Assembly: GCF_964204645.1 (NCBI RefSeq)
Contig: NC_134031.1
Location: forward strand, 18,483,910-18,547,909
Length of the DNA stretch: 64,000 nt
Direction: 5' to 3'
Source: Tubulanus polymorphus
Taxonomy: Eukaryota > Animalia > Nemertea
A model generated the notes under the pieces. It saw only the letters and a program-made list of their open reading frames with translations, was not told the DNA's origin and ran no database searches. A program made the translations under genes and the position numbers. Below, in pieces: positions 1 through 64,000 of the stretch. Position 1 is the stretch's first letter. Each line of letters starts with the position of its first letter.

Positions 1-769
1 AGCTAAGTTGTCAGTGCGCAGTATTTTGTTAGCTGAGTGGCGCAGTAGCTGGTTCAGTACCTATTTCAAATTCTTATCCTGCAGCGCTATTCTTCCTCTT
101 TCTGCCTCTCGGCTCTCTCTCTTCCTCTCCCTCTCTTTCTTTGCACTCTCTCCCCTCTCTCTGCTCTCCCCTTCTTTCATTTTATACACCGTCATTAAAT
201 TCTTTTTTTCGCGTTCGATAAAGGTGGCATTCGATGATATTTTGATGTCAGATAAAACGATATAAACGATACTTAACGCGACACAACACGAAACCGCCAC
301 CAGTAGAGTGCGAGTCGTGACGGTGCGTATCACTAGTGGTTACTTTTAATGAAAATCGTTTTCTGGCCCCGGGGGGTCGTGTCGTTACGAACATCGAAAC
401 CGTGTCCGCTGATATCAGATTTTAAAAGTAAAACCGACGCCGGAACTATAGAGAGAACGTTACAGCTTTTATCGGTCGTTACGATAAACAAGAACTTCCG
501 AGTTAAAAAGATTGCTGTCATCGGAAAATTGAATTATAAAAGAGGAGGGTTATTCACTGAGTGTGTCTCGACATAAATGGAAGCAAACTAAACTAGAGAT
601 CCCTATCGCTGCTGTTGTAGGAATCTACATGAAGATCTATCATAGTGAAATCTCGTTGACGTTACGCGTATACCGCCTGAAGAGAGCATTTCGAATAAAC
701 AATAATTTATAGGGTCGCTAGTGATTGTCTCGTTAAAATACCCGAGTTCTAGATCTGATGATATAGGAA

Positions 770-779
770 GAGAGAGAGG

Positions 780-857
<78 letters not shown>

Positions 858-1051
858 GGAGGGAGGGAGGGAGGGAGGGAGGGAGGGAGGGAGGGAGGGA
901 GGGAGGGAGGGAGGGAGGGAGGGAGGGAGGGAGGGAGGGAGGGAGGGAGGGAGGGAGGGAGGGAGGGAGGGAGGGAGGGAGGGAGGGAGGGAGGGAGGGA
1001 GGGAGGGAGGGAGGGAGGGAGGGAGGAGGGAGGGAGGGAGGGAGGGAGAGG
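770..1051 (+). repeat. Compound microsatellite (GA)n followed by (GGGA)n
   Basis: Directly visible; about 42 perfect GGGA units from ~857. Confidence 0.98.
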
Positions 1052-3472
1052 GGCTCACGTCATTTACAGCGCACTATGATGCACTTTAATGGACAGATTA
1101 TTCCAGGTATGGGGATAGAGACAATTGATCTACTTAAGTCAGACCCGAATTCAGAACATTCTCGGTCAAAAAAGCTGCAAATCTATACCGTATTTTGACG
1201 TGGCTCGCAATCATTTTAAATCGCTATAATTTATTCGTTCTACAGATAAAAACGCTTATAGTTGAAGGGATGTGAGTTGCAATACAATCATATGATCGTA
1301 TGATTTGTCACTTTGTGATGAATTTGATGACAAAGCTTTTATATGTCTTTAAATCTGCTCACAGCCACAATCGAAACTTCCATCATTGACCCGAATAACC
1401 GAATACAGACTTCGCACGAAATTCACAGGAGCCAAGAAAAAATGAATGAATCCAACAAAAAATTATGGATGCGTTTTGACTATGAACAAAAAATGAACAA
1501 AAATGTTCATAAAAAAATGAACAAAAAAACTATTGGATGAAAGGACTCACTTAACCACATCATTGCACTGAATGTTATGTAATAAGACTCCCACTAGACT
1601 GCTCTAAATCATTCAGAAAACAGAACACAACTTAACGTATTGTTTTACATGGTATAACTCAATTTTGCAAAAAAAGTGACTCATAATATAATGACGCGCC
1701 AATCCATTCAATTCTATCCGGCTGTATTGAACGGTGAAGAGCGCGCTTGAATCGTGTTTAAGCGGCGTGAAAATAGCTTCCACCCGAAGCCGAGAATCTT
1801 TTTTTAAAGATTGATTCGCGCGGGTTCATCATCGGATTTAAAACCTATCCTCCGCAGCGACTCTTCTCTTAGTTAATGAACTCGATGCAGCAGCGACGCA
1901 GATATCAATACGCCAGGACGTATAACCACTTAATTGTGAAATTATTCTTACGCCGAATTAGACTTAAATTCGTTTTTAACGGCGCGGGCGGAATCAACGG
2001 CCGGCTGAGAGCGCATGCGCGCGAGTCCCCTCTCCGTCTTGATGTACGTAATTAATATTCTTCTTCGGTAATCTACAAATTAAAGTTTATTACTCCACCG
2101 GAAACCATCAATGCGCTGTGGATTTAATGAATTATTTAATTTCTTAAAACGCATTCAAAAATCATTAGTCACCACGCATTGGGTTCGTAATTACATTTTT
2201 ATGGAGCCACAGAGCGAGATAGAAATTGAATTAAGATTTGTAGTAAATATCTTTATATCTGTCATTCGCGGAACAGGAAAATGAAAATTAAAATATGGTT
2301 GAAATTGAAAACAAATTGCAACCAAAATAAAAAGTGACAAGGAGGAATTTTGATATTGCATTTATACGATTGAAATTAAGACAAATCTGAAATTTTCATT
2401 TTGGAAATCATCCAACCGCTATCTCGGAACTTATATGAAAGATCTGAAATCTTATATTGAAAATCCTAGATCGTAGATCGTATACGCTCTCTCTCTCTCT
2501 CTACAAATTAGAAAAGCTTCTGGCAAATCAAATCTGCAAATTCGATGAACAAATTGGATCAATCCTTTACACACTCTCCTGGGCCTATCTATCGAATAAG
2601 ATATCTCAATATTTGCAAATGATATTCGAACCTGGCAGATATTTATCCGCTTGGATATTCTGGTTCGATCTACAAGAATGAAACCGCAGACAATTTGCTT
2701 TCAATTTGAACCTTATTTCAGTATTTTTCGAAGCCCTTTCGTGGACTTCTATCCACGAGCCTACATATAACCGTTAGATATCTGATTATAAGAAAGACGA
2801 GAAAGATCTGATTTCTTACGGTAGGTGTGACAAAGAACGTGTACAAGAATAGCTCACGCATCTCAGATGATGCGACCGAATCTGATCATACAGAGTTATT
2901 ATAAACCTAATGGTTTAACGTTTATAAACTATGTTTGTCAGTTCGTTTGAATTGTAAGCACTTTATCCCAGATACGTTGTCGCCGCTGCCGCCGCTGCTG
3001 CTGTTTAACAGTGTTTTCACACTGAAAATCGTCTTTAATTAGATTTCTCTCATTCAATTTCACATAAAAGCTCGTAGAAATAACACCTTTCACGAGAGAT
3101 GTTCTGTTAACTATTTGCAGTCACGTTGCAAAGCGATTTCTTTTGATGTCCCAGTCTTTGGAAATCGGGCCTATTATTTGCGTAGCTGCCGAGCGAGAGA
3201 GATAGGAAAAGGTGAATCGGGCGAACGGAAATGATGAAGAGTAGCACATTCCGAGGGTATTCACAAATCGCAATAAAGCGAAAAAAAAACCGAAGACGAC
3301 GATGCTTACTTTCTTTGAAGAAAGAAATTACGTAAACGAATGGAAAAAAATCTCCTCATAATTCGACAAGCAGAACACACTACCGCGCGGTTACCGAGCT
3401 TCGGGTTTAATTCGTATCGGGTTCGATTCGTTATCTTATCGATGACGTGACGACTCCTATACACGCGCAATA

Positions 3473-3563
3473 GGCAAACCGGCAAACCGGCAAACCGGCA
3501 AACCGGCAAACCGGCAAACCGGCAAACCGGCAAACCGGCAAACCAGGCGGGCAAACCAGGCGG
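3473..3563 (+). repeat. (GGCAAACC)9 octamer tandem repeat with degenerate tail
   Basis: Directly visible. Confidence 0.95.
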
Positions 3564-6385
3564 TTATCTGATATAAGAGACTATACCGATTGCGAATACG
3601 ACGATAAACAGGGGAAAAAAATTCAAAACACGGAAACTTTGGAGGGTGTTTTTTCTCATTTCATGCATTAATGATATAGTCAGACATTTCTCGCCTCGAC
3701 ATTTTGCGAAAAAAAATTTCCCGCGTTTTCCAGCTCGGGGCCTGTTTTTTACCGGCATTTTCACTAGCGGAGCAGGAAAAAACTAACCGGCAACCGCTCA
3801 TGAAAACCGGAGACTTTAGATCGAATATTGCTCGTTAAAGTACGATGTCGCTGCCCACGACTGTTACGACGACTGATATTCAACACTGCAAGCAATTTGC
3901 ACAGATCACCACCGCACATAATTTGTCATCTGATCACAGAGACTGAAAACAGCTGTATATGACCCCTGAATAAATTCGCGCAGTGTTCGAACCTATTTAA
4001 CAGTTGGTTAAACAACTGCAGACATCATAAATGCTTATCACAGACCGGTAATGGGATCTGCACAAACGACCATCGGTTGATGATGTATGACCCCCCGCGG
4101 AGTTGGTAAAACACTGGTCAGCACTCCTTCACTGGTCTCAATACGGTACTTATAAATCACTATACCCAGACAAAGTGTCCGGGAAAATGCTATGTAACAA
4201 ATCCTAACGTCCGAGGAAACTAGGTTCGGCGTGCGGCTCTTAAAACTATGATGTGTATTGTACACTGCGAGACATTGACAAGGCTTTGCAAGGCCCACAT
4301 GGAAAAGCACACTTCAATCTTTTTAAATTTATATATCTTTTCTCTCTCTTTTTTGAATTGTTTAACTTGTTATAATGTATCGCTTTACTGTGAAATAAAT
4401 TGAAATTGACCCTTAAATTTTGGTAACAATCGAAGATACAATCTGAGGCTTTAACGTTATGTCCGTTTAGGTCTTTTATTCAACTCATTTTCATTGAAAA
4501 TGGAAAGAGTGGCACGTTTTCTGAAATTTCGAAAAAGTGGAGGTTGGGCTTTCACGCCCATTGAATATGGACCTGTACACATTACTAATTAGTTTCGTCC
4601 ATGTTTATATAAACTCAATTTTCAATAGGTTTATCGCTGCTTGGTTCGTGTTTGATATCGATCGAACGCTCGCTCGAAACCAATTCGCGCCAGTTCAATT
4701 CCGGAATGCAGAACGCGAGGGCGTGAGTCCAACATCCTTTGTCCATCTCTATTGACACAAACACACGTCATTGAATATGTGTATGTTTGTGTATATATCC
4801 GCTTATATTAAATATCTCATATCATCAAATATCTACATCAAACAGTGTATCGTCACCGACGTTTCGGGGGCTGCAGGAATGCGTTATTTGTCTTAGTAAT
4901 GATAACTTCCCTGTTTAGATAGCGAAGACAGGACGGCATCGTGTTGTTAGACTTGTTGAAGCGCCGCATGAAAATTATACCCGCAGGCTACTGAATGTAA
5001 CGTGTTGAGAGCGTAATTATTTGAAACCTTATCCGCGTAAAATGGAAAAATTAAACGGTTTTCGTGTATTTTCTAACTGCTTAAAACGAAAACCTATTAT
5101 AAATGGACTTCTTAAAATAGAGATTTCTAAACTTTTAACTTTTAAAGAAAACTTCACGAACTGATTAGAAAAACCCCGAAATTACGACAAAAATCTACGC
5201 GAGTAGTGACGTTTCGAATCAATTATATGAACCACTATCAGTGTTTTGGAATTGGCTCAAGTCGAAACGTCGCGTTTTGAAAATGTTTGATAGAAATGAA
5301 GTCTAAACGTCACTTCTCTATTAGTTTTGAAAACCACTCTGATAGAATCGTGTCAAAGCGTCCATTCTCCCTTAGTTTTTCTTCACAATTGTGGTTTTTT
5401 TCTCCAATCGAATACAGACGGTAATTTGTTTATGGAAACCAATACGAACTGCTCAACAACGCATGAAAATATGCCTCAGATTAAAACACATTCAAATTCA
5501 TTGAAACTTCTTTATCAGAAATCAAAATTTCACAACCCGATACCGCTAAAAACCATTCAATGAAAATCTATGTTAGAAAAAAAGAAAAACTAAAAATACA
5601 AATTGGAATCGATTGCAATCATTAAGGTCCGTAGGTCTTTATTATTGCCCTTTACTTAAAACCAATTAGATTTTCAGTTATATCTAAGTTCTGTAGCCTG
5701 AGCTGAGTTATGCAGTTTAAAATTCTATTTGAGACTTATAATATTGTAGATACGTAAGAATTTCTCTACCTAAATAAATTTCTAATTTCTGAAAATTAGA
5801 ATTTTTCGCCTGTGAAATTAATTGAATTTAACGTCGAAAATTGTTTCCTACCTTTCCGTTTATTTCGTGGAGGGCAACAAAACCCGGCAGACAAAATCCG
5901 TGACACAGGTGTTCGACGAGGGAGTCTATTCCAATGACAGCGCGCTACAGCGATCCAGCGAACTGGTGAATCTTCCCAGCAGCCTTCGCGCGTCGTTCGC
6001 AAATTGCCGGCGCAACGGAAGTGTCGGCTGGATCGAAAATCGAAACCGGTACATCGTTGCGCGTTGCCACGCCGAAGATTCTGCACCCGAGTTATTAATG
6101 CACTTGCATTTACATTGACGGAAACCGAAGCCGGTCGGCAAACAGCGAAAAGTAGCAAAAACTGGTTTTCATTTCATGGTTTTATGAGCAACGTTTTTAT
6201 TAGTAAAACATTGGGTATAAGAATCATCAAATCGTCCCCGACGTTTACACAACACTCTCGTTAAATCCTGAACTTCACATATTCGCTGTCACGTACGGTT
6301 TTATAGTCGATGAATAACGACAACTAGTTCGATGAATTGTTGTTTGACTGTTTGCACTTTTTCCGATGTTTTTACTGATAATTCA

Positions 6386-6505
6386 ATTCTGAACCTAGTT
6401 CCACAGCAGTTGTGTGGGTTTGAATTGACTGTAGATCTAGTTCCACGATTGCGTGGATTTAGATTTGATTTTTTTTGTATTCAGTTTTACAGTTGCGTGG
6501 GTTTT
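6386..6505 (+). repeat. 39-bp minisatellite family, about 3 units
   Basis: Matches consensus GACCCAGTTCCACAGTTGTGTGGGTTTAATTTGACTCTG. Confidence 0.85.
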
Positions 6506-6879
6506 ATCATGAACTATAATAGTCTAATAATAGTCTATAATAGTATAATAATTTATCATCTTTGGGTCCATTTTCGCGCAGAAGGGACATAGCTAATTAC
6601 CAGTAATTCTTCTCGATTCTAGAAAGAGATAAGCATACGCACTGATGTACACATACAGGCTGAAAAGAAGAAAAAGAGCTCCTCATCAATATGTAAAACC
6701 AGCGCCAATTAATCAATTAATTCATCCATCGCAATGCAGCCACACACATTCACATACACATATAGACGCACACACGCAATCGCAACAGATTAAATACTCT
6801 TAGAACAACTACATAATGACGTATGATACTCTTATAGCAGATATAACGACTTTGCATTTACCCTTATAGTGATTATAGC

Positions 6880-7190
6880 GGCTCTCCTGTCTCTTTCTCT
6901 CCCTCACCGTTCTCTCATCTCCCCATCCCTCCGTCTCCCCCTTTCTCTCCCTCGCCCTTTCCCCTTTCTCTCCCTCTCTCACGCTCTCTTCCTCCATTTA
7001 TCTCTATTTTCTCACTTCTCTCCCCCTTCTTTCTCTCTCTTTCTCACTCTCTCTTCCCACTCACCATGCTCTACCTCTCTTACTCATATTGTGTTCCCTT
7101 CTCCATCTCTCTCTCTTTAGCACTCTCTCACTCTCCCTCCCTTCCATCCTCTCTTTCCACACTCTCCCATCCTCTTTTTCTCCCTCTCCA
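6880..7190 (+). repeat. CT-rich low-complexity tract (similar tracts at 90-180, 36005-36075, 37330-37615, 43700-43840)
   Basis: Polypyrimidine/polypurine composition. Confidence 0.9.
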
Positions 7191-8669
7191 TTCATAAGAG
7201 TAAATGTTGTGGTGGAATAATGATCCGTGCGCTGATTCTAAACTCGAGGCGCAAACGTGAGACTGTATTTTAGATGTATACAATTAAACATACATCGATA
7301 CAAGCGGTAACTTTCATATCGTATCTTTGTAACTAACGACGAATAAAAAAATAGTATGATTACGAAATGGTGCATAGGATACTTTTACAACGGCCATGAG
7401 TTTTATTCGAATCCAGAGTTCCTAAATTTGTTCTTCTGATTATATTTGAACACCGGTGTCAAATTTAAACCGACGACGATTCGCGATACTGACAGAGCTA
7501 AGTTGTTGTAGTGGGATGAAGGCTACACTGAAAATCTCAGGTAACCAACCGGTGGGTTTTCATAGCCCCGAAAACCTCGGCCTTTCGGGTTTAAAATGTC
7601 TAAGAATTAAAATTCTAAGTACCTCGAAGAACATTCTATATATAACATCTAAAGTTCGTTTCCAGCCCAGATTTATTCATATTTTAACCAGGAGCACTGT
7701 TCTGATTCTACACTAGTCAAATTTGAAAGGTTTCGATGAGGAACCGGTTGAAAAATTCTCGATTAAAACCAAGTAAAGGAGTCAAACTTAACCAAAAACT
7801 GTGGAACTCAACGAGTCAAACTCGACGAGTTTGAGGATTCAACTACTCAGACTCGACACGTCAAACTCGACGATTAACCTAGTCGAACTGAACTATTGAT
7901 TTTGAAAGAGGTTCCTGGTTTCTGGATTCTGCACATCCACAATAAATGCAATGAATATATTATCGGAAAACTTAATTTTCGATCGTTTTTTGAATGAATT
8001 TGAATTAGGATAAAAACCATTTTCCGTAAATGATAATTACATAATCAAAACAAAACAACGGCTGAAAGCGACAAGAAGGAAATCTTTTGAAGTTGAATCA
8101 GCGAAAATCCGATTCATGCGATGATTATTCCATTGAATCATACAATATTGTGAGACTTGATGTGCTCTATTTGTTTACACATCCACTCAGTAATTTCACT
8201 GTTCAGTCGCTGCATTGAATCGGTCTGGAGGAGATTGATTTTAGGAGAGCGGGGAATTTCTTCTGCAGTCCTGTTTGTACTCGATGCCCCACAGCCACCC
8301 GCGCATTTGGAGCTCTCGAGGTTCTAGGTCCTGGATTGGAGCTGCGACCAATGGCTTTCTGTGACAGGATGGTTTGGGGCCTCTTATAGAGGGGAGATGA
8401 GGGCTATTTCACGGCTCATGCCGAAAGCTATTGATATGCTGAAAGCTGGTGTTGCGGCAGCGCCCACTCTTCACCGGAACGAATTGAGGGCTTCCGGGAA
8501 CGCAAATCGATTAGGGTTCCGAGATCTATCTCAATTTCCTACTCAGAACTGAGATGACATATTCTAATTGAAGTCTCATTGATTCAGCAATTGACTTTTG
8601 ACAAGGTTATTGTATTTGGCATTATGATTAGAAACCCACAAAGTTAAAAGATTTAAAAACGAAATTCAT

Positions 8670-8765
8670 TTATTATTATAAGAATCATATCATTATAAGA
8701 ATTATATTCATCATTATAAGAATAATATAATAATAAGAAGAATTATATTTATCATTATAAGAATT
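8670..8765 (+). repeat. Degenerate (CATTATAAGAAT)-type tandem repeat
   Basis: attataagaat recurs about 5 times. Confidence 0.8.
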
Positions 8766-11700
8766 GATATCAGAAACTAAATGATATATAACGACTTATT
8801 TCGGACTCCCTGAGACCATCGTCAGCTGTAATATACATTGTTGTATTCAGCGGGTTTAAATCCTAGTATCTATTCTCCAAGTCTGAGTAGTTCTACGTAC
8901 CATAGCACTTAATATTTGTCATAAGCAAGAAATCTTCAAGATTATCAAACCATTCCCAGTAAATATCGACAATTGATATATTATCAAGAGGTTAAAAGTT
9001 TGATATCTGTAGGCAGCTGGCCGTGCGTACACTACGAATATCAACGACTGTGCGATGTTATATATCAAGATATCCCTGAGGATAAATGCATCGGATACTA
9101 GTAAAGTAACGATACGGATGGAATCATAACGGAAGAAATAGAGAATGTGACAATTTTTTACTATCTTAACGTTGCCTTTATCCGAGACCGGTCGTAACAA
9201 ATTGCCTCTAAAAACGACCCAATAGTACGTGAATAAATGACGTGTCTGTGGATTCAAAACGTGCTGTTGTAGTGTCGAGACGACTAGTCTTAAGTTTTAT
9301 ATATGATTGGACGAAGAACCAAAGTGAACTTTGAACGGTTTTAAAACGTTAGACTATATATATGAAACCAGAAGACTGTTATACAACTGTGATCTAAGCA
9401 TGACTGTGCCCTCTCGGGCCGGCCTTGGATATGTCTACGAATCGTAGCTGGCACCCAATGGCCCTCGGGCTGACTCAGAAAGTCAAAAACGAAAATTGAG
9501 TCCAAATTTTCTTCTCAAGTTGCGAGCTCCAATGCCCCCAATCACGTGTCAGCAGTGTTTTCACTATTGATTGAACGTGACGAGAGAAAGTCGATTACAC
9601 CTTCGTCAATGGCTGCAAGGTATGATAGCAACTCATCGACATCAGTTCAAATAGAATTATATCATTTTTCAATTCGATTACTGCACGCAAAATTTACAGA
9701 ACGAATAGTCAAGTATAGGATCTGTGTTTAGGGGGGGATAAGGCGGCATTTCGATTCATCTCGCCCGCAGCAGAAAAAGTCGTTGATGATCAACGTTAGC
9801 TCGTTTCAACCCACACACACACACAGGAGGTTTGCTTTTGTCTCATACGTCGAAAAAATAAGAAGACTGTTCAGAAAAGAAATAAGACCGTTACACTGTC
9901 TGCAGATGACAGAAACTCCATCCGTCGCGAACGAATATTTTTTGAAAATTGTAATTCGATCCGCTAGCGCGCGTGGACGTATTGAAGGTAAAGGTCACCT
10001 GTGTTTGACAGGTTGAAGTTGAAGGTCGAGCCTGTGCGTAATCGCTATCGTAATCGTTGACGCGAAATTCTACTTTAGAAATACCATAGAACTCGAGTTC
10101 TACGGAAAAACAAATAACGAACGACGAAAATGATTAAAAAAAACGACACCTGCAACGGATGTAATTTAACCGGTATTTTAGGACGGCGCGGAAAGAGCGA
10201 TTTTTTTCGTGCGGTGATCAGAGCGGGTTCCAGTCCTGAATTATTGATGCTAAACTAAATTCGATTTAATTTTATTCTAATGGAGGAAAATGTTCGGGCA
10301 ATTTTCTCAATTTAATGTGACAGAGAAATTCTACCGAATGTAACTCATCCCAGTTTGGTGACATTTCCATTTATTGTAATAACGAGAACGTATCAACACA
10401 TTTGCCAACGCGTTTAAACAGTTAAGTGTTAATTTTCATTTCTATTTTCATTGCATTGCATTGTTTCGTATCGTATTGTATAAGATGGATCTGGTCGGCT
10501 CCGGATTTGTAGGCAGTTCGTGTCGATGCGGTCGCTGAAGCTGAAAGCCTGGAAACCAACTCGGGAAAACTCCTTAACGGAAAACAGAAAGGTTTTCCGC
10601 GTTTTGTCTTAATTATTTATCGAAAGAACCGAGCGCGGCGCACGATGAGGAGGGGTGGAGTGATTAGAATTACATCAGAAGAGGTGTTTCTACGTCTGAT
10701 CTCGACAATGTAGCGGGGAAAATATTGAATGAATGCGAACATTTCTAAATAAGACACGATCCACGATGTTTGACCCCGGGTCATTTCCATTACGTCTTGC
10801 GCAAAATAGAAAAATATCTCTCTCAAAACGGCGAAGAAAATCAATACACTGTATTACCTTTAAAAATGTTAGGACACCGGGCAGATAGATCGACTGCGGA
10901 TCGATCCTTGGGTGTCTTTCAACAGACGTACCAAAAGAAAAGGCTCGGCATCTTCTCCAGCGACCAGCGTACCACATTCTCCATTCATTCTGCATACAAA
11001 TGGCAGAGTCTTTAAGTAGCTTTCGATGGGGGGGGGGGGGGGGTTATATAGTCTGAAAACTGTGCCACAGTGTTGTTAGTTTAACATTCTTTAATACGAC
11101 AAGACCCTTGTAAGATGGATTGAACATTCCGACCATTTTGGAAGTTTGAATACGAATCACAAACTTTAAACATGTTTAAAGCTCGATTCCGAAGGATTAA
11201 ACAGATACGATTTGCATAAGAATCATCGACTTTATTTCTAATTCCGGTAGATTGTTCGCTTGTTCGAGTCTTGTGCAGATTTCGAGGCATTTAAACCTGA
11301 AAACATCGACGTAGAATCCCATCGTGTATTAGAGAGAGTTTTGCCTTTAAGCGCAACAGCAAGATCGAATTCTTGACGTCCATCAATAAAAAGTTTGTCT
11401 CATCTCAATGAAATGAAATGTGCGCCTCTGTACACGAGTTCAGAGAAGAATTTCAAGAACTCATTTGTTTATTTTGATGCTGCTTTTTTTAGTTCACAAA
11501 TATATCTCGGTAAAGAACGTGAAGCTGATTTGGTGTTGAATATAATGTTATGATAGCCAATTTTTATATTTATAAAACATGCATAGTTCAATAGCAGTTG
11601 TATGTTCATAATGCATACAACTCTATTCACTAGGAAATCCAGAACGGGCATGTTTTACTAATGGGTTTTTCAATGTAGATTTGTTATTGTTTAGTTTTGG

Positions 11701-13923
11701 CTTTGCAGTCATTTAATGTTGTTTGCCTTTGTTACTAGATCAGTTTATGTCTCGGATTAATAAGAAATATTTTGGAGTTAGTTTTCAAGACAATAGAAAA
11801 ATCCTAAGGGATTAGTCAAGTGTCAACGTCTACGTGTTTGGAAACCGAGACAACTCCGGGCTTGTTTCTTAACCAGGTTGCTAAGAACATTAATTCTTGG
11901 GGGCCTGGTGGGCGAATCAGGTCCCGAGGTTAGTCGTCGGCCCTCCCCAAATGCGGTGGCGTTGGTCACGAGAATAGTCCCTTGGAAACCAAATTTTGGA
12001 TAGTATAAAAATAAGAGACATAGCTGAACTAGTGGGAGAGCACCTGGGAAACCAAGAGGGGAAGGAACTAGAACCCGAAATTGTAAAAGGTGTCGATAAA
12101 TAGGAAAGACGAAAGTAACATAATAAATAGTTGTGAGTATTTATATTCGAAGTATTTGCATCTTAGTCGTTTATTCATTTTTGGTCTCGGGTCAAATTCA
12201 ATTTGTGTCGTTGTGCGGAGCTGAGGAAGGATACGCTCTCCCACGATATTTCGGTTCCTTCTTCGGGCCGCATAACAATAAGTCACAGGTGCTCGGAGCC
12301 GGAGTCACCCGCTAACGAGCGACCTTGGAGTCATCCGTTAACGAGTAAAACACTACGCACCCAAGCGCGTATGTTTACGATTGTTCTGAAAGTGGTGTGA
12401 CCTCTTTGTACTTTGGAAACAAACAAACAAAACCTAGAAAAGTGAAATTTATTGAGTAAATCTCAAATTGCTGCGATCATTATACGATTCAATTGAGCAC
12501 CGTCTTAATTCCGAGAGATTGAAATCAACTTTCGTTCTTAAGATTGATTCATAATTCATGCTCATTTGATATAAATCGAGGCCTTGCACAATTTCCACAT
12601 TTCACACGGCGATATTTCATGTAAAATTATCCACGTCGTCGTAATGTGTCGATTTGATTACAGCCCAAATATATACGGTTGATATATGGACTGTCGGCGC
12701 GCTGCTCGAAACTTCAAATCGTATTAAATAAACGGTTTGTTTTTGAGGTAACGATCTTAAATCGAATCACACTCGACCTCGAAGTCGCAACGAGTGGTCA
12801 CAAAATCGCCATTAGTCTCAATTAGCGGCTCCCGATACCCTTCTCTGCGATCCGATAAAAACACGGTTACCACCGAGGCGACGGTCATTTGTTACAATTA
12901 TAAACGAATGTTGTCTTCGTTACGTTCATTTCGCAGTATTTTGTCCGCAATACGTCTGGTTCGATTTGTCGCGTTTACGAAATGACTCGAATAACAAAAT
13001 GCGTTTCACGACCAATAATTTTCCTATCATCAAATTGACTTGAATCCTATTTTGCTTAGATCCATTTTTCATCTCATCTGATTCATTATCATATAACCTC
13101 TTCAATTACAAAAAGATGGATTTTTACCTAGAGGAAGACAAGATATAAGAGAATCTTGCCCTTTGAAACTTATTTGCCTCTCGCTGAATTTGAAGCATAA
13201 ATATCTCAAGAAAGCGGTCTTTGTCCCTCTAATCTAAAACTAAAAAAGACCGACATGAAATAACGCAGTCCGGAAAAAGACTTTTAATGAATTGCATCGT
13301 CTATACGAACCAGTCCATCCTTGATCTAGTGCTCGTGTACGTATCCGTTATTTATGGATAACCGGAGGTCGTTTTCTAAGCGATGCGTGGCGGAAGTTTC
13401 AACTTCGTCAGTTTCTCGCGTATGCAAATGACACTTTTACTGGGTCCCGACGGACAGATAAAGTCTACCGCAATGAAACCTAAACAGCCTCGAATGTACT
13501 GTCGAGATCGGGTCTAATCGAATCATTCTGTACATAGCCGTGAACGTCGATTGCCATAAACAATCTGGTAATGATGGAGCGCGCAAAAGTGCGATGATTA
13601 CTCGTACTAATATAGTTTTAAGCTGCAAGCGGAAAAATTCGTCGGTGACGTTCGTTAAATGTATCGCAGAGAGTATAGAATTTATGAAAGACCTGAAACT
13701 AGTAAATCTTAAAAGAAGCGTTATGAAGTATCGTAGTTTCTCGTAGATTTCAGAGTTTATGGTCTACCTAGGATTTAGGAAGCACTGGGTGCATTTCAGA
13801 GTGTGTTGAAACTTGTAGTGTGTTGAAATCAATCTTCAAATATTTCCATAAAGCCAATAAGGCGCTGGTCGGGGGGGGGGGTATAAAACCACATTCATAT
13901 CAATTGAATTTGATAGCCTCTAT

Positions 13924-14058
13924 GAGCCAGCTACGCAGTCACTACTTAGATTTAAGACCAGTCTAGGACCGCTCAGTCATATAGCCAATCAAACAACTTG
14001 AGACCAGACTCGACATTTAAGACCGCGATGACTGTAGCCACGACTGTGTAACTGGGAC
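13924..14058. mobile_element. Harbinger-like MITE
   Basis: Imperfect TIRs GAGCCAGCTACGCAGTC / GACTGTGTAACTGGGAC; internal motif shared with 36760 and 52670. Confidence 0.6.
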
Positions 14059-17000
14059 TAAGGTACTCTGATAGCCCTCGGAGCCCTCCCATTGCTCCGA
14101 GGGTCATAAATCTTTTTGAAAATCTAGACCCACATTTACTACGTTCCGTCTTTGGTATTCCAGTCGGAAGAATACGGAGAAGGCGGTCAAAGTTCCGTCG
14201 ATATTCCAATCGATAGTGTCTACTGTCTAGCGCCTGACCCTGGATCCGTCGACCCTGACAGTAGTTATCACAACAAGCCAGATCACGAGGCAACGTCTGA
14301 AAATCAGTTCTGAAGTTTTAAAGCAAAAGATTACGTTTCGACGAAGCGGATTTGATCGTTTTCGATGAGTCGCGTGGAGGAGTAGTTGATATCGTTCTGA
14401 AAATCAGTGGCAACATCGGATCATGACCTTGGAATAGAACGATATCTTCTACAGGTCGCGTAGCCACGTGCCTTTCTAAAGTATCTGGCGCCTATTTTGA
14501 TTGACATGATTTACACGATAGATCAATAGCCGTATCATCTTCCAACACTAAACGTGTAAACAAACCGCGTTTGATTTGCATACCGATTAATGCCGTATAT
14601 GGAATCGAAGACTCCGACAAGTCCCGAACTATCCCGAGACTGACCGTCACAAATCGGACGGCCTGATTCTTGAACTCCTGAGCTCATATCAATACCAGGG
14701 CTAGTTGAAGAAAGGAGTTTGACGTTGAGCATCGCTGGCAGAAATTCACTGTGAGGAAATGAATGTCGAAATCACAATGAAAACAAAGAAATGTTTTAAA
14801 CATTGAAAATTTGAAAATTCATTGAGATCTCCGAACTTTCGATTTTTTTATCATAAACTTCCATTCATTGAAGACGGTTTTTAGCGAAAAACTGAAAATC
14901 GAGAATTTGAATTTTTAATTCTTTCAATATTTCTGTTCACATGGTTTGACTCTCCAGAGAACCAGTCTTTTAATTTCAAACTTTATGGGAAAATTGTGTT
15001 GGTCGTGTCGACAGTTTGTTCTCCAAGTCGGAAGATACATGTGTATTCTTCTGAAGTGTCGTGTACTGGCGCAAAGCGAGTTATTAGTAAGTTGTTTTTT
15101 TTTACGATTGGGGTCCCGCAAGGTTACAGTTCAGCTACCTTCGTCAACTCGACGCGCGACTTCAAAAAGCAATTCGAAATGAAAGGAAAACAGTTCCAAT
15201 TAAAACTGACAAAGAAGAGGATATTTCAGCTGGGATTAAACGGAGCCGTTAGCTCATCTGCTAGCTTGCGAGGTGCTCGTCTCTTTTGATAAAATAAGCC
15301 GTTACTAAAACCAAAGGTGGAAAAGAAAAGTATTCGGAATTAACGCCTGTAGCTGCGCGACTGGTGAAGTAAAAACAGAAGCAGCGGCGGCGGCAGCAGC
15401 ATCAGCAGCTGTGCTACATCAGCAGTGTATCGATCGACGAAGTCGGCCCTCGAGTTCCCCCCATTCTTCCTGAAATATTCAATTATTCATCTTATCTATT
15501 TATTACAGTGACAATATGTGCGATATAAATACATGTACATTAGATATGTTCAATTACCAAAACCTGTATCCAGCCTAGAAGCGGACTTCAACAAGTCACT
15601 CTGCACACAAAACAGAAATACAGAGAAAAGGGGAGGTTTTTATAGCACTAGCCCTTTCCCGATAGAGGTAATGAACCCAATCACCTATTCGGAAATACAT
15701 TCGCCTATTCTCGAAAAAGTGGAGTTTCATAGCACAATCGGTTCCGCGAGAGTGGAGGTGGCTTGACGTAGGGAATGACTAAGCCTTGAAAATGGCACTG
15801 GATACCCAGATCAAATCGCGTAAGGCTTGGAACCTGATCCAAATTCAAATACACCCACAAAAGTGTTGAGAACCGACTCCAGACTCAATATCAAACCTAC
15901 ACACACTGTGGTTTAACTGGAGTCAGGTGAAAGTCGCACATCTGCCGACGCCAACACGTGGAACTGGATCCAGCAAAAGTTGAATAGATTGTAAAATATT
16001 TACATCAAAACTTCTCGAATTTTATCAGCATTATTAAGCTATATCATCATTATATTCTTAGATATCTCAAATATGATATCGTGTGCAAAATATGCGTTGA
16101 CATTTATTTTGATGATTGCGGGAGCAGTTCTAATCTAGAACGCTTAATATATTACGATGTCAATCCACTGTAATAAAAGACGTTATTGGCCTTGTCGAGA
16201 TATTCGCATTCCCAACTCTGTCGCATTCTATCTTAACGAACAGCTTCAGCCGATGAAGTCGATTTGGAAATTAAAGCGAACGACGAGTTCCTGTCTGAAC
16301 GATATACTTTTCTGACAAGTTGAATTAGTTCAGATCAAATATTCCTCGCGGAACAAGACAGTGTATGAAATTGCTCTCGATGCGAGGCCATCCGTTGCCA
16401 TAGCCTACATTTTAGAGGTATATGAGGTATATGTATAATCAGAATTTGCTGAAAACGATGAACGCTTCTTGGGAAAGCTTAAATAAATACTAAGAGTTGT
16501 TTGATTCCACTTGAATTGTTCATTTTGAAAGAAAGATTCTATTTCCATCGCAAAATGAATTATACCCGTTGTTTAAGATATATACTCGGCGTAGACTATG
16601 AGGCGATGAAAGGCAGTGTTCTCCTAGTCGTGAAGAACGCATACAATGCGGACTGGTTTGTGCATATTTACTGTATCAATCGTAAGGGTTGATTTTAGGC
16701 TCGATTCTCGACTCCGAATATTCAGAATTTCCGTTACAGCGCTTACGCACATTCTTACGCGACCTCGATTTCTCTGGGAAACGAGAATCGCTGTGACATT
16801 TAGTTTTTGTCTTTCTCAAATCGGTCATCGTTTCGTTGTTTGAAATTCCCCGTTTTAGATTTCCGTATTTGATACGAACGAAACAATGATTCGCTGCTAC
16901 GATTTCCTATCCGACCCGCCGCCTGGGTGTCTCCGGTTTCCGACTAGTAAAACACCATTCCCATTTCAAAAGCGCTATTATTTTCAACGCCGTTCTTACT

Positions 17001-17624
17001 GTACGCGACGACAAAAGGAGGTATGACTTACGGATTTGGAAATTATCCGAAAGCAATAAAAATGTAAATGTCAACTGTGTTTGTAACAGTCGGTATAGAG
17101 AGATACGACGTGCAATACTGTGGCGTGTTTTGTATATGTTGTTTTGAATAACGTGACGTTCGTTGGTGTCAAAAATAAATGCAAAATGAAGTCCCACTCT
17201 TACTTCTAAGATACGTCGTATGGTTTACATCATCTCGAGTAACGCAGTTTTACACCCTGAAATACTCATCACCGACTGAATTCTGACAGAGAATAATGAT
17301 ATATAACATTTTTTGAATAAAAAACATTTTTATCTAGACAGCACGCAGGCCCGGGGACGATATTATGATGTATTCGAAGGAAAATAGAAATGTTTAGAAT
17401 TCTCTTGCGATTTTATTCAAAACCCGTTGAGATTAAAACTGAAAAACTGAGTTTCGTTAAAAAAAGATGATTGAAATACTTCTTGATTTGAATGGACGGT
17501 TTGTCGATTAAATATTTCATACTCAGTCTGATCTTAACTATGTTAATTCAGTCTGACCTTATAAGACAAAAAATCAGTTAGATTTTCCCTGAGTCTCGAC
17601 CAAGGTACACTATAGGTAGTAATT

Positions 17625-17785
17625 ATGTCCAAAAGTGGTCTTAAGTTGATAGATTGAATAAAAAACCAAAATGGGCTTAGACTCAAGTTGTTACATTTGT
17701 TATAAAACCAAAATGAGCTAAGACTGGTCTTATGTTGTAAGATTGGTTATAGAACCAAATGAGCTTAGACTAGTCTCTAGACTGA
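17625..17785 (-). repeat. ~50-bp tandem repeat (ttaagaccagtctaa...tagccaatctaacaac), MITE-internal family
   Basis: Reverse complement of the 52670-52850 array. The same motif occurs inside the MITEs at 13924 and 36760. Confidence 0.8.
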
Positions 17786-20700
17786 ATGTCGTCACGGACT
17801 AGCACTCACTTGCCGGTGTCGGGTGAAGTCTAAACAACTAGTATCAGCCGCTACAGGAAATGAACAGTTGTCTGTGGGGTTATCGAATTTGCAACTCAAC
17901 CTTAATGACGACGGTTCATCTTCGAAATGCGACACTAGCTCGGACCACTCGACAATCAACGACTCAGTCAACATGACGACTGCAGCAACTCGCTTATCTC
18001 CCGTAACTGGGGACAACAACACGACACAACACAACAGATAGTGTCTTTATCCTCATGAGGAAAGATGGATGGGTTTGTGGCGTCGGTGGCCTCGCACTTC
18101 CATCATATCGAAGAAAAAAGAAAATGAAAAAACTTCCGTAAGTTTTTGGGTTTTTTTTTAATGTATGCCTTCACAGAACTCTCAACGACAGGAGTCTCAC
18201 AGAACACGCTGGTGTACCCTTCTATTTTCATGAGTTACTTTGAATAAAAGATTTGTTAGGATAAAACGAATAACTTCGATTAGCGAAGACTTGTTAGATC
18301 TAATGTCTTCGTAGTTTTAGGTTTGAGGTGAACAATCAGAACAAACTCCTCTAAGACGGAGATTCAACCTCTCTGGCAATCGAGTATCCGCTAGGTGCGC
18401 TATTGTGTGGTCTTCCTCTAGATTTGAACACTTTTGGCAATCTTCATATTCTGAAGAATCGAATGACCCAGTTTGCTGAATTTATTGAAAAAAAACAGGC
18501 TTATCATCCCCCCAATAGTTTATATTGTGAATAATGTATTCATGTATTGTCAATAACTTTGTTGATTTCAAGAAAAATTTACATTTTCTGTTGTTTTGTG
18601 CCTTAAGGCATATTTCATAATCTCCATACATTGCTGGGGAGTGAATAAAATCCACTAATTCGATCGACAACACCCACATGGCTACTGTCACTTCTATATA
18701 CAATCATCCATAGAACTAAACTGAATTAGACGATAATGAATAGATTTATTTGAATTTAAGAAGGACCCGGAATCGTTCATGGCCTCATGTACACTTTCGC
18801 TTCTTGGTGAATCCTCACTTGCCACAGTCAGTTGCTGAAGCCTCATTGCTGAAACATTATCCACACAGCGATATTCTGCCACGTGACGGCCGCGGGATTT
18901 CATTTTCGAAGGAATTTCTTTCATCATTTAACAGAGATTTTCTGATGATTTTCCGATGATGGAGAAATGGCGCATTATCGGCGAGACGCAGACGAGACCT
19001 GCTCCGAATACACAGCGCAGATAGAGAGAGAGAGAGAGAAAAAGCTAGTGTCACTGCGCTAGATACAACTGGGGAATTTAATCTAACAAAGACCCCTGAA
19101 GCAGAATTTTAATTTAGTCTCACCAGACGAACGTCTTGTTAAAGAATCGCCACAGAGCAAGAATTACAAAATGTGCCATTTTTCATGTAGATTCTGTTGA
19201 TGGCAAATTGAATCTTCGAACGACGGATAGAGACGGAGCTAGAGACATCAGAATCGTTTTAATAATGTCGCTTCATTTTTGCAATCCAGTCAGGGATTAA
19301 TTTTGTCCATACAGCGACTTCACAGCCCGTGGTGAAACGATCTTTATTTTCTGGCCTGTAGTTGACGGTGTTTTTGAATGAAAAACTATTCATAATTTAC
19401 TTGTCAGACTCTGTAGTCAGAGTCTGATTCTACCGTAGTCAGACTCAAAGTGTTGGGTTGCAAATAATAAAATCGGCTCTAGGTAGACAGCAATTGCTTG
19501 ACGTACACCGTAGTTTTAGATTCAAGACAAGTCTAAAATGTATTCCAAAATGTGGCCCAATAGCCGAAAGCTATAATAACTAAAGACCAGTCGCAAGACA
19601 TTTCTTAAGACAGCTTTTGGACCTCGCGACGATGCCACTGGGCCGAAGTTTTCCAAGTCCTGGAAGTGGTTGTATCCACATTGCTCTACGATCCTAGTTT
19701 ACCCCCACCAGCCAGGCATGATGATTCGAATCTAGAATTGTTGATAAGGTCGTGATCATCCCTGCGGCAGGAAAAACAAAAAAAAATAGTCCTTCAAATT
19801 TCACCGAGGACTGCATTTTAACCTTTACATCTTTGAGTCGTGTGTGAGACTTTGATGTACACTGACTGACATTCTTGGTGAATAGTGCACCTCATTCTGA
19901 AACACATGTCTCATCTCTTTCACGTTGACCTTTCATAGAGACGTTTACGTTTAACACGTTATCACGATTTCCCGGCGATTGATTCGCAGATTATTCGGCC
20001 ACGTCTGATTCGCAGTGTCGGATCTATTCACTCGGCAATTTTTAAAAACTACAGCGCACAATCTAAACATCAAAGCAAATCGAAACGTCGATGCGGCCAT
20101 GTTAAAAGGTTCGAGAAGATCTGATGGTTTTTTCAAGATCTTCAAAGAGTCTCCCGGTATTCCGTCTTCAAGACAGACGTCGTGTATTAAACAGAATTTT
20201 ATGCGGAAAAAAGCGCCTTAATGCTCTAACGATGATATGAAAGATTATAAGATTTAGTTTGAAGAAGATTCATCATCATATATTTTCCGTGTTTAGATTT
20301 CTAGTACATGCGATATCTCGGGAGGTAGGTTTTTGCACGTCCTGCGAAATCTGTAATTGGTGACGATCACAGATTTAATAGATCAACGCAGAATTCGAGC
20401 GCCCGTCTTCCCGTATCTAATTGGTTTAGTTGTGTAAGTTGTTGTACGCGCAGTTTTTTTAAGATATCGACGATTAATGCCGTCATTTTTGTCAATGACG
20501 AAGGTCAAGGTCACTGATCGAATCTAACACATAAATCGATCCTCGCATAGGCCTATGGTATCGGCGCCAGACACGGATATTTCTCTATAAAGATTCGAAT
20601 AGACGACAGTATCGTATTCCTATTTATTCCGATAGTGATTCTTATTATGAATACCATCGGGTTTATATTTGCGTTCAGGTCCCGTTTTGCGATGGCTATT

Positions 20701-20932
20701 GCTGCCACTTACTCACTGAACCGTAGTGATAAGTCTACTGTTACCGGTACCTAACACGCATCCTTCTGTGTATATTACCTAATTATCATTTCACTAATTA
20801 GACCAGTAAATCTGTGGTCATTACGTCCTTTGTTCAGCGGATGATATCCGGTAATGATTACTCAAAGGTGCAATCATTTCATAAACAGCGATTTCCTGAA
20901 ACGTGAATCAAACTTAATTTTAAATTTGAATT

Positions 20933-21095
20933 CACAGTTCCACAGAAACCTTGACTCTGGACCCAGTTCCACGCCTTTCCTCTGGACTCAGTCCCACAGT
21001 GTACATTGATTCTGGGCCCAGTTCCACAGTTACCGTGACTCTGGACCCATAGTTCCATAGTTTAGAGTCGACTCTGGAGCCAGTTCCACAGTTTA
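20933..21095 (+). repeat. Shortened variant of the 39-bp minisatellite, about 5 units
   Basis: ctctggacccagttccacag recurs at ~25-33 bp spacing. Confidence 0.85.
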
Positions 21096-21150
21096 TTTTG
21101 GATTACGTAGTAACTGACAAATATTCCTTATCACTGTTAATAGGGACCAG

Positions 21151-21281
21151 GGTCCAGTTTCACAAAAAAAGTTAAACTCAAATCTTTGGTGTAATTGCTT
21201 TTGGTTACTTCATGTTTTTCAATGAGGACAACAATTCAAACTTAACCGTTTTAGGCTTAATTTTTTTCATGAAACTGGGCC
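21151..21281. mobile_element. Harbinger-like MITE
   Basis: 25-bp TIRs GGTCCAGTTTCACAAAAAAAGTTAA / TTAATTTTTTTCATGAAACTGGGCC, with a left CAG flank. Confidence 0.75.
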
Positions 21282-22727
21282 GTGTTCTGTAGTCGAGTCA
21301 AGTCCCAAAAATGGTCTCAAAGCCTAAGATTGGTCACTACGGCTCCAGGATTTTGTCCAAAGAATAACTTCGATAACCGATCCATTATCAACCCCAGGTA
21401 TAAACAGACAGACGCACTTTCCGTAAACTAAAAGCTATACCATAAATACTTGGTTTTTAACTCCCACGTCATTTGAAAGTTGTTTTTCGTCTCTAACAAA
21501 TACGGACTATAAAGTCAAAGCCATTTGCGCAGAGATAAAAAACGGACAGAAAAAGATGTATTTGTTTCGTGTCTTTACGCGCGGGCAGGAAGCTTAAAGG
21601 AGCACCGACATTTATCAATGTCAACACGGTGTCAAAGAGTTGTCGACTGTTTGTGGGAAAAAAAATCACCGACAAACAAGATAACAGCCGTGTAGAGCGC
21701 GCTAATAACCATCACCTATACCACAACTCAGTAAATACTACCTCCCTCGGTTACAAAGTTACAAAAACCTCTCCTATTTAGTTGCCGTGTAATGATAGGC
21801 TTTGTATTGTGGCTTCGTTATCAATCATCCGATGTCAAGCCATACAGTGATTGAGCGGTCTGTGATGAAATGTGTTGAAACTTTTGGGTTTTTAGACCTT
21901 CCGCATCAGCGCTGAATTAGACAGCGCGAAACGCGTCCATTTCAGCCGTCATCGAGGTACAAACACACGGTTATAATTACCCTGTGGTTTGAATTGTGAT
22001 TGAAATCGAACGAGCTGCGAGCAAAAACAGCCTCGATAAATGATGTCGTCGATGACTTCGCCAAATTGAATACGAACATGCGAATATTTATTACACTCCA
22101 ACCATTTCCATAGTGTATAGAGGTAAACAGTACTTACAATTATTTACAAAAACTACAGGAAATAAAAGTATTTTAAAATACAACAAACGTTATTTACAGC
22201 ATACTATTTACATACTACCTGAGGGATTTATATACATCTAGACCTAAGTTGATAAATCTAGCCAGTTTAAAACTTGGATTTTTATCAATTTATTCATTTT
22301 ATCTAACGATTTATTTATTTATTTATTTTACCATCACTGAAACCCATAACAGTTATTAGAGGGACAACACAAAATTTACAGATGTATAACACGGTTTAAA
22401 AAATTACAAATTCAACAACACAATATACTTGTTTAAATGAACAAACAGAAAATGACATAGTAACTTATTAGAACTATCCGCGCATAGAGATATACTTTCA
22501 AATATAAAACTTTAGAAAAATACAAATGAGAGCAGTCATTCAGTAGACAAATTCAATTTTTTAATAAGTGAGATGACATGTATAGTAGCGACACCTAGTG
22601 TATTGTCTGATTGATGGGATACTACCGTACTGTGACAATACAACAAAATCCGAAATGTTTCTATCAGCTCAAGTAGTTATTCAACCTTTTAACTAAATGT
22701 TTAAAGTCATCTGCAGGGATACCTTTA

Positions 22728-22836
22728 GAGCCGGGTTTGTAGACTGGTTTTAGCTCTAACCCGCGGGCTTATTTGATTGCGATTGAATTGACTAAGCCCT
22801 CGGGTTCCAGTAAAAACCAGTCTACAAAACCTGCCC
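22728..22836. mobile_element. Hairpin MITE (Harbinger-like)
   Basis: Outer arms TTTGTAGACTGGTTTT / AAAACCAGTCTACAAA and inner arms AACCCGCGGGCTTA / TAAGCCCTCGGGTT, with a right CTG flank. Confidence 0.75.
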
Positions 22837-25486
22837 CTGGAGATGGCTATCGGGATAAAGTCGAAACGAAAGATTGTTCGAATATAAACGCTATCCTGTT
22901 TATTTTATGAGATGAATCTCCTATAACTGTGGGCTAGGTTTGAGCATTAATTGTCTATTTTCCAATTTTCGGTTATTCGAAACAAAAGACAATTTCAGCT
23001 GAATGAGTATAAACAGTGTTTGTAATTCGTACGAAGACCTCCCGCCTGCGGTCCCAGTATTCACACAAATAGCGGAATGATAATAACTGCTTGAGGACAC
23101 TGTGTTTTCACTGTATTTCTAGCCCTGCTCTACATATTGTATGTATCCCATTGTTACTCTTGCTCATAGCACGGCACGTATTTACCTCCCAGGGCAAATA
23201 TATATTCCTTCAAAGCTACATTCTTATCCTATCCCTGGATGTTAACGGTTTCTACCGTAGTTAAACATACCGGATGTTGCGCATGAGAGGAGCCAGTTAC
23301 ATCTCAGTTCGTATTTAAGTCGAACGAATCGGAAGTACTGTCACATCGTAATCCGCCAAAGAATATCGAAGAAAGCCGAGAGATTTTCCGATAATCACCG
23401 AATACGTCGGGCACGCCATTCTCCGGACAAACTTTCCGAATAGAGCTTAAAGCGTTGTCAAACGGAAGGACAAACATCTATATTCATAAATAATTAATAA
23501 TTATATGCCCCGCAAATCGAAAAGACGATTATATTTGAGGTTACTATCGTGTCTAAGCACCGCATCAACTATGATGTCATAAGAGGAATGGCAGTAGCCA
23601 TCTTGTCTAAGCACCATTCATGATGTCATAAGGGGCGGCAGGCGCTATGTCTGGATGATTGGTACTGGAGGATTGTAGATGCCTGAACATATTGTGTATA
23701 CGTATGACGAGCCTTCACCGATTGGTAAACAAACTATGACGTGACGTGTTAGAGACCTCTATAGGCGCATCGCAAAACGAAATGAGGAATTAGGAAGAAA
23801 AGCCGAAAGAACAGAATGAACCGAGAGTTTGAACATGGACTGACTATAAAACTACTCGTTGTGTTTCATTGATGTATGATCTCGCGGTGTTCGGTGTAGT
23901 GCGCGTGTTCTGAGTGCAGTTGACGGATAAAATGATTGAGTACGTATAAGACCCATTGACCAAACGGAAACTCTGGTCGCCATTCTACATCGTTCTGTCC
24001 AGATTAACAAGTCAGATAAAACAATCCCAAAAAATATCGACAAGAAAATAGTTACTTTCGAAAAGACATCAGTAGTGTACGAATAGGTCAATCTCTACTC
24101 AAGCAGGACCCGTACAGGTTTAACTCTGAAACCGATTTAGGGGTTAAACCTTTTTGTAAAATGGGGACCTGTACCATATTTTACGCTTTGAGTCTACAAC
24201 AATTAACTCATTATCGATGTTAGTAATCGTGGACCTCGCTTCACTGTTCTATATGAGTTAACACAACTGTAGGATTGGATCCAGGGACGCGTTCATGATT
24301 TCCATCTAAAGGAACTAGCGGTTCGAGCTAAACTTCTACATATCTTAAAATAAAACGTCTGCAGATTTACGACCGATGTGTGTACATTTGCTACTGGACT
24401 CCCCGAGTGAAAAATCGACTCGATTATTTTCAATTAAGCAACACCATGCTAAAGATATTTAGATGTGGAACCAGGGGACGTTGAGTCCTGAGGATTTGGA
24501 CGATCTTATAGATTGATAGCGTACAAAACCCACGCCACGTTCTGACCAAGAAAAATGCGGGTTTACAACGATTTTTAACATTCGAAAAAATTGTCTTCTC
24601 AAATTTGATTCATATATCTCGGGAAAATGTTGGCGTCAAATAAACACTGACGTTTAAAAAGCCGATTATTCATTCTGCAATTTTCCAGACTAAAAATGAA
24701 TTTCCACTTGAATATCTTTCTGGGAGGCGAAAGAAACAGACATACAGGGGGTGATTCCGTGAAATTCGCCGACTTAAAAGGAGTTTTCGCCCGGAGTTTT
24801 GGTCGGTACCGATGGCAGTGCAGTTTATGAGGAGGATAGCTCCCTCGAGATTTCTGAAGAAAATCGGTTCAATGCACGATAACTTTCTGCGAAAAATAGA
24901 TTTACAACATCCACAAGGAGAGATACTCGATAAACTTCGTCTATCATCTCTCGGTGTCTTCTAGCAGTTGGATAATTTTTCTTTTCCTTTACCAGAATAT
25001 CGTCATCGATTCTATAGTGGGAATTGTTTGTCTCAAAACTCGCGAGGACTAAAGATTGAGTGACACCTATCTCTCTCCCTCTCAGGATAACAGCAGGATA
25101 ATAGCGACGTGCAGAGTGGAAAATATCCGATATCACCGCCCGATAATCGTCGACGAAAAATACTTCTCAGAAAACAAAGAACGAGACGAGAAGAGAAATG
25201 AATATCCGTGATTGAATTGAGCTTATTGAAGACGTGAACTAATCGAACTAGCTGTAGATTTTACTTGAAAGGAAAGTTAGATGTTAGATTGCGAAATTGT
25301 CAGAGGAGGAAAAAACCTCGATTTATTTCTATTGCTGCTGCTGCTTCTGCTGCTGCTGCGGCTGGGAAGATCTTTTAGTTTCTAAGATAACAATTAATGA
25401 AACGCTATTCGCGTAATAACGTTAATTTAGTATCCCATCATACTGAAAATAAAAAGTCTGAAATATTTCTTTAGGTTAGCGGTTTA

Positions 25487-25528
25487 TTCAACGTTTCGAC
25501 TATATCCCAATAACGATCTTCAGGAATG
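25487..25528 (-). ncRNA. Degenerate Penelope-type minimal hammerhead ribozyme
   Basis: ATTC-CTGAAGA-T-cgtTAT-TGGGAT-ATAGTC-GAAA-CGTT-GAAT: stem I intact, stem II partly mutated. Same family at 49915-49940 (-) and 50018-50055 (+). Confidence 0.5.
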
Positions 25529-26111
25529 TTCAAGCGTTGTGGCAAAAGATATATACTCGTTCTAGAATATAGACTAATCAGGCAATCATATGTGATACAA
25601 ACTCTATAGGAGGTCGTGTTCATGATGTTTAAGTGCATGTTCAAGTTTCTAAGAAAGTCGACTTCGATTTTTGCGACCACCGCCTGCTAGGCTTCTTTAG
25701 TGTTTCGATGATCGAGATGAAACTACATGTAGTGAAAAGAAACGACATAAGTGTATATGTATAACTCTCTCACTTGAAATGTCGTCTGACAGATAGAGAC
25801 GTTACATTTAGAATCAATAAGGCAAATCGCAGAGGATGATTAAAGGAAGACGAAGACGAATTTTATTTTGTAGTTTCGAGATAAAAATCGCGTCCTCAAT
25901 CAATCAAACATCGGCGAAATTAGTTACAAAAGTTAATTACCGGATTAAGAAACTGGCGCGTGTGTAGATACGCCATCAAACCTGCGAATAATCTTGACGG
26001 ATCTTTGGCTCGTCTTTGAGGGTTATTCGTTTTTTTTTTTACAAACAAGAACCCAGTTCTACCACTGTGTCATCGGTTAGACTCTACTCAAGACACTCGG
26101 AACCGGGCCCC

Positions 26112-26224
26112 GGTGCCGGTGACATAGACATAGCTAAGCTAAGTCTAAAGACCAAACTAATCTCGTTTCGATTCTATTGCCAATTTGATAACTTAACGCC
26201 AGTCTCGTCTATATAACCGGCACC
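26112..26224. mobile_element. Harbinger-like MITE
   Basis: TIRs GGTGCCGGTGACATAGAC / GTCTATATAACCGGCACC (16/18 match). Abuts another small element ending gaaccgggcc. Confidence 0.75.
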
Positions 26225-26401
26225 AACGTTTCTAATCTAACCCTTGTGTAAAATTGCTTCTGATGAATTTTTCTTTACCTCTCGCATGCGTCAGATGAAC
26301 TTATGCAAATATCACGGGTTTTATATTCCAACTTGTGGCGCTATGATTGGTTGGATGACAAGAGGCTGTCTGTACAGTATGTCCTTCTTTCGTGGTAAAT
26401 A

Positions 26402-26454
26402 ATGATATGATATGATATGATATGATATGATATGATATGATATGATATGATATG
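26402..26454 (+). repeat. (ATATG)n pentamer microsatellite
   Basis: Directly visible, about 10 units. Confidence 0.97.
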
Positions 26455-27798
26455 GTTCATTCTTTAATGACGCCATTTAAATTTTACGATAAAACATTGA
26501 AGCGATACGTCTCAACAAAGGGGTAAAATATGAGACAAAACAGACAAACAAAACACAAAGAGAGTGAGAAAAGATGACATTTTAGGTGGAAAAAGAGGGG
26601 TTGACAGGACAAGTTCAAAGATGATGGCAACACAGTGAATATATTAGTGAATTCATTTATATGCCAGACACCCTAATATTGGCAATGGAACGAACATTCG
26701 TGTCCTAAAAGTATAATCTGTGTTGTCTGTCTGGCATTTCACCTAGCTGTGAGTTTTAATATGTTATGTACACAATCGCAGCGGATTTTGTGTCCAACTG
26801 ATCTGCGGATTTCCTGGACCGAACGACCGAATTCTGTAATATGAATCGACTAATTCATGATTACGACCGACTGGAAGACGTTTAACTGTATTCAGTCGGA
26901 TTCATAGAATATTTACCGATGTTCTCAACGTATGATGGAAACTGGATATAAAATCCCACAATATGAGAGAGAAATAAAGTCTGGAATGTTTCCTTCAGCT
27001 AACTACTTTATTCGACGTTCCACAAGATGACTACGTGTCATCTATCCGGACATGTGTCACTAACTCATCAACAAATTAAAAAATCGGCACAGCCGAGCCC
27101 TCTTATCATGTACCAAATATTACTTTTCAAGTTTCCCTCCCATTTTATATTGCTACCTGCGCACTTAATGTCAGGAAAAATGAGCCCCTTCCAAGATTTG
27201 GGTGAAATACCGAGTCGTCATTTCACTCTGAATACGGTATACCTAAAGCGCTGACGTCACATGTTCTTTACATGGAGAGAGAGCATTCGAAATATCAAAG
27301 TGCTTTCCACGACAGATATGTATCCCGATTTCCGAATTTCCATACCTATGATTTATTAGGCTTCGGTCGCAGGATGGCTCATCGAGCCGGGCTAGTGGCC
27401 AGTGGTCAGTGGACCAGCTGCGGAAGGATGTACGCCTAGAACGGGTGTAGGAGCCATCCCGTCTATGTTAATAACGGAAAAACGTACGATGACGTCACCG
27501 GTGTCAGTATTCCCGTTGTAGGATATCACTATAATACGCGCCAGAGCAAAAAACTGTCGATTTCTACCGAAGATCAAGAGATGAACGCGCAGCGGTACAG
27601 ATACTGTGTAACGGCGATTTACTGATGCAGGAAATACTGTGTAACAGCGAATTACTGCTGATCCATAGATCAACGTTCTACATTTATCGTTAATCGATAA
27701 ACTGACCGACCAGATGTCCGATTCACTCGGTTAATGTCATCTTAACGATTGAGGCGGAGAGAAAAAAACTGATTGATATCGGGTGGATGATTTGTAAT

Positions 27799-28075
27799 GC
27801 CCCGCTAGCTCGACTGACAGACAGCCGGGTGGGGGTTCGCATGCCCTGCTAGCCAGACTCTGACAGACATTCGGTGGGGGTTTGCATGCCCTGCTAGGCA
27901 GACTCTGACAGACAGCTGGGGGGATGCATGCCCTGCTAGGCTGTTCGACGGAGTGTTCCTGTGATGGGAGTCGAAATTGGGGCGGAGTGCTTCATATCGG
28001 AGCCGACCATCCATTGACCGGATATAAGCCACTTGGGGTGATATAAACGAGTTCAATGAATAAATCATTCATTCA
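27799..28075 (+). mobile_element. tRNA-derived SINE with triplicated ~45-bp head segment
   Basis: A-box-like TAGCTCGACTG, B-box-like GGTTCGCAT, three copies of ctgacagaca...gcatgccctgctag, and a tail aatgaataaatcattcattca. Confidence 0.6.
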
Positions 28076-29489
28076 CAAATGACTTAGTCTCGGTCGCAGC
28101 ATCAATAACTAATGGTGTTTTGTTATAGTTGTCTGGAACGCTAACACCAGAAGAGTAGAAATTCACACAGTCAAAGTAATACAGTATGAAAATTCATACG
28201 TAATGCATTTTACGAGAAAGATCCATCAGAGATAATAGAACAGTTTCACAATTTACTGATAACAACCGATTTCAAGTTGTACTATTTATTTGAAATAACT
28301 TATCAATTTGACGTACAATAAATTTATTTACAATGTTTCACGAGTTGATTTTGCACAACTGGGTTCAGTGCCGCATGTGAGTTCGGACTTATATATCATC
28401 AGAGTTAACTGCAATTAGAGATGAACTAATTCAACTAAAATACAAAGTCCGATGAATCTGGAATTATGTTTCATTGAAGTTTTATTTCAGCATAATGTTT
28501 TACGAATATATTTAGCGGAAATAGATTATTAGGGTTTTCTGACTTTCGTCGAAAACCCTCTTGAAATTTTGTTGATTATTATTATTATTATATATTTTCC
28601 GCCGATTTCGTCAAATAAAATTCATCTTCATTCAGATTCGGCAACTGACAGCTTCGAAACGAGATGTATAAATTGATACTGTAATAACGGTCTCTCTGTA
28701 CCAACAGATTGTCTGAATGTACTTTCCATCCTATTTGAAACTTAAAATTACTTAATAGGTTACTGTAAATAAAGAATCGAATTGAATTGTTAGACAACAA
28801 GCACCGGCGAAATAACAGTTTGTGACGTCATTTAGTAAGTAAATAAAGGATGGCTCCGAGAATTTCCAAATCACGGGGACTATACTGGGGTTAGACCATT
28901 CAACCAAAAAGAGGATTGCTCCGATAATATCCAAATCATCTCATTTTATTTTTTCCATCGAATACCCGGTAATTAATTTTTCCTTTCGATCACATGCATC
29001 CAGAAAACCCGTTATCGCTGCTTTGCAGCTATATTTATCATTTTTATTATAAAAGATTAAACATCAAGCATGACAAGCACTTGCCAACAGAATAATAACG
29101 CTAGAAAAAATGTCTCAAGGATGTTGTAACACTTTTAGATGTCTTGGATGAAAATATATAATGTCATTTCACACAAAATGGTTTCATAAATCAACGTATT
29201 TTTTGCGTAAACGCGAGCAACCTGTTTGCGTTTATTATTGCCATTAACTAATTGGATAGAAAAAAATCCATATCCGACAAAGATAAGAACATAATAGCTT
29301 TTTCCCGTTGTGTGATTCGTGAAAGGAATTTTGTGCTCAATTCGACCAGAAAAAGAACATTTTTTAGAACGTAATTCAATGATGAAAAGACGAAAAGGAC
29401 GTAAACAATCAGCAACTTCCGCCGTTCAGTGATTATCAGTTTATATTTACAAACACCAGGTTCATGGTTACAAGGCTGCCTAAAGTCTG

Positions 29490-29820
29490 AAGGCCGTGGT
29501 TCCGTCGCGAGCAATATGAGTCCATTAGGGCTTATAGTCTAATCAGTCTTAGGTTAGTGTTAGTTTTGTTAGATCCGAAAGACGTAAAGCAAAAAACAAC
29601 TGTATTTGACAAGCGGGTTCGAGTCCTGCTCTGGCTGCTTGTGGTTCCGTCCTGAGTAATGTGTAACCAATATAGAGTTAGTCTTCGGAAACCCAGAAAA
29701 AACATGTTTCAGTGCTTAGTGACGAGTGGGTTCGAGTCCTGCTCGGGCAGCTTTCATCGTGACTCCGTCAGAAAGCGAGGATTAGTCTTTGGATACCACG
29801 ATCTGACACGTAAAGCATGG
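29490..29820 (+). repeat. Degenerate ~113-bp tandem repeat carrying a Pol III B-box
   Basis: GGGTTCGAGTCCTGCTC at ~29615 and ~29728; shared ttagtct.. and gtggttccgtc segments. Confidence 0.6.
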
Positions 29821-32800
29821 TTAAAAACAAATACGCGGGGGCGGATATTTTGATGAACCGCCCAAGCAACATCTACACATTAAATTGGAAGTATCAAATT
29901 CACTCTTTTCCTGACATGCTTAATTAGCATATGAAATCACATCCGTGCAAACCGCGTGGTTTCGACATTGGGCTGTTACCGTTCAATGTCAAAAACTATT
30001 GTCTGAAATTTGATATCTTTGATATTCTATACGATTCCGTCGCACGCCAGCGCGACTCGGATATCACGTCACAACCGGTGGAGGTCAGATTACTGAAATA
30101 GATGAAAAGGATACGAAACGCTGCCCTAGGATTGCGGTTTGCACTAAGACACATTTCAGCTGCGAGTCGAGGAATGATGAACTTAGTGTTGGCGGCAGAT
30201 TTCAGATGAAAAACTGCGGGGGAGTTTTATCTGAAGCCACGCAGAATAAAAAGCTACGGTTTCTAAACGCGTTTCTAAAACCGTTTCATTTATATTTCCA
30301 TTCGACACAGTGAATATTCCCACACAGCAGCGGGTGGGCGGTTCTAATATGAAACAAAAACATTATACAATATTTCACTGTGTCGGATTTGAGATACGAC
30401 GCACAAGCAAAAGGAACGACCGAAATGAATAGAATTCCTGTCAAAATGTGATCGGAATTTTGAGGATTTTTTACGCTGTTTTTGTGTTGTAGAATATCTA
30501 TCAATCTTCCTTTCTATAAATCTTCACGCTGAGACGTCGCTGAAATCATGTAGAAATCGTTGAAGAATTATTTTCTTGCGCCGTTTTCTTCTTCGTAAAT
30601 TCAAACGATTTTCGAAAATACGAATTCCGTGTAACGATATGATTAAGCGTCGCGCAGCCGAGATTCGAGATCTTGTTACCGAATAACGCGTTCAAAACGC
30701 GATACATCTCACTTTTACCGTCAAACCCGTGACAGTCAAACATCCCGTCTAGTTGAAGCCAGTTACGTCAGAGGCCTGTAGTGTGAGCGGATCTAATCCT
30801 CAAATTGGGTTAGTCTCTAATTACACGTCACTTGGTGTCGGAGTCAGAATTCTACTCTCAACGTACGATACAAAATCTTACCCCCTGAGAATAATAAGAA
30901 CCCGACTAGTTAATTTTGACAGTCGGACCTTTCGAATAGTCATCTTCAGGAATACAGCGGAATACTCAAGGTCTATTGGACACTATTTTCATTTTCAAAA
31001 TCACTTTCAATTGAGATAATTATTGCGAGCAACTAACTCGAAACGGAATAGACCTACAAAATTACTTTCGATTACGAAAGAAAATGTTCTCCCAGTTGTC
31101 TCCTCGAAATCAACCTCCAAACCAATCTGGGATAACTAGTCTATTCCTAATTATTTAACCCGGAGAAAAGAAAGATTGGACTCTTCATTCTTGACATTAC
31201 TTTTAGATAAGAAAACTGATTTGTTCTGAGTTAGTGACTCGAAATTAACCTCCAAAATCACTTTAGTTACTTCGTAGCCTTAATTAGTCGGTTGATCGGG
31301 GAAAAAACTCAATTCTCTTTACATTTTTGTTTCCGGACGGAGAAGTACAGAGAATACATAAAATCGATGAATGTAAAAAAAGTCAAACTCGACAACTAAA
31401 AAAAAACCTGAAACGTGTGTAATTGACGTCTTCATCAATGTCACTTCACTTCCTGTTGCTCGCTACTTTTTCCAACGGAATCCGAGTGTAGGTGCGTTGA
31501 CTTCCGGTGTGTCACGTGTCACGAGGACCGTCTTTTTTGTTTCCGCGTTGATGAGAAGGCGTTTGAAATCATTTGCTCAGAAAGCGAACAACATCTTATA
31601 ATATCATGCTTGTATCAAATGATTCTCATTGTTCAAGTTAACCATCGGATAAATATCACGATAGCCTTGAGAATTCTACACCGAGAAAAATGAATAGATA
31701 AACTCTAAAATCTATGGATGTAAAATCGAGTCATACTCAGCAACTAAACAATAACTGAAACGTAATTGACATCTTCAACGCCAGGACTACTCGGTTTTTA
31801 TTTTCAATTCCTGCTTCTTGCCACTTTTTCTCTCGCTCTATATTTAATACAAATGTAGATGTGAACATTTCCGGCGCGTCACTAATTGTCACGTCTCATA
31901 CCGAGTCATACAAAGCGCTTACATTTGAAAAAAATATTTGTAGTATATAAAAATATCTGTCGTAAATAAAAGGCGCTCCAAATTTCCCGAATTAAAAGGA
32001 TTCTTGATAACCTTTTTGTCCTGAATTCTGGCGGTAACGTTTTCCCACATTTCACAAGAAATGGAATTTTCCCGAAGCCGCGCGTGCACGATATATTGCA
32101 ATTTTCATAAATCGCGAAAACGATCTTTGATAAAAATTTCGATGACGCTTCTCGAATTCACGCGCGCAGTAGGCCGCAATTAAAGCAATTATCAGTCGAA
32201 GTTGGATTTAAAAAAGCCCGAGGCATATCGGTAATTTCAAGAAAAAGAGTTCTCGATCCGAAACCAGGAGACGTAATTCGTAATATTCTGTTTTCGTCGC
32301 GTTCTATCGGCTGCAGGTATCGTCCATTAAAGAAGAAACCGAGAATCTTATAGAATATAATTATTCGAGATGAATTTTGATAACGGTGAAGTTTCGATAT
32401 CGAACGCGTTACCGTTTAAACAACACGGCGTCGTGTTCACCGATGAAAACGTCTATTCGATGAGACAGCGTCGAATTAGGTAAAAATGGTGCTGAGATTC
32501 TTTCTTCGAAAATTTGCGTTCTACTAATTATACGATAAATTCTTACTCGGAGATAAGCTACGTATCAAATAAAATCATCATTGACTAGTCGACCAAATGA
32601 AGCTCTCACCGCCATTTTGTCGCGTGGAAACGTGGGTGGGGAGTTAGCGAAGTCGTTAATGAATCTGCCAATCTGAAAGCGGTGAAATTTGGTGTTCTGG
32701 AATTCAAAAACGAACTGATGAAATATTTACTCAAAAACTCGTCCGTTCAAATATCAAAGGTTTTCCGACTAAACAGCTAATCTAAAAGTTTTCCGATAAG

Positions 32801-34248
32801 TACAGAGAGATTGCAATATAAAAACGGTTTCGAAAAATAAAGAAAATTATTCTAATATCGTGTAGGAGAATAGGTCAGTTTCGAATGCAGCGAATATACC
32901 AAGCTCCAAAACAAGAAAGGTATTATTCGTTATATGAATTTGTATATTTGTCGGTATTATTCACGTCTGGTAATATACACGGGCTTTCATGCGCTTAACA
33001 TGCGAGGAAATTGACTTAAAAACGATAAAGAAAATATCTGAGAAAAAGGATGAAAAACATCAGATCGACTCTATAAGTAATAATTCGAATCTGGTCTAGC
33101 GTGTCGGGCGGTTATTACAAGCGAAAACTCGAAAGAAGAAAATAATCGACGGGGGATGTAGTTTTTCAACATAATCACAGCAACTGTTAACATCGAAAGA
33201 ATCGTGGTTTCTATCAATTCGCTTCTCGCATGTTCGACCGTCATTTTCTACACGAGCTCTGAGACATGCAGAACGATGTTTGGCCCCCGTTACATATAGG
33301 TTTCCCGTCACATCGACGCGATTTATGGACGGGCGACTATCCGTCAAAAATATACCAATTTATGACCGTCATTATTTTTTCCTTTCTCCTCACAGATGAC
33401 GCGATGTGTGGAAGACCACGATGGGATTACTGATTGATTCGTACCGCGACCCGAGGGAGGAAATCTTTGACTTCTTGTCGTGCACTACGAAGGATAAAAA
33501 AAAAACGGCAACACGACACAGTTCGAGAAGTCGAGAAGATTTATGATGAAAAACGATTTGACTCTTAAAAGCATAATTGAATCAAACAAATCAGTTCAGG
33601 TTGCCACGATCGCTACAATAACGGGTTCGAATCCTGAATTTTTGCCTTCTCTGAATTCTCATGCACGCCAAGACATAATTGCGACGAAAGGTTTTATAAC
33701 TTTATTTCAGACGAGTTTCATGCTCGGGTCAATCTACTGAAATTAATGTAGGGCCTACAAATGTCGAAATGAATACGACAACTATATCCAAACAAAATGG
33801 CCGCCTGACTCGATCAGCAGTCGTTCTGTGTAAGAATTTCAACAAAATGCTGCATAATCAAAAGCTTAGCCTGCACAGTTAGAGTTTAATGTATTGTGCT
33901 GTTATACGGATATCTAAGCACGCAATTAAGCATTAAAGACCATTCTCGAATACTCATCCGTATTATACGTCATTAGACATACGACATTCGTCTTTCTGTA
34001 ATGGCTATATTTCGTGCCGCATGCTATAGAGAACGCTGCACTGCGCGTGCGCACTGATAGGATGAATCAGTACCGCGGTCGCGATGAATTGGCATATCAA
34101 TTATCAACTGATGAATCGACGCTATCAAAAATCCTTTATATGATCTTCCTTCTTATCTCTCACTCATTCCGACTTCTCGACACATTGAGATTAATTGCAA
34201 TAGACCATTTTATTTGTAGAAAATAGATCCTGCTCCGTGAAAAATATT

Positions 34249-34437
34249 GTTCCACAGTTGTGTGGGTTTAATTAGATTCTGAACCCAGTTCCACAGTTGT
34301 GTGGGTTTAATTTGATTCTGGACCCAGTTTGACAGTTGTGTGGGTTTAATCTGAGTCTGGACCCAGTTCCACAGTTGTGTGGGTTTAATTTGACTCTAAA
34401 CCTAGTTCCAAAGTTATGTGGGTTCAATTTGACTCTG
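34249..34437 (+). repeat. 39-bp minisatellite, about 5 units
   Basis: Near-perfect 39-bp period (13-aa repeat in ORF 34272-34520). Confidence 0.95.
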
Positions 34438-35179
34438 ACTTGATTGCGATAGACAATTTCATTTGCAGAAAATAGATCCTGCTCTGTGGTTTTAATATTT
34501 AACGCTTGATTCAGTTGCATTAGTTGTAAATGAGAGGATGCACAGTCACACGGTTTGTTGTATTCAGTGACGTGGTTCTATGTTTAGCGTTTCGTACGGA
34601 AAACTATTTTGTGAAGTGATTTCCTAAAGCATTGCTCTTTCCAACACTTCAGTTCTACGACATTTACTTCTGCGACATTCGACACTCTCTCCGCTTCCCT
34701 TGACATATTTCAAGAGTACTTTTTTAGAATTTGCTTTAGGAAACAATTTGTCGACTGATTGGATCAGCGGCATTACTATACAGCGAGCTACAGGTTGACG
34801 GTATGACGTAAAACGAGTCCCAAGTAAACAGAAAAACATCGCGCATGCAACGTACCCGTCAATCTGCTAAAAAAGTAGTTCGCGTCACTGCGCAAGAATT
34901 CAATTAAGTCGATGAAAAATGTTTTGTTGAATGTTCGTGCGGAAGCAAACATGTAGTAAGTCCTGTCAACAAATTAAATTGAAGTTCTTTACATTGTTGT
35001 CATATAGATATATAGCTGGTTCAACTTCATCGGAGAATTTAACAGATACGTACAGTAACGCCCTCTTCATCTGACCTTGACTTGTTTCATTTGAAAAATT
35101 AGAATCGACAAGAGTGATTGAATTATGTTTACCTTATATGGTAATCGTATTTTGCAGAATGACAACATTCACTACCGGC

Positions 35180-35345
35180 AGGTCCAGTCAGATTAAACCC
35201 ACACAACTGTGGAATTGGATCTAGAGCCAAAATTAAACTCAGACAATTATGTCGCTGGGTCCAGAGCTGTGGAACGGTGTTCAGAGTTAGATTACACCAC
35301 AAACTGTGGAACCGGATCCAGAGTCAAATTAAGCCCACACAACTG
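35180..35345 (-). repeat. 39-bp minisatellite, about 4 degenerate units
   Basis: Reverse complement of the consensus. Confidence 0.85.
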
Positions 35346-35775
35346 AGTATTACGGCCCAGGGGGCATAGGAATGAGGAATAACTAATATTGAGGTCATTA
35401 AGTGCACCAAAAGTCGTGGACGGAATCTAGAGAACCATCAATCAGAAGAAAGAATGAGTTTTCTTACATATTAACGGCCGGTACTAATCATAAAAGTGCC
35501 CATAACCGGGCGTCGCTTCGATTACAAATTGAGTCATTACGGATCAATAGACCGTCTCGAAACATTCCTATGCGCTATGGCGTTTACAGGGCGACCAAAC
35601 CAACAAGATAAAATGCGAAGGATTGATCAGGGAAGTGTAATTGATACTTATTACACTTCCCTGCATTGATTAAGCACTGTCCGTGTTTGTATTCACGATA
35701 TAAAAGTTCCACATTTCAGAATTGCAAAAAGAGTCCGTAGTAGACTTTTCGACTCATCTTCAGAGCCATCTTCAG

Positions 35776-35914
35776 AGGCCAGTTGCACAGTCCAACTTAT
35801 AGGTTTTTTGCCTAGTCTGAGACCAACTTAGTTTTCCATTCAAACGACTTAACACCAGTTTTGATATTCTTGAGACCCTTTTGGGGTCTTAAGTCTAGAC
35901 TGCGCAACTGAGCC
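35776..35914. mobile_element. Harbinger-like MITE
   Basis: TIRs AGGCCAGTTGCACAGTC / GACTGCGCAACTGAGCC, with a left CAG flank. Confidence 0.7.
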
Positions 35915-36384
35915 GAGGAATATTAAAATTATAACAAAATCATGAGGTACGTGTATATGAGTTTTTATCGTGGGATTTTATATTATTGGGTCAATCTAAT
36001 TGTAAGAGAGAGGGGGAGGAAGGAGAGAGTAGAGTGAGAGAGGGAGAGAGAGAGAGGGAGAGAGAGAGGGAGAAAGTCGTTAACTGTTAATGTAGAATTG
36101 GTGCAATATCGCACTGGGAGTGTTTACAATTTCGTTCAATTGTAGCTGGTTATTGCGTTTACGCGACCAGGATAAAGTGATAATGAGAATCGTCCGAATA
36201 CAAAACGCCGGCTTCAACGAGAACGTCTAATCTACTTATGCACAGACAGCGTGAAGGTAAAGACAATAACCTAACGTAAATTGATATCGTTTTCAAGCGA
36301 TCACGGCAGAAATTGCCGCCGCCAGTTTTTATGATCGTAATGACCAAACAGTCTGGCCGTGTGCGTGTAGTTTATTAGCTATGA

Positions 36385-36680
36385 ATCAATGAGCTTTCAA
36401 GGCCGGTGGAGCCATTGACTTCATCCGAATATTCCAGGTAGTTGTTATACGCACCTGTCACGTGACAAATCGTCTGCGGGGACTGTGTTTATGTATTTGA
36501 TCGATAACCGATCAATGATTTTTAGGCCGGTGGAGCTGGTGACCTTATTTGAATATTCGAGGCGCTCATGATCTCTTATGCAAGGCCGGACTGCATAATT
36601 TAATTACTTTTCGGATTAGTATCTTCAAGGTTTTGGCGTAACCAGTAGCCTGTAATTTCATTTACATATTCGAGGAGGCG
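36385..36680 (+). repeat. Degenerate ~120-bp tandem repeat, 2-3 copies
   Basis: aggccggtggagc...gaatattc(c/g)agg repeated. Confidence 0.6.
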
Positions 36681-36759
36681 TGACATCATCGTTTGTTTGA
36701 TTATTCAGAGCTAACATTTGGTGATCATCAATAAATGCCTTCCGGGTTCCAACAACCAG

Positions 36760-36867
36760 GCTCTAGTTGCGCAGTCATGACTTATACTAAACCAGTCTTA
36801 GACCATCTTGGCTCTTTAGCCAATCTTACAACATCAGACCACAAGCCACAACTGCGTAAACGGGACC
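36760..36867. mobile_element. Harbinger-like MITE (degenerate)
   Basis: CAG|GCTCTAGTTGCGCAGTC ... ACTGCGTAAACGGGAC, with the internal family motif. Confidence 0.55.
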
Positions 36868-38454
36868 ATGACGGTAATTTGAATCTGGCGCTGGAACCTT
36901 TTATGAACACCATTAATTGAGTTTGACCACTAAATATGGTAGTCACGTGAACAATACAAATGACTATAGTCACGCGGTGAAATTGGTTGTGGTGTTGTGG
37001 ATGCAGACAGTATAGCGCGGTTACGGAATCATTTCAATTGGACCGTCATCTTTATAGCTACATGTGGGAGGATACAAAAACAAAAAGACTTTCCATTATC
37101 GGCTGATATGTCTTTTTTCTCCTAGATCGAACTAATCCGATCACGAGACTAACCTAATATGGTCACACGCAGCTAACCGCAGATTAACCCAGTTCTTACT
37201 GATATTCACGCATAACCGCTACTATTCTGCGATTGCCTGCGGGTTTCCTCTTATTCCACACGTTTTTTTACTGTCGCATTCATTTCGGCGACGGAGTTCA
37301 CAGAGTCCTTTGTACCTGTTCTCTTATACTGCGTCTCTTTTTCCCATTCTCTCGCACAAATTTTCTTTCTCTCCTTCCCATTATTCTCCCTCTCTTCCAC
37401 TACATATCTCCCTTTGTACCTGGTTCACCTTTCAGTTTTTGTCAACTCTCGCCTTACTTCTACTCCTCTCCCCTCTCTCCCTGTCTTTTTAGTTACATCT
37501 CCCTCTCCCTTGTGAAGCTCTATATCATAAACCCTTTCCTTATTTTTCCTCATCGCTTCTTCCCTCCCCTTTCTTCACGTGTACCTGTTCGCCCTCCTCT
37601 CATTTTCCTCCTCCTGACCCTGACCCCAACCCCATCCTGCAATGTTGCTCTCCGGTCAAGTTCTCAATCCGGAAATTACTCATGACTAACAACGGCTTCT
37701 ACTTTTCTCTGACAGACGCTTTTTTCTCCGTTCACCGGCGCCGTTCATTGAACTTGCTTTCTGTACGCAGTTTAGCTTTTGTCGATCAATGAACCTAAAC
37801 GGTGATCGAAATGGAAATTCTCAGTTTCACGCAGAATGACATCTTCTAAAAGGGCAATGTACTTTTAAGAAATCCATATATAGGGTAATACGATTGACAA
37901 GTGACTTTCGATTGAAGCAAAGATCGACTGTAAACTAAGATAGTAGTGACGTTTAGACTGATCTTTATGAGTCGTTTTCAAACAAGACAGCAGTGACGTT
38001 TTGGCCATTTCCAAAACTCTTTTGAAAAATGGCTCAAAGAATTAAGTCGAAACGTCATTACTCTGTTGGTTTTTCGTGTTGTCAATTTTTCTTGTGAATC
38101 TTCGCGTTTAATGCATCTACATTTAACACAAACTTCACGATTTTCTTTCGCAACTAATGACGTCATCGATTCCGTGGATGGACTGTGCAGACTTTTTTGT
38201 TATTTTTGAGCACGAAGACAATTTTCTCGGCAATCGCCACCAGTGCCACTCGAGTATGGATAAGAGATATTACGTGTAAACCTCGCCAGATGACGTTGAT
38301 TTTTTTCGATGTTCTACGACGCTCAGCAGATTATACGTTATACCCCCGATATACCGAGACGCCGACCCCGATATCTATTGGTGAGGATGAGCTCATGCGT
38401 GACGGAGTTGTCGATTGGTGAAATGTTTAGGCCTCTCCGCCGCAGAGGTCAAAA

Positions 38455-38578
38455 TCATTTAAGCTCCTTCCTACTCCAAGATCCAAGAAACACCTTAGTT
38501 CCTTCCTATCTTAAAGTCATCTCAGTTCCTACCTATTTAAAAACCATCTAAGCTTCTTCCTAGCTCAAAGTCATCTAA
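38455..38578 (+). repeat. ~28-bp tandem repeat (catctaagcttcttcctagctcaaagt)
   Basis: About 4 degenerate copies. Confidence 0.7.
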
Positions 38579-39899
38579 AATCTCGAATTCATAGAATTTC
38601 GAAAAAGTTTCTTTTTTTTGAAAAGTCATTAGAAATGTAAGATAGTCCTGACAATGGACTCTGGAAAATGATAGTAATTTCTAATGAAATCGAGTTCACC
38701 TATAGAGTATCTGTTTACACAAACTCTCGGTGAGACTTTATGTAAAAGAATGTCTGCAATATTTCATCGCATCAATAAATAGTCGCTTCTACTGTTCAGA
38801 TTTTGTGAACTCATGACCCTCCATGTTTGTTTTGCGTGAACGTTTCTCGAAAGAATACTGATCGCTTGAGTTCACCTTGGCGGACGATAATCATCGCGAT
38901 CCGAACGCATTTATTTCTTCTGCGGTTTCTTTATCTTCTGCTCGGGCCGTTGTTGCCCGGGGACCGCGCGCGCAATTTCTATCCGCGAGAAAACGAATCG
39001 GTTTCCGCGGCGGGGACAATAAAGTATGATCAGCGAGTACCAGCAGAACGGGCGATATGAGTACGACACAATATCTGTGAACGACCGACACAACGTTCCA
39101 GGTGGAATGATGGAAAAGTCTTGTCGAGACCGATCAAGCGTGCTTTCATATTTTACATCACACGTCACCAGAAACTGCGTGTATGTGTCTGTGTATGCGT
39201 ATGAGCTCGTGCCGTTCGTTTCTAAGATCAGAGACGCAGTTGTAGAAAAAAAACCGGCTGATCACGAACTGATGAAAAAACATCTCGAGAACCTATCGAC
39301 AAAGTTTCTCTGCGATGACATTACGCGGAAGAAAGAAAAGGTCGAACATTCCCCGCTGGTGCTCGGCTTGAATCGACCTCATTAACGCGCCGTGTAAAAG
39401 CGTGGACACTGACTTATTCGACACCGAGAACACGAAAGATCAAAGTAATCGAGATTTATTTCGCGAACGCGCGCGAAAGAACATGAACTTTTTGAATAAA
39501 CCGGTGACAGACTCCCGTCTAAATCATCGGCAGTACGAATAAGGTAACGTCGACTGTGGCAATCGAGGATTCCGCTCGCGGTGAGTGAGGATCCACCGGG
39601 TGTCGCTATTGTGCATTCGGACAATGATGCCGGAATTCCACTTGAAATCTATCCATAATTCATTCTCAAATTCTACGAATAATAAAGCACGAATGGTGAA
39701 TGTGAGATTATCAAGAGATTTGCTTATAGTTTTATTTTATGTTGGAGGCTAAAAATCTAGAAGAAATTTAATCGAAAATTTACTGAATTCTGATTACTAA
39801 ATTTCTGTTACAAAAGGGGATAAACAGTACGCGTTTAATGGGCACACCATCTAGCAGGATCCTGGAGCTACTGGGTCCTGGCCTTATAAACACGGCATC

Positions 39900-41882
39900 C
39901 GTTCAGAGATTCGGTAGAAATGTTTTATGATTGTCGGTGTCAAAATCAATCTCATACACAATCACGTAATCATCGCCTCGACGATGAAGAGGCGACCGCG
40001 GTAAGCGGGTATTATCAACCCTGGAGAATGATTCGTTAAGACTATTAGAAACCCGACGAGTGTCGTTTAACACCGCATACAGATAACACTGATCATCAGC
40101 TGCAAGGGTTTTATTGTAATTGGGCCAATAAAAGCTACAGCCCGATTAGATGGTTTCAAGTACAGATCGCGTGAGGTTACAGAACACCACATGACCATAC
40201 ACACTGTGCTGCCATCTGCAGCACGGTGTAATCATCAAATTCATAGCGGGTTGAAATTCTGGGCCCAGTGAGCTCAGATTAATTGACTACGTAGGTTAAA
40301 CTCACAGTTCTAACTCACACCTGACTGTGGAATTGGATCTTGAGTTCAGAGTTGGGAAACTGAAATGTAATATGTTTCTTTTCTGTACTCTGAAAATCCC
40401 AGAAAATAGCTGTTACTCGGTTGACCAGGTAACCTTATCCCGTCATGACCTTAAAAAGCGGGACCACTCGCCAGAACTGTAGGTTATCCTCCGGCTGAGT
40501 CGATGTGTATAGCCAATTAGCTAAAACAACGTTTGTAAGTACTCATACATATACCGACTTCAATACCAATCCCCCGGGGGTTAAGTTTCTCTACCAGTAG
40601 TTAGTACAAGTTTGTCAAGTGTCTCAGGTGTTCATGGACGACGACTTTTACGGAGAATTGAAACTGAGCGGATTTTTTTCAAGGTGACATCAAACGGCAG
40701 AGCTCTCGGTGTGTGATTAATTAGGTAATAGCACTGTAGCAAGCGAGGATTGCGCCCCTCGCAAGGATCCAGCAGATATCCTGTGGTTACTCGTTATATA
40801 CATACTACTATTCGAGGGTCTCTATACAAAATCAAAAACGATAAGAAAATTCGTTCTGAGATTGATGTATTCCAACACGATCGATTTCGCCGATTCATTT
40901 CAGCCTCATCAGGATGTGCAGAAGGCATAAGCAAAATAAACAACTATTTAGCATATGAAAACAAGGATTTACACAGTAGTTCATATTCTACTTCGGTCGG
41001 ATCATTGTTATAATAGCATGGTAGATTTAGACTGGAATAATTAGGAATTGAAATTTATTTACATGGTATATGGAGCGGGACTATACAAAATAAGAGAAAA
41101 TGGAAATTTTTCTGAATGAAATATAACGAAGTTATAACCAAACACTATTTACAATATATTTTTCATCTTATTGGAGGGATTGACCCTGTTATTTATTTGA
41201 ATAGCAGATTTCGTTTGATTTTTTTATTCGGTGTCCCTTACAAATACACCACACTTGCCGGGAACGTAAAAATAACTATTGGAGACAGGAATAATCTTAT
41301 CCATTGGACCACAAATCCAGGGTATTGTTACGCCATCTGTTGTGCGCCGCGTGTACCCGATTTTATGAGCCAGACAGACAGGCGCTTGTACGGTCGGAGC
41401 ACTCCGCACGCGCTCGCTCGTTAGCACAACAACACGGATCATTAAGAATTGATAATTCAGTTCAATGAAGGAAGAACGACACAATTTTATCGAATGAAAG
41501 ACGGCGGCAACAGCGCGAACGAGCGGTATCAGAACATAACACCTGCTCTGAGTGTAAACACCATTTAGCAAACCACCGCCATTTATCAATATTGCTTTAT
41601 CTTAACGACTTAAAGACGTTGTGATGATGGCGCCGTTTCTGAAGATAACATCCTCGCGTAGCATTAAAAATGCATCGCAAAACTGCGACGAAAACTATTT
41701 GCGTTGCGTTGAGATCGTAACGACAAACGCCGTAGTATCGTCGAGCTTCGAGGGAGAGGCCGGGGAGCGTGTAATCACAGCCTCGACAAAGAGACGAAAC
41801 GACGACGAAAATGAAAATCTTCGAGACGAGAAACAACGACGGCTGCCAGAGAGAGAGAGAAAAAACATTCTTCATCTGTCGA
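39900..41882 (-). pseudogene. Truncated LRR-receptor head (signal peptide and LRRNT-like region)
   Basis: Acceptor ttttcgtag|tcgacagATG. ORF 41597-41875 has a signal-like KIFIFVVVSSLCRG, then CDYTLPGLSL...YGVC resembling the other heads, and ends at HNVFKSLR*. Confidence 0.4.
41166..41266 (+). repeat. Dispersed ~100-bp repeat, second copy inverted at 54081-54186
   Basis: gggattgaccctgttatttatttg...gtgtcccttacaaa..caccacac.tgccggga aligns between the two copies. Confidence 0.85.
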
Positions 41883-42789
41883 CTACGAAAATTGATTTAT
41901 CCGCCGAACTCACGTTTTCTGGTGACGTCACGTACTGCATCATTCAATTAACCACGAGGGGTCAATGTATCTAGTATTCATGGAAAATTTGCGAACGAAA
42001 AAAAACCGATCGTGAGGGGCCAAAACACACACAGGTCATTTCAGGAACGTTAGGTGCGGCTATTTCCCCCCGTTTTTCATGAGTACGCATGCGTGACTGA
42101 TGTCCATTACACCGGTATAAGTGTGAACATCCGGTACAGTCCTTCCACACATATAGACTATCAAAATGGAAAATATCACCAAGAAAATGTTTTGTATGCA
42201 TCACGAAATGCCACACCACGATTTTTAGATCACGTTATTCCGTATGGGGATTTAGTGGTAGATTTAATGGTAAGGGGACTGTGTGTCTCATCTCAGCTGT
42301 TACTGGGGGTGGGAGGTTCACACATACCCCTTTTAACACACTGCAACTTTCACTCAGCTTTCAGTGAAGTCATATCGACAAAGAGACACAGCAAGGACTG
42401 GCTGAAACTTTAGGTTAGCGTGTTGTGTACTCCAACACCTTGTGCCCATAACTCCTACAGTCAGTGAAGTTCACCAATAACCCTCATACTGCCTGTCCCG
42501 AGTCACTCGCTTTAGTTCGCATTACTTCATAGGCTAAGCGACGATCGTTGAAAGGGATTTTCTGTGAAGAAGATTTCTTATGTCTATAATCGACTTGTCG
42601 AGTAAGAGATATGCCATAGATTTGATTTAGTCACTCCGGTAAAGTGGTTTGCAAGAGGCCTCAAGAACGATAGAATACCAATTCAATTGACTTCGTTCGA
42701 CTACGAGGACCTTTAATGAAAGATTTCATTGCTCGATGCGCGTTTAACAAGAAGCGTTTAGTGCTACGGCTTCTACCAATAACCAAGTC

Positions 42790-43130
42790 ACTACTCTCCC
42801 CGTGAGTGAGGGTTCACCGAGAACCTATCGTACTCATCGGTGATCGTTGATTGTCCTACCGCACTTGTGAGGGAAGAGGGGTTCACCGAGAACTGTTCTG
42901 TTCTACTCGCTGCTCTCCCACCACATCTGAGCGGGTAAGGGGTTCAGTGAACCCTCTGATATGATCATCAGTGGCCTTAGGGTCGAGGAAGGGATTATAA
43001 GGAGCCCTATTACGGCTGATCTACTCGCCGTTCAGTCATAGCTGTGAAGAGAAGGGATTTCACTAAGAACCCGTTGCTCTCATCAGAGGCATCGAGGCCT
43101 TAGTGAGTGTTGCTCGGTGACTGTCACTAG
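42790..43130 (+). repeat. Degenerate higher-order repeat with GGGTTC..GAACCC hairpins
   Basis: Motif at 42810, 42879, 42940, 42991 and 43054. Confidence 0.6.
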
Positions 43131-45009
43131 AGCCTCAAGGTGGTACGTCTGTTAATCTTTTATATTTTGAAAATCTGATTTCTGTGTAACTAAGAATTGT
43201 TCTAGTTTGATATTCAGAAGATGTCTGCAGGGAAAAAATGATCGTTCTTTTTACCATAAGGAGTGCACGTCTCTAAAGCAACCGACGAATGAAATTCAAA
43301 CCGTATAATCCACCAATCTCTGGGCTCCAGTCGCGACGAACTCAACCCGAAACCATTTTTGAAATACGCTAACCGTAATAGGGCAAACGCTAGGATTTTG
43401 TAACCGAGCTATTATTGCGGATATCACATTCTATGGACGAGAGATTTATGGCGGGCAGAAAAACCGGCAATGCTGCATATTGCAATAAAACATTTACGAG
43501 TAATCTTCGCAATATCAACTTCTCCCGGACATTTCTCTGTATCATTTACTTAATTCGCTACGAACGTCGTTTATATTATTTGTGTGTCGTTTACCAGAAC
43601 GAATGAAAACCGATACGAAACGACGAAAAACACCAATTAACTTCCTCGACCGAACTAGTCCAGCGTGTGGCGGTACTCTGGTGAAAGATGAACGCCGAGA
43701 GACCGACAAAGAGATGAGGAGAGGGAGAGGGAGAGGGAGCGGGAGAGGCAGATGGAGAGGGAGAGACAAAGAGATGAGGAGAGGGAGACGGAGAGGGAGA
43801 GACAGATGAAGACGGAGAGGTTGAGGGAGACGGAGAGGGCTTGTGTACCGACTGACCAATATCAAACTGCTGCAACTCTGTTCACAGGGATTACCGGTAC
43901 CGGTTCATCTGTGAGATTTCCCATCAGTCCAATAGCCCCGGTCGCGTTAGTATAGAAGTATCGAATCGAACAGCAGCAGACGACATCGAGTACAGCACAG
44001 TACACTGAAATACAGCGACCGTCGACCGTACCACTTCACACAATGACTTCAGATTTCAAAATATGTTTATACTGGGCTCATCGACAAAATGAAACCTTAT
44101 AAATCGGGGTTTAGATTTCTGCTCAAAAGTTGAATCATGTTTACTATCAGATATTCTAACAATGTATATAGCTTCAAGTAACTATGTAACTTTTGAAAGA
44201 CTAGATGGGTACAATTTGCAGTCATATTTTGAATGGGTTTTACTTAGGTTAGATTGCTGCATTTTGCTATATGTCAGTATCAGATAGGTGTGTGATATAG
44301 TATATCGTCACGTGGACGTCAGCCTGTCGCTGACAGCAGATTTACTGGGTATAAACACCAGGTACAAAATATTCAATCTTTAGATACCTATCGGTTCCGC
44401 CGTGTCTGAAGTATTCAGAATTTAATTACCCGTAAAGACGATTTGGTACTAAAACAAATTACTTTTTAATAACGCAGTTTGATCTCGGTCGGTTTTAATA
44501 AATTAATGGCACGGAACGTTGATTTGATCTACGCTTCGTTTTGCCTCATTAAGTTTGGGTTTTACGTAAAGCCTGCTGCAGACACATAGCGATCGCATTT
44601 TAGAAAAGGGAGAATTTCCTTTGATGATTTTTCTTTGATGAAGAAAATTCAAATGTTAAATTATTCATTAATATTACATCCTATAGTTACTGATTTTAGT
44701 ATCAGTTCTGGTAAACTTAACATATTTTTTTCTGGTAGATTTCATTACCCTCAGGGTGGATACAAATCTGGGAATCCAAAATGCCCTTATATGTCTTAGA
44801 TCTCCCCGGATTTATAAGATCCATAGTGGGGGCTTTCTAATCAAGAGGTTCCATCTGCCATTCCTCAGCATGAAAAACAAAACAACAAAAACTGTATTAC
44901 CCTGACTAGTCACGAGAAACGTCAAAATTCCCTGCTTTCCCTGCAGGGAATATTACATCCGAAATTCCCCCGATTTCCCCTGATCTGTCAGAATCCCGAA
45001 TTACTTATC

Positions 45010-45237
45010 ATACTCAACATTAAGATCAAAAACCTACTATCTGCAGATTAAAAGAATTTAAAAACAAGAATTTATTTATTCAAATTAAAATATATAGAAT
45101 ACACGACGTTTCGATCTCACCCTAGAGATCATCGTCACATCTTGTTTTTAAATTCTTTTAATCTGTCGATAGTAGGTTTTTGATCTTATTATCCGTTCAC
45201 CACGTTTGAGTTTGGTTATCGTTCTATACTCAGCATT
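45010..45237 (-). mobile_element. Penelope-like element remnant (inverted pLTR fragments with hammerhead core)
   Basis: 49-bp inverted repeat 45021-45069 / 45140-45188. Minus strand TGACGA-T-GATCTC-TAGGGT-GAGATC-GAAA-CGTC at ~45104-45137. Flanking direct repeat ATACTCA(A/G)CATT. Confidence 0.7.
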
Positions 45238-45925
45238 TTTGGCCTCGAGTTTGTTAATCAATGTTATGAAATAAAAGAAAGTCAACCATCCCTCTCTATC
45301 TCAGGAGGGTCAGCGCGAGTGATGATCTCGGAGGCGACGATTAAAAAAGCTCGAACTGGATGTAAAAATATCGCCGACTCACAGTGTCTGGTCTTCACGG
45401 CGCTGAGAACGGGACAACAAGGGACGGAAGTGAGAAACAATGCAATTAGTGACAAGCACTTGTCACAAATGGCCGGGGACATCGGAGAGAGTTAGCGCCA
45501 ACTGTAACTGTTGATGAATAATCGTCTCCTGTCTCGATGTTTAATAAACTACGAATCGATCTACACGACTTCAACAGGCGGGGAATGTTTCGTGTTTACG
45601 ACAACGCACGAGATTCACCGCTCCTGTCGACGGCGGCGATTAGTACCTGGCGCTCGGTACATCGTTCACCGCAACGGCACAAGAAGAAACGACGGTGTAT
45701 TTTATAATTGCTCTCAACTCGCTGATTACAAGTTGACAGTCGACAGTGTGACAGAAGACAGAGATGTGAAGATGCGGCGGTGCGTGGGAAGAAACACGGT
45801 TTCCCTTTCTGTTGAATTATATCAGGAATAAAGTGACACACTCCACCAGTTACACCCGAGAACACCCCCTCCCCCCTCCCCCTCCCTACTTGACACAAAT
45901 TACATAATCACACAACTTCGGAACT

Positions 45926-46195
45926 AGATCAATTCTACAGTTCTACGGTTTAATTTGACTCAGAACCCAGATCCACAGTTGTGTAGGTTTTAATTGACTC
46001 TGAACCCAGTTCCACAGTCGTGTGAGTTTAATTTGACTCTGAACCCAGTTCCCCAGTTTTGTGGGTTTTATTTTGACTCTGAACCCAGTTCCGCGGGTTT
46101 AATTTGACTCCGAATCCAGTTCCATGGTTTTGTTGGGTGATTAAGATGTCATATCCTCATCTCTAACTCGAGTCAAAAATTAAATCCACAACCGC
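45926..46195 (+). repeat. 39-bp minisatellite, about 5 units plus one inverted unit
   Basis: Direct units at 45926-46125; inverted gagtcaaaaattaaatccacaacc at ~46170-46193. Confidence 0.9.
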
Positions 46196-46828
46196 AAATT
46201 CGCGAGGTCTAACTTGGCATTTATGAAACATATTTTTGTTTACAGTTCCTTGCAGGCAGGAGATAGAAATGTTCGCCGTTCGAAGGACAAACTAATTTCG
46301 ACTATAATTGAACTGTCAAAATCTGTGTAAATGATATTTGTTAGAGACACGGGGAGAGGGAGAATGGAAAGCCGATCATATCTTCAGATTGTCACACACG
46401 ATGACTGAGTATTCTCCTACCCTACTGAACTCATTCTGAAGCAGCGGCGAAGCTATGTCTACGTTAAGGATACGGCGAAAGGTTCTTTTTTAACTGCAGG
46501 GATAAAGATTCCTGGATGAAGACGGCTACAGCTAAGTCATAAAAGACCCGTCGAAGGTGAAGGGAAATCCGGATATATCCATTCTATTTCCACATCGTAG
46601 ATATAGACAGAGTCGAGTTCAATATTCTGAAACTGATCTTCTTTCCTAGGAATCCTGAAATTTCCTATCGACGATAAATTTTTCTGCTCACCGAAATTCA
46701 CGAATTATCCACGTACAGAGTTTCTTTCAGTAGAATCTGTAACCGGGATTCGTTGCAAAAAAAGAAATGATATTGCTACGACTTTAGAACCGGCCAGACA
46801 TCCATGCAATCAACAGTTGCACATATGT

Positions 46829-47019
<191 letters not shown>

Positions 47020-47540
47020 TCCCATCTTATGCTCAGACGGCACTTGTTCATTGATGACCCTTATCGGTTGCCATTTAACTGGAATACTTAGATATGTTTT
47101 CATACCACAAATAATGGAAGTGATGGGATTCGAACCGACGAGACGGCAGTTGATTTTTTGTCACCACCCCCAATTATGATTCCCCAAGGAATTATTGGTT
47201 ATTTTAAAACTGCTATCAACGAACGAGTCTGCGCTGAAATTTGTGCATGATTTCCCAGCGCCCTCGATGGTATTTGTGTTACAACCGTTTTTTAGAAATG
47301 CCGCGTGTTTTTTGTCTGTTGTTTGTCTTACAGACGTTATATTGATAAGCGCTATAAACTAGTGCATGTAGCTTCGACTGCTTCCCAATAATCTGAAAAC
47401 TGAATCTTTAGTTCAACCAATCAACCAAAAAGGCAGAGCTCGACTAACAACGACTTCCGCAAGAAATCAATAAATACCAATTGACATTTCCGTAATTTTT
47501 AATAGTAAAAGATTTTTGCCACTAATTCATAATAATCAGC

Positions 47541-47804
47541 TTAAAGCAACAACAAGAAAAATGTTATCATCGAAATAATGAGACCCCAAATCGTTTTCGT
47601 CGATGTGTTATTGGCTCCGTTAAGTCCAGTTCCCTGGTTGCAACCGGAACCCTTGCAACAACTTAGATCGAGGATTTTTGTCCACAAAGTTTCAAAAAGC
47701 GCCGCCTTAACGACCATTAGTTGGTCGTTCGTACAACTAATGACGTCATCGGTACATCCTCGCTTGATTGACAATCCATTGGCTTCGTCAATGTAAGTGA
47801 TTCG
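47541..47804 (-). CDS. Ly6/uPAR protein, coding exon 3 (CCxxxxCN motif and GPI signal)
   Basis: Acceptor cttttcttccaaacag|. Encodes RITYIDEANGLSIKRGC...SCCKGSGCN...TIWGLIISMITFFLLLL*. The joined protein is 144 aa with 10 Cys, the canonical LU-domain ending and a hydrophobic C-terminal tail. ATTAAA lies about 40 nt past the stop. Confidence 0.88.
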   Translation of the reverse strand, partial: RITYIDEANGLSIKRGCTDDVISCTNDQLMVVKAALFETLWTKILDLSCCKGSGCNQGTGLNGANNTSTKTIWGLIISMITFFLLLL

Positions 47805-48119
47805 CTGTTTGGAAGAAAAGAAACGTGGAAGCTAAGCATCTTTAAAAAATGTGAAATGGGGCATTACGAAGTTGATCGACATGTCATGTATTTTGATATA
47901 GAGCAAGGATGTAGTATGGCTATAATAACATTTGCTGGAATAATTTAAGAGGATTCTGGACAGCCTTGTTTGATTTAGCGGAAAGATTTAAAGGAAACAT
48001 TAAAGCAATAAAAAGGTTTTCGGAAATCTTTTCTATTTGGAAAATTTCAATCGTGGATTTCATTAATTAAATAGTGATATAGTAAACAGGCGAAAACGGC
48101 GGGAATCTACGTTCTTCAT

Positions 48120-48190
48120 AATATGGCTCGAAGGACCGGGTGTTTGACTCGCAATTTAGATGCGGTGAGTTCGAACCCCGTCGTCCGCGT
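48120..48190 (+). mobile_element. tRNA-derived SINE head, antisense in Ly6 intron 2
   Basis: A-box TGGCTCGAAGG and B-box GAGTTCGAACC at tRNA-like spacing; no intact cloverleaf seen. Confidence 0.5.
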
Positions 48191-48209
48191 TATTTTATCA
48201 TCTACTCAC

Positions 48210-48325
48210 GTAACACTGTTCCGGGCATTCGACTATTTCTAAACTCTCGCACATCCCGTCGACGCCGACCTGTTTGATGCCGATACAGTCCCCTCTCCAA
48301 CACGACCCATTCGAGCTTTCACTTC
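48210..48325 (-). CDS. Ly6/uPAR protein, coding exon 2
   Basis: Acceptor tttctttcccgtgtttcaag| (an in-frame alternative tttag| would start the exon at 48373). Encodes (G)SESSNGSCWRGDCIGIKQVGVDGMCESLEIVECPEQCY with 5 Cys. Phase-0 donor TAC|gtgagt. Confidence 0.85.
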
Positions 48326-48495
48326 CTTGAAACACGGGAAAGAAACTTATATAAACGCATACAAAACGAAGTGCTAAATTCTGAACTCAGTTCAGCGGTA
48401 ATTAGTTCCGATCCGATTCAATTCGATCTTCAGAAATTGTCAGTTTCAAAAATACCAATCTATTAAGAAAATGAAACAGGACTCGATAACACTAC

Positions 48496-48550
48496 CTTTC
48501 ACCATGATCAAAACGCCGACGATTGCGACCAATATTTCAATAGGGGCCAT
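48496..48550 (-). CDS. Ly6/uPAR (three-finger) GPI-anchored protein, coding exon 1 (signal peptide)
   Basis: ATG at 48550 encodes MAPIEILVAIVGVLIMVK+G, then a phase-1 donor AAG|gtagtg. A pyrimidine tract plus aag about 20 nt upstream of the ATG suggests a further 5' UTR exon. Confidence 0.8.
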
Positions 48551-48739
48551 CTTTATTTTATATCATCACCTTTTGAAAAAAAAGAAAAAACACGAACAGC
48601 CGAATATATTCACCACAGGTGATAGATTATGATTTCATTAAAGAGAATAAGGAAAAGAGAAAAATAATTCGATTATTTTCTTCGACGATCTCTGAAATCA
48701 CCCCACCCCCAACCCTTATTCCACCACGCGCGTCAATTC

Positions 48740-51470
48740 AATTGCTCTCATAGGATTTTGCGCGATGGAAATCGATCAAATCGTGTTTGATTAAGGTTCT
48801 TGTAACGACGCCAAGAGCTCGTTAATGATAGCTCGCGATATCATTCGAAATGCATTTACTATTCACACACCAGACAATATTAGGTTCAAAACTCTCTATA
48901 AAATGAATGGAGCTTCAGACGCGAAACATTTCCATCGGAAATTCATCAAAATGTTTTTACTTTTCTTATTTCATTATTATGTCATATTTAGTAATATCGG
49001 TTTCAGATATGAAATATTCTAGTATGTAAGTGAGTATAGGAAACGAACAAAATATGTTTCTGTAAAACTGTCCTTGAAACAAAGCTATGTAAAAAAAATC
49101 TATTCAGAAAATATGAAAATAACTAGCCACTGAATCGTTATTTTTCATCATCATTATCATTGTCTATTAGCATTTCTTATTTAACATTACTTATCATTAT
49201 TACTTATCAATATTTATCATCATCATAATCATCATAAATCTATGTTTCTCCCATGTGACCTGGACGTCCACACAGGCTTTATGACTCTGTTCAAACCCAT
49301 CATCAATTTCCAATTTTTACCGTGTTTAATTTTAACCTGAGGTCATTTGATGGCAAAATAGATAATGTTATGATTAACAAGGAAAAAGTGTGTATATTTC
49401 CAAGATGACGGTAAAATTGACGTTTGTCTTAGTGAGAGTTTGCTCAAACGAATGAAATAACAATCTGTCACATTTTTAATGAAATATATCTTGTTAATGT
49501 ATTAAAACTTTTGAGAATTACCTAAATCAAAAAATTGTCACTGAAATGTTCCAGAAATAGAATCCCGAAACTGTTCGAAAATAAACAAGATATTTCTGTG
49601 AGAGATTCTTGTTTTGTTCGTTTGAGCCAACTCTGAAAAATAGTATCAACTTACCAAGTAAACGCTTATATTGTTCCAATCTCGTGTAGTACTGTGTGTT
49701 ACGTGTATCGGGTGGTCCTCGGAGCCCATATGTTACCCGAACTCGCCTCAGTACCCAATTTCAGTGATCAATGCACAGCTCTCAAATCTGAGCCGGGTTA
49801 AATCGATTTGACGTGATGAAATAGTGATATTCGAAATATGTTATGACCGAAAAGGCATGATTTATTGGTAACCGTTAATGAAACGAGTTGACAAAACAAT
49901 CAGTCAAGCCCAGGATTCAACGTTTCGACTGTATCCCAATTGGGAAACTCTTAAGTTGGTTCTGGATTTTATGTTGTATATATTTCTATATTTCATAATT
50001 TTGTTGTTACTTTCATATTCCTGATGATGACTATTAGGTCAGTGGAAAGGTTAAATGGAATATTTACAGCAACATTTCGGATTCTTTTTTCTTTACTTAT
50101 CGTGAGGTTTTAAAACTAATTAATCTAACTCATATAACGGGGAACCGAGTCCTGTCATCAATTGCTATCAATAATTAAAAGGTTCTATGAATAATTTTTC
50201 GGGTCGTTTCATTTTGAAATTATCATCGCTGCCGTCTTCAAAACCGTAAGAGTTACTTATAACGATAGATGCCGTAAAAACGGGGTTAATTTTCTATTCC
50301 GATCGAGCGAAACAGAAACCAGCTGAAATCAGTTAAAGCATCATCATCAAATGATAATAGATTTTTAGACTATTTGCCGTTATTGTAATTGACAATCTCT
50401 GCTGGAAGGAAATTAAGGTCGACATCGAAATAAAAACCGGGAAATTTGCAGCTGCGTCGCGCGATCAACTGTAAATTAACCGATGCAATTTAAAAACACC
50501 GAAAACCAATGTAGAAAAATGTATGTTTTTCGGGAAGTAATGTTTCTGGTGGTTGCGCAGTTCCGCTCTTGTTTGGTTTGAAGCGAGCGACGGTAAATCC
50601 GGTGAACTGATTAGAATACCCGAACGCCTCTAGACGCGAGCTAGGCGATGTATCGTTTACATCCTGTGGGTAAATATTCGAATTCTAGTGTGGAATTACG
50701 GCAAGAAAACTAATCAGTTTTAATCAAAATTATTCAATCTTCCCTCCCGGCAAAATTCATTCCGAATAAGCGAGATCCAGCACTCCACGTTTCTGTGGGC
50801 TAAGGAGAGTCACTCAGAGTCAACTTCTTGAAAATTAACCTTGGTAATCGTGGGTTGTGAATGGGCATTAATGAAATAATGAAATTACATCGTGAATCGA
50901 AATTATGATTAGTTGCTTTTGGCTACTTTTACTGCCAAGGAAAAAAACCAAGGCCCGGTTGCACAGTCGTGACTTAAGTGTTAAAGCGGTCTTAGCCATG
51001 ACTGTGCAACTGGCCCCAGTTTAACAGTTTTCCGTTGAAATCTAAGGTCATATTTTGAAAGCGAATTAACTTCTTCGCTTGAGTCGATCTTGACAGGAAT
51101 CTATGAAATTGGGTCCCTGATGATATGATTCTCGTTCGTAAAACATTATTGCACACACAGAGAGGACGCGCGTGAATATGATACGATAATAGATCGTCGA
51201 TAGAACGATAATCATAGGTGATTTTATTATATCGTTATTGACATTTCGGTGCAAATTGGAGAAATTGTGTAGTCGTATGTGCTGTTTATTTGTGTTCGGT
51301 GATTTGTATCGAATTGCACGCGACCGCAATCTGTGAAACCATAACTCCACGAATCCGCCCAGTAGAGGTTTCTTACATCCTCGTCCTGTTTCGATTTGAC
51401 TACGCCATATTGGTCAGCAAACATAGTAATAGATATATGATCATAACAGACCCTCGAAGTTTGTAAATCC
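48740..51470 (-). pseudogene. Decayed TLR/LRR ectodomain remnant
   Basis: Signal-like MIIYLLLCLLTNMA*, head YGFTDCGR (ORF 51227-51424), LRRs GVLDLAY (~50775) and LSFDDDALTDF/VSLDRNR (~50290-50365), and LRRCT-start-like ISIAQNP (~48750-48775). Confidence 0.45.
50952..51016. mobile_element. 65-bp hairpin MITE
   Basis: GGCCCGGTTGCACAGTCGTGACTTAAG / CTTAGCCATGACTGTGCAACTGGCCC, flanks caa/cag. Confidence 0.75.
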
Positions 51471-51824
51471 CCTTATTAGTCGTTGTTTTATGAATAGTCT
51501 CCAGGATCCAGTTCTGAGTAAAAATTTTTCATTTTCAATATGTAAAATCTTAACTGACAACTGTGGAACTGGATTCTCAGTCGTTGCCAAATAAACTATA
51601 ACGTGTTTGACCTATTTATACTCAATGAATCATTGCGCCACCAAATCTGACGATGAATTTAACGATTGAAAAACATCACTTTTTCAATATTTATCAAACG
51701 CTGTATTTTTTTCTGATGTTCTTTCGACAATTTACACGACATCTAAATAGAAAACTATATCTTCCGATGTTAAAATCAGCATTTGACGAAGGCGAAATTG
51801 ATTATATATAGATGGTAAAGTCTA

Positions 51825-52026
51825 TTAGAATCCGTTTGACCAGTATCCAGTGCGGAACTGCTTGCATTTTCCGATGTGGCCCTTCACTCCTGTATAGTAT
51901 TTTGACCAGTACTGTATCGAACAGTAGTAACCCTGACAACAGTCGGACGATCGCAGACAAGATTTGGCGCATCGGTCGTAATTCGGGGATTCGAACCAAC
52001 CGTTACCCCAGAAATCACGGCGTAGC
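51825..52026 (-). CDS. Knottin-like prepropeptide, coding exon 3 (furin-type site and mature Cys-rich peptide)
   Basis: Acceptor ttttattttcag|. Encodes (R)LRR then DFWGNGWFESPNYDRCAKSCLRSSDCCQGYYCSIQYWSKYYTGVKGHIGKCKQFRTGYWSNGF*. Cys pattern C-x3-C-x5-CC-x4-C-x18-C. Confidence 0.75.
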
Positions 52027-52152
52027 CTGAAAATAAAATTCAAGGGCCAGTTTTATAGACATATAGGAGCCAAGGAGTCGAGTGGGTGGTAATTCTTTAG
52101 GTCTTATTATCACAAAAATTGATACACTATTCAAACATATCTATATGACCAG

Positions 52153-52200
52153 GACCCAATTGCACTGATAAGATTTGACTCAGAACTGTGGAACCGGGTC
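52153..52200. mobile_element. 48-bp mini-MITE with CAG target-site duplication
   Basis: CAG|GACCCAATTGCAC...GTGGAACCGGGTC|CAG. The TIR matches the 5' part of the 39-bp minisatellite unit. A similar element lies at 51505-51576. Confidence 0.65.
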
Positions 52201-52465
52201 CAGTATATGATGTCACCACGCCTGATTGGTTACTATCCCTAATGGTCACCGCACTGGCCAGTCAAAACTTATTCTTTAGGACTCATTCCAGTGCAAAGGT
52301 TGAGACGCTTGACTGACAAGCTGGAGGTACCAGGTTCTAGGCAAGCCACGTTTCCAGCCCAGCCAGCTTTATGTTTAGTGGCCAGGACTTTTGTTGGAGT
52401 TTTGATGGCACTTTGTCTGAAAGCTTTTGCCGTCTTATTTTGAAAATGGAATTTGTGTGTCTTAC

Positions 52466-52514
52466 CTATTCTGGATGAATTCCCTTGATCCGTCTTCGCC
52501 GGGGTCGTACGAAC
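52466..52514 (-). CDS. Knottin-like prepropeptide, coding exon 2 (acidic propeptide)
   Basis: 49-nt exon, tattatgttttatag| ... AG|gtaaga, phase 1 to 2. Encodes (G)SYDPGEDGSREFIQN(R). The phases match both flanking exons. Confidence 0.65.
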
Positions 52515-52669
52515 CTATAAAACATAATACAATACACAAACTTATAATCGAAGCAAATGAAGTGACACCAATTCGCTGTCAAAAACTTCGGAAGCGAAAT
52601 GAGCCATGGTCATAACACACATGAAATACGAATGAACTCCAAAGCCGTTTTCTAAAGCCGATCATCATC

Positions 52670-52850
52670 TTAGTTCTAAATCTAACAACTTAAGACCAGT
52701 CTAAACTTATTTTGGTTCTATGGCCAATCAAATAACTTAAGGCCAGTCAGCTATTTAAGCTTACAACTTAACAGTCTGAGCTTAATTCTGGATAAGTTAT
52801 CAATCTAACAACTTAAGAACAGGTTTGAATACTTAAGACCACTTTTAGAC
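52670..52850 (+). repeat. ~50-bp tandem repeat, MITE-internal family
   Basis: aacaacttaagaccag recurs about 5 times. Confidence 0.8.
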
Positions 52851-55800
52851 GTAAATCCTGAATGCGCTAGTTGGTGTAATGATAAAAGTCTGAAAAAAAT
52901 TATAATTTACAGGAATGACGTACAGAGAGTGTGTCACGTGACCCCGTAGTTAATGGAGGCAAATATTCATTTGGTTAAGTGGAAATCGAGGAATAATCTT
53001 GCTTCCGGTTAATCGTTTAACAATCCGTGGTCGGCAAACAGAGCAAATACATTAAGCGTCACTTTATTCGACAAACAATCCCTCAAACACTCACACACAT
53101 TTGTACATCTGAGTCGTATACCTTTCTTTCACAAGATCGCATACAATTTCCCTTCGCTAAAAGTGCATACAGTGAACTTATCGTTGTTTTTCGGGGGTTC
53201 ATAAAAAGAAGCTATGGGTTCTTTCCAGCTGAACCTTAAGGTTCTCCAGCACGCCAAAGTGATAAAAAGGGGTTCGTTGTTATATGTGATTGAAGCTTTC
53301 AAAGAACCAAGAAATTGCGTTCCATTCATTTACAGGTTGAGTTCATTCAATTTTACTGCAAGTTCGTCATGAAGTAACTCGATACGTGGGATTGAATTAG
53401 AACACCGTAAAAACGTCACCAAGTTGAGTGTGATCTTGAAAACAAGAAATTCTATTTCGCTTCGGGCTTCGCCGTTTTATTTTTCACATCGAACTGGATC
53501 AAAAACGCGACAACAACGTGGTCGTAATTTTCAGAAATCTCGACACGATTAACACCGTGACTGAGAACGACTTTGAACCGCAATTACGTTCGAGGCTTTA
53601 AAGGCTACAAGTTCTAATCTTGAAGCTCGGGATTTCTTTATAGTTTAAAGGATAAATAAAACAAGATGGCGGCAGGGAACATTGATATTCTCGGAGGTGG
53701 TTTGTTTTACATCGCGCCTTTAGATCTAAACCCATTGTTTTTAGAGGACTTCTACATCAACATCTACCCGAGAAAAAACTACATTAAACTATCGGACTAT
53801 TTACACGTAGAAAACGATAAAAAAGTTATAAAAATGGATAAAATGATCTTCAACCATGTAATATATTTACTTCCAAAATTTCGATGTATTAAATAAGGCA
53901 GCCAAAAAACCCCAATCAGTCGCTTACCCGTTCAGACTGGTTGGAAGATTGTTTGAATGAACCGGAACCGAAATTCCCAATTATGTACTTCGATTAAAAC
54001 AAAAAAATATGTAAACCTGACCGACGATCAGACAACTAAATAGCTGTACTTCGATTTCCGATTTCAAAATCAAGTTTCAAGTTTCGCTCCCGGCAGGTGT
54101 GGTGGGTTTGTAAGGGACACTCAATCAAAAAATTCAAACGAAATTTACCAACCAAATAAATAACAGGGTCAATCCCCATTTTAAGATCAAAGAATCTGAT
54201 GGGAAAAAAGCCCATAGTTCGGTTCCTGGGTCCGTAATTTAGTCTAAACAACAACTAGGCTCGAAATGACCATAAGAATGAAATGACTAACGTAAAATGT
54301 TGCTTTCTGTAGCCAGTTACATGCATCGGGTCGAATTGAATGTGGTTAGAGCGTTTATTTCGACCAGGTTATGATGGATTGTTATGTAAATTAATTTGAA
54401 ACTGAACGCTTTTCCTTTCAAATAGTAGAATGAAACGCTATTTAAATCGAATGTGACAACCATCGAAGCAAACAAACTCTATTTTTCATCATTACGGGTT
54501 TAGGTAAAACTCCATCAAAATCTAATCATGAAATAAACATTCTGGATCCAGGTCCACAGTTGCAGGTTGATATACAATGTAACACCACGTATAGTTCAAA
54601 GATTCAAAAATGATTTTAAGTTTTCTACGAATTCGGGAGAGATCCTAATTCTTTTCATATCTAAATCTTAAGCTTTCTGTTACGGGAAACAAAGATCCAC
54701 AGAAAAAATTAGTCCGAAGTCGTTACGTCTTCGAGAAACTATTTCTGGAGTCGACGCCAGTAACGCAAGATAATTGACAAGAATCTTGATCCGTTCTTCG
54801 AAGCTTAAGGAAAATTCTGATACCCCGCAATTGCCACCGCATCTTTCAAGTTCTACTTCTGCAAATTTAAAGGGTTTTAACGTCACTGCAATTTTCTTCG
54901 AGTATTATAATAAAATCTAGGCTCGTAATTTAGGAAAAACTGTGACATAAGGATCTGGTACTTCAGTGTACGAATCCGATAGCGTTTGCCGTCAGAACGC
55001 GAGGTTTAGAGTTCCTAGCTCAGTCGACTGACGGCTGAACTAAGGGCTTTCGGAGCTAGCGCGCCCCGGGTCAAGATTTCCATTAGAAGACAAAGGGAGT
55101 CGTTTGATAGAATTAACGATAAAAGAAACGACACGGCATTCTAACAAGTTGCGACATTCAGTCTGATCCAACACACTTCCAACAGAATTAGAACTCCACG
55201 TTCGACTGTGGCAATCGAGGATTCCACATGTGCCAAGCGAGGTTCCACTAGGGGTCAGTAGTGTGCATTCGGACACTTCTCGGTTTCGATTAGAATCGTT
55301 CCATAAGTTTTCGAATTCTGCGACTGGTCATTTGAACTATATATGCTAGAACTCTCGAGATCGCTCTGAGTTTGTCAAGTGACACAAATCGCCTAATGTT
55401 TTATGTCGGAGGCTTTGAATCTAAATAAAAATTACTAGAAAATGACTATTTGACCGAGCAATCAAACCCTGGTAAGCGAGGATGGGTTCCGTGTTCCTAC
55501 CAGAGTTTTTTTTTTATGTCATCACGCATCAAAGTATATTCATATGTTACAAGTTAAGCATGAACCATCACTACCCAGGGGGCGACGCTATCGGATTAGA
55601 ATCCCGCCAAGGACGGTTCAGTTGACTAAGGTCATTTTTGTTTTGTCAAAATTCATATTCGTTCATGAATCAATAATGAAACTCCGTTTACATTTCCCCG
55701 TGTTTATCGCATGTATAGTAGTAGAGTTAGAATTGGTTTGTTATTCTGCAATCGTGCGGTGGATAATTAAATTCATCAGCTATTCTTCAGAAACTACCAC

Positions 55801-57099
55801 TGATATTCGCGTGCGTCTTGCTCACAAACCCAGTCTCGGTTTAACACGTCGTGTTCAGTTGAGTTGGCGTCGAAGTCACGAAACTTAAGGAACAATAATT
55901 CCGTCATCTTTGAGATGACCTGCATTACGGATTTAATTATTAGGGGTCTCGGCCACAAATTGTACAGCCATTGATTTGCAGGAGTCATTCGTTTTATCAA
56001 AATTTATAGAATATTGTATCAAATATTGTATAATATGCAAATATTTATACCATCATTAATTCGATGAAATAAGTTAAGCAATTCATTCATAATTTCATTT
56101 CGTTATATTCGCAATGAAATAATTGGCATTATCCTATTCGGGACAAAATTCTAGGTTTGTTATGTAAACACCGGCCCTCCGTCGTGCAAACGTCCATGAC
56201 GGACCGTAGCATATTTTAGTGATATCCTTTGAGACACTTTGAAATACGATGACCCTATCCCACATTATAGATGGGGTCCCTGTGCCCTGTCCAAACACTA
56301 TAACAAATCCCAGAATCACCCCAACATGACTTAGACCTGCGACGTCAAACATAAAGCCATTCCCGCTAACTACTTAACCGTCGTCGAAGGGAGAGGGCGC
56401 CACTTGCTGGTCATAACTGGCGAACTACGAGTTCACAGCGAAGTGAGCGTCGCAAACTCTCGCGCCGAAAACAAAGTTTTTGATTACCCTAGTACTTTCA
56501 GTTGCAGTGCCTCTATTCTACGTTATCATTATCTGATGACGAGAGTTCCATACTGGCAGCTCTCAGCCAATATGAAGTACAATAGTATGAGAGGCGTAGA
56601 TGTTGGCACAGAATCTGGTATTGATCGAAATGAGCAACGTTTGGGGCCGTGTTCAATACGGGAACAAAAGACTCGGGTAATTAACTAGTAAAATGTCTCT
56701 TTTGTAGTAGAAACGTCTGATGGTTTTATATTTAACCGACCAACCATCCTTTATCGATCTGTTTACGGTACAGATGGTAATATAAACATGAAGAAAAACC
56801 AGCGATCGGCGATAGGTGCCCCACCCATTCTAGCTGTTTGAATAAAATATCTCGGTCAGAAGTTGCCTGATACGATAGCTTTTTTACAAAATAATGTGAT
56901 ATTGAATAGCTAATATTCGAAAAAATGTAGTAGACTCTGTTATACTCGGTAGCTTATAAATTGGAAAGAGTAGATCGAATACCGAATCAAGATTCAGGAC
57001 CCAGTTCCATTGGATGAGTAAACGTTTTTTTTTTTTCAATAGTTCAATTCTTCGAATTTCCTGGTGTTGAATTCCGTGTTGCATAATATTTCAACTAAC

Positions 57100-57184
57100 C
57101 TTTCAATGCTGGCAGAGCAACAGCACAGCAAATGTAACAAAGCACAAGGCCGGAGAAGACAACAATTGTGGATGATGTCGACAT
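57100..57184 (-). CDS. Secreted knottin-like prepropeptide, coding exon 1 (signal peptide)
   Basis: Strong acceptor tttttttcattttcag| (exon starts at 57197), then aatcATG. Encodes MSTSSTIVVFSGLVLCYICCAVALPALK+G with a phase-1 donor AAG|gttagt. Its link to exon 2 across 4.6 kb is inferred from phase compatibility. Confidence 0.6.
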
Positions 57185-57409
57185 GATTATTTCTGCTCTG
57201 AAAATGAAAAAAAAGATATGCATAACAGGGGAATTTATTTTCGGTACAAATATAATGCATTAGCCGGTTCCTTGAGATGATTCAGTCGTCATCGACTGAG
57301 AGATGGAACAATTGGACGAAAAAATATAATCGAAAACTTAATGTCCTTTGTATACCCGTTTTGACTTCATGTTGGTCGCATTAGAGCACGATGTCGTATA
57401 CGTTTTAAC

Positions 57410-57711
57410 AGCGGAACTGAGATCTAGAGTCTAATTGAATCAACACGGCCGCGGAACTGGGTCCACTGTCAAATGAAACCCACGCAACTGTGGAACAGGA
57501 TCCACGGTCAAATGAAACCCACGCAACTGTGCAACAGGATCCTGAGTCAAATGAAACCCACGCAACTGTGCAACAGGATCCAGAGTCAAATGAAAGCCAC
57601 GCAACTGTGGAACTGGGTCCAGAGTAGAAACTGGCCCTAAACAAATGTGGATGTGAATCCGAGTCGAAACTGTGATCACCAAACAACTGCGGAACGGGGT
57701 CAAGAGTCAAA
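57410..57711 (-). repeat. 39-bp minisatellite, about 7 units
   Basis: actgtggaactgggtccagagtcaaatgaaacccacgca with period 39. Confidence 0.95.
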
Positions 57712-59630
57712 TGTTTTCAGTCAAATGCTACAATTACAACTGCTGCTGATTCACAGAAACTGTAGAAGTCTCCGTCGTGTCCCAATTAGTCTGCTCAAAA
57801 CACGTTTAGATTTTGAAAATGATTGATCAATCTCCACCAACTGACTCTCAACTCTTGCACGATTTTATTTCGCAAACGATTCATCTTCATGATGCGTTTT
57901 CTCATACGCTAAATGTTCATGGATCGGGATTGACGATGAGTCGAGAATTGTAAATCGTAAATCGTGAATCGATGAAACATGATTTTTGTAAAGATACTTT
58001 GTTTCAATTGCGCGCGAACAAATCTAAACAAACACTGAAAACGCTCAAAACTAATCTAACAGAGTTTATTTCACCACCAGAAAGGGATTCATTTTCCTGA
58101 GTACCCCTCCTAACATCCCGATATCCTGTGTGCATAAAGTTTTAAAACGTCTGAAATGGAACCAGTTTTGACATTATCCAGTGTGGTTTCATATAACATT
58201 CCATCATAAACCTCGAATGCATCCGAATATTATCGTGTCCTTCCTTACAGTTTCCCACGGAGTTTCAGCTATTTCTGCCACCACGAGTTCAAAAGGTAAT
58301 AAACATGAAAAACATTAATATCTTAACTATCCTTGAACGGCAGCACCTACGTGGCGTATATCATCCCTATTTTGAACATTGGACTGCAATTAAATTCTAG
58401 CTCCACAGTTTGACTCAAAATCAGTTCTTTGATGTGAGTTGTTTAATTCAAGAAAAACATCGTAATTCAAAATCCGTTCCGTCAACTCTTGAACCGTGAA
58501 ATCTGATAAAGATGATGATGATGATGATAATAATGCTAATGATAATTGTAATAATTGATTTTCATATATGGCGCTGTGATGCGTAATTGGAAAATCACGG
58601 CGATTTACACAAAAGAGCATAAAGAATATACGTATTAAGTAAATTTTAATCAGGAACTGATTCTGAAGTTGAGAATCACGAATTACTGTTTTCTGAGAGC
58701 GGGCAAAGTTCAAAACCTACGCAAAAAATGACACCGACGCCGACGCCGCTGCTGCCTCGTCCAAAGCGTGCGTTTAATTTCGTCGCATGTTTTCTAATGC
58801 CAATCGGATTTATGAGAGTAATTATGAAGACAGTCGTCAGTGAGATGGATGTAATAAAACCCGACACGCTCTTATTCGATCGGTATCATTGGAAACCACG
58901 TGACGACCGTGATATTCCTTTTGCAAGGTGCCCGAAATTATGTCCTTGTTTAAATCTCTTTTGGTATGTTTACGTTCACAAAAAAATCCGTTGTCAATAG
59001 AATTTGTATGACCACCGATATGGCGCAACCACTCCTAAGATAACACAAGCTTCAAGATTTCTATAGACGCTATTCTATTACCAAATTACATCACCCTTAT
59101 GACGTCATCTCGTTGTTGTCTAGTTGCGGTTGAAAATGCCAATTATGACATCACCTAGTCGTAGTGGGGCTATAGGATCTCTAGAGAACAAGGCTACGGC
59201 GAAACATGGACTCATAAAAAACGAATAAGTCCAACGACGAATTCATCAGACGGCGGTGGAAGTGTTACAGGTGCAATACGAGACAATCAACAACAACACC
59301 TTGCGACGGTCCAGATCACGTGATTCAGCGCACTTACTTCCACCGGAAACGGTAAATGGGACGGGGGAAGTGCGGACTGCGTCACGAACGAGACGAAGAC
59401 AAACTAACCACCAATTCATCATCGATAGCACAATCAGTTTCCGACGAGCGGTAAAATATTTTCGGTATTTTCGCGCGACGTCTCGAAGAAGGAAACCGAT
59501 GCTTATTATTCGCAGATATACAGAAAACCTGTTATTGTGAAGTTTCACTCGACACAGTTATCTCAATCCCAGGCAAATCACAATTATCTTAGAACCGTAA
59601 AATATCAGTTTCATTGTATTTGCGAAAAGT

Positions 59631-59800
59631 GACTCAGTTCTACAGTTGCGCGAGTTTAATCTCTGACTCGGGATTCAGTTCCATGGTTGTGTGGTTTCAA
59701 TTTGACTCTGGACTTAGATCCACAGTTGTGTGGGTTCAATCTTATTCTGAACCCAGTTCCACAGTTGCGGGTCTTACTCTAGATTCAGTTTTCCACAGTT
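59631..59800 (+). repeat. 39-bp minisatellite, about 4-5 units
   Basis: Matches the consensus. Confidence 0.9.
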
Positions 59801-61903
59801 TTAATGGTTCTATCTAACACTAACCCGGCTCCGTTGAGCCCAATATTATGATGATTCTAGCTATGATTTGACTTGGGGTTATTTTCTAGTTTTTGAATCG
59901 CCACTGCAATAGTTGACAATGAGGGAGAATTATAAAGAGTTATGCGATGTGAAAATAATTGGTGCAGCTAATGACGAGCTTACGGTCAGTTCACAGTTCA
60001 GTTTAGACGCTTTTAAATGTGAACGGTCAGACACGGCAGGCTTGCCCGCAGTAATGACAGAAATAAGCGTGCATTTCTTGCTGAAAGTTCCTTCTCTTTT
60101 TGTCAGAGTTCGGCATTAGTCAGTCAGCACCCCGAAGGAAAAAACTTATAACAAGTCCGACATCTGATAATTTGCAACCCGTCTCTGTAAGGATTTCAGA
60201 GATCTACCAGAGGACAATTATAGATGTCCGTAAACACCAGAACACAATTTCATCGTTCTGAACACCCGGTCAAACCGTTTTGTTTACACAGTCAACAGAG
60301 AGTCCAATGAACTCAATTCCACAGTTTCGATGAAAGCAACATTTGAATATCATGCGATATGTGACCGTGCACCTAATTACAGACTGTGTGAGACTGTTAG
60401 CGGTACAGAAAGTATATTCAGAATTCTTTCATTATAGAAGCAACCGATCATGGCGTGTTTCAAATTTATTGACTCTGGAGTAGAATTGAACTATCAACTA
60501 TGAATAAAACCTATTTAGCGATATTTACTTCACGAACTGATATAAATATTACATAATATGATAGATCAATGGAGAATCTAATGGACTCCTTGTGAATCGG
60601 CGAGGCAACAATTCCGCCTTTCTTTCCCGGAATACTGGCGATCGTCAATACAAATAGTTATGAATTATTCTCCATATGTTTATAACAGTCTCTGCCGCAA
60701 TTCTCTTCGAAACAAAAATAATCAAATGATTTATACATGAATTGATTTCTGAAGCATCGCCGATTTGGTTCGTGATTAACTACGACTCTTTAAGATTAAC
60801 AAGCTGATTAAGTTCATTGCACCTGATGATGCCTGCTAATCAACATATGAAAACGTTGTGGTTCAAGCTACAATAAATCGAAAAAAATGAAATCTCGTAA
60901 TTTCCTGTGTTCGCTATTTCATTTAAGATCTAAAATGATTTGTTTTTCTCAACAAAAAATAGTTTCAATTCAGCTTATATTTTTCTTATAAACATATTCA
61001 TTACAGGAAACATTACCGTACATACAGTTACATCTTACTTAATCAATAAATGCAAGTTAAATCTTACTTAAGAAAAGCGGACAAATATTTCACTGTCCTA
61101 ATGACACGATTCCCTGGACTCAATTTCGCTGAGTTTTATTTAATTCGAAAAACAAGAACGATTAAATACAAGGTCGTAACATTGACTTAACTAAATGAGA
61201 AATCATAGAATATTTCATTCAAAGAGAAGAGCGAAAACCGAAATGAATAGAATTTGAATTAAACAATCATTTCTATGGTGAACTTTCTTAATTCCGAAAA
61301 AAGTGAAAAAAAGAGCCACTCTTACCAGTAGGTTAAAACTCTTAGAATTTCCAGAGAGGTAAAGTAAGTTGTTGTTGTTAGTGATGCTGCGATGTCTGTG
61401 ATGCTGCCCGCTTCCTCTGAGGTACCTGTATTGATAGATGTTGCAGCGACCGTTTCAGTTTTGTCGATCTCGTCGATAGCGTTAACTCAGCGAACAGAAT
61501 CTGAATAGTCTCCCTACCACAATTTATAAGCGATCAGTTCACACGGGGGCTGCGATTTTAGCACTTATTACTTAAGAATATATCATAATTACAATTAGTA
61601 ACCATTAAAATCTGATCGCATTTCTATTTTCTCATTAACGAATGCGTGTGTAATTCCACTAAGTTGTTTTCGAAGTAACAGAAATTCAAATTGACTCTTA
61701 GCTAGTTTCTCGAAGGCGTACATAGGTGTGAGGTTACCAAGGATATGCTGTTTATTTTGACGAGTTAACCCGACACCGCTGCGGACTGTTTTAAGTAATT
61801 ATTATGTATTCTTAGAAATCCCTTTCCCTCTCTACCCGCCTTGCCTCCGGTTAAGCTCGATTGTAAGATATGAAGATATTTAAAATTTTAGCTACAGCGT
61901 CGT

Positions 61904-62851
61904 TCACGACGGTTTCTTCTCGAAGATCAAATTCTGTAATTCGATTCTGATTTCTTTTCCCGTCATCAGATACAAGTAGAGATTAAACGAGTAATTTATC
62001 ATTAAGATGTCGGTGAAAATGGCGAAAATGTTTTTCAATTCTGGATTTGTCCAGACAATAGGACTGAGGATAAATGTTGGGAATGTTGTAACCATGAAGA
62101 ATATGCACAGTAACAGAACCAACACGGTTACCTGGTTCGAGTATTTCGATGCTTGAGTTGTTTCCGATTTGCCTTTTTTTCTTAATAAAGTGATAGAAGT
62201 TATTGTGGACATGACAGTTAACGAAGTGAACGGGCCTATAGAGACAAGAATAGACGATAGCAAGGGTTTGGTAAATTCGGGAACATTTCTAATGATACAA
62301 CCGTTGTCACTTATATCAATGGTTACAAATAAAAAACTAAAGCTCAACGCTTCAAAGCAAACTACGGAGAAACATAGTTTAGACGCTGTATTCGGGCTCC
62401 AGAAACGAGGACCTCTAAACGGAAAACAAACGACACACATTCGCTCGGTAGCTACGAGGACCAGCGTCCACGGACTGCTCGAAAGACCAACTGTTACAAA
62501 ATACTCAAGAAATATACATTGAATTCGAGTCGGCGGTTTGATCAGTAACCTTCCATAGAAAACGTAAGATATAACGTTTAAATACTTCATCGAATAAATG
62601 AACAGAACTAAAGTGTCGCAGACGGCTAGTTGAACGAACATACGACTGAAAGAACGTCGCCATAGTTTACGTTGCCGCATAACTATCACGATGAGCAGAT
62701 TACCGATGAATCCGAGAATAAAACAAAGACTAGCGAATACGAGGTAATACCAAAGGTAGATTCCGTTTATCGTAGTTGCAGCAATTACGATGGCTGTGTA
62801 GATATTAGTGGGATATGTGCGATTCTGAAGATTAAGTAAAGCCACAGCCAT
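61904..62851 (-). CDS. Intronless class A (rhodopsin-like) GPCR, FMRFamide-receptor-like/peptide or chemosensory-type orphan, 315 aa
   Basis: Uninterrupted ATG-to-stop ORF with seven hydrophobic segments. TM1 GFIGN, TM2 LAVCD, Cys before TM3 (IQC) with an ECL2 Cys (NGC), TM3 ATERMCVVCFP (ERx variant of DRY), TM5 GPF, TM6 FMVTTFP, TM7 NYSFNLYLY. N-glycosylation site NRT in a short N-terminus. Ligand unknown. Confidence 0.92.
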   Translation of the reverse strand: MAVALLNLQNRTYPTNIYTAIVIAATTINGIYLWYYLVFASLCFILGFIGNLLIVIVMRQRKLWRRSFSRMFVQLAVCDTLVLFIYSMKYLNVISYVFYGRLLIKPPTRIQCIFLEYFVTVGLSSSPWTLVLVATERMCVVCFPFRGPRFWSPNTASKLCFSVVCFEALSFSFLFVTIDISDNGCIIRNVPEFTKPLLSSILVSIGPFTSLTVMSTITSITLLRKKGKSETTQASKYSNQVTVLVLLLCIFFMVTTFPTFILSPIVWTNPELKNIFAIFTDILMINYSFNLYLYLMTGKEIRIELQNLIFEKKPS

Positions 62852-63159
62852 TGCAGTTGCCAGACAATACTCTCAATTACAGCTCACTAATTACTGAAAC
62901 TATATCGAAAGTTATATAGATTTCACAAACGTCCGCGACTTCTTCTTTCTTTCGTAAATTTAAATGACCTTCAGTTTCCCTACTCGCGTCGTATATGAAA
63001 ATATCAAGGTAAATCAAATTGTCCCCAGAATCCAAAATATTCGTTAGTTCTTCAAAAACTGCACATTATGCTCACCGAAATATCTTATTCGACGCGTCAA
63101 ATCCGACGATATCGTTGATAAACACCCAAAACTAAAGCTAGGGACACATGCACATTATC

Positions 63160-63440
63160 TTACCAATATCATACTATCACATTTACACACATCAAACTAT
63201 CATATTTTACCTAGCTTTTTTCCCATACCATACTATCACATTTACCGATACCAAACTATCAAATTTACCTTTACCAAACTATCACATTTACACATATAAA
63301 CTATAAACAATAAACTATATCAAACTATCATATTTAATCTGACTTTTTACCCACCACCAAACTACCACAATTTACCCATATCAAGCTATGCTTTTACCAA
63401 ACTATCATGTTTTACCAAACTATCACATTTTACTTATATC
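63160..63440 (+). repeat. Degenerate ~20-22 bp tandem repeat (ccaaactatcacatttac)
   Basis: aactatca/catttac recurs more than 10 times. Confidence 0.85.
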
Positions 63441-64000
63441 AAACTCGAATCAGAACATTTAACTATATACATATACTCATTTTACACACGCTGTTAGCAT
63501 AAAGACTATATTGCCGCAAGATGAACTGTAGTTACTGTATAAACTAAAAAATGTTTTAACCTAATGGTTGATTGAAGTCAGCTCTCCGTGTTTTCGTCGA
63601 GGAACTTGCAGTTCGTTTAGGAAATATCCGATTGTAAAACTTCACACAGTCAGAGGTTATCGGGAAATGATTAGATTCAATAAAATCATTAACTACAATT
63701 GATTGAAGTAGATTTATCAAATATATGTTTTATTTCGTTCTGTTGGTGATTTCGTGATCGATGGAATGCATTACAACTGCGAGGAATCGATCGGTCATCA
63801 ATGCCAGTTCCACATTTTCATCTCGAGTCCGGCCCGTCAAGAATCGTCGCAGAAATATATTCACATCCTACAGAACTCTAGGCTTATTATGGGATAATAA
63901 GTTTAAAACCATCTATATACAGAATCTAAAAGATTAAAAACGAATATTTTTTTCTATTTATGAAGAATTCAAATAAAAATATACGACCTTTCGAACTCTC

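What the first reader, a model, noticed from the sequence alone, without database searches (positions are those of the whole stretch)
51825..57197. Hidden 3-exon gene for a secreted, furin-processed, aromatic-rich knottin-like peptide (candidate toxin or antimicrobial)
Seen: three minus-strand exons with canonical splice sites and matching phases (1, then 2) join into 111 aa: MSTSSTIVVFSGLVLCYICCAVA-LPALKGSYDPGEDGSREFIQNRLRR-DFWGNGWFESPNYDRCAKSCLRSSDCCQGYYCSIQYWSKYYTGVKGHIGKCKQFRTGYWSNGF. Known: signal + acidic propeptide + RxRR + C-C-CC-C-C is the precursor layout of inhibitor-cystine-knot peptides such as conotoxin framework VI/VII, spider toxins and alpha-nemertides. Unusual here are the short first loop (3 aa), the very long last loop (18 aa) and 15 aromatic residues out of 63 (4 W, 7 Y, 4 F). 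I do not recognise the family. A defence or venom function is inference.
Basis: partly seen in the sequence, partly recalled or inferred. Interest (0 to 1): 0.85.

Follow-up and report, generated by a model that had tools for sequence, protein, structure and literature searches.

The report
Ribbon-worm CP3-r neuropeptide-like knottin gene
This ribbon-worm gene is already annotated and belongs to a named but unstudied family of small secreted cysteine-rich peptides (CP3-r) found in all ribbon-worm classes, so it likely makes a nerve or hormone signal rather than a new toxin.

Summary
The three coding exons, splice phases (1, 2), 111-aa frame, RxRR site and six-Cys, 15-aromatic peptide are as described. 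The gene is not hidden. The identical protein is RefSeq XP_074653911.1 of the ribbon worm Tubulanus polymorphus. Its one true database homolog, from Lineus longissimus (E 7e-10), is printed in Thiel et al. 2021 as a member of the nemertean 'CCWamide-Prohormone 3-related' (CP3-r) proneuropeptide group. That list has 10 entries from 9 species in all three classes, one labelled Tubulanus. The gene shares the family's Cys spacing, FWG start, GYY core and GYW end. It also has the CCWamide/agatoxin-like gene plan, with a phase-2 intron inside the cleavage-site Arg. Deep conservation at about one copy per species fits an endogenous signalling peptide better than a toxin. Function, receptor and expression site are untested, and the knot fold is plausible but unproven (low-confidence models). 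Open point: the palaeonemertean copies lack the amidation tail, and this one has a 5-residue hairpin insert, so recruitment to mucus or venom is not excluded. New member of a known, orphan family.

The parts
57100..57197 (-). First coding exon (acceptor AG at 57199-57198, 13 nt of 5' UTR, ATG at 57184); encodes the predicted signal peptide (about residues 1-23, 57184-57116) and the start of the spacer
   Evidence: the signal cleavage site is inferred from hydrophobicity and the -3/-1 small residues, no SignalP run
52515..57099 (-). Intron 1, 4585 nt, GT..AG, phase 1; holds high-copy repeats
52466..52514 (-). Second coding exon, 49 nt: acidic spacer, ending in the first two bases of the Arg codon that opens the R-L-R-R site
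52027..52465 (-). Intron 2, 439 nt, GT..AG, phase 2, inside the cleavage-site Arg codon (the CCWamide/agatoxin-like-peptide intron position)
   Evidence: compared with section 9 of PMC8557429
52017..52026 (-). Rest of the furin-type R-x-R-R processing site
   Evidence: R-x-R-R is present in all 9 CP3-r entries whose N-terminal part aligns
51828..52016 (-). Predicted mature 63-aa CP3-r peptide: FWG start, Cys loops 3/5/0/4/18, CCxGYYC core, GYW near the end, no G-K-R amidation signal
51825..51827 (-). Stop codon TAA (followed by TAG)
51285..51290 (-). Nearest AATAAA, 534 nt after the stop; candidate polyadenylation signal (unverified)

Best explanation
This is the Tubulanus polymorphus gene of the nemertean CP3-r (CCWamide-prohormone-3-related) peptide family, and it likely encodes an endogenous neuropeptide or hormone with a predicted cystine-knot core. 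Shown: three coding exons and a hydrophobic leader, an acidic spacer and an R-x-R-R site before a six-Cys peptide, with relatives in all three nemertean classes. Inferred mechanism: the leader sends the precursor into the secretory pathway. A furin-type convertase releases the 63-mer. Three disulfides (predicted I-IV, II-V, III-VI) hold a long beta-hairpin. The conserved aromatic N-terminal FWG and C-terminal GYW segments likely form the surface that acts on the worm's own, unknown receptor or channel. The family likely arose from an eight-Cys CCWamide/agatoxin-like gene that lost the inner disulfide stapling the hairpin, which would explain the long last loop.
For: (1) The only real homolog among 1.84 billion representatives is Lineus longissimus XP_064642941.1: E 7.3e-10, with all six Cys and both termini matched. 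The other 3 of 5 hits are long repetitive proteins matched on short stretches. (2) That sequence is printed under 'CCWamide-Prohormone 3-related' in the supplement of PMC8557429: 10 entries, 9 of the paper's 13 nemertean species, all three classes. (3) A transcript labelled Tubulanus polymorphus in that list shares 15 consecutive residues across the cleavage site and 33 of 58 aligned mature residues (hand count). (4) The gene plan matches that described for CCWamide/ALP genes: three exons, signal in the first, mature peptide in the last, phase-2 intron inside a basic codon of the cleavage site. (5) Copy number is about one per species: the profile search found only P0003 and P0004 among 7 candidates, and exon 3 is covered by one contig without a second look-alike at 80% likeness. 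The two Lineus species differ at 2 of 52 mature residues. By contrast, alpha-nemertide toxins are confined to Lineidae and come in pairs. (6) The G-K-R amidation tail, a neuropeptide hallmark, is in all 7 complete pilidiophoran and hoplonemertean entries (6 species).
Against: No CP3-r peptide has expression, peptidomic or functional data. It is not among the 18 precursors confirmed by mass spectrometry in PMC8557429, and its neuropeptide label rests on similarity clustering. This copy and both palaeonemertean entries lack G-K-R. CP3-r has 6, not the 8, Cys that define CCWamides. The two Tubulanus sequences are only about 57% identical, fast for a neuropeptide. Language-model neighbours are spider and cone-snail toxins (0.78-0.87, leads only), and Pfam gives a sub-threshold Conotoxin hit for the Lineus protein (E 0.0019). 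Agatoxin-like neuropeptides have been recruited to venoms. The knot is not demonstrated: pLDDT is 63.5 and 56.3.
Confidence: 0.65

Rival explanations
1. A neuropeptide-derived mucus or proboscis toxin. The CP3-r gene, at least in palaeonemerteans, has been recruited to gland cells and acts on ion channels of prey or predators, as agatoxins derive from agatoxin-like neuropeptides.
For: Knottin-type Cys pattern and toxin-like precursor. Weak structural matches are to spider and scorpion knottins, Z 2.3-2.5. The amidation tail is absent, there is a 5-residue Tyr-rich insert, and identity between the two Tubulanus sequences is about 57%. A C-C-CC-C-C peptide is 27-fold enriched in the integument of the palaeonemertean Cephalothrix (PMC12846013 passage; its sequence was not readable). 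Precedents are reviewed in PMC13311285.
Against: About one copy per species in all three classes, with conserved linear termini. Known nemertean knottin toxins are lineage-restricted and duplicated. There is no paralog in the 64-kb window. The divergence may reflect two species, as Pacific 'T. polymorphus' is T. ruber.
Confidence: 0.2
2. An antimicrobial or chitin-binding mucus peptide that uses its cationic, aromatic surface on microbial walls or membranes, like horseshoe-crab tachystatins.
For: Charge about +3.8 with 15 aromatics. The Lineus homolog weakly matches tachystatin B (E 0.64 in PDB; E 1.5 in Pfam).
Against: The Lineus ortholog is nearly neutral (+0.7). The tachystatin matches are not significant. 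The amidation tail and intron position point to the neuropeptide lineage.
Confidence: 0.1
3. A Dickkopf-like Wnt antagonist: a mini-protein copying the first subdomain of the Dkk colipase domain and binding LRP5/6.
For: The best Pfam hit is PF21481 (E 2e-5, 25 bits, cut-off 27). The best PDB sequence hits are DKK1/2, with 12 of 20 ungapped identities (E 0.004-0.009). The top Foldseek row is DKK1 (E 1.1, rmsd 1.4 over 36 columns).
Against: The match weakens with the two-sequence profile (E 0.03) and is absent for the Lineus protein. Colipase folds and knottins share the disulfide-directed hairpin (bioRxiv 10.1101/485722 passage), which explains the likeness. The second Dkk subdomain is missing. 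Lineus has a true two-domain Dkk (PMC6425005 passage).
Confidence: 0.03
4. A mispredicted or silent gene model.
For: The RefSeq record is a predicted model (XP_ prefix; meaning recalled), and no spliced read from this locus was seen here.
Against: Intact frame, canonical splice sites, transcript-derived orthologs in 8 species and a matching intron phase; 0 of 150 simulated windows gave the pattern.
Confidence: 0.02

Closest known systems
CP3-r, CCWamide-Prohormone 3-related group of nemerteans (Thiel et al. 2021, PMC8557429)
   Same: Signal + spacer + R-x-R-R; FWG start; C-x3-C-x5-CC-x-GYY-C; an aromatic five residues after Cys5; last Cys followed by x5-G-[YF]-W.
   Different: Last loop 18 aa against 12-14; no G-K-R tail (like the two other palaeonemertean entries, unlike the 7 complete neonemertean ones); more cationic than the Lineus member.
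CCWamide / arthropod agatoxin-like peptides (ALP)
   Same: Short precursor, three coding exons, phase-2 intron in a basic codon of the cleavage site, aromatic residue in the hairpin and near the C-terminus.
   Different: Six rather than eight Cys (the inner pair is missing); no C-terminal amide in this copy.
Alpha-nemertides (Lineus mucus knottin Nav toxins)
   Same: C-C-CC-C-C pattern; signal-pro-mature layout.
   Different: 31 aa with loops 6/5/0/3/5 (from the disulfide positions); restricted to Lineidae and paired; no sequence hit.
Dickkopf 1/2/4 colipase domain, subdomain 1
   Same: 12 of 20 identities over the disulfide-directed hairpin.
   Different: Only one hairpin, an extra Cys pair, a 10-residue longer loop; the match is lost in the Lineus ortholog.

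Membership tests
CP3-r (nemertean CCWamide-prohormone 3-related) | Significant sequence similarity to listed members over the mature peptide | tested here: met
   E 7.3e-10 against the Lineus longissimus member, 47% identity over 66 columns; that sequence is in the published list
CP3-r (nemertean CCWamide-prohormone 3-related) | Signal peptide, spacer and R-x-R-R before an FWG-starting peptide | tested here: met
CP3-r (nemertean CCWamide-prohormone 3-related) | Six Cys spaced 3/5/0/4/long with CCxGYYC, and C-x5-G-[YF]-W | tested here: met
   loops 3/5/0/4/18 here, 3/5/0/4/13 in Lineus; by-eye comparison
CP3-r (nemertean CCWamide-prohormone 3-related) | C-terminal W-amide (W-G-K-R), as in the paper's label 'Wamide group' | tested here: not met
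   No G[KR][KR] after the last Cys. The authors' own Cephalothrix and Tubulanus entries lack it too, so it does not define membership
CP3-r (nemertean CCWamide-prohormone 3-related) | Host is a nemertean | tested here: met
   identical RefSeq protein named Tubulanus polymorphus
CCWamide / agatoxin-like peptide proper | Eight conserved Cys in the mature peptide | tested here: not met
   six Cys against eight; T. polymorphus has separate eight-Cys CCWamides
CCWamide / agatoxin-like peptide proper | Three exons; signal in first, mature peptide in last; phase-2 intron in a basic codon of the cleavage site | tested here: met
CCWamide / agatoxin-like peptide proper | Expression in neurons or neuroendocrine cells | not testable with these tools
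   no RNA holder listed
Inhibitor cystine knot (knottin) | C-C-CC-C-C spacing compatible with the knot | tested here: met
   loops 3/5/0/4 lie within the classic consensus (recalled, from no call); the last loop of 18 exceeds it
Inhibitor cystine knot (knottin) | Disulfides I-IV, II-V, III-VI with a C-terminal beta-hairpin | tested here: inconclusive
   both models show the hairpin at pLDDT 63.5 and 56.3; 4 of the 5 VIA rows are toxin peptides at Z 2.3-2.5, rmsd 2.2-4.0 over 34-48 residues; disulfides are not reported
Alpha-nemertide toxins | About 31 aa with loops 6/5/0/3/5 | tested here: not met
Alpha-nemertide toxins | Present in mucus and active on Nav channels | not testable with these tools
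   needs peptidomics and electrophysiology
Dickkopf 1/2/4 | Ten-Cys colipase domain with two subdomains | tested here: not met
   only a 22-residue match below Pfam's cut-off; six Cys

The most novel reading that the evidence does not exclude
In palaeonemerteans the CP3-r neuropeptide has lost its amide, and in Tubulanus it has gained a Tyr-rich hairpin insert, because it was recruited from the nervous system into mucus or proboscis glands. It would be the first peptide toxin characterised from a palaeonemertean, and an independent repeat of the CCWamide-to-agatoxin recruitment seen in spiders.
Probability: 0.15. Interest if true: 0.65.

Novelty: new member of a known kind. Interest (0 to 1): 0.3.

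Why it matters
CP3-r was named in one paper and, has not been followed up in the searched library. The CCWamide/agatoxin-like superfamily has no known receptor or function. This locus adds the exon structure of a CP3-r gene, and its phase-2 intron in the cleavage-site Arg supports descent from CCWamide/ALP by loss of one disulfide. The amidated (neonemertean) and non-amidated (palaeonemertean) natural forms make a ready pair for finding the receptor or testing recruitment to venom. It is also a caution: knottin-like precursors in venomous animals can be conserved signalling peptides.

Tried and rejected
No whole genome was held, so a genome-wide paralog search was not possible. No RNA holder was listed. 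The three runs laid are contigs covering introns, with no joint at either splice site; they say nothing on expression. One contig of a second sample showed 0 differences over 140 nt of exon 3 and flank, against 3 in 151 nt that are mostly intron 2, too few to weigh. Word-index searches with exon 3 and the full protein found only the protein itself. Proteins outside the length windows were not searched by that tool, though one search had no length limit. Hits P0005-P0007 were dropped as repetitive chance matches. Foldseek gave no match at E<=0.001. Splicing of exon 3 into the downstream Ly6-like gene was rejected, since that gene has its own signal exon. No paralog was found in the window. Motif searches in venom-paper supplements found nothing, but these blanks carry little weight: one file was cut, the part held of another appears to have no peptide sequences, and one search had no positive control. 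Two supplements that may bear on mucus presence could not be read. The paper search by accession numbers was swamped by unrelated matches. The scan's earlier findings held nothing. No complex prediction was sent: the neighbouring GPCR is only a neighbour.
Full report
Observation. The coding exons on the minus strand are 57184-57100, 52514-52466 and 52026-51825. The introns are 4585 and 439 nt, both GT..AG, with phases 1 and 2, and the frame is 111 aa plus stop. The exons were translated separately, and each equals its part of database protein P0003. After R-L-R-R comes a 63-aa peptide with Cys loops 3/5/0/4/18, 4 W, 7 Y, 4 F, a mass of 7435 Da reduced and a charge of about +3.8. In 150 Markov-simulated windows the Cys pattern arose in 9 and the pattern behind a dibasic site in 0. 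A splice acceptor 13 nt before the ATG implies a non-coding first exon, which was not located.

It is not hidden. The identical protein is XP_074653911.1, 'uncharacterized protein LOC141908032', Tubulanus polymorphus, a palaeonemertean ribbon worm, in a cluster of one.

Relatives. Word-index searches returned only the protein itself. The full phmmer scan of 1.84 billion representatives gave 5 hits at E<=0.001: itself, one real homolog (P0004, E 7.3e-10) and three long repetitive proteins that I dropped. P0004 is Lineus longissimus XP_064642941.1. It shares R-x-R-R, the DFWG start, all six Cys, CCxGYYC and GYW, with 47% identity over 66 columns, and it ends in W-G-K-R, an amidation and cleavage signal. 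A profile of the two found no further protein among 7 candidates.

The family is in print. Thiel et al. [quoted passage not shown] Their list has 10 entries from 9 of the 13 nemertean species studied, across Palaeonemertea, Pilidiophora and Hoplonemertea, and its Lineus longissimus entry reads the same as P0004. By hand count: the first loop is 3 aa in 9 of 10 entries, the last loop is 12-14 aa in all 10, CCxGYYC is in all 10, and C-x5-G-[YF]-W is in all 9 complete entries. G-K-R follows in all 7 complete neonemertean entries and in neither palaeonemertean entry. The entry labelled Tubulanus polymorphus shares 15 consecutive residues with our protein across the cleavage site and 33 of 58 aligned mature residues, with a last loop 5 residues shorter. 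Our exact sequence is not in that file (0 hits for its core motif). The difference may be between species: Pacific 'T. polymorphus' is now T. ruber (PMC11167275, one passage). That the published transcriptome came from Pacific animals is recalled, not checked. No second copy was seen by profile search or as a look-alike contig over exon 3 at 80% likeness, but an unannotated, divergent paralog cannot be excluded without the genome.

Gene structure points to CCWamide/agatoxin-like ancestry. Section 9 of the paper reports that these genes have three exons, the signal in the first, the mature peptide in the last, and an intron between the second and third base of a basic codon in the cleavage site. 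Intron 2 here splits the first Arg of R-L-R-R in phase 2. True CCWamides have eight Cys, and T. polymorphus has its own. In those, the span between Cys5 and Cys8 is about 10-12 residues and holds an aromatic residue. That matches the 12-14-residue last loop of CP3-r with its conserved Trp. I infer that CP3-r lost the inner disulfide; this was judged by eye, not by a tree.

Fold. AlphaFold2 gave pLDDT 63.5 from the single sequence and 56.3 from the two-sequence alignment. Both models have a long C-terminal hairpin and disordered termini. VIA found 3 and 2 chains at Z>=2 among 48,161; four of the five are spider or scorpion toxin peptides at Z 2.3-2.5. Foldseek had nothing at E<=0.001. A knot is plausible, not shown. 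The best sequence matches of our copy are to Dickkopf. They weaken in the profile and vanish for Lineus. Colipase folds are built from the same disulfide-directed hairpin as knottins (bioRxiv 10.1101/485722, passages), and Lineus has a true Dkk (PMC6425005, passages). I read this as shared scaffold.

Function. Shown: precursor anatomy, family membership, gene plan. Inferred: secretion, convertase cleavage, knot, action on an endogenous receptor. For signalling: presence in all three classes at about one copy per species, conserved linear termini, the amidation tail in most members, and 50 of 52 identical mature residues between two Lineus species. Alpha-nemertide toxins, by contrast, are confined to Lineidae and come in pairs (PMC8406415, passages) and have other spacing (PMC5864730, passages). 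Against: no CP3-r peptide is among the precursors confirmed by mass spectrometry. The receptor and function of even CCWamides are unknown (PMC13311285, passages). This copy lacks the amide, is cationic and has diverged. Atlas neighbours are toxins, at lead-level scores only. Agatoxin-like neuropeptides have been recruited into venom before. A Cephalothrix mucus peptide has the same Cys pattern (PMC12846013, passages), but its sequence could not be read; the Kulikovia supplement was also unreadable (PMC11768458, search listing only). Passages of PMC10674772, PMC9415933 and PMC9132205 mention no such peptide, and their supplement searches are weak blanks. A search for the family name found only the Thiel paper and one unrelated paper.

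Verdict. A real, already annotated gene; a new member of a named, unstudied nemertean peptide family; most likely a signalling peptide (0.65), possibly a recruited toxin (0.2) or antimicrobial (0.1). Interest 0.3.

Noticed in passing
window 47541-48550, minus strand: A compact three-exon gene (48550-48496, 48325-48210, 47804-47541) for a Ly6/three-finger-like protein: own signal exon, CC-x4-CN motif, hydrophobic GPI-type tail. The family label is recalled from the motif; Pfam gave no hit for the separate exons.
   Followed up: partly
window 61904-62851, minus strand: Intronless rhodopsin-family GPCR (Pfam 7tm_1 E 8e-12; Srsx/Srw-like), 4.7 kb upstream of the peptide gene on the same strand. 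The exact sequence is not in the protein collection. No evidence that it is the peptide's receptor.
   Followed up: partly
window 34249-34438, 45949-46092, 57453-57625, 59631-59767: A dispersed 39-bp tandem repeat family in both orientations, at very high depth in the contig sets; likely a minisatellite-bearing mobile element.
   Followed up: no
PMC8557429 supplement part 9-10: A lineid CCWamide paralog with a 3-aa loop, a CCxGY core and an I-W motif looks intermediate between CCWamide and CP3-r; it could root the loss of the inner disulfide. Four Tubulanus 'CCAP' entries there look like THAP-domain proteins rather than neuropeptides (by eye, recalled motif).
   Followed up: no
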